Source: Macrostomum hystrix
Lineage: Eukaryota > Animalia > Platyhelminthes
Direction: 5' to 3'
DNA: 64,000 nucleotides
NCBI GenBank assembly: GCA_950097015.1
Contig: CATNEN010000038.1
Coordinates: 26,846,001-26,910,000, forward strand
Positions within the stretch are counted from its first letter, which is position 1. Every line of letters starts with the position of its first letter. A model generated the notes under the pieces. That model was given only the letters and a program-made list of their open reading frames with translations, searched no databases and had not been told where the DNA came from. Positions 1 through 64,000 of this stretch are shown here, piece after piece. A program made the translations under genes and the position numbers.

Positions 1-129
1 TCAGCTTGACCTGAGGGATTAGTGGCTTCTCTGATTGACCTGAGGGATTAGTGGCTTCTCTGATTGACCTGAGGGATTAGTAGCTTCTCTGATCGACCTG
101 AGGGATTAGTAGCTTCTCAGCTTGACCTG
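1..129. repeat. 29-bp tandem repeat (ctgagggattagtggcttctctgattgac)
   Basis: ctgaggg at 11, 40, 69 and 98; runs off the window edge. Confidence 0.9.
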
Positions 130-196
130 TACCTTCCCTAACTGAGACTTCTCTGATATTTCGGTATAAGAAGATGCAGAATCATACACAGCTCAC

Positions 197-485
197 CCAG
201 GATAGCCCCTGACTGCTGTGGCGGTGGTGGCCGATGCAGCCTAAAGAAGGCGTGATGCTCAACGCAAGTCTGCCACAGCCATTTGCAAGCCCTGCTGCTA
301 ACCAGGCCGTAGGTTAGAGTCTGAGCAGCGCCAGTGGAATCTCGAACAGACAATAAGAAATTCTTGCGCTTGAAACTGATCTTGAGCAGGCTTAGCCAGG
401 AGTACAGGTGCAGTCGTTGGGTGCCGCGGAACACCGCTACACCGGACGCATTGACGCCAACTTGCATTTCAGTTTTCTCAGCGTC
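197..485 (-). CDS. PTPN4: PTPN3/4-like FERM protein, exon 6 (FERM-C); gene continues beyond the window's left edge
   Basis: SWLSLLKISFKRKNF..RACKWLWQTCVEHHAFFRLHRPPPP is a FERM-C signature. GTGAG donor at 196. PDZ and PTP domains are not in the window. Confidence 0.9.
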
Positions 486-568
486 CTTGGATGGTTTTGA
501 TTAAAACAAATTTAATAATATTGCTATTATTAGCCTTAGTAATAAAATAGCATTTATTCTACACTTAC

Positions 569-656
569 AGTCACATGGAATAGGAAGCAGCCATAGTGCT
601 CTAGCTGTCTGGCAGTGTGGAGAAAGCTCAACTCGGCGCACGCAGGAGTTAAGCTT
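569..656 (-). CDS. PTPN4: PTPN3/4-like FERM protein, exon 5
   Basis: (R)SLTPACAELSFLHTARQLEHYGCFLFHVT matches the FERM AExxFLxxAxxLExYG motif. Phases are consistent (2 in, 0 out). Confidence 0.9.
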
Positions 657-794
657 CTGTTGAGAAAGCAAGAGAAATTATTAAATGCTGACTAACTACT
701 TTAAGTAGCGTTGATAACAAACTTAAAGTGTTTACGATTTAAAAAATATTTACAAATACTGCGAATAAAGCAAAAATTTAGGAGCCATAAGGAT

Positions 795-1605
795 CTATGA
801 TATTTGAAATCCCGCCTTGAGGATCTAGGATACTGGAAATCATGGTTTGAGGATCTAGCTAGGATACTGGAAATCCCATCTAGAGGATCTAGGATACTGG
901 AAATCCCATCTAGAGGATCTAGGATACTGGAAATCCCATCTAGAGGATCTAGGATACTGGAAATCCCATCTAGAGGATCTAGGATACTGGAAATCCCATC
1001 TAGAGGATCTATGATATTTGAAATCCCGCCTTGAGGATCTAGGATACTGGAAATCCCATCTAGAGGATCTAGGATACTGGAAATCCCATCTAGAGGATCT
1101 AGGATACTGGAAATCCCATCTAGAGGATCTAGGATACTGGAAATCCCATCTAGAGGATCTAGGATACTGGAAATCCCATCTAGAGGATCTAGGATACTGG
1201 AAATCCCATCTAGAGGATCTAGGATACTGGAAATCCCATCTAGAGGATCTAGGATACTGGAAATCCCATCTAGAGGATCTAGGATACTGGAAATCCCATC
1301 TAGAGGATCTAGGATACTGGAAATCCCATCTAGAGGATCTAGGATACTGGAAATCCAATCTAGAGGATCTAGGATACTGGAAATCCCGCCTTGAGGATCT
1401 AGGTAGGATACTGGAAATCCCATCTAGAGGATCTAGGATACTGGAAATCCCGCCTTGAGGATCTAGGTAGGATACTGGAAATCCCATCTAGAGGATCTAG
1501 GATACTGTAAATCCCATCTAGAGGATCTAGGATACTGGAAATCCCGCCTTGAGGATCTAGGTAGGATACTGGAAATCCCATCTAGAGGATCTAGGATACT
1601 GGAAA
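795..1605. repeat. 30-bp minisatellite (aaatcccatctagaggatctaggatactgg)
   Basis: Near-perfect periodicity; PTPN4 intron 4. Confidence 0.95.
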
Positions 1606-1702
1606 ACTAAATATATTAAGACAATTTAGGAATCGGAAAATCCCAAGTCTGGGAATTTAGTCTAGGAAACTGAATAAAAAAATAATTTAAAAGACAAATA
1701 TA

Positions 1703-1882
1703 ATATGTAGAACTTTCAATCCAGCAGAGTATGACAGAAAATAAAAAAAATCTGCTTTAAGCATAGTTATAGGATATAAAAAGTTCTTGATCAATTTTCA
1801 ATTTAGTCATGTTATGACTGCTACAGGCATTGATATCAATTGTTTTGATTGATAGCACTTGCAGCAGCTTCGATCATGACAA
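1703..1882 (-). ncRNA. Box H/ACA snoRNA, SNORA16/snR46-like guide (copy A), PTPN4 intron 4
   Basis: 5' hairpin GUCAUG..CAUGAC with pocket AUCGAAG / UCAUAA. Imperfect H box AAAUUG. 3' hairpin AGAACUUU..AAAGUUCU followed by ACA and 3 nt. Confidence 0.7.
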
Positions 1883-1939
1883 TTAAACAAACAGTTCAGT
1901 AAATTCTAATTGTTGAATTTCAGGCAAACATCAGTATTG

Positions 1940-2084
1940 CAATTTTGAGCTGCAAAACAAACTTATTAAACAATTTGCTCAATGAAATTCATGAATTTGC
2001 CATCAACTCATTAATCTTGTCACGTTATGACTGCTGGGAGCAATTTGATTTTGGTGGTCATTCCAAGCAGCTTCGAGCGTGACT
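1940..2084 (-). ncRNA. Box H/ACA snoRNA, SNORA16/snR46-like guide (copy B), PTPN4 intron 4
   Basis: 5' hairpin GUCACG..CGUGAC with pocket CUCGAAG / UCAUAA. H box AGAUUA. 3' hairpin UGAGUUG..CAGCUCA followed by AAA (an ANA variant). Confidence 0.68.
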
Positions 2085-2251
2085 CGAGAGGTAGAAATTA
2101 GTTATTTGTATTACTATAATATTGAAATATTGTCCCATAGCAACGAGAGATTAGACCCTGTAAGGATGCATTCTATATAGAACAAGACCATTGTGACTCT
2201 TACTACATGGTTGCTAATGACACTCTGTATGAATGCTTTCATAAGCAACAG

Positions 2252-2575
2252 TAATAATAATAATAACATAATTGCAGGAGGGCTGCGGGCAATGGCACAT
2301 CATTTGGTGACACTAGACCCGCAGCCAGCGAGGAGGCAATTCTGCCCAATTTGCTGACTCCTGAGCACACACGCACACAGGTGTGTACATCTGGTCTAAC
2401 TTTCTTATAGTCAGGCTGTATACACTTTCACTGTACCCTGAAGGTTGGCCCTAGAGGGCGTAAATTGCACGACAAGCCCCGAGCCTTCTCTCCGCGGCTG
2501 CGCCCCAAATCAGTCGTGCTTAGAGAGACATTGGTGCGAAAGGTAAACGAGTTAATCGCTCTGCCACTCAACCCC
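2252..2575 (-). mobile_element. SINE-like retroposon family 1, longest copy
   Basis: Homologous to 6986-7238 and (inverted) ~10950-11147. (TTA)n 3' tail. Approximate TSD cataagcaac (2240-2249) / cattagcaac (2575-2584). Confidence 0.75.
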
Positions 2576-2592
2576 ATTAGCAACCATAAATA

Positions 2593-2914
2593 AAAATTTA
2601 TATTGATAATAATAATTGATTACACCTGCCCCAACGGGGCCAGATGTGCAGCCGGCAGCACAGCCGCAGCTATGGCTGTCCTAGCCAGCCATCTAGCCAT
2701 CTGAAGGCTGCGTACGGCTGTTCAGTCCGTGGACTGGGGGGACGCCACACCCACGTCCAATTATCCCAGCTGATGCTGGTACCCATTTAACAGCTGGGTG
2801 AACTGAAGCAATGCAAAGTTAATTGTCTTGCTAAAGGACACAAATTGTTCTAGTGGGAATCGAACCCCCGACCTTCAAGTCGTGAGTCCGACGCCCTAAC
2901 TAATAGGCTACAAC
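2593..2914 (-). mobile_element. tRNA-derived SINE with a conserved central domain
   Basis: Minus-strand head with A box (TAGCCTATTAGTTAGG) and B box (GGTTCGATTCCC), then GTGTCCTTTAGCAAGACA..CACCCAGCTGTTAAATGGGTACC, as in metazoan SINE superfamily domains. AT-rich tail. 12-bp TSD caaccataaata at 2581 and 2911. Confidence 0.8.
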
Positions 2915-3061
2915 CATAAATACAGTTGCTAATGATACTCTGTAAAATTGTTTACATTAGCAACCAGATCTCCAAGACTAAAAACGGTTTAATGGTTATT
3001 GGTACAAATGCTTTCATTGTCAACCAGATCAAATGCTAAATTGATAAATAATTATCCTTAC

Positions 3062-3359
3062 CTGTGCTTCTGATGCAGCAGGGCTACATCTTTTTCAAAT
3101 GCCGGAGTCTGTCCAGTCAGGAATCTAAAATCACCAGCATAGCCATCTTTGTGCTGCTCTGGATTATAGTCGCCAAGTTCAGACTGCAGCGCATAGCTAG
3201 CCAGCAGGGCGGCAGTGTCGTAGGGACAAATTAGCCGACCAGTTAGTAGGTCCCTCTTCAATTGTAAAAAGAAATGATAGCGCGTGTACTCCTCCTGTAG
3301 GCGGGACGGATCCGAGGCGTAGAATTTCACGCCGAAATGAAAATTGTAGGGCGGCGGCA
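3062..3359 (-). CDS. PTPN4: PTPN3/4-like FERM protein, exon 4 (FERM central lobe)
   Basis: VKFYASDPSRLQEEYTRYHFFLQLKRDLLTGRL..AALLASYALQSELGDY; QEEYTRY is typical of PTPN3/4. CAG acceptor, GTAAG donor. Confidence 0.93.
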
Positions 3360-3409
3360 CTGCAACAGTTTTGAGGGGCATTTGGATGGCTGAGATGAGA
3401 TGGCCCTCA

Positions 3410-3904
3410 CCATCTATCTTCCTCGCCCTAGCCATCTATCTTCCTCGCCCTAGCCATTTATCTTGCTCGCCCTAGCCATCTATCTTCCTCGCCCTAGCCA
3501 TCTATCTTCCTTGCCCTAGCCATCTATCTCCCTCGCCCTCACCATCTATCTTCCTTGCCCTAGCCATCTATCTTCCTCGCCCTACCCATCTATCTTCCTC
3601 GCCCTACCCATCTATCTTCCTCGCCCTAGCCATCTATCTTCCTCGCCCTAGCCATCTATCTTGCTCGCCCTAGCCATCTGTCTTCTTCGCCCTAGCCATC
3701 TATCTTGCTCGCCCTAGCCATCTATCTCCCTCGCCCTCACCATCTATCTTCCTTGCCCTAGCCATCTATCTTCCTTGCCCTAGCCATCTATCTTCCTTAC
3801 CCTAGCCATCTATCTTCCTCGCCCTAGCCATCTATCTTCCTCGCCCTAGCCATCTATCTTCCTCGCCATCACCATCTATCTTCCTTGCCCTAGCCATCTA
3901 TCTT
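3410..3904. repeat. 22-bp minisatellite (gccctagccatctatcttcctc)
   Basis: Direct periodicity; PTPN4 intron 3. Confidence 0.95.
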
Positions 3905-3972
3905 GATATTCGCTCCACTTTTTCATTCCTATATGCCAAGAGAAAAAGTAAACGAAACAATACTTTTCCTAC

Positions 3973-4018
3973 CATGCTTTAGTTGTTTTCGCAACGGCTT
4001 AGTTGGGTCTAGCCAGCG
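3973..4018 (-). CDS. PTPN4: PTPN3/4-like FERM protein, exon 3
   Basis: RWLDPTKPLRKQLKH is the FERM-N WLDPxKxxxKQ motif. CAG acceptor, GTAGG donor, ends phase 1. Confidence 0.9.
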
Positions 4019-4098
4019 CTGCAAGAAATAAAGAAGTATAAATAAAGTATAACAAAACGGAACAATCGAATAGACGAAATAAATCAAAGCAAACTCAC

Positions 4099-4203
4099 TC
4101 GAGAATTCGGTTCATCCTGATACTCGAGACCGAAATAGTCTCTTTCAAGCAGTTCTAAATATTCAAACACAGAGTCAAGCAGGGCTTGACCCTTGCATTT
4201 TCT
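4099..4203 (-). CDS. PTPN4: PTPN3/4-like FERM protein, exon 2
   Basis: RKCKGQALLDSVFEYLELLERDYFGLEYQDEPNSR carries the FERM-N DYFGL motif. AG acceptor and GTGAG donor, 105 nt. Confidence 0.9.
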
Positions 4204-4399
4204 CTAAAATTGGACAATGGCGTCTTGTTAAATGCAGAAAAGTTAACAGGTTAACTAAAAAAACATTTTTTTCATTAACGAAATAGAGAAACTAACGACG
4301 AACTTTAAACGAAAAGAACGAATAAAAAATTAACCTATGCTAATTTCTACAATAGTTAATGTATGACCATTTACACCATGAAGCTTGACTCAAATTAAT

Positions 4400-4519
4400 G
4401 AATGTTCGTCGAGCAAATATTTATTAAACCAATGGTCACTTGATGAGTTAATTTAGTCACAATTTGACTGCGAAGGGCACTTATATTGTAGCAAATTCTG
4501 GCAGCTTCGAGTGTGACAA
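4400..4519 (-). ncRNA. Box H/ACA snoRNA, SNORA16/snR46-like guide (copy C), PTPN4 intron 1
   Basis: 5' hairpin GUCACA..UGUGAC with pocket CUCGAAG / UCAAAU. H box AAAUUA. Weaker 3' hairpin, then ACA and 3 nt. About 120 nt. Confidence 0.72.
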
Positions 4520-4582
4520 ATAAAAATTTAAACAGCAAAACAACAAAACAGCCCACACACAAATATGAAAGTCGCAACTCAC

Positions 4583-4711
4583 GTCGACATCAAACGAGGT
4601 GTGTGTATCGTCTAGAAAGACAACGATACACCTGACCTGATTAGCGGGCTCCTGCCTGCTAGCAGCCTCAGTTCTGGCTACGTGGTAACTGCCTATGAAG
4701 CGGAACGACAT
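4583..4711 (-). CDS. PTPN4: PTPN3/PTPN4 (PTP-MEG)-like FERM-domain protein, first coding exon
   Basis: MSFRFIGSYHVARTEAASRQ..VRCIVVFLDDTHTSFDVD resembles the PTPN3/4 N-terminus (recalled as TYNVRASEL..VVCNILLLD). GTGAG donor at 4582, phase 0. Confidence 0.85.
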
Positions 4712-6404
4712 GGCCTGACATCCTAAACTATGTGACCGCCTGCAATTTCAGATGTCGTGCCATTTTTAATTCAAATTTAATTCATTTATTATAACTCCTA
4801 TTGCCAACATAAATAAGTACCTGAGAAATATGGTAACCAAATATATTTATTTCAATAAATCATCCTTCGCATCACATTGTAATACTTGTGAGATTGTGTG
4901 TATCTTTTTGTTTTGAACAACTGCCAAGGTAGGAGGCAGGATGATTGACAGCTTTGTGACTTCAAAGAGAGCAACAATTGGTCCTGCATTTGGAACAGTA
5001 ACAAGGGCCCATTGGAAGGGGATTTTTACTTGGGGGAAATAGAAAATTGAGCTATATCTGTTGGTTTCTAATGAAATATAATAAACTATGTTCCATTAGA
5101 CCGATGTGTCTTTATTATTATGTGTATTATTATTTTTTGCCATGAGGTTTATTGTTACATTCAGCAATCTGTGTTTTTATTGTTTTAGCTGATTTATAAT
5201 TTTAGATATGCCATTATAAATTTTGTTATATCTAGACCTGGTTAGGCATAGCCACTGCTAGCTAGTCCAGTGTCATTTTAATAAAAGCCACATGTTACAA
5301 GTTAACATATGATTGCCTGCTTATTTTTATCTTTGCAAATTATCAAGCTTCTAGCGGCCTAGCCTAACAAGGTCTAGAATAAAAGTTGCATTGCTGATTG
5401 GAAATTATATAAAGCCATAGACCCATTTAGTTTTAGGCTATTTTAGTAACAGCAATTATTTTTAATTAAAATTGGCTTTAGCTAAAATTATATAATATAG
5501 TTAGCAAGTTAATAGGCCTAGCTTTAATAAAATAGTTTATGACCTTAATTGTCAATAATAATATTGATCTAATCAGCTAAACAACCAACCGCACTACCCT
5601 TGTTATCACCTATACTATACTGAATGGAAACATCAAGTATCTTTAAATAAAAAAAGTTGATCTACAACTTGTAGAGAATTTGTAAATTCTAACAAATTCT
5701 AACTGCGTGATCTAAGTCTTTTTATTGAACATTTTACAATCTGTAAACTATGATTATAACTTGATCTAAGAAAAATACTCCTACAAAATCCTAGATTAAT
5801 ATTTTATACTGTTTTGTGTCAAATATTAGTTATTTGATATATATATTTATACATATATATATTCTCCCTCATGGCCCTAGGGAGCCCTATGGTCTTATTG
5901 CCCTAGATTGTGGCATGAATTTATTCAAGTTTGAATTGGCACCAAATATGTTATTATTAAGTATAAGTTTTCAACTATAAATGGTAGTATAGCTTAACAT
6001 TTAGATTTAAGTTTTTTAAAACTATGGAAGAACAGAACTGGCTAAAACAGAAACTGTACAAAAGCAGATTTGGTACTAATTTAAACTCAATTTAAATGCC
6101 ACAAACTAGGATATTGCCAGTATTCTAAATTATACTATGAAACAAGACATTTTATTAAACAATTTAATCTAGTTCAGAAAAAAGTAGCTAGATTAAAAAA
6201 GCCGCTAATTGATATAAGAAGACCCAGCATTAGTAAAAATGTAAACAATCAAGTCTTAAGCTAGTTAAGACTTAAAGACGATGACGCATATCCAAATATA
6301 ATATCTAAGGTTTGTATATAATTTCTAGACATGGCATAAATAGATAGGGCTCAACAGATATACATTTTATATTGGACAAAAATAATTTACTGTATTTGCT
6401 ATTC

Positions 6405-6982
6405 GCAGTGCTTATTCCCAAGGTACCATAGAAATAATTGTTGTCTTATTCCTACAGTACTATGGGAATAATTTCCTGCTTATCCTCAACCTCATGGCAT
6501 ACTGACGAGATAGCTGTCCTTTCTTCAACATATTCTGTAGGAATAATTTCTTGCTTATCAGCATGGCACACTGACGAGATAGCTGTCCTATTCTCAACAT
6601 ATTCCGTGGGAATAATTTCCTGCTTATCCACATGGCACACTGACAAGATAGCATCCTATCTTATAACTGTCCTATGCCACCATATTTTGGTTAACTAATT
6701 GCAAAAGAATTCAGAAAAATTTAATTTGTTTACTTGCCCAAAAAACCCAAAAAAGAAAAGAAAATTGCAGTCACTATAGATGATGATAAGACAGCTATCT
6801 TGTCAGTGTGTGTGGATAAGCAGGAATATCTGTGTGGATAAGCAGGAAATTATTCCCATGGAATATGTTGAAGATAGGACAGCTATCTCATCAGTGTGCA
6901 GTGCAGATAAACAGGAAATTATTCCCACTACAGTAGGAATAGGACAAAAATATTTCTACTGTACTGTGGGGATAAGCACTGC
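6405..6982. mobile_element. Foldback/MITE-like non-autonomous DNA element with long imperfect TIRs built from ~69-bp subrepeats
   Basis: Begins gcagtgcttattccc and ends ggggataagcactgc. Arm 6405-6660 is inversely related to arm 6785-6982. Subrepeat motif ctgacgagatagc at 6502, 6571 and (variant) 6640. No clear TSD. Confidence 0.75.
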
Positions 6983-6985
6983 CTT

Positions 6986-7238
6986 AATAATAATAATAAT
7001 TGTAGGAGGGCTGCGGGCAATGGCACATCATTTGGTGACACTAGGCTAGACCCACAGGCGCAGCCAGCAAGGAGGCAATTCTACCCATTCCGCTGACTCC
7101 TGAGCACACACACCTGTAGATACTGTACACAGGCACACACTCAGGGTAGATGTGTAGATAGATGTGTACATCTACCCTGTCTTTCTCATTGTCAGGCAGT
7201 GTATATTTCACTGTGCCTTGGAGGTTGGCCCTCAAGGG
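6986..7238 (-). mobile_element. SINE-like family 1, 5'-truncated copy inserted at the MITE terminus
   Basis: (TAA)n tail on the plus strand. Perfect 10-bp TSD gcactgcctt at 6976-6985 and 7239-7248. Confidence 0.8.
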
Positions 7239-9369
7239 GCACTGCCTTTGTTATTGACTTATTGGCAAATTGAACAGTAGGCCTAATTGACAAATCAGCT
7301 AAAAAAGTACCTATCCTAAAATACTAAATAATAGAGGAAAATCCATCAGCATGTGAATGTGATATGTGAATTGTTTTTATTAAATACTAAAGAGCTAGCA
7401 TTAGTAATAAAACAATAACTAATAATAAAGGATAATAAGGAATAGGCCTAGCCAGGCTCCAGGATATAGGCCTATAAAAAACGATTAGGACAAAAATTAA
7501 AATAAGGTTTTGATTGATGAAATATAACACATAAGTGTCCCTGTTCTAGACCTAACGACATAACATACATTAATTTTTAGACTTTTAGACATTTTAGGTA
7601 GAAGTCGAAGTAGGACTTGTGGACGCAAAGCAATATTTCTTATAGGCCTAACTTGTTATTTATCAGGATGAGTAAATATTTGAATCGATTTGACTTTTCC
7701 AGCACTTTCCAGTTTTTTGTTACTAATAGCGACTTATATAGCCATGTTTTAGTAACCATAGGAATCAAAGAATGAAGGTCGAAGTTAAAAGAAATTTTTC
7801 TCACCATGGAATTCGCGAATCTTTTCCGTTAAGTTAAAAAGAGCTGATAGTTAAAGCAAAGCGAAACAAAATATTTTTCGTAGTTATTTATAAAATGTTC
7901 ATAAACTTTAAGTTTAAAGTTTTTCTATTTTTATTACTTGTATTCTTTAGAAAAAAATCAACGTTTCAAAAATATGACGTCTCAGAGACCTGTGCAATTT
8001 GGCATTGCGTCTAAAGTATTTTAGAACGCACTGATAGTTAATACAGTACAGAATACATATGGAAAGAACAGCGATGCCGTCGGAATAACTTCTAATATAG
8101 GCTCTAGCCACAGAATCTCTTACGAAGTCTTATATTTTCACCAAGGACGGAGCACTTAAACTATATACTAGACTTCAATGCTAACAAAGTTGATACTCGA
8201 CATGGTCCTTCAGGTTTAATTGTAGATGTACGCTAAAATGTACTGTTTATTGTTTGAAGGTGTGGTAGGTAGGGCCTACTTAAATATAAGTTCTTTAATT
8301 ATTTTAAAAATCATTCAGATGATTCTGATGATGATATTCACACGCCTAGATTGTTTCCGATCGATGCTCTGATCGGTGCCCCAGCTTCCGTGATTTTTAT
8401 AACACGTACTTAATAAGTAAACCTTACAGCACATGACAATATAGCTCTGTTTCAAACAAAACAATTCATTAAAAAATGATTATAGCTTAGGGTAATTAGA
8501 ATTTTTTAATTTAATTCGCTTTCGAGGCTTCATGCGTATAATCAATTAATTAAGCAAGGTGCTTTTATGCCAAAATGGTCATATTATATATATGGACTTG
8601 GCACTACAGAGTTTTTATTCTGCAAAATATTATTAGTAAAGAAAAAAAGCGCAGCACACAAAAACATTGACAATTAGCTATCAAATACCTATTTTGTAAA
8701 ATCATATTACGGAATATATTATGGTCTTATAAGCTAGTGTTGCATTTGTAAAAAGACAAAAAAAATAAGCTGCAATGCGTAATTTTCTCGATGACCTAAG
8801 CAATAAAATCGACATAAGGCGCAATTAAAACAATCCGAGTTGGATGTGTAAAAAATATTTCATTTCGTATCATAATTTAGAAACAATAGTATAATATGTG
8901 ATAAGTTATATGGCAGGCAAGCCGATCAGTCTTGGGCATAGAAAATAATTGATAATGGGCGTACTTTAGATTGCGTAATGTATTTCGGTTGTATTTCTTG
9001 CGTAACTTTTTCGCGTACAGAAATTATGGACGAGCGTACATATGTGCTAGTTATTTATGCCAGAATAATGCTTATAATCTAATTACGCAACTCAGCTAAC
9101 TAAACTATATCATTGCTATAATCAAATATACGGTAGTTATAGCTCTTTTTTAAACTTATTTTCGAATGAGAATCGTGAAAATCGTTAATATGATAATAGA
9201 CCATCGGACCAGTTGGCACACATGAAAAAATTCTAAGTATGTCTCTGCATTGCCGACAGCTCAGATGAGGTCCTCCAAAAACAGCAAAGAAAAAATATTA
9301 AAAAGTTCAGAAAATTTGTCGATGAGAAAAAAGAGGCCATATGCGGTAAATCCAGGATGCTTAAAAATG

Positions 9370-9918
9370 TCACGATTGCAAATGCAACAACTGCTTTAAA
9401 GCCTGCGTTGCCGACATCTGCCAAGACGACGACCTTGGTGGACACTCGGCAATGGACGGACTGCAACCGGAAGCTGTTGAGCAGTCTTCCTGTATTGAGT
9501 CGCCTACAAGAGTTTCCTCAGTCTGTACTGCAGTCAGCCAATCCTCTGGTGGAGAAGGCAAATCTTCAGCTCTCGGCGGCTCGTGAAGCCTTCCAGACGC
9601 CAGCAGCAGCGGCGGCGGCGTAATCGACTTTCGACCACTCGTCGATGTTGTTGACGCCTTTGTTGACCAGTTAGGTGACTTTCTTTGCTGCTGCTGTTTT
9701 TTCCATCCTTGCTGCTGTTGCTGTTGCTGAAGCTGCTGCAGCTGCTGTTGTTGTTGCTGCCGTTGCTGACGAGTCCAATTCGGTCTGTCGATGGTGTTAC
9801 CTTGATTCGGATGAGGAACAGTCTTCACGGCGGCTGCATAGCTCTTCACTGAGCCATCAGGGATAACTTGTTGAATCGGGTCCTGCGAGCGATAGCTGCT
9901 TTTGCTGATACTTCCCAT
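9370..9918 (-). CDS. PNRC: PNRC1/PNRC2-like proline-rich nuclear receptor coactivator / mRNA decapping cofactor
   Basis: HEPPRAEDLPSPPEDW aligns to PNRC2 (recalled as SEPPSPSVLPKPPSHW). C-terminal ATQALKQLLHLQS aligns to MTFQLKTLLKVQV (LxxLL). Gln-rich disordered middle. First in-frame ATG after the upstream stop is at 9918; the start is uncertain. Confidence 0.72.
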   Translation of the reverse strand: MGSISKSSYRSQDPIQQVIPDGSVKSYAAAVKTVPHPNQGNTIDRPNWTRQQRQQQQQQLQQLQQQQQQQGWKKQQQQRKSPNWSTKASTTSTSGRKSITPPPLLLASGRLHEPPRAEDLPSPPEDWLTAVQTEETLVGDSIQEDCSTASGCSPSIAECPPRSSSWQMSATQALKQLLHLQS

Positions 9919-10045
9919 GTCGTTGATGGTATGTTTTTTTGTCTTTTTTGAACTGATAATCCTTTTACTCACAATTGTATGTCAGACTTTTGATGCCGGC
10001 ATGTTATGCTGCTAATTGGAGGGCTTGACAGAAGATATGCTCCCA

Positions 10046-10054
10046 TTTATATAA
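10046..10054 (-). promoter_or_regulatory. Putative TATA box of the PNRC-like gene
   Basis: TTATATAAA on the minus strand, ~45 nt upstream of the ATG at 10002. Confidence 0.35.
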
Positions 10055-10949
10055 CGGCTGCACACGTCTACTGAGCTCTCGTCAGGTCTATTTTTGGGCA
10101 AGGAAATTCCGCGGCTTTGCATGGTGATGGTAAGTACGTGTGTCATGTGACATTTTAGAGAAATTTTAGAGAAAAATAGTTGACTTGCGCTACCAGTCTA
10201 TTTCGTCATGGTCTAAATTTAGCTATGCTGAAATCGCAGCGAACTGCGACCAAAGATATGAGAGTACATTTGTTGGGCACGTACAGAAAAATGTCTAAAA
10301 ATAGAACTGAATCACGTGAACATTTGTGTTCCTACATAGAAAGGAGGGGCAGACTGTATGTGACAGCAAATCAGCTATAGATGAACAGAAAGTGAGAATT
10401 ATTTCTATTTCGTCGCTATAGCTAATATGGTACCCTATGAGACGGTACCAAAAATGCCTTTTCATATCATGCCCTAAACAATTTTTTGTCAAAAAAAATT
10501 CTACCCACAAAATGTCGCCATGAAACCATGCGGTGAAAATTAAGATGTATATGGTGGACTTTTACCAAAATCAGTCATTCGGTTTGGGAGCTTTCGTAAA
10601 ATAGGCAGCGGGTATTTGGTCTTTCCCCATGGGAAAAATAACGACTTTCTACTGTCAACAGCCTGTTTTGAGCATAATGATTAATTAAAACCAACGGACT
10701 TGGTCTTAACATATGCTCAACAATGTCTAAAGCTGCGTGCCTGCATGACAGTCGTCCAATTTACCAACCCGATTGTCTTAAGAAATTTCTAGAAGTGTCC
10801 TGAAAAATCTGCTATTTGTTTACTGTTTATACTACTGATAGTAGGGTAGGCTGCATCTGTTTACAAAGCAGAATAAAATCAATAACTTAAAAACGCGTTT
10901 GCCTCTCGCGCCAAGGCTTCTCAGCTCAATTTTGCGATGATTAATTAAT

Positions 10950-11147
10950 TTGGGCTACAGCCACGAAGAGAGGGCTTAAGACGGGGCTTGCCGTGCAATT
11001 TACGCCATTGACGATAGGAAAGTCAGGGCAGATGTACACACCTGTGTGCCTGCGTACAGTATCTGTGTGCGTGTGTGCTCAGGAGTCAGCGGAATGGGCA
11101 GAATTGCCTCCTCGCTGGCTGCGGGTCTACTGTCGCCAAATAATGCA
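10950..11147 (+). mobile_element. SINE-like family 1, diverged and internally deleted copy
   Basis: ggggcttgccgtgcaatttacgcc..gtgtgctcaggagtcagc..gcctcctcgctggctgcgggtcta is the reverse complement of the 2252-2575 copy. Confidence 0.75.
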
Positions 11148-12462
11148 AAATATGATTACTTTTTTGCGAAAGTACATCCTGATAACGATCTTATTATTTG
11201 CCATTCAATCATGCATTTATGTATTATTCTAATTGCAGTTTTTAGATATTTTAAGCGCCTAATATTTTAGATATTTATTTGTTAAAGTACTTCCGATTAC
11301 CAAGCAGATGCATATAGATGAATAGCAATGTTTGTGCAGTGCAAAGAAGAATACAATTATATTAAAAACGAAGTCAGTTTAACAAAATAGAAAATTATGG
11401 TAGATCCAAATGTTTTATAATCATTTATCAACTTCTGTGTTATGAATAAAATAAGATTGTTGAAAATAAGATTCAATAATATTATTCGATTCTTATTAGT
11501 TTGTCTGTGGATACATTTCGTCCAGGAGTAGATTATCTTATCAACGAAAATGTCTTTAAACTGAGTTACTTCTATATTCCATAAAAAGGTAACTGCCTGA
11601 ATGAATTTTTAAAGAAAAATAAAACATTATTTTATCTTACACAATTTATATGAACTGACAGGTCGCATGTTTCAAGCTGATATCCTAAAAATCTGACTCG
11701 ACATCATAAATGATCATCCTTTTTCGTTCTCAATTTTTGTCCTCAATTTTGACATTGATTTAAAACGAGATATGTCAATATCTTTGTAAAAATTGAATGT
11801 CTAATATCTAGAAATATTTGTTATTCGCAAATTTTCAACGATAAAATTATACCTGCTTTGTGATAACCAAACCACAAACTCACTCCTCGAATGTACGTCA
11901 TAAGCGTAAGCACGAACAACAACCTCACTCCTTGAATGTACATTAGCCATGGGGATAGAAAGTACAGCGCTAATTGCACATGTACAGTTTTACTACGCAA
12001 GAGAAAAAGAACTGATTGACGTTGTACATGTAGGTCGATTGTGAGGAACAATTATTCATTACTAAATTTCCAAGAACCGAACAAACAAATAATCCATAGG
12101 GTCCAGTGACTGAATTAAACAAATAATACGCGTAAAACGATCAAATCTGATTTTCAAACGAAAAAAAAGAATTTTTTGTTTGATTTTAAGAGTCCCAAAG
12201 AAAATGACAAATAAAAAACTAGCTAAATTCATTTTTTTGGAAAACGCAGACTAAAAGACAAGAACGAGAAACAAGCAGACAAGAGAGGTAGCGCGAAACA
12301 CAGAACACAAAACAGACCTTGAAGGTTAAATCAAGACTTGATTGTAGAATTATCCAAAACGTGTCAGTTCTCGCATACTTCTAACATTAGAACTGTCCAA
12401 ATTTCATTCTGATTCCCTCAGTGTCTTCCCATTCAAAACGCTCACCAGCCTTCCAGCATACT

Positions 12463-12632
12463 AAAAAACACCCACCTCACTCCCTGCCCAATAAGAAACA
12501 CCCGCCTCTCACCCTGCCTATAAAAGCACCCACCTCACGCCCTGCCCGCCAAGAAAAATCCACCTCACTCCCTGCCCATTAAAAATCACCCGCCTCTCTC
12601 TCTGCCTATAAAAACACCCACCTCACTCCCCA
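12463..12632. repeat. Degenerate ~30-bp repeat (aaaaacacccacctcactccctgcc) downstream of the Kv stop
   Basis: About 6 diverged copies. Confidence 0.7.
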
Positions 12633-12729
12633 ACCACTTAGAAACATTTACTTCACCTTAACCCAAGCCAAATTTTCTCTGTACTATTTTTATCGATAGA
12701 GAATGACAGTCACAATATAAAAGCAAACA

Positions 12730-13448
12730 TCACACAAACTGTTCCTGTTCAGACTCGTCCACATCCTCTGGCAGGCAGGACACGGCCACCAGCTTGCCGC
12801 TAGACAGCTCGGCGGAGTCGCCGACGCTGCGCCGTTTGTCCAGCTTTGTTTCCCTCTTGTCTATCAGCTGTTTTCTCTCATCATCATCGTCTGTGTCCGG
12901 ATCCTGAGCAGACTCAGGGGCCGTTGTCTTGTTGTTGACTGCGGTGTTGTCCACTGTGGCCTTGTTGTCCATGGACGCCGCCTCCTCCTTTCCTTTTGAG
13001 TTCTCTTCGACTTTAGACGAGTCAAGCTCGGCTGTCGCCTTCTCGGCGTTGTCAATCGATGGTTTCTCAGTTGCGGCTGCAGCGGCGGCGGCAGCGGCGG
13101 CGGCAGCAGCGGCAGCAGCGGCCAGCGACTCCTCCTGCTTCTCCAGCCGGGTCCCGGTGGTCGGCGGTCGCGCAGCCGGCGGCGGCAGCTGCGAATGTTG
13201 CCGATTGTTGCGTCGCATTAGGCCGTTGATTGCGGCAGCCTTGTCTTCGCCGACTCCTTTGTCGACGTGTCGCTGGATGTACTTTTTGTTGCCACCCTGA
13301 CCGTAGCGACCGCCTTGGTTGGAATTAGTCAAATCCTTTGTCATGATCTTCATGTACTTGTTCTCCTTCATCTGGTTCTGCATATACTTGTAGTAGGTGT
13401 TGAAGTTGTTGCCGATAATTGGGATAGCTAGACCAGTCACGATGCAAC
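12730..13448 (-). CDS. Shaw: Shaw/Kv3-like K+ channel, exon 3 (S6 gate, C-terminal tail with poly-Ala)
   Basis: The phase-1 join gives GCIVTGLAIPIIGNNFNTYY (S6 end). Spliced CDS 468+751+719 = 1938 nt, 645 aa. Confidence 0.9.
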
Positions 13449-13489
13449 CTGTGGGTCAACGATGCAACGGTTTTAAGGTATGCCAACTG

Positions 13490-14020
13490 TTTCATTAACT
13501 ACCAGACTATGTCATTGACTTCCAGAATATGTCATTAACTACCAGACTGTGTCATTAATTACCAGAGTGTGTCATTAATTACCAGACTCTGCGTCTTTAA
13601 TTACCAGACTGTCATTAATTACCAGACTGTCATTAATTACCAGACTGTCATTGATTACCAGACTGTGTCATTGGCTTCCTGACTGTGTCATTAGCTTCCT
13701 GACTATGTCATTAGCTTCCTGACTGTGTCATTAGCCTCCTGACTGTGTCAATAGCTTCATTGATGTGTAATTAGCTTCATTGATGTGTCATTGGCTTCCT
13801 GACTGTGTCATTAGCTTCATTGATGTGTAATTAGCTTCATTGATGTGTCATTAGCTTCCTGACTGTATCATTGGCTTCCTGACTGTGTCATTAGCTTCCT
13901 GACTGTGTCATTAGCTTCCTGACTGTGTCATTAGCTTCCTGAGTGTGTCATTAGCTTCCTTGATATGTCATTAGCTTCATTAATGTGTCATTGGCTTCCT
14001 GGCTGTGCCATTAGCTTCCT
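13490..14020. repeat. 20-bp minisatellite (gactgtgtcattagcttcct)
   Basis: Direct periodicity with a sequence gradient. Confidence 0.9.
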
Positions 14021-14391
14021 AGTCACAACAAGCGTCTATTGCAGTGGCTACTATAGTCAAGTCAAGCAGCATTAGTCAACCCCAATTTGAGCTGCTTTTG
14101 AGCTTGGCCAGTTTGGGTCAAGTGGTTTGCTCGCACTTAAAATATGTACTTTTCCTCTGTCCCTGTCCAGAGCTCGTTGCTGAGGTTCATAAAAAATGCA
14201 GGTTTAATTTGTTATTGACAATGATGGAACCATATCAACGTTAGCTTAGATCATCGCTTTGATCCGTGCTTAAGACATGAAAAAACTAAGAAAATGAATA
14301 AACTGAAAACCAGTTTATTCCATTATGATCTGAGGGAGTGACATCAATTTATCTTAAGGGAGTGAAAATAATTATATGATGATGATTGCAT

Positions 14392-15237
14392 GGTGACATT
14401 GGTGATTGTAGATAGTGACATTGGTGATTGTAGATAGTGACATTGGTGATTGTAGATAGTGACATTGGTGATTGTAGCGAGTGACATTGGTGATTGTAGA
14501 TTGTGACAATGGTGATTATAGAGAGTGACATTGGTGATTGTAGATAGTGACATAGGTGATTGTAGATAGTGACATAGGTGATTATAGAGAGTGACATTGG
14601 TGATTATAGATAGTGACATAGGTGATTGTAGATAGTGACATAGGTGATTATAGAGAGTGACATTGGTGATTATAGAGAGTGATATTGGAGATTGTAGCGA
14701 GTGACATTGGTGATTGTAGATAGTGACATTGGTGATTGTAGCGAGTGACATTGGTGATTGTAGATAGTGACATTGGTGGTTGTAGATAGTGACAATGGTG
14801 GTTGTAGATAGTGACATTGGTGATTGTAGAGAGTGACATTGGTGATTGTAGCGAGTGACATTGGAGATTGTAGCGAGTGACATTGGTGATTGTAGAAAGT
14901 GACATTGGTGATTGTAGCGAGTGACATCGGTGATTGCAGATAGTGACAATGGTGATTGTAGATAGTGACAATGGTGATTGTAGCGAGTGACATTGGAGAT
15001 TGTAGATAGTGACATTGGTGATTGTAGCGAGTGACATTGGAGATTGTAGATAGTGACATTGGTGATTGTAGATAGTGACATTGGTGATTGTAGATAGTGA
15101 CATTGGTGATTGTAGCGAGTGACATTGGTGATTGTAGCGAGTGACATTGGTGATTGTAGCGAGTGACATTGGTGATTGTAGCGAGTGACATTGGTGATTG
15201 TAGCGAGTGACATTGGTGATTGTAGATAGTGACATTG
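14392..15237. repeat. 22-bp minisatellite (gtgacattggtgattgtagata)
   Basis: Direct periodicity. Confidence 0.95.
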
Positions 15238-15971
15238 TGATCGTTAGAGTGTGGACACTGAATTGTGCCGAAATTGTCGAGAAATATTTAACAATTAAGG
15301 GAAGATAAGGGAAAAATGTGAAACTTGTTCTTATTTCTGTTGGCATTTTTGCAGTAGTAACTCCTAGTAAATAGCTATTTCACATCCTGAAAAACTAGTT
15401 TTCTGTTTTACCCTCTACAATAAACAAATAGCAAAAGTTAAAGGGATAAGTTTCACTTCGCGCCGTAATTACGAGTAGTTTATCGAGCGGAGTGTAAAAA
15501 AATCTAGCGAAATAAATTATTTTTCAAACCACTAACAACTACGCCCTAACCAACCCACGGTGAATAAGCAGACCAGCTGCTGCTGCTGCTGCTGTTGCTG
15601 CTGTTGCTGCTGCTAGGAAGTGAAGGCCAGTGATATAGGCCAGCACGCAATAACTAATTATATTTTTTCACAACCGAATCTTGCCAGTCTGATCCCATCC
15701 CTCCCTTCGGTTGTTCATTTGGCAGACACCAGCCAGCAGCCCTTAGTTTGGAATTGCGTTGCTATAGCAACTAGTTCGTCAACTTATATTTTGAGAAGCA
15801 GCAAGTGAGCAAAATACGAAAAAGCACATCGCGTGCCTTGAGGTTTGGGGAATAGGCATTCATTGCCTTGTTGGCAAAGTGGAGGGGAATCCGGTTCTGA
15901 GCTGCCAGACTGAGAATTTAACTTCGGGATGAGATAAAAAGTCACAGAAAAATAATGATATACTAGTTTCG

Positions 15972-16612
15972 AGTGAGATGAGATCTGAATGAGATGAGAT
16001 CTGAATGAGATGAGATCCGTATGAGATGAGATATGAATGAAATGAGATCCGTATGAGATGAGATCTGAATGAGATGAGATCTGAATGAGATGAGATCCGT
16101 ATGAGATGAGATCTGAATGAGATGAGATCCGTATGAGATGAGATATGAATGAGATAAGTTCTGAATGAGATGAGATATGAATGAAATGAGATCTGAATGA
16201 GATGAGATCTGAATGAGATGAGATCTGAATGAGATGAGATCTGAATGAGATGAGATCTGAATGAGATGAGATCTGAATGAGATGAGATCTGAATGAGATG
16301 AGATCCGTATGAGATGAGATATGAATGAAATGAGATCTGAATGAGATAAGATCTGAATGAGATGAGATCTGAATGAGATAAGTTCTGAATGAGATGAGAT
16401 CTGAATGAGATGAGATCTGAATGAGATGAGATCTGAATGAGATGAGATCCGTATGAGATGAGATATGAATGTGATAAGATCTGAATGAGATGAGATCTGA
16501 ATGAGATGAGATCCGTATGAGATGAGATATGAATGTGATAAGATCTGAATGAGATGAGATCTGAATGAGATGAGATCTGAATGAGATGAGGTCCGTGTGA
16601 GATGAGATATCG
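15972..16612. repeat. 16-bp minisatellite (ctgaatgagatgagat)
   Basis: Direct periodicity. Confidence 0.95.
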
Positions 16613-17344
16613 ATTAGATGCAATAATTGACATATATTATTTGAGATTGGTGAATGGCATATCATAAAAATATTAGCTAAATTGTTAATTAACAATAGGG
16701 ATAAATTAGAAGCTGTCAGGACTATGATCTTCATTAACATTTGAGTTCAACAGGCCCAAAAGAAACACGAGCTAAATGGTTGAAATCCCATCATAAATGT
16801 GGCATGAGATACAGTGGATCAAAGATAATATTCTATTGATTGATGGCATCCCAGTCTCTATTTTCCCACTGACTGAATGAAACCCCATGCTTCCATGACG
16901 AAGAAACGTCTGAGTTTTATTTTCCAATACAAAATGCAATTCGAGAGACTGAATATAACAGGGCGAATGGATGCCCGACAAGTGTGAGGTAGGTAGATTT
17001 CTAGACAGATGCCAGAAAGCAGATCAGATCTTTGAATGCTTCTAGGGAGAAGGCAGATAATACTGAAGCTAGAAACTGCCTTCAGCCCATCGCTCATACA
17101 TCATCAAAGAAATATTGTGCAGCATTGCAAGGCACTCGACTGCAAAGGAAAATACAGCGATGGAAAGTGTGCAATTAAAAATGGTTCGATTCGCACAAAA
17201 AAGTATTTTAACGAGTTAATCTACACCTAATAATTAATCAGAAGCTAACTACAACTTCCCGCCACTCACCAGCAATCAGATAAATGATTTCGCTCGTTAC
17301 TCAATTGGCCTTATCTTACCCCCCACTCGCAATCTCGCCTTTAT

Positions 17345-18590
17345 CTCACCCTTCTCTCACTCTCAATCTCACCCTTCTCTCGCTCTCAGTCTCATCCTTC
17401 TCTCACTCTCAGTCTCACCCTTCTCTCACTCTCAATCGCATCCTTCTCTCACTCTCAATCTCATCCTTCTCTCACTCTCAATCGCATCCTTCTCTCACTC
17501 TCAATCTCACCCTTCTCTCACTCTCAATCTCACCCTTCTCTCACTCTCAATCTCACCCTTCTCTCACTCTCAATCTCACCCTTCTCTCACTCTCAATCTC
17601 ACCCTTCTCTCACTCTCAATCTCACCCTTCTCTCACTCTCAATCTCACCCTTCTCTCACTCTCAATCTCACCCTTCTCTCACTCTCAATCTCACCCTTCT
17701 CTCACTCTCAATCGCATCCTTCTCTCACTCTCAATCGCATCCTTCTCTCACTCTCAATCGCATCCTTCTCTCACTCTCAATCTCACCCTTCTCTCACTCT
17801 CAATCTCACCCTTCTCTCACTCTCAATCTCACCCTTCTCTCACTCTCAATCGCATCCTTCTCTCACTCTCAATCTCACCCTTCTCTCACTCTCAATCTCA
17901 CCCTTCTCTCACTCTCAATCTCACCCTTCTCTCACTCTCAATCTCACCCTTCTCTCACTCTCAATCTCACCCTTCTCTCACTCTCAATCTCACCCTTCTC
18001 TCACTCTCAATCTCACCCTTCTCTCACTCTCAATCTCACCCTTCTCTCACTCTCAATCGCATCCTTCTCCCACTCTCAATCTCACCCTTCTCTCACTCTC
18101 AATCTCACCCTTCTCTCACTCTCAATCTCACCCTTCTCTCACTCTCAATCTCACCCTTCTCTCACTCTCAATCTCACCCTTCTCTCACTCTCAATCTCAC
18201 CCTTCTCTCACTCTCAGTCTCATCCTTCTCTCACTCTCAATCTCACCCTTCTCTCACTCTCAATCTCACCCTTCTCTCACTCTCAATCGCATCCTTCTCC
18301 CACTCTCAATCTCACCCTTCTCTCACTCTCAATCTCATCCTTCTCTCACTCTCAATCTCACCCTTCTCTCACTCTCAATCTCACCCTTCTCTCACTCTCA
18401 ATCTCACCCTTCTCTCACTCTCAATCTCACCCTTCTCTCACTCTCAATCTCACCCTTCTCTCACTCTCAATCTCACCCTTCTCTCACTCTCAATCTCACC
18501 CTTCTCTCACTCTCAATCTCACCCTTCTCTGAATCTCAATCTCACCCTTCTCTCACTCTCAATCTCACCCTTCTCTCACTCTCAATCTCA
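17345..18590. repeat. 23-bp pyrimidine-rich minisatellite (tctcacccttctctcactctcaa)
   Basis: Direct periodicity; source of the 442-aa pseudo-ORF. Confidence 0.95.
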
Positions 18591-19269
18591 CTCTTCAATC
18601 GCAGTTTTCTAAGCTAATAAATATGCATTACTCATTCTATATTTCACAATTTGCACATTTATAGATTTGCAATTCACGGAATAAAATTTTCGCATTGTCT
18701 TTTATCTCCCCTGCATCTGCTTTTGTTCCTCTGATTTTTTAGTAAAAAAACTAAAAAATAGCTTATTTCTAGGAAAAAACGCACATCCCTAAAGTCCCCA
18801 TTTTTTTCTGAGAAAGACAGAGCCACATATATGGGATAATGAAACGCATTGTTAGTCTGAGAATATTTTCCCAAATCTCCTATAAATGTTTCCCAAATTA
18901 TCAATTTCCCAATTTATTCGTTTATAAAAATAACTATAAATTGGACTACTCGACAAATAATTGAAATTAAAAAAGTCAGTGACATATTTTTCTACACACT
19001 TCCTCTAACCAACTAACCTAGTAAATACAAATCAGAATGACGTTATAAATCAGTGATGCAGTGAAAACACGGCAGATTGTGCACACAGAGGGATGTAGCC
19101 TGAATTCATACTGTCATAGCAACATGAACCTTTCCAGGGGCTTGTATGACTTGGCCCCATTTGTATGCATTATATTGTGTTTGCCTTCTCTGTCAGTGCA
19201 TTGAAACTGAGTGCGTGCGCTAATTAACTAGCTGCATTATAACTGGACGACTAAATCTTCGAAGATTTG

Positions 19270-20365
19270 AGGAATGGGATTGGGAAAGGACGATGGGATT
19301 GGGATAATGAAGATGCGATTGGGAAAGGAAGATGGGATTGGGATAATGAAGATGCGATTGGGAAAGGAAGATGCGATTGGAATAATGAAGATGCGATTGG
19401 GAAAGGAAGATGGGATTGGGAGATGAAGATGGGATTGGGAGATGAAGATGGGATTGGGAGATGAAGATGCGATTGGGAAAGGAAGATGGGATTGCGATAA
19501 TGAAGATGGGATTGGGAGATGGAGATGGGGTTGGGAGATGAAGATGGGATTGGGATAATGAAGATGGGATTGGGAGATGAAGATGGGATTTGGAGATGAA
19601 GATGGGATTGGGAGATGAAGATGGGATTGGGAGATGAAGATGGGATTGGGAGATGAAGATGGGATTGGGATAATGAAGATGCGATTGGGAGATGAAGATG
19701 GGATTGCGATAATGAAGACGCGATTGTGAAAGGAAGATGGGATTGCGATAATGAAGATGGGATTGGGAGATGAAGATGGGATTGGGAGATGAAGATGCGA
19801 TTGCGAGATGAAGATGGGATTGCGATAATGAAGATGCGATTGGGAAAGGAAGATGGGATTGGGAGATGAAGATGCGACTGGGAAAGGAAGATGGGATTTG
19901 GATAATGAAGATGTGATTGGGAAAGGAAGATGGAATTGGGAAAGGAAGATGGGATTGGGATATGAAGATGAGATTGGGGAATGAGGATGGGATTGGGAAA
20001 GGAAGATGGGATTTGGATAATGAAGATGTGATTAGGAAAGGAAGATGGAATTGGGAAAGGAAGATGGGATTGGGATATGAAGATGGGATTGGGGAATGAG
20101 GATGGGATTGGGAAAGGAAGATGGGATTGGGAGATGAAGATGGGATTGGGATAATTAAGATGCGACTGGGAAAGGAAGATGGGATTGCGAGATGAAGATG
20201 GGATTGCGATAATTAAGATGCGACTGGGAAAGGAAGATGGGATTTGGATAATGAAGATGTGATTGGGAAAGGAAGATGGAATTGGGAAAGGAAGATGGGA
20301 TTGGGATATGGGATTGGGGAATGAGGATGGGATTGGGAAAGGAAGATGGGATTGGGAAAGGAATT
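19270..20365. repeat. 19-20-bp purine-rich minisatellite (gaagatgggattgggagat / -aaag / -ataat)
   Basis: Direct periodicity with mixed variants. Confidence 0.92.
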
Positions 20366-21072
20366 CGGGATTTGGGACGAGTATATGAGATAGGTCATTG
20401 TTCGATATGAACAAGATATGAAGAATATATATTCCTTTATAGATGAAACAGCTAGTCAAAAGAATTTGCAGATCTTGGGTCTAAAAGCTTTATCCATAAA
20501 AGTTAACTTATGCAGGCTTTCGCAAGATAATTATATTTTTCTATTTCTGCTTACCTGTGCCCTATAGCTGTGCAAGAGATACAGTTTGCTAAAAAACAGT
20601 AAGCATAAATCTGAACTATTCCAATGGTAGTATTAGCTGATATAATTTTACATCTAACACCATGTCAAGGTAGAGCTAGACAAGGGGGTCAGGCGATAAG
20701 AAAATCATAAACACGAGAGCCGGGGTGTAAGAAAGATATAACAAAAATGCTGAATAATCCCAATATTCTAGACTATGCCTTCCGTTCACTTGTCAAGAAT
20801 AAAATCTGGTTTTTACTCCCAGGCCTTAAAACTGTAACACTCGCTGACAAGGTTAAAAGTGCAACCAAGATTGTTGTGCCTACCAGAAATTTACAACCTT
20901 TTTAGCTCAGTCTTCAAGCCCCAGAAATTAGGCGGATTGACAGCTGTCAGAAAAGACCAAGCTTTCACATTTTCTGACATGTTCCTTTTGATGGCAAGAC
21001 TTTTAGCATTTATCGTCACTGCCTCAGAATATCAGTTCCATCACCTGACTGTCATCCAAAGCTCGTTTCATA

Positions 21073-21600
21073 CCTGCCTCACCTGTCACTCCCCTGCCTC
21101 ACCTGTCACTCCACTGCCTCACCTGTCACTCCACTGCCTCACCTGTCACTCCACTGCCTCACCTGTCACTCCACTGCCTCACCTGTCACTCCACTGCCTC
21201 ACCTGTCACTCCACTGCCTCACCTGTCACTCCACTGCCTCACCTGTCACTCCACTGCCTCACCTGTCACTCCACAGCGTCTCGTGTCACTCCACTGCCTC
21301 ACCTGTCACTCTACTGCCTCACCTGTCACTCCACTGCCTCACCTGTCACTCCACTGCCTCACCTGTCACTCCACTGCCTCACCTGTCACTCTACTGCCTC
21401 TCCTGTCACTCCAAAGTGTCTCCTGTCACTCCACTGCCTCACCTGTCACTCCACTGCCTCACCTGTCACTCCACTGCCTCACCTGTCACTCCACTGCCTC
21501 ACCTGTCACTCTACTGCCTCTCCTGTCACTCCAAAGTGTGTCCTGTCACTCCACTGCCTCACCTGTCACTCCACTGCCTGACCTGTCACTCCACTGGCTC
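21073..21600. repeat. 20-bp minisatellite (acctgtcactccactgcctc)
   Basis: Direct periodicity; the same unit is inverted at 44831-45157. Confidence 0.95.
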
Positions 21601-22471
21601 ACTACTACGCCCCACCTGGGCAATCTCTGGTTCAGTTAGACAAAGTCAGCATGTTTGGCAGTTAAGAATAATTTGTATCGCATGAAATACGAATAGCAGC
21701 CGGAGCTGAATAATTATTGAATCGGATACTTTGCCATTTCACGCAGCGCCATCTCGGGGCTCATTTATTTCTCAATCGCTTGTATGGAATATTTTACTCT
21801 CTTTCTCTCTCGCCCAAAAGCCATCTGCGTCCCACCAAAAAATGCAGAAAAATTCCTGAGCAGTGCGGTTCTCCAGCTATGGGGCGGCCTACTTAGATAA
21901 TGGAGCGGCCACGTTTGCAAAGCCACAGCAGCAGCAGCAGCAGAAGCAGCAGCAGCGGCGACATTATGCCAGATAAAAGGGTCCACGGCAAACGTTCCCT
22001 AATCCTACCCAATGCCTCTGAGGATAATGCTGCGGCTGGATTGCGCGCGTGGGTAGGGGATATTTATCCCGGGCATATATAGCTAAGCGGCGAGTTTGCG
22101 GGATCGTGTTGTAGGCGGAGCTGGACAAAATGCTCTCCCACAATTTGAGATTCCGCAGCGCACTCGCTGATTGCTTTTCTAGTGGTTGACAGGCGGAGCA
22201 AAAATATTTCCCCACTCCGCCTGTGCCCGGCATCCCGCTTGTGCGGCTTGTCTCTGTCCTCGTATTATCCGTTTTTTGTAAGTTTCTGGTATAAAAAATT
22301 AGCTGAAACTTAGGCCTATCAGTCAGTGGCTCGAATTACCTTGCTTCAGCTGCAGCGCCACTTGAAAGGCGGAACTGGAATCAATAGTCAATCCATTTTG
22401 AGCTATTTTAGTTAAATTTTGTGTTTGTGCTCTGCTTGGATTGCCTTCACAGAATTGATTCTATTTAACTC

Positions 22472-22795
22472 CCTCCTCTCCCCCTGCCTCCTCTCCCCCT
22501 GCCTCCTCTCCCCCTGCCTCCTCTCCCCCTGCTCATCTCCCCCTGCCTCCTCTCCCCCTGCTGCCTCCTCTCCCCCTGCTGCCTCCTCTCCCCCTGCTCA
22601 TCTCCCCCTGCCTCCTCTCCCCCTGCTGCCTCCTCTCCCCCTGCTGCCTCCTCTCCCCCTGCTCATCTCCCCCTGCCTCTTCTCCCCCTGCCTCCTCTCC
22701 CCCTGCCTCCTCTCCCCCTGCTCCTCTCCCCCTGCCTCCTCTCCCCCTGCCTCCTCTCCCCCTGCTCCTCTCCCCTTGTCTCCTCTCCCCTTGTC
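22472..22795. repeat. ~15-bp C-rich repeat (cctcctctccccctg)
   Basis: Direct periodicity; G-rich on the transcribed strand. Confidence 0.9.
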
Positions 22796-23511
22796 CATCC
22801 TCTTCTACCCCATCCTCTCTACCCCGTCCTCTTCTACCCCAATCTGTGTCCTCCATGGAAGGCCCAGACTATTGCATGTAAATAATTATTGCATCCTATT
22901 CGAGAAACATCTATCTGGCATGAGCAGTGCCTAAAGTCACAACTCCCAGGGCATGATTTCCACAGTCAAGCAGCACTGAAAGATAGAATGGACTTCAAAG
23001 AAACTTTGCACGAATGCTGCTAGATATTCATTAGGCTCTTCGCAATTTTCCCATGTTACGAAAAAGCTCAGTAGGGACCATCTGGCCCTCAAAAACTAGC
23101 AGCTGCTACCCCAGCCCCCCTCACCCAAAGAACTTTATCCCCTTTAGGGATCTGAGCAACTGAAGCAGACTAATCTTGCTAGGGTAGTGTGATTTTCGGT
23201 GCATTTGTGCTAGATAATAATCCCGTGAAGCCAACAGACTCGAAGCTAAGCAGCAATCACGCTTCCTGCTAGAAGATCTAACCCATTTTCCTTCTATCCG
23301 CTTTTTTATATCTTCAAGACTTTCCATTTCATTGGATTCTGTTGGCGTCATCAAATATGCATCCGCGTCAAGCCCCGACGGGATATTTCGGCGCAATTCG
23401 TCACGGGTTCGTGTTACAGGGCTACTCAGCTAGTGCCATGCGAGTTTTTTTCCCACTAGAGCATTTCTCTGGTTCAATTTATTTTTTTTAACACAGGGCA
23501 GTTGGACCTCG

Positions 23512-24660
23512 CCCTCTCAGTCTCTCACACTCCCTCTCAGTCTCTCATACTCCCTCTCAGTCTCTCATACTCCCTCTCAGTCTCTCACACTCCCTCTCAG
23601 TCTCTCACACTCCCTCTCAGTCTCTCACACTCCCTCTCAGTCTCTCACACTCCCTCTCAGTCTCTCACACTCCCTATCAGTCTCCCTCTCAGTCTCCCTC
23701 TCAGTCTCCCTCTCAGTCTCCTTATTAGTCTCCTTATCAGTCTCCTTATCAGTCTCCTTATCAGTCTCCCTCTCAGTCTCCTTATCAGTCTCCTTATCAG
23801 TCTCCTTATCAGTCTCCTTATCAGTCTCCCTCTCAGTCTCCTTATCAGTCTCCTTATCAGTCTCCTTATCAGTCTCCTTATCAGTCTCCCTCTCAGTCTC
23901 CTTATCAGTCTCCTTATCAGTCTCCTTATCAGTCTCCTTATCAGTCTCCTTATCAGTCTCCTTATCAGTCTCCTTATCAGTCTCCTTATCAGTCTCCTTA
24001 TCAGTCTCCCTCTCAGTCTCCTTATCAGTCTCCTTATCAGTCTCCCTCTCAGTCTCCTTATCAGTCTCCTTATCAGTCTCCTTATCAGTCTCCTTATCAG
24101 TCTCCCTCTCAGTCTCCTTATCAGTCTCCTTATCAGTCTCCTTATCAGTCTCCCTCTCAGTCTCCTTATCAGTCTCCTTATCAGTCTCCCTCTCAGTCTC
24201 CTTATCAGTCTCCTTATCAGTCTCCCTCTCAGTCTCCTTATCAGTCTCCTTATCAGTCTCCTTATCAGTCTCCCTCTCAGTCTCCTTATCAGTCTCCTTA
24301 TCAGTCTCCTTATCAGTCTCCTTATCAGTCTCCTTATCAGTCTCCTTATCAGTCTCCTTATCAGTCTCCTTATCAGTCTCCCTCTCAGTCTCCTTATCAG
24401 TCTCCTTATCAGTCTCCTTATCAGTCTCCCTCTCAGTCTCCTTATCAGTCTCCCTCTCAGTCTCCCTCTCAGTCTCCTTATCAGTCTCCCTCTCAGTCTC
24501 CTTATCAGTCTCCTTATCAGTCTCCTTATCAGTCTCCCTTTCAGCCTCCCAATCAGTCTCCTTATCAGTCTCCTTATCAGTCTCCCTTTCAGCCTCCCAA
24601 TCAGTCTCCTTATCAGTCTCCTTATCAGTCTCCCTTTCAGCCTCCCAATCAGTCTCCCTC
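23512..24660. repeat. Composite array: 20-mer (tccctctcagtctctcacac) then 12-mer (tcagtctcctta / tcagtctccctc)
   Basis: Starts ~25 nt from the Kv exon 2 donor; source of the ETDK-repeat pseudo-extension. Confidence 0.95.
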
Positions 24661-24688
24661 TCCGTCCCCGACTCGCACAGCAGCTCAC

Positions 24689-25439
24689 CAGAAACGGCAG
24701 TGACGGAGCCGATGATAAACCCGGGTCCACCCTTGGGCACAATGTCTCCGTAGCCAACTGTAGTGAGGGTCACAATGCTCCACCAGAAGGCGTGTGGAAT
24801 GTCGCTGAATGTGTCGACTTGGTTGTACTCGGCCATGTACACCATGGAGCTGAACAGGAACATGCCGTTCATCAGCAGGAAGCCAAGCAGAACTAGCTCG
24901 GGAATGGACTTCTTCACCGTCAGCATCAGCACTCGAAGGCCGCGACTAATTTTGCTAATCTTGAATATGCGCAAAATGCGTAGTGCCTGCGACATGGACA
25001 GAACGTTGAGCCACCAGATGCTCACTAGAGGTTCCTGAAGCTCCATTGAGCTTCTCAACTCGTCGGCGTTGGGCCTGTAGTAGTAGAAGAAGAACAGGGA
25101 CACATAAATCCAATAGGATCCCAGGATGATTATGTCCATGATGGAGATTGGAGAGCGCAGAAATTTTGGCTTGTCCGGCGACACAATCAGCTTGATGAGA
25201 AATTCGAATGTGAAGACCGCATTCAGCGTGATGTCCACCACGACCAGGGCTTTCAAAGGTTCGGTTTCGCAGTCTTTGCGTATTTTAGGATTTTCAAATC
25301 GATTCAAGTGACTGCAGAGGCCGTCCGTGGCGTTGCTCCAGAACACCTTCTTGCTGGGAGTACGGAATGCCAGGTGTGTCTGCAGACAGTAACACATCAC
25401 ACTGCAGATCATCAGGAGCAGTAGTAGCATGGCCCACAG
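24689..25439 (-). CDS. Shaw: Shaw/Kv3-like K+ channel, exon 2 (S1-S5, pore, start of S6)
   Basis: FTFEFLIK (S2), S4 LRILRIFKISK, pore FWWSIVTLTTVGYGDIVP. CAG acceptor, GTGAG donor at 24688, phase 1. Confidence 0.95.
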
Positions 25440-25484
25440 CTGTTTGAGGGAACGATAGGGTGCGGTTGGTGTGGGATTAAAAAG

Positions 25485-26525
25485 CAGGTTACTGAAGGAT
25501 TAGTGAGTAGGTTACTGAAGGATTAGTGAGTAGGTTACTGAAGGATTAGTGAGTAGGTTACTGAAGGATTTGTGAGTAGGTTACTGATGGATTAGTGAGT
25601 AGGTTACTGATGGATTAGTGAGTAGGTTACTGAAGGATTAGTGAGTAGGTTACTGAAGGATTAGTGAGTAGGTTACTGAAGGATTAGTGAGTAGGTTACT
25701 GATGGATTAGTGAGTAGGTTACTGATGGATTAGTGAGTAGGTTACTGAAGGATTAGTGAGTAGGTTACTGAAGGATTAGTGAGTAGGTTACTGAAGGATT
25801 AGTGAGTAGGTTACTGATGGATTAGTGAGTAGGTTACTGATGGATTAGTGAGTAGGTTACTGATGGATTAGTGAGTAGGTTACTGATGGATTAGTGAGTA
25901 GGTTACTGAAGGATTAGTGAGTAGGTTACTGAAGGATTAGTGAGTAGGTTACTGAAGGATTAGTGAGTAGGTTACTGATGGATTAGTGAGTAGGTTACTG
26001 ATGGATTAGTGAGTAGGTTACTGAAGGATTAGTGAGTAGGTTACTGAAGGATTAGTGAGTAGGTTACTGAAGGATTAGTGAGTAGGTTACTGATGGATTA
26101 GTGAGTAGGTTACTGATGGATTAGTGAGTAGGTTACTGAAGGATTAGTGAGTAGGTTACTGAAGGATTAGTGAGTAGGTTACTGAAGGATTAGTGAGTAG
26201 GTTACTGATGGATTAGTGAGTAGGTTACTGATGGATTAGTGAGTAGGTTACTGAAGGATTAGTGAGTAGGTTACTGAAGGATTAGTGAGTAGGTTACTGA
26301 AGGATTAGTGAGTAGGTTACTGAAGGATTAGTGAGTAGGTTACTGAAGGATTAGTGAGTAGGTTACGGAAGGATTAGTGAGTAGGTTACTGATGGATTAG
26401 TGAGTAGGTTACTGAAGGATTAGTGAGTAGGTTACTGAAGGATTAGTGAGTAGGTTACTGAAGGATTAGTGAGTAGATTACTGAAGGATTAGTGAGTAGG
26501 TTATTGAAGGATTAGTGAGTAGATT
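25485..26525. repeat. 23-bp minisatellite (aggttactga(a/t)ggattagtgagt)
   Basis: Direct periodicity. Confidence 0.95.
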
Positions 26526-27200
26526 ACCGTAGGACTATTAGCAAATAGATTACTGAGGGACTTTTAGCGAGTAGATTACTGAAGGATTCGCGAGTAAGCC
26601 AATGAAGTATTGGTGGATAAATTAGTGAGAAATCAGATGGATAGACAACTGACGAATATGAAAAATGACAGACATGAATGGGCCCGTTTTGTGCTTTTTT
26701 GCGATTCAAATTAATCCTTCAACAAGTGGCCCCTTCAGGTTTGAGGCCAAACTAGTTTGGCACCCCTGCCTCGTCAGGGACATTGGGACAGCTGTTCTAT
26801 GACCCTTTCTTTCTAGATCTGCATTAATATCCTGCAGTTTATTTTTCTCTCGCTTCACTCCAAATTCCAGTCGCAGTCTCGCCTTAGTGTAATATCCTTT
26901 TCTGGCTGTAAATTTATTTTCTTTCGGCCTCCGAAGCTTAGTGGCCAGCAATATACTTCCTTCTATTCCCAAATCCGTGGCATTCTTTGTTGACCTTTCT
27001 ATTGACTAAAGACAAAAATTCTCTGTTTGGCAAATAATTTTTGTGCCCCTAGACACCAACTTGATCCTCACTTAAAGTCATTTTATGGTCCTTCTGCCTG
27101 TCTGTCTCAGAATGTTGCTCTGTAAAAAATAAATAGATTATTTACCTAAAATTATCAAATAGGAATTTTTAATTAAATAAAGGTAATAAAATATACTGAT

Positions 27201-27660
27201 ATCAGTCTCCTTATCAGTCTCCTTATCAGTCTCCTTATCAGTCTCCCTCTCAGTCTCCTTATCAGTCTCCTTATCAGTCTCCCTCTCAGTCTCCTTATCA
27301 GTCTCCTTATCAGTCTCCCTCTCAGTCTCCTTATCAGTCTCCTTATCAGTCTCCTTATCAGTCTCCCTCTCAGTCTCCTTATCAGTCTCCTTATCAGTCT
27401 CCTTATCAGTCTCCTTATCAGTCTCCTTATCAGTCTCCTTATCAGTCTCCTTATCAGTCTCCTTATCAGTCTCCTTATCAGTCTCCTTATCAGTCTCCTT
27501 ATCAGTCTCCCTCTCAGTCTCCTTATCAGTCTCCTTATCAGTCTCCTTATCAGTCTCCTTATCAGTCTCCTTATCAGTCTCCTTATCAGTCTCCTCCTGT
27601 CTATCTGTCTGTCTATATCTGTCTATCAGTCTATCTGTCTATCAGTCTATCTGTCTATCT
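27201..27660. repeat. 12-mer array (tcagtctcctta) followed by a short ctatctgt run
   Basis: Same units as 23680-24660. Confidence 0.93.
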
Positions 27661-28292
27661 TTAAAAATGTTCTTCTATTTTGATCTTTTAATAAAATCTA
27701 TCGATCATTTCTTTTGATTAGACAGTTATCATTTTCAATACATATCGGTTCTACCTAAATTTAATTTTCGATTTTCTGAACGTAATTTCACATACATATC
27801 AGTTTTTCTGTACAAAGTTTCTGTAAATGTCGGTTAGTAATCGAGTTTTCGATACATATAATCTGTAGCTTGAGTTAGTTTTAAAATAAATTAGTTTCTT
27901 CGTGACTGGCGACATTTAGTATTCAGTAAGCCTCTTAAAACCATAATCGGCTTATACAATGAGCAACCGAAACCGCAGCAAAATGCACAACTTCAATGCT
28001 TCGAAGAAAGAGCAATTTTTTAGTCCCAATTTTCAGGCCACAGAAAAATTGAGCTTGTAAAAAATACAGCAAAAATTTCGCCAATTAATCCGCTGAGATT
28101 TAAATTGACACAGCTGAAATTTTAGTTTGTTTCATAAATCCCTAAGCTTAAAATTTATAAAACTATGACAGAATTTTGTTAAATCTCTTTAATTAGTAAA
28201 TAGTAGAGAAACTATTGAACCACTTTTCTCTCACTCTATCTCACCCACAATGTATCTCAATCCCCTCTCTCAATATCTCATATTCTCTTTCT

Positions 28293-28912
28293 CACTGTCT
28301 ATCTGTCTATCTGTCTCTCTGTCTATCTGTATATCTGTATCTCTGTCTATCTATCTGTCTATCTGTCTATCTGTCTCTCTGTCTATCTGTATATCTGTAT
28401 CTCTGTCTATCTAGCTATCTGTCTATCTGTCTATCTGTCTATCTGTCTATATGTCTATATGTCTATGTGTCTATCTGTCTATCTGTCTATCTGTCTATCT
28501 GTATATCTGTATCTCTGTCTATCTAGCTATCTGTCTATCTGTCTATCTGTCTATCTGTCTATCTGTCTATATGTCTATATGTCTATGTGTCTATCTGTCT
28601 ATCTGTCTATCTGTCTATCCGTCTATATGTCTATCTGTCTCTCTGTCTATCTGTCTATCTGTCTATCTGTCTATCTGTCTATCTGTCTATCTGTCTATAT
28701 GTCTATGTGTCTATCTGTCTATCTGTCTATCTGTCTATATGTCTATGTGTCTATCTGTCTATCTGTCTATCTGTCTATCCGTCTATATGTCTATCTGTCT
28801 CTCTGTCTATCTGTCTATCTGTCTATATGTCTATGTGTCTATCTGTCTATCTGTCTATCTGTCTATCTGTCTATATGTCTATGTGTCTATCTGTCTATCT
28901 GTCTATCTGTCT
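28293..28912. repeat. 8-bp satellite (ctatctgt)n
   Basis: Direct periodicity. Confidence 0.93.
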
Positions 28913-29446
28913 CTTTCTAGATTTAAAAATATGCTACAGTACGAATAGTTTGGCCTGTATTAGCTTGAACAAGTGGTATCTGGTGTTGAAAGAGAGCAGG
29001 CTGGAGTGAGATTGTCCGTGTGTCATAGGGAGACTGTGTGGTGTGGTGGGAAGAAAAGGCTAAGCATTGGCAAATTACCTAAACTAAATTCCCAAAGTGA
29101 AAATAAAGCTAAAGCTGATTGTATCCGGCCAACCGGATCTATTCTAACTTATAGATAGAATTGCTGGATCACCAAAGGCATCTCCTACAAAGTTGAATAA
29201 TAATTTTTTTATTGCTCAATTCGTTTCGCTATTAAAAACCTGCAAAATGATAGGAAGCTAGTTAAATTCAGTGTCCGAACTGGAGTGTTACGCTGAATGC
29301 GCGCTAAGATTTGATACATTAATTATGCCTGAACCTAAACTGCCCATAAAACAAGTTGCGTTTGACAGCTACTTAAATTTTGGGCGATACATGTAAATGG
29401 CCCATTTGGAAAACTCAGTAAGCTAGTTAGTACAAGTACTTTGATA

Positions 29447-31224
29447 TCAGCAGAGGAGAGTCAGCAGGGGAGAGTCAGCAGGGGAGAGTCAGCGGAGGAG
29501 AGTCAGCAGAGGAGAGTCAGCAGGGGGAGAGTCAGCGGAGGAGAGTCAGCAGAGGAGAGTCAGCAGGGGAGAGTGAGCAGGGGAGAGTCAGCAGAGGAGA
29601 GTCAGCAGGGGAGAGTCAGCAGGGGAGAGTCAGCAGGGGAGCGTCAGCAGGGGAGAGTCAGCAGGGGGAGAGTCAGCGGAGGAGAGTCAGCAGAGGAGAG
29701 TCAGCAGGGGGAGAGTCAGCGGAGGAGAGTCAGCAGAGGAGAGTCAGCAGGGGAGAGTCAGCAGGGGAGAGTCAGCAGAGGAGAGTCAGCAGGGGAGAGT
29801 CAGCAGGGGAGAGTCAGCAGAGGAGAGTCAGCAGGGGAGAGTCAGCAGGGGAGAGTCAGCAGGGGAGAGTCAGCAGGGGAGAGTCAGCAGGGGAGAGTCA
29901 GCAGGGGAGAGTCAGCAGGGCGAGAGTCAGCAGGGGAGAGTCAGCAAAAGGAGAGTCAGCAGAGGAGAGTCAGCAGAGGAGAGTCAGCAGAGGAGAGTCA
30001 GCAGGGGAGAGTCAGCAGGGGAGAGTCAGCAGGGGAGAGTCAGCAGGGGAGAGTCAGCAGGGGAGAGTCAGCAGGGGAGAGTCAGCAGGGGAGAGACAGC
30101 AGGGGAGAGTCAGCAGGCGAGGAGAGTCAACAGGTGAGAGTCAGCAGGGGAGAGTCAGCAGGGGAGAGTCAGCAGGGGAGAGTCAGCAGGGGAGAGTCAG
30201 CAGGGTAGAGTCAGCAGGGGAGAGTCAGCAGGGGAGAGTCAGCAGGGGAGAGTCAGCAGGCGAGGAGAGTCAGCAGGGTAGAGTCAGCAGGGTAGAGTCA
30301 GCAGAGGGGGAGAGTCAGCAGGGGAGAGTCAGCAGGGGAGAGTCAGCAGGGGAGAGTCAGCAGGGGAGAGTCAGCAGGGGAGAGTCAGCAGGGCGAGAGT
30401 CAGCAGGGGAGAGTCAGCAAAAGGAGAGTCAGCAGAGGAGAGTCAGCAGAGGAGAGTCAGCAGAGGAGAGTCAGCAGGGGAGAGTCAGCAGGGGAGAGTC
30501 AGCAGGGGAGAGTCAGCAGGGGAGAGTCAGCAGGGGAGAGTCAGCAGGGGAGAGTCAGCAGGGGAGAGTCAGCAGGGGAGAGTCAGCAGGGGAGAGACAG
30601 CAGGGGAGAGTCAGCAGGCGAGGAGAGTCAACAGGTGAGAGTCAGCAGGGGAGAGTCAGCAGGGGAGAGTCAGCAGGGGAGAGTCAGCAGAGGAGAGTCA
30701 GCAGGGTAGAGTCAGCAGGGGAGAGTCAGCAGGGGAGAGTCAGCAGGGGAGAGTCAGCAGGCGAGGAGAGTCAGCAGGGTAGAGTCAGCAGGGTAGAGTC
30801 AGCAGAGGGGGAGAGTCAGCAGGGGAGAGTCAGCAGGGGAGAGTCAGCAGGGGAGAGTCAGCAGGGGAGAGTCAGCAGGCGAGGAGAGTCAGCAGGGGAG
30901 AGTCAGCAGAGGGGGAGAGTCAGCAGGGGAGAGTCAGCAGGGGAGAGTCAGCAGGGGAGAGTCAGCAGGGGAGAGTCAGCAGGGGAGAGTCAGCACGGGA
31001 GAGTCAGCAGGGGAGAGTCAGCAGGGGAGAGTCAGCAGGCGAGGAGAGTCAGCAGGGGAGAGTCAGCAGAGGGGGAGAGTCAGCAGGGGAGAGTCAGCAG
31101 GGGAGAGTCAGCAGGGGAGAGTCAGCAGGGGAGAGTCAGCAGGGGAGAGTCAGCACGGGAGAGTCAGCAGGGGAGAGTCAGCAGGGGAGAGTCAGCACGG
31201 GAGAGTCAGCAGGGGAGAGTCAGT
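29447..31224. repeat. 14-bp minisatellite (gagagtcagcaggg)
   Basis: Direct periodicity with internal block duplications. Confidence 0.95.
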
Positions 31225-31817
31225 TATTAAAACCCAAGGAATCACTTTCACTGCGTGACTAACGGCTCCAACAGCAATGATCCCTAAGCGCCAATCCCCA
31301 TGAAACGGTGCACTAGCTGCAGTTGGACGCCGAAAAGTCAATGCTCTGAACTAATTATTGAGCGGATCACTGAGCCAGAGAGAGAGAGTGAGAGAGTGAG
31401 GGAGGGAGGGAGGGAGGGAGGCACAAACTGGAAGCAGTAAATCAATCAAAATTCTCTAGCAGGCTGTTTTCCCTGAAATTTGACAAGCGGATCAATACTG
31501 AAGTGCCCCTGCCCGCATCACAGAAGTCGATTCCTAGTTTTGCCTCTCTGTCCGTTTGTCCCCTTCTCAGCGCTGACTCTGATTCCGGTTGCAGAATTGG
31601 CCGAATGATTTCGGATTTAGTAATTTAGCTAGTCCTATTCTCGTCGTTTTCCAAATGCTAGCCTCTTATTGCGGGCGTGTCTCTAGGCATAGGTGAAGTG
31701 TCTCCCAATGAAATCGATTAACATTGTTGACTAGCTGATAGATCTGCCACTTTGTCTGGCTTTAACTGACCAAGCCACTGAGAATAGCTAACAGAACGCT
31801 ATTCGACAAGATTTGGC

Positions 31818-33927
31818 GGGATGAGGGATCAGAATGGATTGCTAGTCTAGCCTCAGTGGATGAAGGATTAGAATGGATTGCTAGTCTAGGCTCAGTGGAC
31901 GAGGGATCAGAATGGATTGCTAGTCTAGGCTCAGTGGATGAGGGATCAGAATGGATTGCTAGTCTAGCCTCAGTGGGTGAAGGATTAGAATGGATTGCTA
32001 GTCTAGGCTCAGTGGACGAGGGATCAGAATGGATTGCTAGTCTAGGCTCAGTGGATGAGGGATCAGAATGGATTGCTAGTCTAGCCTCAGTGGGTGAAGG
32101 ATTAGAATGGATTGCTAGTCTAGCCTCAGTGGATGAGGGATCAGAATGGATTGCTAGTCTAGGCTCAGTGGATGAGGGATCAGAATGGATTGCTAGTCTA
32201 GGCTCAGTGGATGAGGGATCAGAATGGATTGCTAGTCTAGGCTCAGTGGATGAGGGATCAGAATGGATTGCTAGTCTAGGCTCAGTGGATGAAGGATTAG
32301 AATGGATTGCTAGTCTAGGCTCAGTGGATGAAGGATTAGAATGGATTGCTAGTCTAGCCTCAGTGGATGAAGGATCAGAATGGATTGCTAGTCTAGCCTC
32401 AGTGGATGAAGGATCAGAATGGATTGCTAGTCTAGCCTCAGTGGGTGAAGGATCAGAATGGATTGCTAGTCTAGCCTCAGTGGATGAAGGATTAGAATGG
32501 ATTGCTAGTCTAGCCTCAGTGGATGAAGGATCAGAATGGATTGCTAGTCTAGCCTCAGTGGATGAAGGATCAGAATGGATTGCTAGTCTAGCCTCAGTGG
32601 GTGAAGGATCAGAATGGATTGCTAGTCTAGCCTCAGTGGATGAAGGATTAGAATGGATTGCTAGTCTAGCCTCAGTGGATGAAGGATTAGAATGGATTGC
32701 TAGTCTAGGCTCAGTGGATGAAGGATTAGAATGGATTGCTAGTCTAGCCTCAGTGGATGAAGGATCAGAATGAATTGCTAGTCTAGCCTCAGTGGGTGAA
32801 GGATCAGAATGGATTGCTAGTCTAGCCTCAGTGGATGAAGGATCAGAATGGATTGCTAGTCTAGCCTCAGTGGATGAAGGATTAGAATGGATTGCTAGTC
32901 TAGCCTCAGTGGATGAAGGATTAGAATGGATTGCTAGTCTAGCCTCAGTGGATGAAGGATCAGAATGGATTGCTAGTCTAGCCTCAGTGGATGAAGGATT
33001 AGAATGGATTGCTAGTCTAGCCTCAGTGGATGAAGGATTAGAATGGATTGCTAGTCTAGCCTCAGTGGATGAAGGATCAGAATGGATTGCTAGTCTAGCC
33101 TCAGTGGATGAAGGATCAGAATGGATTGCTAGTCTAGCCTCAGTGGATGAAGGATTAGAATGGATTGCTAGTCTAGCCTCAGTGGATGAAGGATTAGAAT
33201 GGATTGCTAGTCTAGCCTCAGTGGATGAAGGATTAGAATGGATTGCTAGTCTAGCCTCAGTGGATGCAGGATTAGAATGGATTGCTAGTCTAGCCTCAGT
33301 GGATGAGGGATCAGAATGGATTGCTAGTCTAGCCTCAGTGGATGAGGGATCAGAATGGATTGCTAGTCTAGCCTCAGTGGATGAGGGATCAGAATGGATT
33401 GCTAGTCTAGCCTCAGTGGATGAGGGATCAGAATGGATTGCTAGTCTAGGCTCAGTGGACGAGGGATCAGAATGGATTGCTAGTCTAGCCTCAGTGGATG
33501 AGGGATCAGAATGGATTGCTAGTCTAGCCTCAGTGGATGAGGGATCAGAATGGATTGCTAGTCTAGCCTCAGTGGATGAGGGATCAGAATGGATTGCTAG
33601 TCTAGCCTCAGTGGATGAGGGATCAGAATGGATTGCTAGTCTAGCCTCAGTGGATGAGGGATCAGAATGGATTGCTAGTCTAGCCTCAGTGGATGAAGGA
33701 TCAGAATGGATTGCTAGTCTAGCCTCAGTGGATGAGGGATCAGAATGGATTGCTAGTCTAGCCTCAGTGGATGAGGGATCAGAATGGATTGCTAGTCTAG
33801 GCTCAGTGGATGAAGGATCAGAATGGATTGCTAGTCTAGGCTCAGTGGACGAGGGATCAGAATGGATTGCTAGTCTAGCCTCAGTGTATGAGGATCAGAA
33901 TGGATAGCTAGTCTAGCCTCAGTGGAT
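31818..33927. repeat. 39-bp minisatellite (ggatgagggatcagaatggattgctagtctagcctcagt)
   Basis: 13-aa periodic pseudo-ORFs. Confidence 0.95.
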
Positions 33928-33941
33928 TAATTAGCCTCAGT

Positions 33942-34290
33942 AGAGTCACACAGTTGAATGGTGGAGAGTCACACAGTTAAAAGGTGGAGAGTCACACAGT
34001 TGAACGGTGGAGAGTCACACAGTTGAACGGTGGAGAGTCACACAGTTGAACGGTGGAGAGTCACACAGTTGAACGGTGGAGAGTCACACAGTTGAACGGT
34101 GGAGAGTCACACAGTTGAACGGTGGAGAGTCACACAGTTGAACGGTGGAGAGTCACACAGTTGAACGGTGGAGAGTCACACAGTTGAACGGTGGAGAGTC
34201 ACACAGTTGAACGGTGGAGAGTCACACAGTTGAACGGTGGAGAGTCACACAGTTGAACGGTGGAGAGTCACACAGTTGAACGGTGGAGAA
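33942..34290. repeat. 23-bp minisatellite (ggagagtcacacagttgaacggt)
   Basis: Abuts the 39-mer array. Confidence 0.93.
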
Positions 34291-34774
34291 TCAGACAGTC
34301 TTTAGGAGAGTCAGATGAAAGTGAATAAGAAGAACCTGTTTTGTTTCTGGGAGCCAAAACTGCAAATGGTCTATTGAAAGTCAGTGGCATTGATAAACAC
34401 AGGCCTATGTAGGAGATAGCAAGGCAGCAGTTAGTGAATTATATAAACAATAGAGATTAGTAGTAACCAACTGCCAAAGATAACGAACTACTAAACCTTA
34501 TGAATGCGAATGGTTAGCGCCTAGAGCTTGTGTGAACACATAATTGTTAGCTTTATGTTTGCGTATCAAATGTCGCTGCAGAGCGAAGCCAATAGTGCAA
34601 TAGTCAACTACTCTAAACACATTTGAGGAGGCGAAAAAAGCGAAAAAAATGCAAATTTCCTGTAACCGTACCCTTCGTGTTATTGCAGTATCTTCTTCTG
34701 GCAATAATTTTTTGCTTAATTTTGCGCAAAGCACATTTGCACGCGCAATTCTTATTAGTTAAGTAGTTATTCGA

Positions 34775-35495
34775 ATTGGTGAAGATTGTGATTGGTGAAG
34801 ATTGTGATTGGTGAAGATTGTGATTGGTAAAGATTGTGATTGGTGAAGATTGTGATTGGTGAAGATTGTGATTGGTGAAGATTGTAATTGGTGAAGATTG
34901 TGATTGGTGAAGATTGTGATTGGTGAAGATTGTGATTGGTGAAGATTGTGATTGGTAAAGATTGTGATTGGTAAATATTGTGATTGGTGAAGATTGTGAT
35001 TGGTGAAGATTGTTATTGGTAAATATTGTGATTGGTGAAGATTGTGATTGGTGAAGATTGTTATTGGTGAAGATTGTTATTGGTGAACATTCAGTTGGTG
35101 AAGATTGTGATTGGTAAACATTGTGATTGGTGAAGATTGTGATTGGTGAAGATTGCTATTGGTGAACATTCAGTTGGTGAAGATTGTGATTGGTGAAGAT
35201 TGTGATTGGTAAAGATTGTGATTGGTGAAGATTGTCATTGGTGAAGATTGTTATTGGTGAAGATTGTGATTGGTGAAGATTGTTATTGGTGAACATTCAG
35301 TTGGTGAAGATTGTGATTGGTGAAGATTGTGATTGGTGAAGATTGTGATTGGTAAAGATTGTGATTGGTAAAGATTGTGATTGGTGAAGATTGTTATTGG
35401 TAAAGATTGTGATTGGTGAAGATTGTGAATGATTAAGATTGTGATTGGTGAAGATTGTGATTGGTGAAGATTGTAATTGGTGAAGATTGTGATTT
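34775..35495. repeat. 16-bp minisatellite (attggtgaagattgtg)
   Basis: Direct periodicity. Confidence 0.93.
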
Positions 35496-36262
35496 AATCA
35501 CAAATAGTTTTTCTTCTCCCTTTCAAATCAAATCATAATGGCGATAACATCATTGCAGCCCAACGTTTCTTTACCGACGGACTGAATCATAAATTTTTTT
35601 TATTAAAACAATATCCTTTAAGTGAAAATTGCCCCTTGCCCAAATGAATTAATTCATTTCCGACGTTCTGATAAATTCTGACGAAAAAATAGCTTTTTTG
35701 AAATCAATATAAACCGGACAATTTCCATTTTATAATACCAGTTGCTTTAGAAATTCTCAAAGCTAAAATTTTTGGATATAAAACAGTCCTAACAGCGTTG
35801 AAAATGGGATTTCTGTCACGAAAAAATATCCCCAAACTCATTAGGAATTCCCTTTTTTTAAGCCTTTCATTTCATGCATTCAATTCAATCTTGAAAATTA
35901 AAACTAAAAAATCATTTTCGTTAAAAAAGCTCCTCGTCGTCACTATCTTCCCTAACTGGGAATTATTCCAGACAAAGTATGCCTAGTCGTGGAATAGCTG
36001 ACGACTGGTTTGAATTATGAATTTAATAAATTCGTTTGACTGATTGATGATAAATTCATTGGGAAAATGATCCGGCACTAGCATTACTTTGGGTGCAATG
36101 GGCGCCACCTGGACAAAAATACCCCAGATGAAATCTTGGGAATTCAATTATTTATGCCCAAATATGCGATTTAGGGAAAACGAATGAATTTTGTGACGAG
36201 AAAGAGACAGTAAAACAGACAATATAAAAACAGCTGCTTTTTATAGAGCCAACCGAAACTCG

Positions 36263-37922
36263 TCGATAACACGAATCTGGGATAATTATCCCCTTACTAG
36301 AAATCGATAACACGAATCTGGGATAATTATCCCCTTACTAGAAATCGATAACACGAATCTGGGATAATTATCCCCTTACTAGAAATCGAAAACACGCATC
36401 TGGGATAATTATCCCCTTACTAGAAATCGATAACACGAATCTGGGATAATTATCCCCTTACTAGAAATCGATAATACGAATCTGACATAATTATCCCCTT
36501 ACTAGAAATCGATAATACGAATCTGGGATAATTATCCCCTTACTAGAAATCGATAATACGAATCTGGGATAATTATCCCCTTACTAGAAATCGATAATAC
36601 GAATCTGGGATAATTATCCCCTTACTAGAAATCGATAACACGAATCTGGGATAATTATCCCCTTACTAGAAATCGATAATACGAATCTGGGATAATTATC
36701 CCCTTACTAGAAATCGATAACACGAATCTGGGATAATTATCCCCTTACTAGAAATCGATAATACGAATCTGGGATAATTATCCCCTTACTAGAAATCGAT
36801 AACACGAATCTGGGATAATTATCCCCTTACTAGAAATCGATAACACGAATCTGGGATAATTATCCCCTTACTAGAAATCGATAATACGAATCTGGGATAA
36901 TTATCCCCTTACTAGAAATCGATAACACGAATCTGGGATAATTATCCCCTTACTAGAAATCGATAACACGAATCTGGGATAATTATCCCCTTACTAGAAA
37001 TCGATAATACGAATCTGGGATAATTATCCCCTTACTAGAAATCGATAACACGAATCTGGGATAATTATCCCCTTACTAGAAATCGATAATACGAATCTGG
37101 GATAATTATCCCCTTACTAGAAATCGATAATACGAATCTGGGATAATTATCCCCTTACTAGAAATCGATAACACGAATCTGGGATAATTATCCCCTTACT
37201 AGAAATCGATAATACGAATCTGGGATAATTATCCCCTTACTAGAAATCGATAACACGAATCTGGGATAATTATCCCCTTACTAGAAATCGATAATACGAA
37301 TCTGGGATAATTATCCCCTTACTAGAAATCGATAACACGAATCTGGGATAATTATCCCCTTACTAGAAATCGATAACACGAATCTGGGATAATTATCCCC
37401 TTACTAGAAATCGATAATACGAATCTGGGATAATTATCCCCTTACTAGAAATCGATAACACGAATCTGGGATAATTATCCCCTTACTAGAAATCGATAAC
37501 ACGAATCTGGGATAATTATCCCCTTACTAGAAATCGATAATACGAATCTGGGATAATTATCCCCTTACTAGAAATCGATAATACGAATCTGGGATAATTA
37601 TCCCCTTACTAGAAATTGATTACCAGAATCTGGGATAATTATCCTCTTACTAGAAATCGATAATACGAATCTGACATAATTATCCCCTTACTAGAAATCG
37701 ATAATACAAATCTGGGATAATTATCCCCTTACTAGAAATCGATAATACGAATCTGACATAATTATCCCCTTACTAGAAATCGATAACACGAATCTGGGAT
37801 AATTATCCCCTTACTAGAAATCGATAACACGAATCTGGGATAATTATCCCCTTACTAGAGGTCGATAATACGAATCTGACATAATTATCCCCTTACTAGA
37901 AATTGATTACCAGAATCTGGGA
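36263..37922. repeat. 41-bp minisatellite containing the palindrome GGGATAATTATCCC
   Basis: Unit gataa(c/t)acgaatctgggataattatccccttactagaaatc, ~40 copies. Confidence 0.95.
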
Positions 37923-38020
37923 TAGTTCTCACTCAAAAAATATATTTCCCAAAATTCAGTAAATTTAACCCGAAAACCGAAATTCCATTTCCCAAACTCT
38001 GGGATATTTCTCCCGCTGAC

Positions 38021-38488
38021 CTTGGCCGGCAGCGAAGAGGTGGGATAGTCCAAGAACAGCCACATTCGGTACCGAAGTCGCCGAACACCTCGACTGCACC
38101 GCACCAGTGACTGCATCGGCTCGATATCCTCGAAGCAGTCCTTAAACAGGGTGTTCTTGGTTCGCTTCTCCTCGTCGTAGCGCACATAGTGCGGCAGGCA
38201 GCAGGGCCCGATGCTGGCCTCGTGGATGCCCCAGAAGACGAGCTCCTTGCGCACGAATGGGCCGCAAATATTAGTCGGCAGGTGCAACTCGCCGGTGCGA
38301 TAAAAGTCCAAGATGAATCTGAACACCTCCGGATCGCGGTCGAAATAATAAGTGTCCTTCTGCAGCTCGTCGGCAGCTATTTGGTTGTACAGTCGGGTGT
38401 TGGGAAATCGGTATAGGGTGGCTCGGCGGGTTACAAAGTTGCAGCCTCCGACAGTGATGGTGACAGTGTCAGCCGGGTTCACGGCCAT
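38021..38488 (-). CDS. Shaw: Shaw/Kv3-like voltage-gated K+ channel, exon 1 (T1 tetramerisation domain)
   Basis: YYFDRDPEVFRFILDFYRTGELHLPTNICGP..FWGI..IGPCC carries the HX5CX20CC Zn motif of non-Shaker T1 domains, with Kv3-type CGP. WLFLDYPTSSLPAK precedes a GTCAG donor; 156 codons. Confidence 0.92.
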
Positions 38489-39054
38489 GACAACAATGCC
38501 CCAGCGTTGTTCACCTGGACTCTCTAGGGACTCCTGTTGATCTACCCGCAGATTTATTACTGCGTTTTCTGGTTATGGCGGTTAGGGACTTGGGGGATTT
38601 ATTTGGGAGGAGGGACAACTGCAGCCGGTTCTGGGATCCAATGATTGGCTGGAGAAGATTATCCTCTTCCTGCAATCCCCATGGGTCGCGGCACACACAC
38701 ACTCTCTCTCTACCATACGACAAACACGCCACTATAGAGAATTTCTAGCAATTCCTTGCTACTAGGAGAAGAACTTTAACCTGATCTTTTTAGCTCCGCA
38801 TGCATTGTCTCCACCAGAAAATTTGAGAAACAGGCAGTCTGTTTGAACTCCGCTTTGCCTGCGTGCTTATTATTGATCCTAGTAGAAACGATTCCATAAT
38901 TTCTTCTTCTAGAAGACAAAAGTTTCGTTTTCATCACACCCTCCTCGGGTCAGACACCAACCCGCCTTGAAATATGAAAGTTTAGGACGTAAACTGTTGC
39001 CGCAACATGGAAAATAATAATTGTAATTACTATCAACGACGGGGTGTCTGCGCC

Positions 39055-39705
39055 TGTCTAGGGGTGTCACTTGTAGTCTAGGAGTGTCACTTATAGTCTT
39101 AGGGGTGTCATTTAAGGTCTAGGGGTGTCACTTAAGGTCTAGGGGTGTCACTTGTAGTCTAGGGGTGTCACTTGTAGTCTAGGGGTGTCGCTAATAGTCT
39201 AGGGGTGTCACTTATAGTCTAGGGGTGTCGCTAATAGTCTAGGGGTGTCACTTATAGTCTAGGGGTGTCACTTATAGTCTAGGGGTGTCACTTATAGTCT
39301 AGGGGTGTCACTTATAGTCTAGGGGGTGTCACTTATAGTCTAGGGGTGTCACTTATAGTCTAGGGGTGTCACTTATAGTCTAGGGGTGTCACTTATAGTC
39401 TAGGGGTGTCACTTATAGTCTAGGGGTGTCACTTATAGTCTAGGGGGTGTCACTTATAGTCTAGGGGTGTCACTTGTAGTCTAGGGGTGTCACTTATAGT
39501 CTAGGGGTGTCACTTATAGTCTAGGGGTGTCACTTATAGTCTAGGGGTGTCACTTATAGTCTAGGGGTGTCACTTATAGTCTAGGGGGTGTCACTTATAG
39601 TCTAGGGGTGTCACTTATAGTCTAGGGGTGTCACTTATAGTCTAGGGGTGTCACTTATAGTCTAGGGGTGTCACTTATAGTCTAGGAGTGTCTTTTATAT
39701 TCTAG
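39055..39705. repeat. 20-bp minisatellite (ctaggggtgtcacttatagt)
   Basis: Direct periodicity, upstream of the Kv ATG. Confidence 0.95.
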
Positions 39706-40147
39706 GGGCCGAGCCCCAAAGCTTACCCAAACGAGAGCTTACCATCGCCGTGGATTCGATCTCGGGCTCTTCGATACTGCTTTGAAAACGAGCCGTATAA
39801 AAGTGAAATTCATTGATTGAGAAGTTAATCGAGCTGCGAAACTCAGATCGCATGTTGAGTGTCTCTGTATCAAAGGCTTGAGAAAAAATAGATAAGAGTA
39901 ACCTTAATTATAGTTGTCCACTTTATCACTCCCATCTCATCTCAACCCAACTAATCAACCCTCTGATTAAATTTCACTAATCCTAATCTAATATGAGAAT
40001 GCTACAGTATCGTGTGAGATCAAAGGCAAAATTCTTCGATATTGTTTAATCGAACTCGAAATCGAAAGTTGTTAGAAAAGTACAGCTGGTGCCAAATGAT
40101 TAAAAAAGAATTTAACTATTACAAAGTCTTGAATCATTCTAAGGAAT

Positions 40148-40570
40148 GTGTTTTCCCTGTCTAACAGGTGTTCTCCCTGTCTAACAGATGTTCTCCCTGT
40201 CTAACAGGTGTTCTCCCTGTCTAACAGGTGTTCTCCCTGTCTAACAGGTGTTCTCCCTGTCTAACAGGTGTTCTCCCTGTCTAACAGGTGTTCTCCCTGT
40301 CTAACAGATGTTCTCCCTGTCTAACAGGTGTTCTCCCTGTCTAACAGATGTTCTCCCTGTCTAACAGGTGTTCTCCCTGTCTAACAGGTGTTCTTCCTGT
40401 CTAACAGATGTTCTTACAGACTAACAGGTGTTCTCACTGTCTAACAGGTATTCTCATTGTCTAACAGGTGCTCTCACAGTCTAACAGGTGTTCTCACTGT
40501 CTAACAGGTATTCTCATTGTCTAACAGGTGCTCTCACAGTCTAACAGGTGCTCTCACAGTCTAACAGGTG
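40148..40570. repeat. 20-bp minisatellite (ctaacaggtgttctccctgt)
   Basis: Direct periodicity. Confidence 0.93.
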
Positions 40571-40842
40571 TGCATAGTTATTATCACTGTCACAGTCAGT
40601 CGCAGGAACTCCATCTAAAAATTCTCAGTCTCAAAGTGAAGAATATTTTAGTAAAATAAAATAAATTCGTAATAAACACTTCTGTTTATTTGTCTTGTAG
40701 CATCAATGCCTTAAACAAACTTAAAAAATCAAGTTAAAATAATATCAGGAACCCATCTAGAAGAGAGATTTAGGCAGTTTGATAAAGCTGTTTTACGCTC
40801 GTAATATAAAAACTGAAAAAAATGTCTTCAAAATGAAGTCTC

Positions 40843-40933
40843 TCAATACTTGGCTTCGACATCGTAGGCTGGCGGTCTGTCGCTCTCAATGTAGGCAGCA
40901 TTGCCCATAGACATTTCTGCTGTTGCCGGCGCT
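40843..40933 (-). CDS. Shisa-like protein, exon 5 (cytoplasmic PPxY tail)
   Basis: APATAEMSMGNAAYIESDRPPAYDVEAKY* contains a PPAY motif. Total CDS 672 nt, 223 aa. Confidence 0.8.
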
Positions 40934-41027
40934 CTAGATGAATGAAACCGAGGGTAGAAAAAATAAATTGTGAAAATTTTGAATTTAAATTTCGGAGATA
41001 AGAAAATAAACAAAATATTTTACTCAC

Positions 41028-41126
41028 CGAAAGCTAAAGAATTTTTTATACAGCTTGAAGCATATGTAGGCCAACACTGCTACGCCAGCAACAACAGCAA
41101 TTACGACCGATGCGATGCGGCCGGGA
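41028..41126 (-). CDS. Shisa-like protein, exon 4 (transmembrane helix)
   Basis: DPGRIASVVIAVVAGVAVLAYICFKLYKK: a TM helix followed by basic residues. CAG acceptor, GTGAG donor. Confidence 0.82.
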
Positions 41127-41309
41127 CTGTTAAATTTTACAAGGAAAAACATTTATATTCATAGTTTCTGCATCACACTACTGACCAGTTGTTGGTTAGT
41201 AGGATAGTAGGTCTATTAACCTCACTAATTCCAAAAAAACTAAAATGAGAGCCTGGAAATAAACTTTTTTCTGACTTTACTAGCCAGATTTGAAATTCTC
41301 TATTAATTC

Positions 41310-43430
41310 CTCTCAGCTTTGGCTGTAAAACCCTCTAGAATCCTCTGAGCTTTGGCTATAAAACCCTCTAGAATCCTCTGAGCTTTAGATGTAAAATCCT
41401 CTAGAATCTTCTAAGCTTTGGCTGTCAAATTCTCTAGAATCCTCTCAGCTTTGGCTGTCAAATCCTCTAGAATCCTCTCAGCTTTGGCTGTCAAATCCTC
41501 TAGAATCCTCTCAGCTTTGGCTGTCAAATCCTCTAGAATCCTCTCAGCTTTGGCTGTCAAATCCTCTAGAATCCTCTCAGCTTTGGCTGTCAAATTCTAT
41601 AGAATCCTTTCAGCTTTGGCTGTCAAATCCTTTTAAATTTGGCTGTCAAATTCTCTAGAATCCTCTCAGCTTTGGCTGTCAAATCCTCTAGAATCCTCTC
41701 AGCTTTGGCTGTCAAATCCTCTAGAATCCTCTCAGCTTTGGCTGTCAAATCCTCTAGAATCCTCTCAGCTTTGGCTGTCAAATCCTCTAGAATCCTCTCA
41801 GCTTTGGCTGTCAAATCCTCTAGAATCCTCTCAGCTTTGGCTGTCAAATCCTTTTAAATTTGGCTGTCAAATTCTCTAGAATCCTCTCAGCTTTGGCTGT
41901 CAAATCCTCTAGAATCCTCTCAGCTTTGGCTGTCAAATCCTCTAGAATCCTCTCAGCTTTGGCTGTCAAATCCTCTAGAATCCTCTCAGCTTTGGCTGTC
42001 AAATCCTCTAGAATCCTCTCAGCTTTGGCTGTCAAATCCTCTAGAATCCTCTCAGCTTTGGCTGTCAAATTCTATAGAATCCTTTCAGCTTTGGCTGTCA
42101 AATCCTTTTAAATTTGGCTGTCAAATTCTCTAGAATCCTCTCAGCTTTGGCTGTCAAATCCTCTAGAATCCTCTCAGCTTTGGCTGTCAAATCCTCTAGA
42201 ATCCTCTCAGCTTTGGCTGTCAAATCCTCTAGAATCCTCTCAGCTTTGGCTGTCAAATCCTCTAGAATCCTCTCAGCTTTGGCTGTCAAATCCTCTAGAA
42301 TCCTCTCAGCTTTGGCTGTCAAATTCTATAGAATCCTTTCAGCTTTGGCTGTCAAATCCTTTTAAATTTGGCTGTCAAATTCTCTAGAATCCTCTCAGCT
42401 TTGGCTGTCAAATCCTCTAGAATCCTCTCAGCTTTGGCTGTCAAATCCTCTAGAATCCTCTCAGCTTTGGCTGTCAAATCCTCTAGAATCCTCTCAGCTT
42501 TGGCTGTCAAATCCTCTAGAATCCTCTCAGCTTTGGCTGTCAAATCCTCTAGAATCCTCTCAGCTTTGGCTGTCAAATCCTCTAGAATCCTCTCAGCTTT
42601 GGCTGTCAAATCCTCTAGAATCCTCTCAGCTTTGGCTGTCAAATTCTATAGAATCCTTTCAGCTTTGGCTGTCAAATCCTTTTAAATTTGGCTGTCAAAT
42701 TCTCTAGAATCCTCTCAGCTTTGGCTGTCAAATCCTCTAGAATCCTCTCAGCTTTGGCTGTCAAATCCTCTAGAATCCTCTCAGCTTTGGCTGTCAAATC
42801 CTCTAGAATCCTCTCAGCTTTGGCTGTCAAATCCTCTAGAATCCTCTCAGCTTTGGCTGTCAAATCCTCTAGAATCCTCTCAGCTTTGGCTGTCAAATCC
42901 TCTAGAATCCTCTCAGCTTTGGCTGTCAAATCCTCTAGAATCCTCTCAGCTTTGGCTGTCAAATCCTCTAGAATCCTCTCAGCTTTGGCTGTCAAATCCT
43001 CTAGAATCCTCTCAGCTTTGGCTGTCAAATCCTCTAGAATCCTCTCAGCTTTGGCTGTCAAATCCTCTAGAATCCTCTCAGCTTTGGCTGTCAAATCCTC
43101 TAGAATCCTCTCAGCTTTGGCTGTCAAATCCTCTAGAATCCTCTCAGCTTTGGCTGTCAAATCCTCTAGAATCCTCTCAGCTTTGGCTGTCAAATCCTCT
43201 AGAATCCTCTCAGCTTTGGCTGTCAAATCCTCTAGAATCCTCTCAGCTTTGGCTGTCAAATCCTCTAGAATCCTCTCAGCTTTGGCTGTCAAATCCTCTA
43301 GAATCCTCTCAGCTTTAGCTGTCAAATCCTCTAGAATCCTCTCAGCTTTGGCTGTCAAATCCTCTAGAATCCTCTCAGATTTAGCTGTCAAATCCTCTAG
43401 AATCCTCTCAGCTTTGGCTGTAAAATCCAG
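41310..43430. repeat. 33-bp minisatellite with higher-order structure (aaatcctctagaatcctctcagctttggctgtc)
   Basis: 11-aa periodic ORFs broken by a 23-bp truncated unit; intron 3 of the Shisa-like gene. Confidence 0.95.
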
Positions 43431-43485
43431 TAGATTCATCTAGTGACTATTTCCCATAACACCCAACACAAAATAGCGGACTCAC

Positions 43486-43749
43486 TCCCAAAAGGTGCAG
43501 CAATACTCTGCTAGTTCAGTTCCACAACAGTAAGTTTTGCCAGTGTTATCATCCAATGGGCACACAAATATTCCAAGAACGGTGGTGTTTTTGTAGTACC
43601 ATGGCTGCACAACTGTACTGTTCAAGTCTTGGCTAAGAGGGTCCATAACGTTAACGCACAAAGTTGGCTGGGATTTTGAATAGTAGCTGCGATAAGAATA
43701 GCGAGAGTAGAATATTCCGCGACTCAGGGCGTACGTTTGCACCGAGACG
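43486..43749 (-). CDS. Shisa-like protein, exon 3 (six-Cys ectodomain)
   Basis: TLCVN..FVCP..TYCCG..EYCCTFW gives a C-C-CC-CC pattern. N-glycosylation sequons NST and NTT. CAG acceptor, GTGAG donor. Confidence 0.83.
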
Positions 43750-43789
43750 CTGAAATTAGAGATCGCGAGTTTGCTGACTTCATGCAATT

Positions 43790-44250
43790 TGAACAGGTGT
43801 CTCTCCTTTCTGAACAGGTGTCTCTCCTTTCTGAACAGGTGTCTCTGCTGTCTAAACAGGTGTCTCTCCTTCCTGAACAGGTGTCTCTCCTTTCTGAACA
43901 GGTGTCTCTCCTTTCTGAACAGGTGTCTCTCCTTTCTGAACAGGGGTCTCTCCTTTCTGAACAGGTGTCTCTGCTGTCTAAACAGGTGTCTCTGCTGTCT
44001 AAACAGGTGTCTCTCCTTTCTGAACAGGTGTCTCTCCTTTCTGAACAGGTGTCTCTCCTTTCTGAACAGGTGTCTCTCCTTTCTGAACAGGCGTCTCTCC
44101 TTTCTGAACAGGTGTCTCTGCTGTCTAAACAGGTGTCTCTCCTTTCTGAACAGGTGTCTCTCCTTCCTGAACAGGGGTCTCTCCTTTCTGAACAAGTGTT
44201 TCAACTGTCTAAGCAGGTGTCTTATTTGTCTAAACAGGTGTCTCAACTGT
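43790..44250. repeat. 21-bp minisatellite (aacaggtgtctctcctttctg)
   Basis: Direct periodicity; intron 2 of the Shisa-like gene. Confidence 0.93.
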
Positions 44251-44326
44251 TTGAAAAGGGTCTCTATGGTCTCTCGGACCGGTCACGACTAGTACTTTGA
44301 TATTAAAGCAATAGAGCAGTGCTCAC

Positions 44327-44462
44327 GAGAATCTGGACCGAACAATGCCCGACACGGAGCCTGTGTAGCTGCTAGATCGAGTGCCCCCGCTGCGGTAACT
44401 GGAGTACCTGGAGCTGCCGGAACGAAAACTGGAGCCCCGCACAGCTGCACTGGCCGGCCGGG
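44327..44462 (-). CDS. Shisa-like protein, exon 2 (Arg/Ser/Gly/Tyr-rich)
   Basis: ARPASAAVRGSSFRSGSSRYSSYRSGGTRSSSYTG. CAG acceptor, GTGAG donor, phases fit. Confidence 0.78.
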
Positions 44463-44490
44463 CTGAGGGTCGAGGGAGGTTTTTTATTGT

Positions 44491-45157
44491 GTGACAGGTG
44501 AGGCCGGAGAGTGACATGTGAGGCCGGAGAGTGACATGTGAGGCCGGAGAGTGACATGTGAGGCCGGAGAGTGACAGGTGAGGCCGGATAGTGACAGGTG
44601 AGGCCGGAGAGTGACATGTGAGGCCGGAGAGTGACATGTGAGGCCGGAAAGTGACAGGTGAGGCCGGATAGTGACAGGTGAGGCCGGAGAGTGACATGTG
44701 AGGCCGGATAGTGACAGGTGAGGCCGGAGAGTGACAGGTGAGGCCGGAGAGTGACATGTGAGGCCGGAGAGTGACAGGTGAGGCCGGAGAGTGACATGTG
44801 AGGCCGGAGAGTGACATGTGAGGCCGGAGAGTGACAGGTGAGGCATTGGAGTGACAGGTGAGGCTGTGGAGTGACAGGTGAGGCTGTGGAGTGACAGGTG
44901 AGGCTGTGGAGTGACAGGTGAGGCAGTGGAGTGACAGGTGAGGCAGTGGAGTGACAGGTGAGGCTGTGGAGTGACAGGTGAGGCTGTGGAGTGACAGGTG
45001 AGGCTGTGGAGTGACAGGTGAGGCATTGGAGTGACAGGTGAGGCAGTGGAGGGACAGGTGAGGCAGTGGAGGGACAGGTGAGGCAGTGGAGTGACAGGTG
45101 AGGCTGTGGAGTGACAGGTGAGGCTGTGGAGTGACAGGTGAGGCTGTTGAGTGACAG
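44491..45157. repeat. 20-bp two-domain minisatellite (gtgacatgtgaggccggaga, then gtgacaggtgaggc(t/a)gtgga)
   Basis: Fills intron 1 of the Shisa-like gene. Confidence 0.95.
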
Positions 45158-45188
45158 TACAGATAGAACAGAATCTCATAAACCTTAC

Positions 45189-45270
45189 CTAGCAGGCTAG
45201 ATAGAACCAGTGCAATTGTCAGCAATGCAGTCAGCTGTGCCAAACATTTATTACTCATTTTCGATTCCAT
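45189..45270 (-). CDS. Shisa-like/CX-type single-pass membrane protein, exon 1 (signal peptide)
   Basis: MESKMSNKCLAQLTALLTIALVLSSLL is a hydrophobic leader. GTAAG donor, phase 1. Confidence 0.78.
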
Positions 45271-45761
45271 ATTTTGTGCAAGAAGTTAACAATGATATAA
45301 ACTAGGCCAATAATTGATCAAAATTTTCAGCTGTGAGATCAGTAATGAGTAGATCTAGAAACACAAGAAATGTAGACAATGGCTGTCCCTGCTGTAACTT
45401 TTTGAGTAAGATATTTATATTAATATGGTGTGCGTCAACGCCCAACTATGGGTAGGAAAAAACGCATAAGTGTGTCCATAGCCTGTGCTCACAGTCCGGC
45501 CGCGTTCTCTGCTCAAAGAGTTTGCACTTTTAAAGTTTTTCTTTCATTGTGACGCATGAGCGCACGCTATACAATTTGGCAGGGCTGAAATCTGGTCTGA
45601 GAACACAGGTTGAGTGGCAGCGAGAGATTAGCTATCTAGTTTGGCTATAGGTAGGTTAACCCTCAAGTGTGAGCTGCTGAAAGCTTCAGTGTACTGTGAG
45701 TACTGTGTCTTTTGATTTAATTAAATCACTAGACATCTCTCCTCATCCATGAATACCTGTC

Positions 45762-48280
45762 ACCCACACCCTGAATCTCTCACCCACACCTCTGAATCTC
45801 TCATCTGAATCTCTGAATCTCTCATCTGAATCTCTGAATCTCTCACACACACCTCTGAATCTCTCACCCACACCTCTGAATCTCTCATCTGAATCTCTGA
45901 ATATCTCATCTGAATCTCTGAATCTCTCATCTGAATCCCTGAATCTCTCACCCACATCTCTGAATCTCTCACCCACATCTCTGAATCTCTCATCTAAATC
46001 TCTGAATCTCTCATCTAAATCTCTTAATCTCTCATCTAAATCTCTGAATCTCTCATCTGAATCTCTGAATCTCTCATCTGAATCTCTGAATCTCTCATCT
46101 GAATCTATGAATCTCTCACACACACCTCTGAATCTCTCACCCACACCTCTGAATCTCTCATCTAAATCTCTGAATCTCTCATCTAAATCTCTTAATCTCT
46201 CATCTAAATCTCTGAATCTCTCATCTAAATCTCTGAATCTCTCATCTGAATCTCTTAATCTCTCATCTGAATCTCTTAATCTCTCATCTAAATCTCTGAA
46301 TCTCTCATCTAAATCTCTTAATCTCTCATCTAAATCTCTGAATCTCTCACCCACACCTCTGAATCTCTCATCTAAATCTCTGAATCTCTCACCCACACCT
46401 CTGAATCTCTCATCTAAATCTCTGAATCTCTCATCTGAATCTCTGAATCTCTCATCTGAATCTCTGAATCTCTCATCTGAATCTCTGAATCTCTCATCTG
46501 AATCTCTGAATCTCTCATCTGAATCTCTGATTCTCTCATCTGAATCTCTGATTCTCTCATCTGAATCTCTGATTCTCTCATCTGAATCTCTGAATCTCTC
46601 ATCTGAATCTCTGAATCTCTCACACACACCTCTGAATCTCTCACCCACACCTCTGAATCTCTCACCCACACCTCTGAATCTCTCATCTGAATCTCTGAAT
46701 CTCTCATCTGAATCTCTGAATCTCTCACCCACATCTCTGAATCTCTCACCCACATCTCTTAATCTCTCACCCACATCTCTGAATCTCTCATCTAAATCTC
46801 TGAATCTCTCATCTAAATCTCTGAATCTCTCATCTAAATCTCTGAATCTCTCATCTAAGTCTCTTAATCTCTCACCCATATCTCTGAATCTCTCACCCAC
46901 ATCTCTTAATCTCTCACCCACATCTCTGAATCTCTCATCTAAATCTCTGAATCTCTCATCTAAATCTCTGAATCTCTCATCTAAATCTCTGAATCTCTCA
47001 TCTAAGTCTCTTAATCTCTCACCCATATCTCTGAATCTTTTATCTAAGTCTCTTAATCTCTCACCCATATCTCTGAATCTCTCATCTAAATCTCTGAATC
47101 TCTCATCTAAATCTCTGAATCTCTCATCTAAATCTCTGAATCTCTCACCCACATCTCTGAATCTCTCACCCACATCTCTGAATCTCTCATCTAAATCTCT
47201 GAATCTCTCATCTAAATCTCTGAATCTCTCATCTAAATCTCTGAATCTCTCATCTAAGTCTCTTAATCTCTCATCTGAATCTCTGAATCTCTCATCTGAA
47301 TCTCTGATTCTCTCATCTGAATCTCTGAATCTCTCATCTGAATCTCTGAATCTCTCATCTGAATCTCTGAATCTCTCATCTGAATCTCTGAATCTCTCAT
47401 CTGAATCTCTGAATCTCTCATCTGAATCTCTGATTCTCTCATCTGAATCTCTGAATCTCTCATCTGAATCTCTGATTCTCTCACCTAAGTCTCTTAATCT
47501 CTCACCCATATCTCTGAATCTCTCATCTGAATCTCTGAATCTCTCATCTAAATCTCTGAATCTCTCATCTAAATCTCTGAATCTCTCATCTAAGTCTCTT
47601 AATCTCTCACCCATATCTCTGAATCTCTCATCTGAATCTCTGAATCTCTCATCTGAATCTCTGATTCTCTCATCTGAATCTCTGAATCTCTCATCTGAAT
47701 CTCTGAATCTCTCATCTGAATCTCTGAATCTCTCATCTGAATCTCTGAATCTCTCATCTGAATCTCTGAATCTCTCATCTGAATCTCTGATTCTCTCATC
47801 TGAATCTCTGAATCTCTCATCTGAATCTCTGATTCTCTCACCTAAGTCTCTTAATCTCTCACCCATATCTCTGAATCTCTCATCTGAATCTCTGAATCTC
47901 TCATCTGAATCTCTGAATCTCTCATCTGAATCTCTGATTCTCTCATCTGAATCTCTGAATCTCTCATCTGAATCTCTGAATCTCTCATCTGAATCTCTGA
48001 TTCTCTCATCTGAATCTCTGAATCTCTCATCTGAATCTCTGATTCTCTCATCTGAATCTCTGAATCTCTCATCTGAATCTCTGATTCTCTCACCTAAGTC
48101 TCTTAATCTCTCACCCATATCTCTGAATCTCTCATCTGAATCTCTGAATCTCTCATCTAAATCTCTGAATCTCTCATCTAAATGTCTGAATCTCTCATCT
48201 AAATCTCTGAATCTCTCATCTAAATCTCTGAATCTCTCACCCACATCTCTGAATCTCTCACCCACATCTCTGAATCTCTC
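45762..48280. repeat. 21-bp minisatellite (ctgaatctctcatctgaatct and variants)
   Basis: Source of the 859-aa and 731-aa pseudo-ORFs. Confidence 0.95.
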
Positions 48281-48689
48281 AGAGTTCCGTTGTAGCAAGT
48301 GAAATGCTGAAAATCTCAACAAAAACGTCTTATTCAGTCTAGAAAGCTAAATCTGATGACAGGTCCATTGCCGTGAAGCGTATCAGGGCTAGAAGCTGTA
48401 ACACGATACAGTGAAGCTATGACGCTGTCTAACCAGCAAGAGAAAGCTCAAATTTTTATCCGAGACCCGCAAGAAAGTTGACGCAAGCAGAAAAGCTGAA
48501 TTAATCATCGATATTCAGCAGACACGGCGTGGGAACTGTCTGGTGCATTCGTTCGCATGTTGAATTATAGCTAAACTTTCTCTTCTAGAGGATTGATTGC
48601 AGCCTATGGTGAAAGCAATGACGCATTAAAAAAAATTCTAGAAAAATTTGCAGTTTCGATTTCATTTCAGGAAAGCAGAGATCAAGAAA

Positions 48690-49665
48690 GGAGAGATAGG
48701 GAAAGGAGAAATAGGGAAGGGAGAGATAGGAAGAGAGAGATAGGGAAGGGAGAGATAGGGAAGGGAGAGATAGGGAAGGGAGATTGGGAAGGGAAGGGAG
48801 GGAGAGGTAGGAAAAGAAGAGATAGGGAAGGGATTCAAAAGGGAGAGATAGGAGAGATAGGAAAGGGAGAGATAGGAGAGATAGGAAAGGAAGAGATAGG
48901 GAAGGGAGAGATAGGGAAGGGAGATATTGGGAAGTGAGATAGGGAAGGGAAGGGAGGGAAAGAGGAAAATAAGAGAAGGGAAGGGATTGAGAAGGGAGAG
49001 ATAGGGAAGGGAGAGATAAGGGAGAGATAGGGAAGGGAGAGATAAGGGAGAGATAGGGGAGGGAGAGATAGGGAAGGGAGAGATAGGGAAGGGAGTGATA
49101 GGGAAGGGAGAGATAGGGAAGGGAGAGATAAGGGAGAGATAGGGAAGGGAGAGATAGGGAAGGGAGTGATAGGGAAGGGAGAGATAGGGAAGGGAGTGAT
49201 AGTGAAGGGAGAGATAGGGAAGGGAGAGATAGGGAAGGAGAGATAGGGAAGGGATAGATAGGGAAGGGAGATTGGGAAGGGAAGGGAGGGAGAGGTAGGA
49301 AAAGAAGAGATAGGGAAGGGATTCAAAAGGGAGAGATAGGAGAGATAGGAAAGGGAGAGATAGGGAAGGGAGAGATAGGGAAGGGAGAGATAGGGAAGGG
49401 AGAGATTGGGAAGTGAGATAGGGAAGGGAAGGGAGGGAAAGAGGAAAAGAAGAGAAGGGAAGGGATTGAGAAGGGAGAGATAGGGAAGGGAGAGATAGGG
49501 AAGGGAGAGATAGGGAAGGGAGAGATAGGGAAGGGAGAGATAAGGGAGATATAGGGAAGGGAGATAGAGAAGGGAGAGATTGGAAAGAGAGATAGGGAAG
49601 GGAGAGATAGGGAAGGGATAGTGACCAGAGATAAGGAAGAGAGATAGGGAAGGGAGATAGGGAAG
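48690..49665. repeat. 15-bp purine-rich repeat (gggagagatagggaa)
   Basis: Direct periodicity with an internal block duplication. Confidence 0.9.
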
Positions 49666-50299
49666 GGCGCAGACACAGTTAAAAGGTTTAAGGTTAAAGG
49701 TTAAAAGTTTTGTTAACAGATACAAGCCAGTGGCCAGTGACCTGCCACAGATAGCCACCAAGAGCAAACAGTTAAAATATTAGTTGCCAAATATTAGTTG
49801 CTAAGTATCAGGGTGTCAAATATCCACAGGTTTAAGCAGGCAACCATATCCTTTGTTATAATCTTAGATTCGCATTTCCATAATTTAAATTTCGTAATCG
49901 AATGTGTTAATAGACAAATTCTACAACTTAATACGGAAGTTGGGTAATCTCGGATTGCGAGCTAATTAACATATTGAAATATGTTAATTAGATGTGAAGT
50001 AGAATGGCGTGGGCCTATATTAGGTACTGAAACGGCAGTTTGTTTACAAGTTATCACCAATTTATCAACAAGTCGGATTTGGTGACAAGCGCGTGTTTGT
50101 GTATGCGTGAAACTTCAACCATTGCATGCTAGGCACATTTCGCATGCATTTTTCACACATTCGGTAGCAACTTGACTATGCAGACAGTGTCTAATTAACT
50201 TTAGTAATTAACATGAGATAATCTACGATTTTATATTATCAGAATATAACTAGATCACAGGAGAGGGTGAGATTGATAAAGATGTAGAGCTAAATGATG

Positions 50300-51255
50300 A
50301 GAAAAAAGAGAGAGATTATGAGAAAGAGGTAGATAAAGAGAGAAATATATAAAGAAAAAGGTAAATAGATAAAGTGAGGGAAAGAGAGAGATAGATAAAG
50401 TGAGAGAAAGAGAGAGATATATAAAGTGAGAGAAAGAGAGAGATAGATAAAGTGAGAGAAAGAGAGAGATAGATAAAGTGAGGGAAAGAGAGAGATAGAT
50501 AAAGTGAGAGAAAGAGAGAGATAGATAAAGTAAGAGAAAGAGAGAGAGATAAAGTGAGAGAAAGAGAGAGATAGATAAAGTGAGAGAAAGAGGCGTGGAG
50601 AAAAAGAGAGAGTTAGATAAAGTTAGAGAAAGAGAGAGACAGATAAAGTTAGAGAAAGAGAGAGATAGATAAAGAAATATACAGAGAGAGGTAGTGAGAG
50701 ATAAAAATATGAAGAAAGAGAGAGAGACAGATGAAATGAGAGAAAAAGAGAGATAGAAAAATTGAGAGAAAGAGAGAGTTAGATAAAGTGAGAGAGAGAG
50801 GCGTGGAGAAAGAGAGAGTTAGATAAAGTGAGAGAAAGAGAGAGAGAGATAAAGTGAGAGAAAGAGAGAGATAGATAAAGTGAGAGAAAGAGAGAGATAG
50901 ATAAAGTGAGAGAAGGAGAGAGATAGATAAAGTGAGAGAAAGAGAGAAATAGATAAATTGAGAGAAAGAGAGAGATAGATAAAGTGAGAGAGAGAGGTGG
51001 AGAAAGAGAGAGTTAGATAAAGTTAGAGAAAGAGAGAGAAAGAGAGGGAGAGAGAGACAGATAAAGTGAGAGAAAGAGAGAGAGAGAGAGAGAAAGAGAG
51101 AGATAGATAAAGAAAGATACAGAGAGAGGTAGTGAGAGATAAAAATATGAAGAAAGAGAGAGGTTGAGAAAGGGAGAGAGAGGTAGTGAGAGAGAAATAT
51201 ATAAAGAAAGAGAGAGAGATAGATAAGTGTGAGAGAGAGGTAGAGAAAGAGAGAG
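50300..51255. repeat. AG-rich degenerate repeat (agagagagatagataaagtgagagaa)
   Basis: Polypurine periodicity. Confidence 0.85.
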
Positions 51256-51917
51256 GATTTAGAAGTTTGGGAATTGTGAAGTATGAGGATATAGACTTTG
51301 CTTCAGGACTTTAAGAAAAGTTCCTGTTTTGAGGAAAAAACTATTTATGATGGGCATTCAGAGGCTCATGACAAAGATGTGGGTTGGTTTAAAAAAGACT
51401 GTCTTTGTCCTCTTTTTCCTAATGGAATTTAGTTACAACAAAGAATGTAGCTAGTAAGCTAAGGATAAAAAGTTTTCTATAGCATTTCCCTCGGACGAAT
51501 GGCTGAGTTGCTAGTTAAACCCTGGTAAGTTTCCTATTGGCTGGAACACGGCCGGGACCGGAAATTGCCCGCCCCAATTCAACGCCATAAATTCAGCCAA
51601 AGAGAAGAAGAAGACAGCAGCAAAGTCCCCTGTGTTCTCATTCTTCACAGTTAAAAGACGGTGAGGAAATCACGTCTGGCTGGCCTCGACAAATTTGGTG
51701 AGTGCTTTTTCAAAACTAATTATTTTTTAAAACGCCGGAAAACCTCAGGCCAAGGCAACAAGAGAGACGCTTCAGCAAGACGCCAAGATTATCAAGCTAA
51801 AAAGGGAAAGATCTGCGTTCCAGTCTTCTCTTAGCTGAAGTTTACAAGGTGTCATGGAGCTGCTCTCTTGTTCCAAATATCATTGGCTGCATACAACTGC
51901 GAACCACCCTGAAGTCT

Positions 51918-53342
51918 CCCAGTTCCCTGAACTCTCATTCAGCTCCCTGAACTCTCCCTCAGTTCCCTGAACTCTCGATCAGTTCCCTGAACTCTCATTC
52001 AGCTCCCTGAACTCTCCCTCAGTTCCCTGAACTCTCGATCAGTTCCCTGAACTCTCATTCAGCTCCCTGAACTCTCATTCAGCTCCCTGAACTCTCATTC
52101 AGCTCCCTGAACTCTCATTCAGCTCCCTGAACTCTCCCTCAGTTCCCTGAACTCTCGATCAGTTCCCTGAACTCTCATTCAGCTCCCTGAACTCTCCCTC
52201 AGTTCCCTGAACTCTCGATCAGTTCCCTGAACTCTCATTCAGCTCCCTGAACTCTCATTCAGCTCCCTGAACTCTCATTCAGCTCCCTGAACTCTCATTC
52301 AGCTCCCTGAACTCTCATTCAGCTCCCTGAACTCTCATTCAGTTCCCTGAACTCTCATTCAGTTCACTGAACTCTCATTCAGCTCCCTGAACTCTCATTC
52401 AGTTCCCTGAACTCTCAATCAGTTCACTGAACTCTCATTCAGCTCCCTGAACTCTCATTCAGCTCCCTGAACTCTCCCTCAGTTCCCTGAACTCTCGATC
52501 AGCTCCCTGAACTCTCATTCAGCTCCCTGAACTCTCATTCAGCTCCCTGAACTCTCATTCAGCTCCCTGAACTCTCCCTCAGTTCCCTGAACTCTCGATC
52601 AGTTCCCTGAACTCACATTCAGCTCCCTGAACTCTCATTCAGCTCCCTGAACTCTCGATCAGTTCCCTGAACTCTCGATCAGTTCCCTGAACTCTCCCTC
52701 AGTTCCCTGAACTCTCCCTCAGTTCCCTGAACTCTCGATCAGTTCCCTGAACTCTCCTTCAGTTCCCTGAACTCTCCTTCAGTTCCTTGATCTCTCCCTC
52801 AGTTCCCTGAACTCTCAATCAGTTCCCTGAACTCTCATTTAGTTCCCTTAACTCTCATTCAGTTCCCTGAACTCTCATTCAGCTCCCTGAACTCTCATTC
52901 AGCTCCCTGAACTCTCGATCAGTTCCCTGAACTCTCCCTCAGTTCCCTGAACTCTCCCTCAGTTCCCTGAACTCTCGATCAGTTCCCTGAACTCTCCTTC
53001 AGTTCCCTGAACTCTCAATCAGTTCCCTGAACTCTCCCAGTTCCCTGAACTCTTATTTAGTTCCCTTAACTCTCATTCAGTTCCCTGAACTCTCATTCAG
53101 TTCCCTGAACTCTCCATCAGTTCCCTAAACTCTCCCAGTTCCCTGAACTCTCCTTCAGTTCCTTGATCTCTCCCTCAGTTCCCTGAACTCTCAATCAGTT
53201 CCCTAAACTCTCGCAGTTCACTGAACTCTCCCAGTTCCCTGAACTCACATTCAGCTCCCTGAACTCTCATTCAGCTCCCTGAACTCTCATTCAGCTCCCT
53301 GAACTCTCATTCAGCTCCCTGAACTCTCATTCAGTTCCCTGA
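51918..53342. repeat. 20-bp minisatellite (ag(c/t)tccctgaactctcattc)
   Basis: Direct periodicity. Confidence 0.95.
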
Positions 53343-53565
53343 TTCTTCTGCAATTAAATTATTCAATTCTTTGTAGCCGAATCGGCAAAGCAGAAATTTT
53401 TATCTTGGATTTTAGTTGACGTATTGCGATGAGTTCCTGGTTGCATTGTATTTTATTGACTCACATTTAAATGACTAAATTTATTTCATTATTAATTACG
53501 AATCGATTCAAATTTCAGCAAAATAAAAAAAGAACTAACTTATGGTGGTAAAATTTTGTCTATCT

Positions 53566-54117
53566 TTCATCCACTGAGGCTATACTAGCAATCCATTCTA
53601 ATCATTCATCCACTGAGGCTGGACTTGCAATCCACTGAGGCTAGACTAGCAATCCACTGAGGCTAGACTAGCAATCCACTGAGGCTAGACTAGCAATCCA
53701 CTGAGGCTAGACTAGCAATCCACTGAGGCTAGACTAGCAATCCACTGAGGCTAGACTAGCAATCCACTGAGGCTAGACTAGCAATCCACTGAGGCTAGAC
53801 TAGCAATCCACTGAGGCTAGACTAGCAATCCACTGAGGCTAGACTAGCAATCCACTGAGGCTAGACTAGCAATCCACTGAGGCTAGACTAGCAATCCACT
53901 GAGGCTAGACTAGCAATCCACTGAGGCTAGACTAGCAATCCACTGAGGCTAGACTAGCAATCCACTGAGGCTAGACTAGCAATCCACTGAGGCTAGACTA
54001 GCAATCCACTGAGGCTAGACTAGCAATCCACTGAGGCTAGACTAGCAATCCACTGAGGCTAGACTAGCAATCCACTGAGGCTAGACTAGCAATCCACTGG
54101 GGCTAGACTAGCAATCC
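53566..54117. repeat. 22-bp minisatellite (atccactgaggctagactagca) seeded by one inverted 39-mer unit
   Basis: Immediately 3' of the MFS stop codon. Confidence 0.95.
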
Positions 54118-54495
54118 TCATCGCTGTCCAATATGCCTCCGAGCTGCTAGAGCATCGAAGGACTCCTCAGCTTCGAGATCGTCAGCGCCGCGGTCCGCAG
54201 GCCTCAAACAGTTCTCCGTCAAGTCGTCACCCTCAGCTGAGTGGCAGCGCCTTCGACAATTCCTACGCTGAACGGCCAGACTGAAGCCTACATCGCCTCC
54301 GGCATCGTCGCGAGCCGCCGCCAGCTGGTTGAAGACTCCATAGACGAGGAAATTTACCAGGCGTCCATCACCGAGGCTTCCAGCAGGGACGCAGCGGCAG
54401 CCGATGCTGGCCATCAGGAAGCAGAGCACACAGGATAGCATGACAAACAGCGAGTGGAATATGGGATAGGCCGACACCCGGATGTGCCGCATCGC
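54118..54495 (-). CDS. MFSD4-like transporter, probable last exon
   Basis: AMRHIRVSAYPIFHSLFVMLSCVLCFLMASIG (last TM), then a GC-rich tail to TGA. An internal GT near 54357 could be an alternative donor. Confidence 0.72.
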   Translation of the reverse strand, partial: AMRHIRVSAYPIFHSLFVMLSCVLCFLMASIGCRCVPAGSLGDGRLVNFLVYGVFNQLAAARDDAGGDVGFSLAVQRRNCRRRCHSAEGDDLTENCLRPADRGADDLEAEESFDALAARRHIGQR

Positions 54496-54547
54496 CTGCG
54501 CATTTTTGTGACAGGGGTTTACCCTTTTGTCACTCTTTTCCCATGGT

Positions 54548-55768
54548 GAATATCCTTCATCAGTAAGACACGATTCACCTGTTCAGACACGATTCACCTG
54601 TTCAGACTCGATTCACCTGCTCAAACACGATTCACCTGTTCAGACTCGATTCACCTGTTCAGACTCGATTCACCTGTTCAGACTCGATTCACCTGTTCAG
54701 ACTCGATTCACCTGTTCAGACACGATTCACCTGTTCAGACACAATTCACCTGTTCAGACTCGATTCACCTGTTCAGACACGATTCACCTGTTCAGACTCG
54801 ATTCACCTGTTCAGAAACGATTTACCTGTTCAGACACGATTCACCTGTTCAGACACGATTCACCTGCTCAAACACGATTCACCTGTTCAGACTCGATTCA
54901 CCTGTTCAGACTCGATTCACCTGTTCAGACTCGATTCACCTGTTCAGACTCGATTCACCTGTTCAGACACGATTCACCTGTTCAGACACAATTCACCTGT
55001 TCAGACTCGATTCACCTGTTCAGACACGATTCACCTGTTCAGACTCGATTCACCTGTTCAGACTCGATTCACCTGCTCAGAAACGATTCACCTGTTCAGA
55101 CACAATTCACCTGTTCAGACACGATTCACCTGTTCAGACACAATTCACCTGTTCAGACACGATTCACCTGTTCAGACACGATTCACCTGTTCAGACACGA
55201 TTCACCTGTTCAGACACGATTCACCTGTTCAGACACGATTCACCTGTTCAGACACGATTCACCTGTTCAGAAACGATTCACCTGTTCAGACACGATTCAC
55301 CTGTTCAGACTAGATTCACCTGCTCAAACACGATTCACCTGTTCTGACTAGATTCACCTGCTCAAACACGATTCACCTGTTCAGACTAGATTCACCTGCT
55401 CAAACACGATTCACCTGTTCAGACTAGATTCACCTGCTCAAACACGATTCACCTGTTCTGACTAGATTCACCTGCTCAAACACGATTCACCTGTTCTGAC
55501 ACAATTCACCTGTTCAGAAACGATTTACCTGTTCTGACACGATTCACCAGTTCAGACACGATTCACCTGTTCAGACACGATTCACCAGTTCAGACACGAT
55601 TCACCTGTTCAGACACGATTCACCTGTTCAGACACGATTCACCTGTTCAGACACGATTCACCTGTTCAGACACGATTCACCTGTTCAGACACGATTCACC
55701 TGTTCAGACACGATTCACCTATTCAGACACGATTCACCTGTTCAGACACGATTCACCTGTTCAGACAG
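54548..55768. repeat. 19-bp minisatellite (gattcacctgttcagacac)
   Basis: Fills the last MFS intron. Confidence 0.95.
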
Positions 55769-55782
55769 TTCTCAGTACTCAC

Positions 55783-55853
55783 AGCCACCATGATGACGGG
55801 TACCACAGCTTCTCCCAAAGCGGCTGACGCCACTAAAGCAGTTGAGCGATCGC
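55783..55853 (-). CDS. MFSD4-like transporter exon
   Basis: GDRSTALVASAALGEAVVPVIMVA carries the GE..P motif; TAG/GTGAG. Confidence 0.82.
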
Positions 55854-55939
55854 CTAGGAGAGTTAATTGGTTTATTGGCACTTTGCAGCTACGGTACATC
55901 TGTGATTTCGTTAATATAATGAATGGGCAACGTATTCAC

Positions 55940-56087
55940 CCGTGAGTCGGACCAGCTGTTCAGTAACTGTGAGCAGAGCTGGCATACAGTGACTAATGAA
56001 GAATCCAGTGAGCACTGTACTCAGAAACAGAATTGGAACATTTCCATTTCCAGCTGTAAATATCGCTGCTGAGACTAGTAATCCAGC
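55940..56087 (-). CDS. MFSD4-like transporter exon
   Basis: AGLLVSAAIF..ILFLSTVLTGFFISHCMPALLTVTEQ; AAG/GTGAA. Confidence 0.82.
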
Positions 56088-56192
56088 CTTTAAAAAATTT
56101 AATCCATGCAAAGTCGCTTCTTTTTCTACTGAGTAGTAGTGTAAAACGATATTACATGAAATTCAGTGTTTAAATCGAAAACTAACACTTAC

Positions 56193-56273
56193 CAGATCGA
56201 TAAACAGGACGTGAATAGCCGAAATCCTCAAGGTCAGAAATATTCCACTCAGTCTGCCTAGCAGAGTGAAGCC
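56193..56273 (-). CDS. MFSD4-like transporter exon
   Basis: GFTLLGRLSGIFLTLRISAIHVLFIDL forms an FWG..GRL motif across the junction; AAG/GTAAG. Confidence 0.83.
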
Positions 56274-56399
56274 CTTAAAAAAATATTTTAAGACATTTAA
56301 GTATAATGCTGTTAATTCACGATTGAAAAATGAAATTAAGATAAGCAAAACAGGGAAAAAGTTGTACGGCTTTAATATTTGTTACCTTTTAGGCCACAG

Positions 56400-56705
56400 T
56401 TCTGTCTCTCCTTCTCTCCCTGTCTCCTTCTCAACCTCCCTGTCTCCGTCTCACCTTCTCACCCTCTCTCCTTCTCACCCTCTCACCCTGTCTCCTTCTC
56501 ACCCTCTCTCCTTCTCACCCTCTCACCCTGTCTCCTTCTCACCCTCTCTCCCTGTCTCCTTCTCCCCCTCTCTCCTTCTCACCCCCTCACCCTGTCTCCT
56601 TCTCACCCCTCACCCTGTCTCCTTCTCACCCCCTCACCCTGTCTCCTTCTCTCCTTATCACCCTCTCTCCTTCTCTCCTTCTCACCCACTCTTTTTCTCT
56701 CCTAC
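56400..56705. repeat. Degenerate CT-rich repeat (ccctgtctccttctcaccctctca)
   Basis: Low-complexity periodicity. Confidence 0.8.
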
Positions 56706-56851
56706 CTTGCATTCTCTTCTTTCTTCCCCCCACCCTACTGCCAGCAGGCTCTCTAACCTTTGCATCTCTAAGCTGACCCCATGAGCTGTAAGCGAAGCAC
56801 AAAGTCTGCAGACTTATTTTCGTCTGGGTCATCGCCAAAGGTAAAACTCAC

Positions 56852-56947
56852 CCAGAAGGTGGCCGATAGATAAGCTGTCTGAGATTTCTCACCAGCTGAG
56901 CTGACTGACTCAAGCGAGAATGAGTAGATTAGGCCGCTGAAACTGCC
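56852..56947 (-). CDS. MFSD4-like transporter exon
   Basis: GSFSGLIYSFSL..AYLSATFW; CAG/GTGAG. Confidence 0.83.
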
Positions 56948-57225
56948 CTGAAAATTTTTTATCAGACCAGAAAATTATTACTCGAGTCGAGGGTGAAACT
57001 TAAGTCTAAGGATTAAAACTAATCCTTCGAGAGGTCCTGGCTGTTTTGAATAGCCTGACCAAATTAATTGCCATACCCGCCTCACTAGTACAAGTGAAAA
57101 GGGAAGGCAATAGAAAACAACAATCAACTTAATCGACTGGAAACCTAGTGGAGCTTAATAAAAATATCCCATCTTCAATTTTCCACACTCCCTTATTGCA
57201 TTAATTCAAATGTCCCCCAAATAAA

Positions 57226-57470
57226 CCCACTGTCCCTCCCTGCACCCACTGTCCCTCCCTGCACCCACTGTCCCTCCCTGCACCCACTGTCCCTCCCTGC
57301 ACCCACTGTCCCTCCCTGCACCCACTGTCCCTCCCTGCACCCACTGTCCCTCCCTGCACCCACTGTCCCTCCCTGCACCCACTGTCCCTCCTTGCAATGT
57401 CCCTCCCTACAATATCCCACCCTACAATGTTCCTCCCTACAATGTCCCTCCCTACAATGTCCCTCCCTAC
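57226..57470. repeat. 19-mer (cccactgtccctccctgca) grading into a 15-mer (aatgtccctccctac)
   Basis: Direct periodicity. Confidence 0.9.
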
Positions 57471-57482
57471 AAGCAGTCTCAC

Positions 57483-57601
57483 CAGTATGCCATCCAGCAC
57501 GAATGCGCACATAGAAGCCAACAGCAAAAGCAGGCAAGTTAGCGAGTTGTCATTGGGCAGTCTATCGCTAACACTTGAGTTCTGCTCGCCGAGCGATGGC
57601 T
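57483..57601 (-). CDS. MFSD4-like transporter exon
   Basis: ..LTCLLLLLASMCAFVLDGIL; TAG/GTGAG, phase 1 to 0. Confidence 0.8.
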
Positions 57602-57671
57602 CTATGAAATCCAAAGGTAATTGGCAACATTTCTCTAGTGCTTTTGACATTTTTTATACTGTTTGACTTAC

Positions 57672-57765
57672 CATTTTCCTGATTGTGATCATTCGATTGT
57701 CTTTGACCAGTGTGGCACCAGCCTTCCTTGTAAGCCATGTGGAACACCAATAAGGCTATCGGAAT
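57672..57765 (-). CDS. MFSD4-like transporter exon
   Basis: IPIALLVFHMAYKEG..; CAG/GTAAG, phase 0 to 1. Confidence 0.78.
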
Positions 57766-58119
57766 CTGAATGATAGATACGAGTAACAAGCCTATAGAAT
57801 AAAGCTATTTTTAGAAATATCGATTGCGGCAAACCCTAATTTGACACCACATGATATCACAGACAGCTCTGAGCCAATAGCGAATAACAAGTGCTTAGTG
57901 CCTATTGATTAATTTATGCTTATCTTCGTTATTTCTAGGTTTTTTGTTATACTCCTAAAAAGCTCGTTGAAAAATAAGGATTTGCGACTGGGATCAATGG
58001 TATTGGGATCAATGAAATTGGTATCAATGGAATTGGGATCAATGAAATTGGGATTTCGAATGGGTTTATGAGAATAAAACCTAATAAAACATAGAACCTA
58101 AGGATTTATGAGAATCGAG

Positions 58120-58362
58120 TTTTTTAGAATTGAGATTTTTAGAATTGGGATTTTTAGAATTGGGATTTTTAGAATTGGGTTTTTTTAATTGGGATTTTTA
58201 GAATTGAGATTTTTAGAATTGAGATTTTTAGAATTGGGATTTTTAGAATTGGGTTTTTTTAATTGGGATTTTTAGAAATGGGATTTTTAGAATTGGGATT
58301 TTAAGAACTGGGTTTTTTAAATTGGGATTTTTAGAAATGGGATTTTTAGAATTGGGATTTTT
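58120..58362. repeat. 15-bp repeat (gggatttttagaatt)
   Basis: Direct periodicity. Confidence 0.88.
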
Positions 58363-58500
58363 TGTACTGGAAATTTAAGGATTTGGCCCTAATGGGCGTA
58401 CATTGCACCGACAAATAAATAAGACCCTTCGCGGATTCGATCCCACGGACTTTCGAGCAATAGTCGGACGCATTAATAATTATCTGTCAGCCATTCGCAC

Positions 58501-58870
58501 CTGCACAACAGCCATCAGGTAGTAGGGATATCTGATTCCCTCGGCCAGTGTGACTGCATCCTCAGCCGTGCAGTTGCCGCCTCTGAGCCGCACCCTCGCC
58601 GCCCTGTCGGACAGGAATGCGCCGACAATTAGGGGGCCGACAAGGGCGCCGAAGCTCTGGCAGCAGAACATCGCTTGAAGAAAAGGCCCGGAACCCAGCT
58701 TGTAGGTGCTCAGCATGCGACTGTTGCACAGATTCTCAAGGCAGCCCTCGGCCAGCCCCATCAGGCTGAGCACAGCAGCCAGGCCTGCCAAACTGGAGCT
58801 GTGGCCGACAAGGGCGAAACAGATCGGTATGGCTGCTGAGGCCGCTGACAGCAGCAGATTGGCCGGCAGC
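58501..58870 (-). CDS. MFS transporter (MFSD4/NaGLT1-like), first exon visible; 5' exons not found in the window
   Basis: LSLMGLAEGCLENLCN..GSGPFLQAMFCCQSFGALVGPLIVGAFLS resembles MFSD4 (recalled as PFLQALHFxFGxGALxxPLI). CAG acceptor, GTGCG donor. Confidence 0.88.
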
Positions 58871-58872
58871 CT

Positions 58873-59408
58873 GGAAATGAAAGAAATGATGGAACTGAAG
58901 GAAATGAAGGAAATGATGGAAATGATGGAACTGATGGAACTGATGGAAATGATATGAAGGAAATGATGGAAATGATGGAAATGATATGAAGGAAATGATG
59001 GAAATGATGAAAATAAAGGAAATGATGGAAATGATGGAACTGCCAAAAATGATGGAACTGCCAAAAATGATGGAACTGCCAAAAATGATGGAACTGCCAA
59101 AAATGATGGAACTGCCAAAAATGATGGAAATTATGGATGAAGGAAATGATGGAAATGATGGAACTGGTGGAAATGATGGAGCTGATGGAAATAATGGAAC
59201 TGTTGGAAATGGTGGAGCTGATGTAAATGATGAAGCTGATGGAAATGATGAAGCTGATGGAAATGATGGAAATGATGGAACTGCTGGAAATGATGAAACA
59301 AATTAAAATTATGGAAATGATGAAAATGAAGGAAATGATGAAAGTGATGGTAACTATGAAAATGGGGGAAATTATGCAAATGATGGAAATGATTGAAAAG
59401 ATGGAAAT
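58873..59408. repeat. 9/18-bp repeat (ggaaatgat)
   Basis: Runs into the 3' splice site at 58871. Confidence 0.88.
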
Positions 59409-60089
59409 AACGCATAAGCTACCAATGGAGGAACTTTTGTCAGAAAGCATTTAATACAAGCAAAATCCACATCGCTAATGTATCAGGAGGGGCAGGTAAC
59501 GTAGCACACATCTAAAAATGTCCTGAACAGCTATTAGGGCAGGCAGATTATAGAGTGCACCGTGATGTGGTAACCTGACGACTTGCTAATGACTTTTTCA
59601 TCTTGAAACGAGTCCTGAAAAACACCTATTTGATTGGAATAGGCGAGGTAAAATGCGGGCCAGCTTGAGTACAATGGAAATGGCTTGCATTGAGTTTGGG
59701 AAATATATTGTCAAGATTTGCCTCGTGTGGCGGCAGGGCAAAAATATGGAGGCTGAAAAAAAACTAAACAGACGGCTGGATTTGGAGGCAAAAATGGGAA
59801 AAAAGGGATTTTTCCTACATTTTTTAGAAAGCTCCTCAATAGTCTATCCAAACAGACAGTTTTCAGAAAATGATTTAAACTTGAAAAAACAATTAAATAG
59901 GAAACTTTTTCGAGTATAATTTACTGAAAACAAATTAGGAATGAGAATCCCAAGAATTGCCTTATCCCAAGGAATAGAGAATCCATATCACGAACGATTT
60001 AAAAGTACAAGCGTATACAGAAAAACACAGCATAGATGGAAAAGTTCGGAAGATTAAAAGATACAGAACACAGCAATATCCAAATAATT

Positions 60090-61075
60090 TCGGAGAATCC
60101 CAAGGATTGGAGAATCACTAGGATTGGAGAATCCCAAGGATTGGAGAATCACTAGGATTGGAGAATCCCAAGGATTGGAGAATCACTAGGATTGGAGAAT
60201 CCCAAGGATTGGAGAATCACTAGGATTGGAGAATCCCAAGGATTGGAGAATCCCAAGGATTAGAGATCCCAAGGATTGGATAATCCAAAGAATTGGAGAA
60301 TCCCAATTGGATTTGAGAATCCCAATGATTAGAGAATCCCAATTGGATTTGAGAATCCCAAGGATTGGAGAATCCGAATGATTGGAGAATCTCAAGGATT
60401 GGAGAATCCCAAGGATTGGAGAATCCTAAGGATCGGAAATCCAAAGGATGGGAGAATCTCAAGGATTGGAAATCCCAAAGATTGGAGAATCCAAAGGATT
60501 GGAGAATCCTAAGGATCGGAAATCCAAAGGATGGGAGAATCTTAAGGATTGGAAATCCCAAAGATTGGAGAATCCAAAGGATTATAGAATCTGAATGATT
60601 GAAGAATCCCAAGGATTGGAGAATCCCAAGGATTGGAGAATCCCAAGGATTGGAGAATCCCAAGGATTGGAAGATCGCAAGGATTGGAAAATCCCCAAGG
60701 ATTAGAAAATCCTCAAGGATTGGAAAATCCCCAAGGATTGGAAAATCCCCAAGGATTGGAAAATCCCCAAGGATTAGATAATCCCAAGGATTGGAGAATC
60801 CCAAGGATTGGATAATCCCAAGGATTGGAGAATCCCAAGGATTGGAGAATCTCAAGGATTGGGGAATCCCAAGGATTGGAGATTTGCAAGGATTGAAAAA
60901 TCCAAAGAATTTCGGAGAATCCCAAGGATTGGAGAATCCCAAGGATTGGATAATCCCAAGGATTGGAGAATCCCAAGGATTGGAGAATCTCAAGGATTGG
61001 GGAATCCCAAGGATTGGAGATTTGCAATGATTGAAAAATCCAAAGAATTTCGGAGAATCCCAAGGATTGGAGAAT
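60090..61075. repeat. 17-bp minisatellite (ggagaatcccaaggatt)
   Basis: Direct periodicity. Confidence 0.93.
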
Positions 61076-61544
61076 AAAATCGCAAATACAAAATTTTTCC
61101 CCAGAAGATTTCGTTGACCCTTGAAGTTCATAAGCGAGCAGATTTAACTTTCAAAACAGAACTTAAGCAGTCTACAATGTCCATGACGAAAAAACGTCTC
61201 CTGAGAACCGATTCTGATTAGGAGAACTCAGATATGACAAATATTTGCAAAGTCGGGAAGCACTAAAAAACTCTAGATTTCTCTTGCAGAGGCCGGATTC
61301 AACATTGTAAATGACGAAAATCTTGGTCAGAGTTAGGAATGCAGAAAAAACTGCGAATTTAAGGGCCGCCTTGCGCGGGAACATAATCTGTACGGGAGTC
61401 CACATCCTTCACAGCTGATCAATTTCTGGACTGTTTTTTCCTAGCTCCACAAAGGAGAACTGAAGAGACCCGCAACAATAGAGCTCCATGTGTTACGGTA
61501 TGCAAAAACCAAAGCAGGTTTCGACTACTGTTTTATTACAAACA

Positions 61545-64000
61545 TCAAAGGCAAGTTCCGACAAGTCTATCTGAGAAAAAATATGATCAAAAGTGCCTCC
61601 GATAATTAGTCTAACGGAGATAAGATAAGATCAAAGGCGAGTTCCGACAATTCTATCGAAGATAAGACAAGATCAAAGTCTCTTCCGACAAGTCTATCGG
61701 GGATAAGACAAGATCAAAGTCTGTTCCGACAAGTCTATCGGGGATAAGACAAGATCAAAGTCTGTTCCGACAATTCCATCGGGGATAAGACAAGATCAAA
61801 GTCTCTTCCGACAAGTCTATCGGGGATAAGACAAGATCAAAGTCTTTTCCGACAAGTCTATCGGGGATAAGACAAGATCAAAGTCTCTTCCGACAAGTCT
61901 ATCGGGGATAAGACAAGATCAAAGTCTCTTCCGACAAGTCTATCGGGGATAAGACAAGATCAAAGTCTGTTCCGACAATTCCATCGGGGATAAGACAAGA
62001 TCAAAGTCTTTTCCGACAAGTCTATCGGGGATAAGACAAGATCAAAGTCTCTTCCGACAAGTCTATCGGGGATAAGACAAGATCAAAGTCTCTTCCGACA
62101 AGTCTATCGGGGATAAGACAAGATCAAAGTCTCATCCGACAATTCCATCGGAAATAAGACAAGATCAAAGTCTCATCCGACAATTCCATCGGGGATAAGA
62201 CAAGATCAAAGTCTCATCCGACAATTCCATCGGAAATAAGACAAGATCAAAGTCTCATCCGACAATTCCATCGGAAATAAGACAAGATCAAAGTCTCATC
62301 CGACAATTCCATCGGGGATAAGACAAGATCAAAGTCTCATCCGACAATTCCATCGGGGATAAGACAAGATCAAAGTCTCATCCGACAATTCCATCGGAAA
62401 TAAGACAAGATCAAAGTCTCATCCGACAATTCCATCGGAAATAAGACAAGATCAAAGTCTCATCCGACAATTCCATCGGAAATAAGACAAGATCAAAGTC
62501 TCATCCGACAATTCCATCGGAAATAAGACAAGATCAAAGTCTCATCCGACAATTCCATCGGGGATAAGACAAGATCAAAGTCTCATCCGACAATTCCATC
62601 GGGGATAAGACAAGATCAAAGTCTCATCCGACAATTCCATCGGGGATAAGACAAGATCAAAGTCTCATCCGACAATTCCATCGGGGATAAGACAAGATCA
62701 AAGTCTCATCCGACAATTCCATCGGAAATAAGACAAGATCAAAGTCTCATCCGACAATTCCATCGGGGATAAGACAAGATCAAAGTCTCATCCGACAATT
62801 CCATCGGAAATAAGACAAGATCAAAGTCTCATCCGACAATTCCATCGGAAATAAGACAAGATCAAAGTCTCATCCGACAATTCCATCGGGGATAAGACAA
62901 GATCAAAGTCTCATCCGACAATTCCATCGGGGATAAGACAAGATCAAAGTCTCATCCGACAATTCCATCGGGGATAAGACAAGATCAAAGTCTCATCCGA
63001 CAATTCCATCGGGGATAAGACAAGATCAAAGTCTCATCCGACAATTCCATCGGGGATAAGACAAGATCAAAGTCTCATCCGACAATTCCATCGGAAATAA
63101 GACAAGATCAAAGTCTCATCCGACAATTCCATCGGAAATAAGACAAGATCAAAGTCTCATCCGACAATTCCATCGGGGATAAGACAAGATCAAAGTCTCA
63201 TCCGACAATTCCATCGGAAATAAGACAAGATCAAAGTCTCATCCGACAATTCCATCGGGGATAAGACAAGATCAAAGTCTCATCCGACAATTCCATCGGG
63301 GATAAGACAAGATCAAAGTCTCATCCGACAATTCCATCGGGGATAAGACAAGATCAAAGTCTCATCCGACAATTCCATCGGAAATAAGACAAGATCAAAG
63401 TCTCATCCGACAATTCCATCGGAAATAAGACAAGATCAAAGTCTCATCCGACAATTCCATCGGGGATAAGACAAGATCAAAGTCTCATCCGACAATTCCA
63501 TCGGAAATAAGACAAGATCAAAGTCTCATCCGACAATTCCATCGGGGATAAGACAAGATCAAAGTCTCATCCGACAATTCCATCGGGGATAAGACAAGAT
63601 CAAAGTCTCATCCGACAATTCCATCGGGGATAAGACAAGATCAAAGTCTCATCCGACAATTCCATCGGAAATAAGACAAGATCAAAGTCTCATCCGACAA
63701 TTCCATCGGGGATAAGACAAGATCAAAGTCTCATCCGACAATTCCATCGGAAATAAGACAAGATCAAAGTCTCATCCGACAATTCCATCGGAAATAAGAC
63801 AAGATCAAAGTCTCATCCGACAATTCCATCGGAAATAAGACAAGATCAAAGTCTCATCCGACAATTCCATCGGAAATAAGACAAGATCAAAGTCTCATCC
63901 GACAATTCCATCGGGGATAAGACAAGATCAAAGTCTCATCCGACAATTCCATCGGGGATAAGACAAGATCAAAGTCTCATCCGACAATTCCATCGGGGAT
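61545..64000. repeat. 41-bp minisatellite (gataagacaagatcaaagtctcatccgacaattccatcggg)
   Basis: Degenerate at the left, homogeneous at the right; runs off the window. Confidence 0.95.

What the first reader, a model, noticed from the sequence alone, without database searches (positions are those of the whole stretch)
1703..4519. Three paralogous H/ACA snoRNAs (SNORA16/snR46-type pocket) in the introns of a PTPN3/4 phosphatase gene
Seen: three hairpins at 1806-1880, 2019-2083 and 4456-4517. Their lower stems covary (GTCATG/CATGAC, GTCACG/CGTGAC, GTCACA/TGTGAC), the CTGC/GCAG upper stem and the internal loop are conserved, and the apical parts have diverged. On the host (minus) strand each has an H-box-like hexamer 13 nt after the upper stem (AAAUUG, AGAUUA, AAAUUA), a second hairpin, and ACA or AAA. 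Knowledge: the pocket UCGAAG / UCA(U/A)A pairs around LSU rRNA UUUUGA-U-C-CUUCGAU, the peptidyl-transferase-region pseudouridine I recall as yeast Psi2865 (snR46) and human Psi4442 (SNORA16). Inference: a locally amplified snoRNA family in an atypical host, since this is a signalling phosphatase rather than a ribosome or translation gene. The three dissimilar 3' hairpins may have different targets.
Basis: partly seen in the sequence, partly recalled or inferred. Interest (0 to 1): 0.78.

Follow-up and report, generated by a model that had tools for sequence, protein, structure and literature searches.

The report
Three snR46-type guide RNAs in introns
Two introns of a flatworm signalling-phosphatase gene carry three related copies of a likely small guide RNA, predicted to mark one conserved uridine in the ribosome's catalytic centre; the sequences are real, but this kind of guide and this gene layout are ordinary.

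Summary
The three hairpins are exactly as described (3 matches, 0 in 100 shuffles; only these 3 copies in 64 kb, all on the host strand). The host exons are 91-100% identical over most of their length to a Macrostomum lignano FERM-PDZ-phosphatase whose best solved relative is PTPN3; the phosphatase exons lie off-window. Each copy folds as hairpin-hinge-hairpin-ACA+3 (163-180 nt). The 5' pocket fits the large-subunit rRNA uridine equivalent to yeast U2865 (snR46; human ACA16/SNORA16) and is the unique best site in 25-26 of 26 surrogate rDNA units. Rfam SNORA16, snR46 and TtnuHACA9 match the pocket, but far below their cut-offs. Caveats: copy h1 lacks a canonical H box; h1 and h2 have a U-U mismatch to the target; no rRNA target was found for any 3' hairpin; expression, the species' own rRNA and genome-wide copy number could not be tested. 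The host is not unusual: human SNORA16B lies in PPP2R5A. One weak lead is that the changed h1/h2 pocket also fits an 18S site. Verdict: new members of a known kind, low interest.

The parts
1703..1882 (-). h1: predicted 180-nt H/ACA RNA. 5' hairpin 1880-1806 with pocket strands AUCGAAG / UCAUAA; non-canonical H-like hexamer AAAUUG 1804-1799; 3' hairpin 1787-1709 (9-bp lower stem); ACA 1708-1706 plus 3 nt
   Evidence: (z -2.86); Rfam TtnuHACA9 20.7 bits against a cut-off of 100
1908..2085 (-). h2: predicted 178-nt H/ACA RNA. 5' hairpin 2083-2019 with pocket strands CUCGAAG / UCAUAA; H box AGAUUA 2017-2012; 3' hairpin 2010-1914 (6-bp lower stem); ACA 1913-1911. Shorter alternative ends at AAA 1945-1943 (146 nt)
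   Evidence: (z -2.17); no snoRNA H/ACA family listed for it
4357..4519 (-). h3: predicted 163-nt H/ACA RNA. 5' hairpin 4517-4456 with pocket strands CUCGAAG / UCAAAU; H box AAAUUA 4454-4449; 3' hairpin 4439-4363 (9-bp lower stem); ACA 4362-4360. Shorter alternative ends at ACA 4405-4403 (120 nt), whose 3' hairpin does not form in the minimum-energy fold
   Evidence: (z -0.14); Rfam snR46 18.3 bits against 43, E 0.12; SNORA16 16 bits against 35
4583..4711 (-). Host gene first coding exon (start codon, start of the FERM region); GT donor at 4582
   Evidence: tblastn with P0002
4099..4203 (-). Host exon 2; the 379-nt intron 4582-4204 holds h3
   Evidence: 94% over 35 aa; AG acceptor and GT donor shown
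3974..4015 (-). Host exon 3 (ends approximate)
   Evidence: 100% over 14 aa
3062..3360 (-). Host exon 4 (FERM_M; 5' end approximate); GT donor at 3061 opens the 2.4-kb intron 3061-657 that holds h2 and h1
   Evidence: 91% over 100 aa
569..656 (-). Host exon 5
197..485 (-). Host exon 6 (FERM_C); the gene continues beyond the left end of the window
   Evidence: (94% to M. lignano proteins P0001-P0003)

Best explanation
These are three diverged copies of a likely intron-encoded box H/ACA guide RNA of the snR46/SNORA16 type, predicted to be cut from the pre-mRNA of a Macrostomum PTPN3/4-type gene and to direct pseudouridylation of the 28S rRNA uridine equivalent to yeast U2865. Shown: the conserved 5' hairpin and pocket, the 13-nt spacing to the H hexamer, a 3' stem closing directly on ACA, sense orientation in host introns, and 11-12 possible pairs around that uridine in surrogate rRNAs. 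Inferred from the known pathway: release by splicing and trimming, a cut between the tandem h2 and h1, binding of dyskerin/NOP10/NHP2/GAR1, and catalysis. h3 has the family pocket (UCAAA) and a canonical H box and is the best candidate for a working guide. h2 and h1 carry one U-U mismatch, and h1 has a degenerate H box, so they may be weaker or decaying copies. The 3' hairpins are most likely structural, with no guide role.
For: Three copies, same strand, same gene, none elsewhere in 64 kb. A 3' stem of at least 6 bp closing on ACA and opening within 12 nt of the H hexamer: 3 of 3 real copies, against 2, 8 and 8 of 300 shuffles and 2 of 300 window controls (thresholds set after seeing the copies). 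The target U is the unique best site in 26, 25 and 25 of 26 whole rDNA units. Random pockets reach 11 or more at that site in 7 of 200000 draws. The Rfam eukaryotic LSU consensus carries the target sequence. Register against 11 yeast modified positions: 267 of 275 at shift 0, at most 125 at any other shift, and 192 of 200 for positions outside the search motif. Three Rfam H/ACA families align on the pocket strands. At least 8 bp suffice and single internal mismatches are tolerated (PMC6049503, abstract and passages).
Against: No Rfam family reaches its cut-off, and h2 gets no H/ACA family hit even at E 10. h3 folds no better than its shuffles (z -0.14). Covariation rests on 2 pairs in 3 sequences (46 of 500 shuffles reach it). 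h1 has no ANANNA in its hinge. The predicted RNAs (163-180 nt) are longer than the 135-position SNORA16 model, though shorter than the 197-position snR46 model, and their 3' domains show no detectable likeness to each other (416, 126 and 364 of 1000 shuffles score as well). A random pocket finds a site scoring 11 or more somewhere in an rDNA contig in 3-11% of 3000 draws. The surrogate rRNAs were fetched by the target motif, so they cannot show its conservation.
Confidence: 0.82

Rival explanations
1. Only h3 (perhaps also h2) is a working guide. h1, or both h1 and h2, are duplicated pseudogene copies that are poorly expressed or inactive.
For: h1's hexamer ends in G and no other ANANNA lies in its hinge. 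The h1/h2 right arm pairs with 28S at about -2.9 kcal/mol against -6.1 for h3. In human data, non-expressed H/ACA copies more often lack the H motif (PMC10234308, passages).
Against: h1 and h2 keep all 11 stem pairs, with compensatory changes, while the apical parts have diverged. They keep the best-folding structures and an ACA at the stem base. The same paper found an H motif in only 55.6% of expressed H/ACA RNAs. h1 gains a seventh pair on its left arm.
Confidence: 0.25
2. h1 and h2 have drifted to a second or different target: an 18S uridine near position 115, bound with three unpaired bases.
For: Their shared right arm (UCAUAA) pairs 6 of 6 with the 18S site, where h3 pairs 4 of 6. The site scores 11.5 for h1 in 9 of 26 units. 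Only 3 of 135 double changes of h3's arm, and 1 of 300 random pockets, gain such a recurring site. Three or four unpaired bases are tolerated (PMC6049503). A Xenopus SNORA16 copy did switch to 18S-137 (PMC6984369, section 10).
Against: Found after the fact, with the threshold set at the observed score and three gap lengths tried. The 28S duplex is still about 3 kcal/mol stronger. The left arm has a G-A mismatch at the 18S site, and h2 scores only 10.5. The site varies between units and this species' 18S is unknown.
Confidence: 0.1
3. The hairpins are a small transposon (MITE) or another repeat family, and the rRNA match is chance.
For: Inverted ends GTCA...TGAC. The intron holds other repeats, including a tRNA-derived element. 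Genome-wide copy number could not be counted.
Against: Only 3 copies in 64 kb, all sense to one host gene. No target-site duplication in the flanks. Conservation is confined to the stems and pocket. The match is to the exact uridine that snR46 modifies, and the snR46 model aligns over the pocket and H box.
Confidence: 0.04

Closest known systems
Yeast snR46 (Rfam RF01253), guide for 25S Psi2865
   Same: Pocket strands UCGAAG and UCAAA; h3's hinge CUAAAUUAAC equals the model consensus; same target position.
   Different: 18.3 bits against a cut-off of 43; shorter; the 3' domain aligns poorly. Intron-encoded and in three copies here, whereas yeast snoRNAs mostly come from single genes with their own promoters (PMC3089462, passage).
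Vertebrate SNORA16A/B (ACA16/U98b; Rfam RF00190)
   Same: 5' pocket and UCGAAGCUGC strand; same target (28S 4412 in PMC3542256); intronic paralogues; SNORA16B lies in a phosphatase-subunit gene, PPP2R5A.
   Different: 16 bits against 35; 163-180 nt against a 135-position model; unrelated host (SNHG12 in vertebrates); h1/h2 pocket reads UCAUAA.
Tetrahymena TtnuHACA9 (RF02316) and Drosophila pug28S-3327 (Rfam snopsi28S-3327)
   Same: TtnuHACA9 shares both pocket strands with h1. The Drosophila RNA is a 28S pseudouridylation guide; that it marks the same uridine and has several paralogues is recalled, not tested.
   Different: 20.7 bits against 100; no Rfam match to the Drosophila family was listed.
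Intronic H/ACA snoRNA clusters of Drosophila
   Same: More than one H/ACA RNA in one intron (h2 and h1, 25 nt apart); such clusters are described for Drosophila (PMC3089462, passage).
   Different: Only two per intron here; the host is a signalling gene; processing not shown.

Membership tests
Box H/ACA snoRNA | Hairpin-hinge-hairpin-tail fold | tested here: met
   Minimum-energy folds of all three; z -2.86, -2.17 and -0.14, so weak for h3
Box H/ACA snoRNA | H box ANANNA in the hinge | tested here: inconclusive
   Met for h2 (AGAUUA) and h3 (AAAUUA); not met for h1 (AAAUUG)
Box H/ACA snoRNA | ACA directly after the 3' hairpin, 3 nt from the end | tested here: met
   ACA abuts a 6-9 bp stem in 3 of 3 copies; 2-8 of 300 in controls. 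The true 3' ends are not measured.
Box H/ACA snoRNA | Two-strand pocket with at least 8 bp around an unpaired UN, at canonical distance from the box | tested here: met
   11-12 pairs in surrogate rRNAs; 13 nt between upper stem and hexamer. The species rRNA was not available.
Box H/ACA snoRNA | Stable RNA bound by dyskerin/NOP10/NHP2/GAR1 that directs pseudouridylation | not testable with these tools
   No sequencing run was listed
Rfam SNORA16 clan (RF00190, RF01253) | Score at or above the family gathering threshold | tested here: not met
   16 against 35 and 18.3 against 43 for h3; none at the threshold in the window. Filed as working like snR46/SNORA16, not as an Rfam member.
snR46/SNORA16-type guide (functional class) | 5' pocket complementary around the LSU U equivalent to yeast 2865 | tested here: met
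   one U-U mismatch in h1 and h2
PTPN3/PTPN4 host gene | FERM + FERM-adjacent + PDZ + PTP architecture | tested here: inconclusive
   The window holds FERM exons only. The 94%-identical M. lignano proteins carry PF09379, PF00373, PF09380, PF08736, PF00595 and PF00102, and P0002's best solved relative is PTPN3 at E 1.9e-202.
MITE | Target-site duplication and many dispersed copies in both orientations | tested here: not met
   No duplication in the flanks; 3 copies in 64 kb, one strand; whole genome not available

The most novel reading that the evidence does not exclude
After duplication, the tandem pair h2-h1 changed its pocket from the family's UCAAA to UCAUAA and became a dual or switched guide. 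It would modify an 18S uridine near position 115 through a three-base gap, while h3 keeps the peptidyl-transferase-centre site: guide retargeting caught within one host gene, giving a flatworm-specific pseudouridine.
Probability: 0.1. Interest if true: 0.45.

Novelty: new member of a known kind. Interest (0 to 1): 0.2.

Why it matters
It supplies a likely flatworm guide for a conserved peptidyl-transferase-centre pseudouridine that Rfam's cut-offs miss, which helps annotate Macrostomum small RNAs. It also warns that knocking down or editing this PTPN3/4-type gene could disturb rRNA modification. It adds one more case of snoRNA mobility into broadly expressed hosts and of a two-copy intronic cluster outside Drosophila. 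None of this would surprise a snoRNA specialist. Only the weak 18S retargeting lead would.

Tried and rejected
Whole-genome copy count: no genome is held for this window. Expression: no RNA holder was listed for 1690-2260, which is no evidence either way, and no reads could be laid. Rfam at gathering thresholds: 0 matches in the window. 3' pocket targets: a loose scan against 26 rDNA units gave many hits scoring 9-11.5. Against 333 conserved U contexts with shuffled controls, none of five box choices stood out: the best was the short h2 form at 10.5, reached by 15 and 42 of 300 shuffles, in one of five candidates; the others were reached by 123-300 of 300. snRNA and mRNA targets were not tested. 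Homology among the 3' domains: not detected. The model R1 finds nothing in 13 rDNA loci (141 kb), a negative control. No orthologous Macrostomum locus could be fetched, so conservation between species is untested. Plus-strand reading: rejected, because the pocket complementarity, H hexamers and ACA boxes are all on the minus strand and the model scores the plus strand at 13-14 bits. Earlier-findings look-ups by place and by sequence returned nothing. Literature: 'Macrostomum'+'snoRNA' gave 8 listings, 'snR46'+'SNORA16' 0, and 'Macrostomum'+'rRNA'+'pseudouridine' 1 listing; none concerns this locus by title or abstract start. Those papers were not opened, and genome annotations and supplements were not searched, so prior annotation is not excluded.

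Full report
Observation. The three hairpins are present at the stated coordinates. A pattern for the shared stems and internal loop gives 3 matches, all on the minus strand, and 0 in 100 dinucleotide shuffles. A covariance model built from them, run over the whole window with filters off, finds only these three; the next best score is 14 bits. All 33 stem cells pair and two lower-stem pairs change on both sides, but three sequences cannot make that significant (46 of 500 shuffles). The hexamers AAAUUG, AGAUUA and AAAUUA each follow the upper stem by 13 nt.

Host. Minus-strand exons encode FERM_M and FERM_C. The last exon is 94% identical to three Macrostomum lignano proteins that carry FERM, FERM-adjacent, PDZ and tyrosine-phosphatase Pfam domains (4 hits among 113 candidates). 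The best solved relative of one of them, P0002, is human PTPN3 (E 1.9e-202), followed by the PTPN4 catalytic domain. tblastn maps six coding exons between 4711 and 197, with GT donors at the five checked. The PDZ and phosphatase exons are off the left end, so the phosphatase label rests on orthology. h3 lies in the 379-nt first coding intron, 63 nt from the donor. h2 and h1 lie head to tail, 25 nt apart, in the 2.4-kb fourth intron.

Anatomy. Folding gives hairpin-hinge-hairpin-tail for h1 (1882-1703, 180 nt, z -2.86), h2 (2085-1908, 178 nt, z -2.17) and h3 (4519-4357, 163 nt, z -0.14). In each, a lower stem of 9, 6 or 9 bp closes directly on an ACA. The same test passes in 2, 8 and 8 of 300 shuffles and in 2 of 300 window segments that follow an ANANNA (thresholds chosen after seeing the copies). 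Shorter forms are possible: h2 ending at AAA 1945, and h3 ending at ACA 4405, where the 3' hairpin does not form in the minimum-energy fold. h1 has no canonical H box.

Family. Rfam gives nothing at gathering thresholds. Below them, h3 aligns to SNORA16 (16 bits against 35) and snR46 (18.3 against 43, E 0.12), and h1 to Tetrahymena TtnuHACA9 (20.7 against 100). In each case the match centres on the pocket strands UCGAAG and UCA(A/U)A and the hinge. h2 has no H/ACA hit. These RNAs therefore work like snR46/SNORA16 by their pocket but are not Rfam members by score.

Target. This species' rRNA was not available, so I fetched 140 eukaryotic rDNA loci by the target motif. That is circular for the motif's presence; independent support is the Rfam LSU consensus, which carries the same sequence. 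26 of the 140 loci span 18S to 28S. In them the predicted U is the unique best site for h1 in 26, h2 in 25 and h3 in 25, scoring 12, 11 and 11. Random pockets reach 11 at that site in 7 of 200000 draws, but reach 11 somewhere in a contig in 3-11% of 3000 draws. Eleven yeast modified positions (tables in PMC5699541 and PMC8307265, passages) fit at the expected offsets in 267 of 275 cells over 25 of the 26 units, against at most 125 in any other register. The target is therefore the yeast U2865 equivalent, in the peptidyl-transferase centre. PMC3542256 (passage) pairs snR46-2865 with human ACA16-4412; the number 4442 is recalled. h3 has the family's UCAAA, whereas h1 and h2 have UCAUAA, which leaves a U-U mismatch. 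Single internal mismatches are tolerated when at least 8 bp remain (PMC6049503, abstract and passages).

3' hairpins. They show no likeness to each other, and no pocket in them finds a conserved rRNA site above chance.

One lead. The h1/h2 right arm pairs fully with an 18S stretch near position 115 if three bases stay unpaired. h1 scores 11.5 there in 9 of 26 units; 3 of 135 double changes of h3's arm and 1 of 300 random pockets gain such a recurring site. A Xenopus SNORA16 copy switched to an 18S target by point mutation (PMC6984369, section 10 and passages). Against this, the test was post hoc, the 28S duplex is about 3 kcal/mol stronger, and the species' 18S is unknown. I give it 0.1.

Mechanism. 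Most likely the host pre-mRNA is spliced, the introns are trimmed to the protein-protected RNAs (with a cut between h2 and h1), and the H/ACA complex pseudouridylates the 28S U. All these steps are inferred from the established pathway. No sequencing run was listed and no genome is held.

Comparison and verdict. Small paralogue families in introns of one host, usually with the same target, are described as typical, and human SNORA16B lies in PPP2R5A (PMC4696412, passages). Hosts are reported to need mainly broad expression (PMC3511168, abstract and passages). Intronic H/ACA clusters are known in Drosophila (PMC3089462, passage). My searches found no paper on this locus (listings only; supplements and genome annotations not seen). 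Interest 0.2.

Noticed in passing
window 2210-2249, 2925-2964 and about 2980-3030: A second three-copy family of 40-50 nt hairpins (arms GTTGCT...AGCAAC) in the same intron as h1 and h2; an HMM finds no other copy in the window. Two copies fold well (z -2.81 and -3.39), the third does not. No H or ACA box at a fitting distance was seen by eye and no Rfam family matched. Further half-copies lie near 2138 and 2578. Unexplained.
   Followed up: partly
window 2581-2922: A likely tRNA-derived SINE on the minus strand: tRNA-like head at 2912-2851 (Rfam tRNA 28.5 bits; not called by ARAGORN), flanked by a 12-nt direct repeat at 2581-2592 and 2911-2922.
   Followed up: partly
window 2255-2510, 6985-7238 and 10948-11145: A dispersed repeat of about 250 nt in three places, one inverted, 79-93% alike in pieces.
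   Followed up: no
window 6405-6982: A nest of 69-nt units forming long inverted repeats (arms up to 96 nt, 90% complementary), upstream of the host's first coding exon; possibly a foldback element.
   Followed up: no
window 25499-24690 and 13455-12730 (minus strand): Exons of an ion-channel gene, probably a voltage-gated potassium channel (Ion_trans E 1.6e-31), with long simple-repeat arrays in and around it; the link to the 13455-12730 frame is my inference.
   Followed up: partly
window 780-1610 and 3403-3900: Tandem arrays of 30-nt and 22-nt units inside the host's introns.
   Followed up: no
L002-L045: All 44 loci returned from the prokaryote genome collection carry the eukaryotic 28S motif, so they look like contaminating eukaryotic rDNA contigs in those assemblies (confirmed by Rfam for L025 only).
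   Followed up: partly
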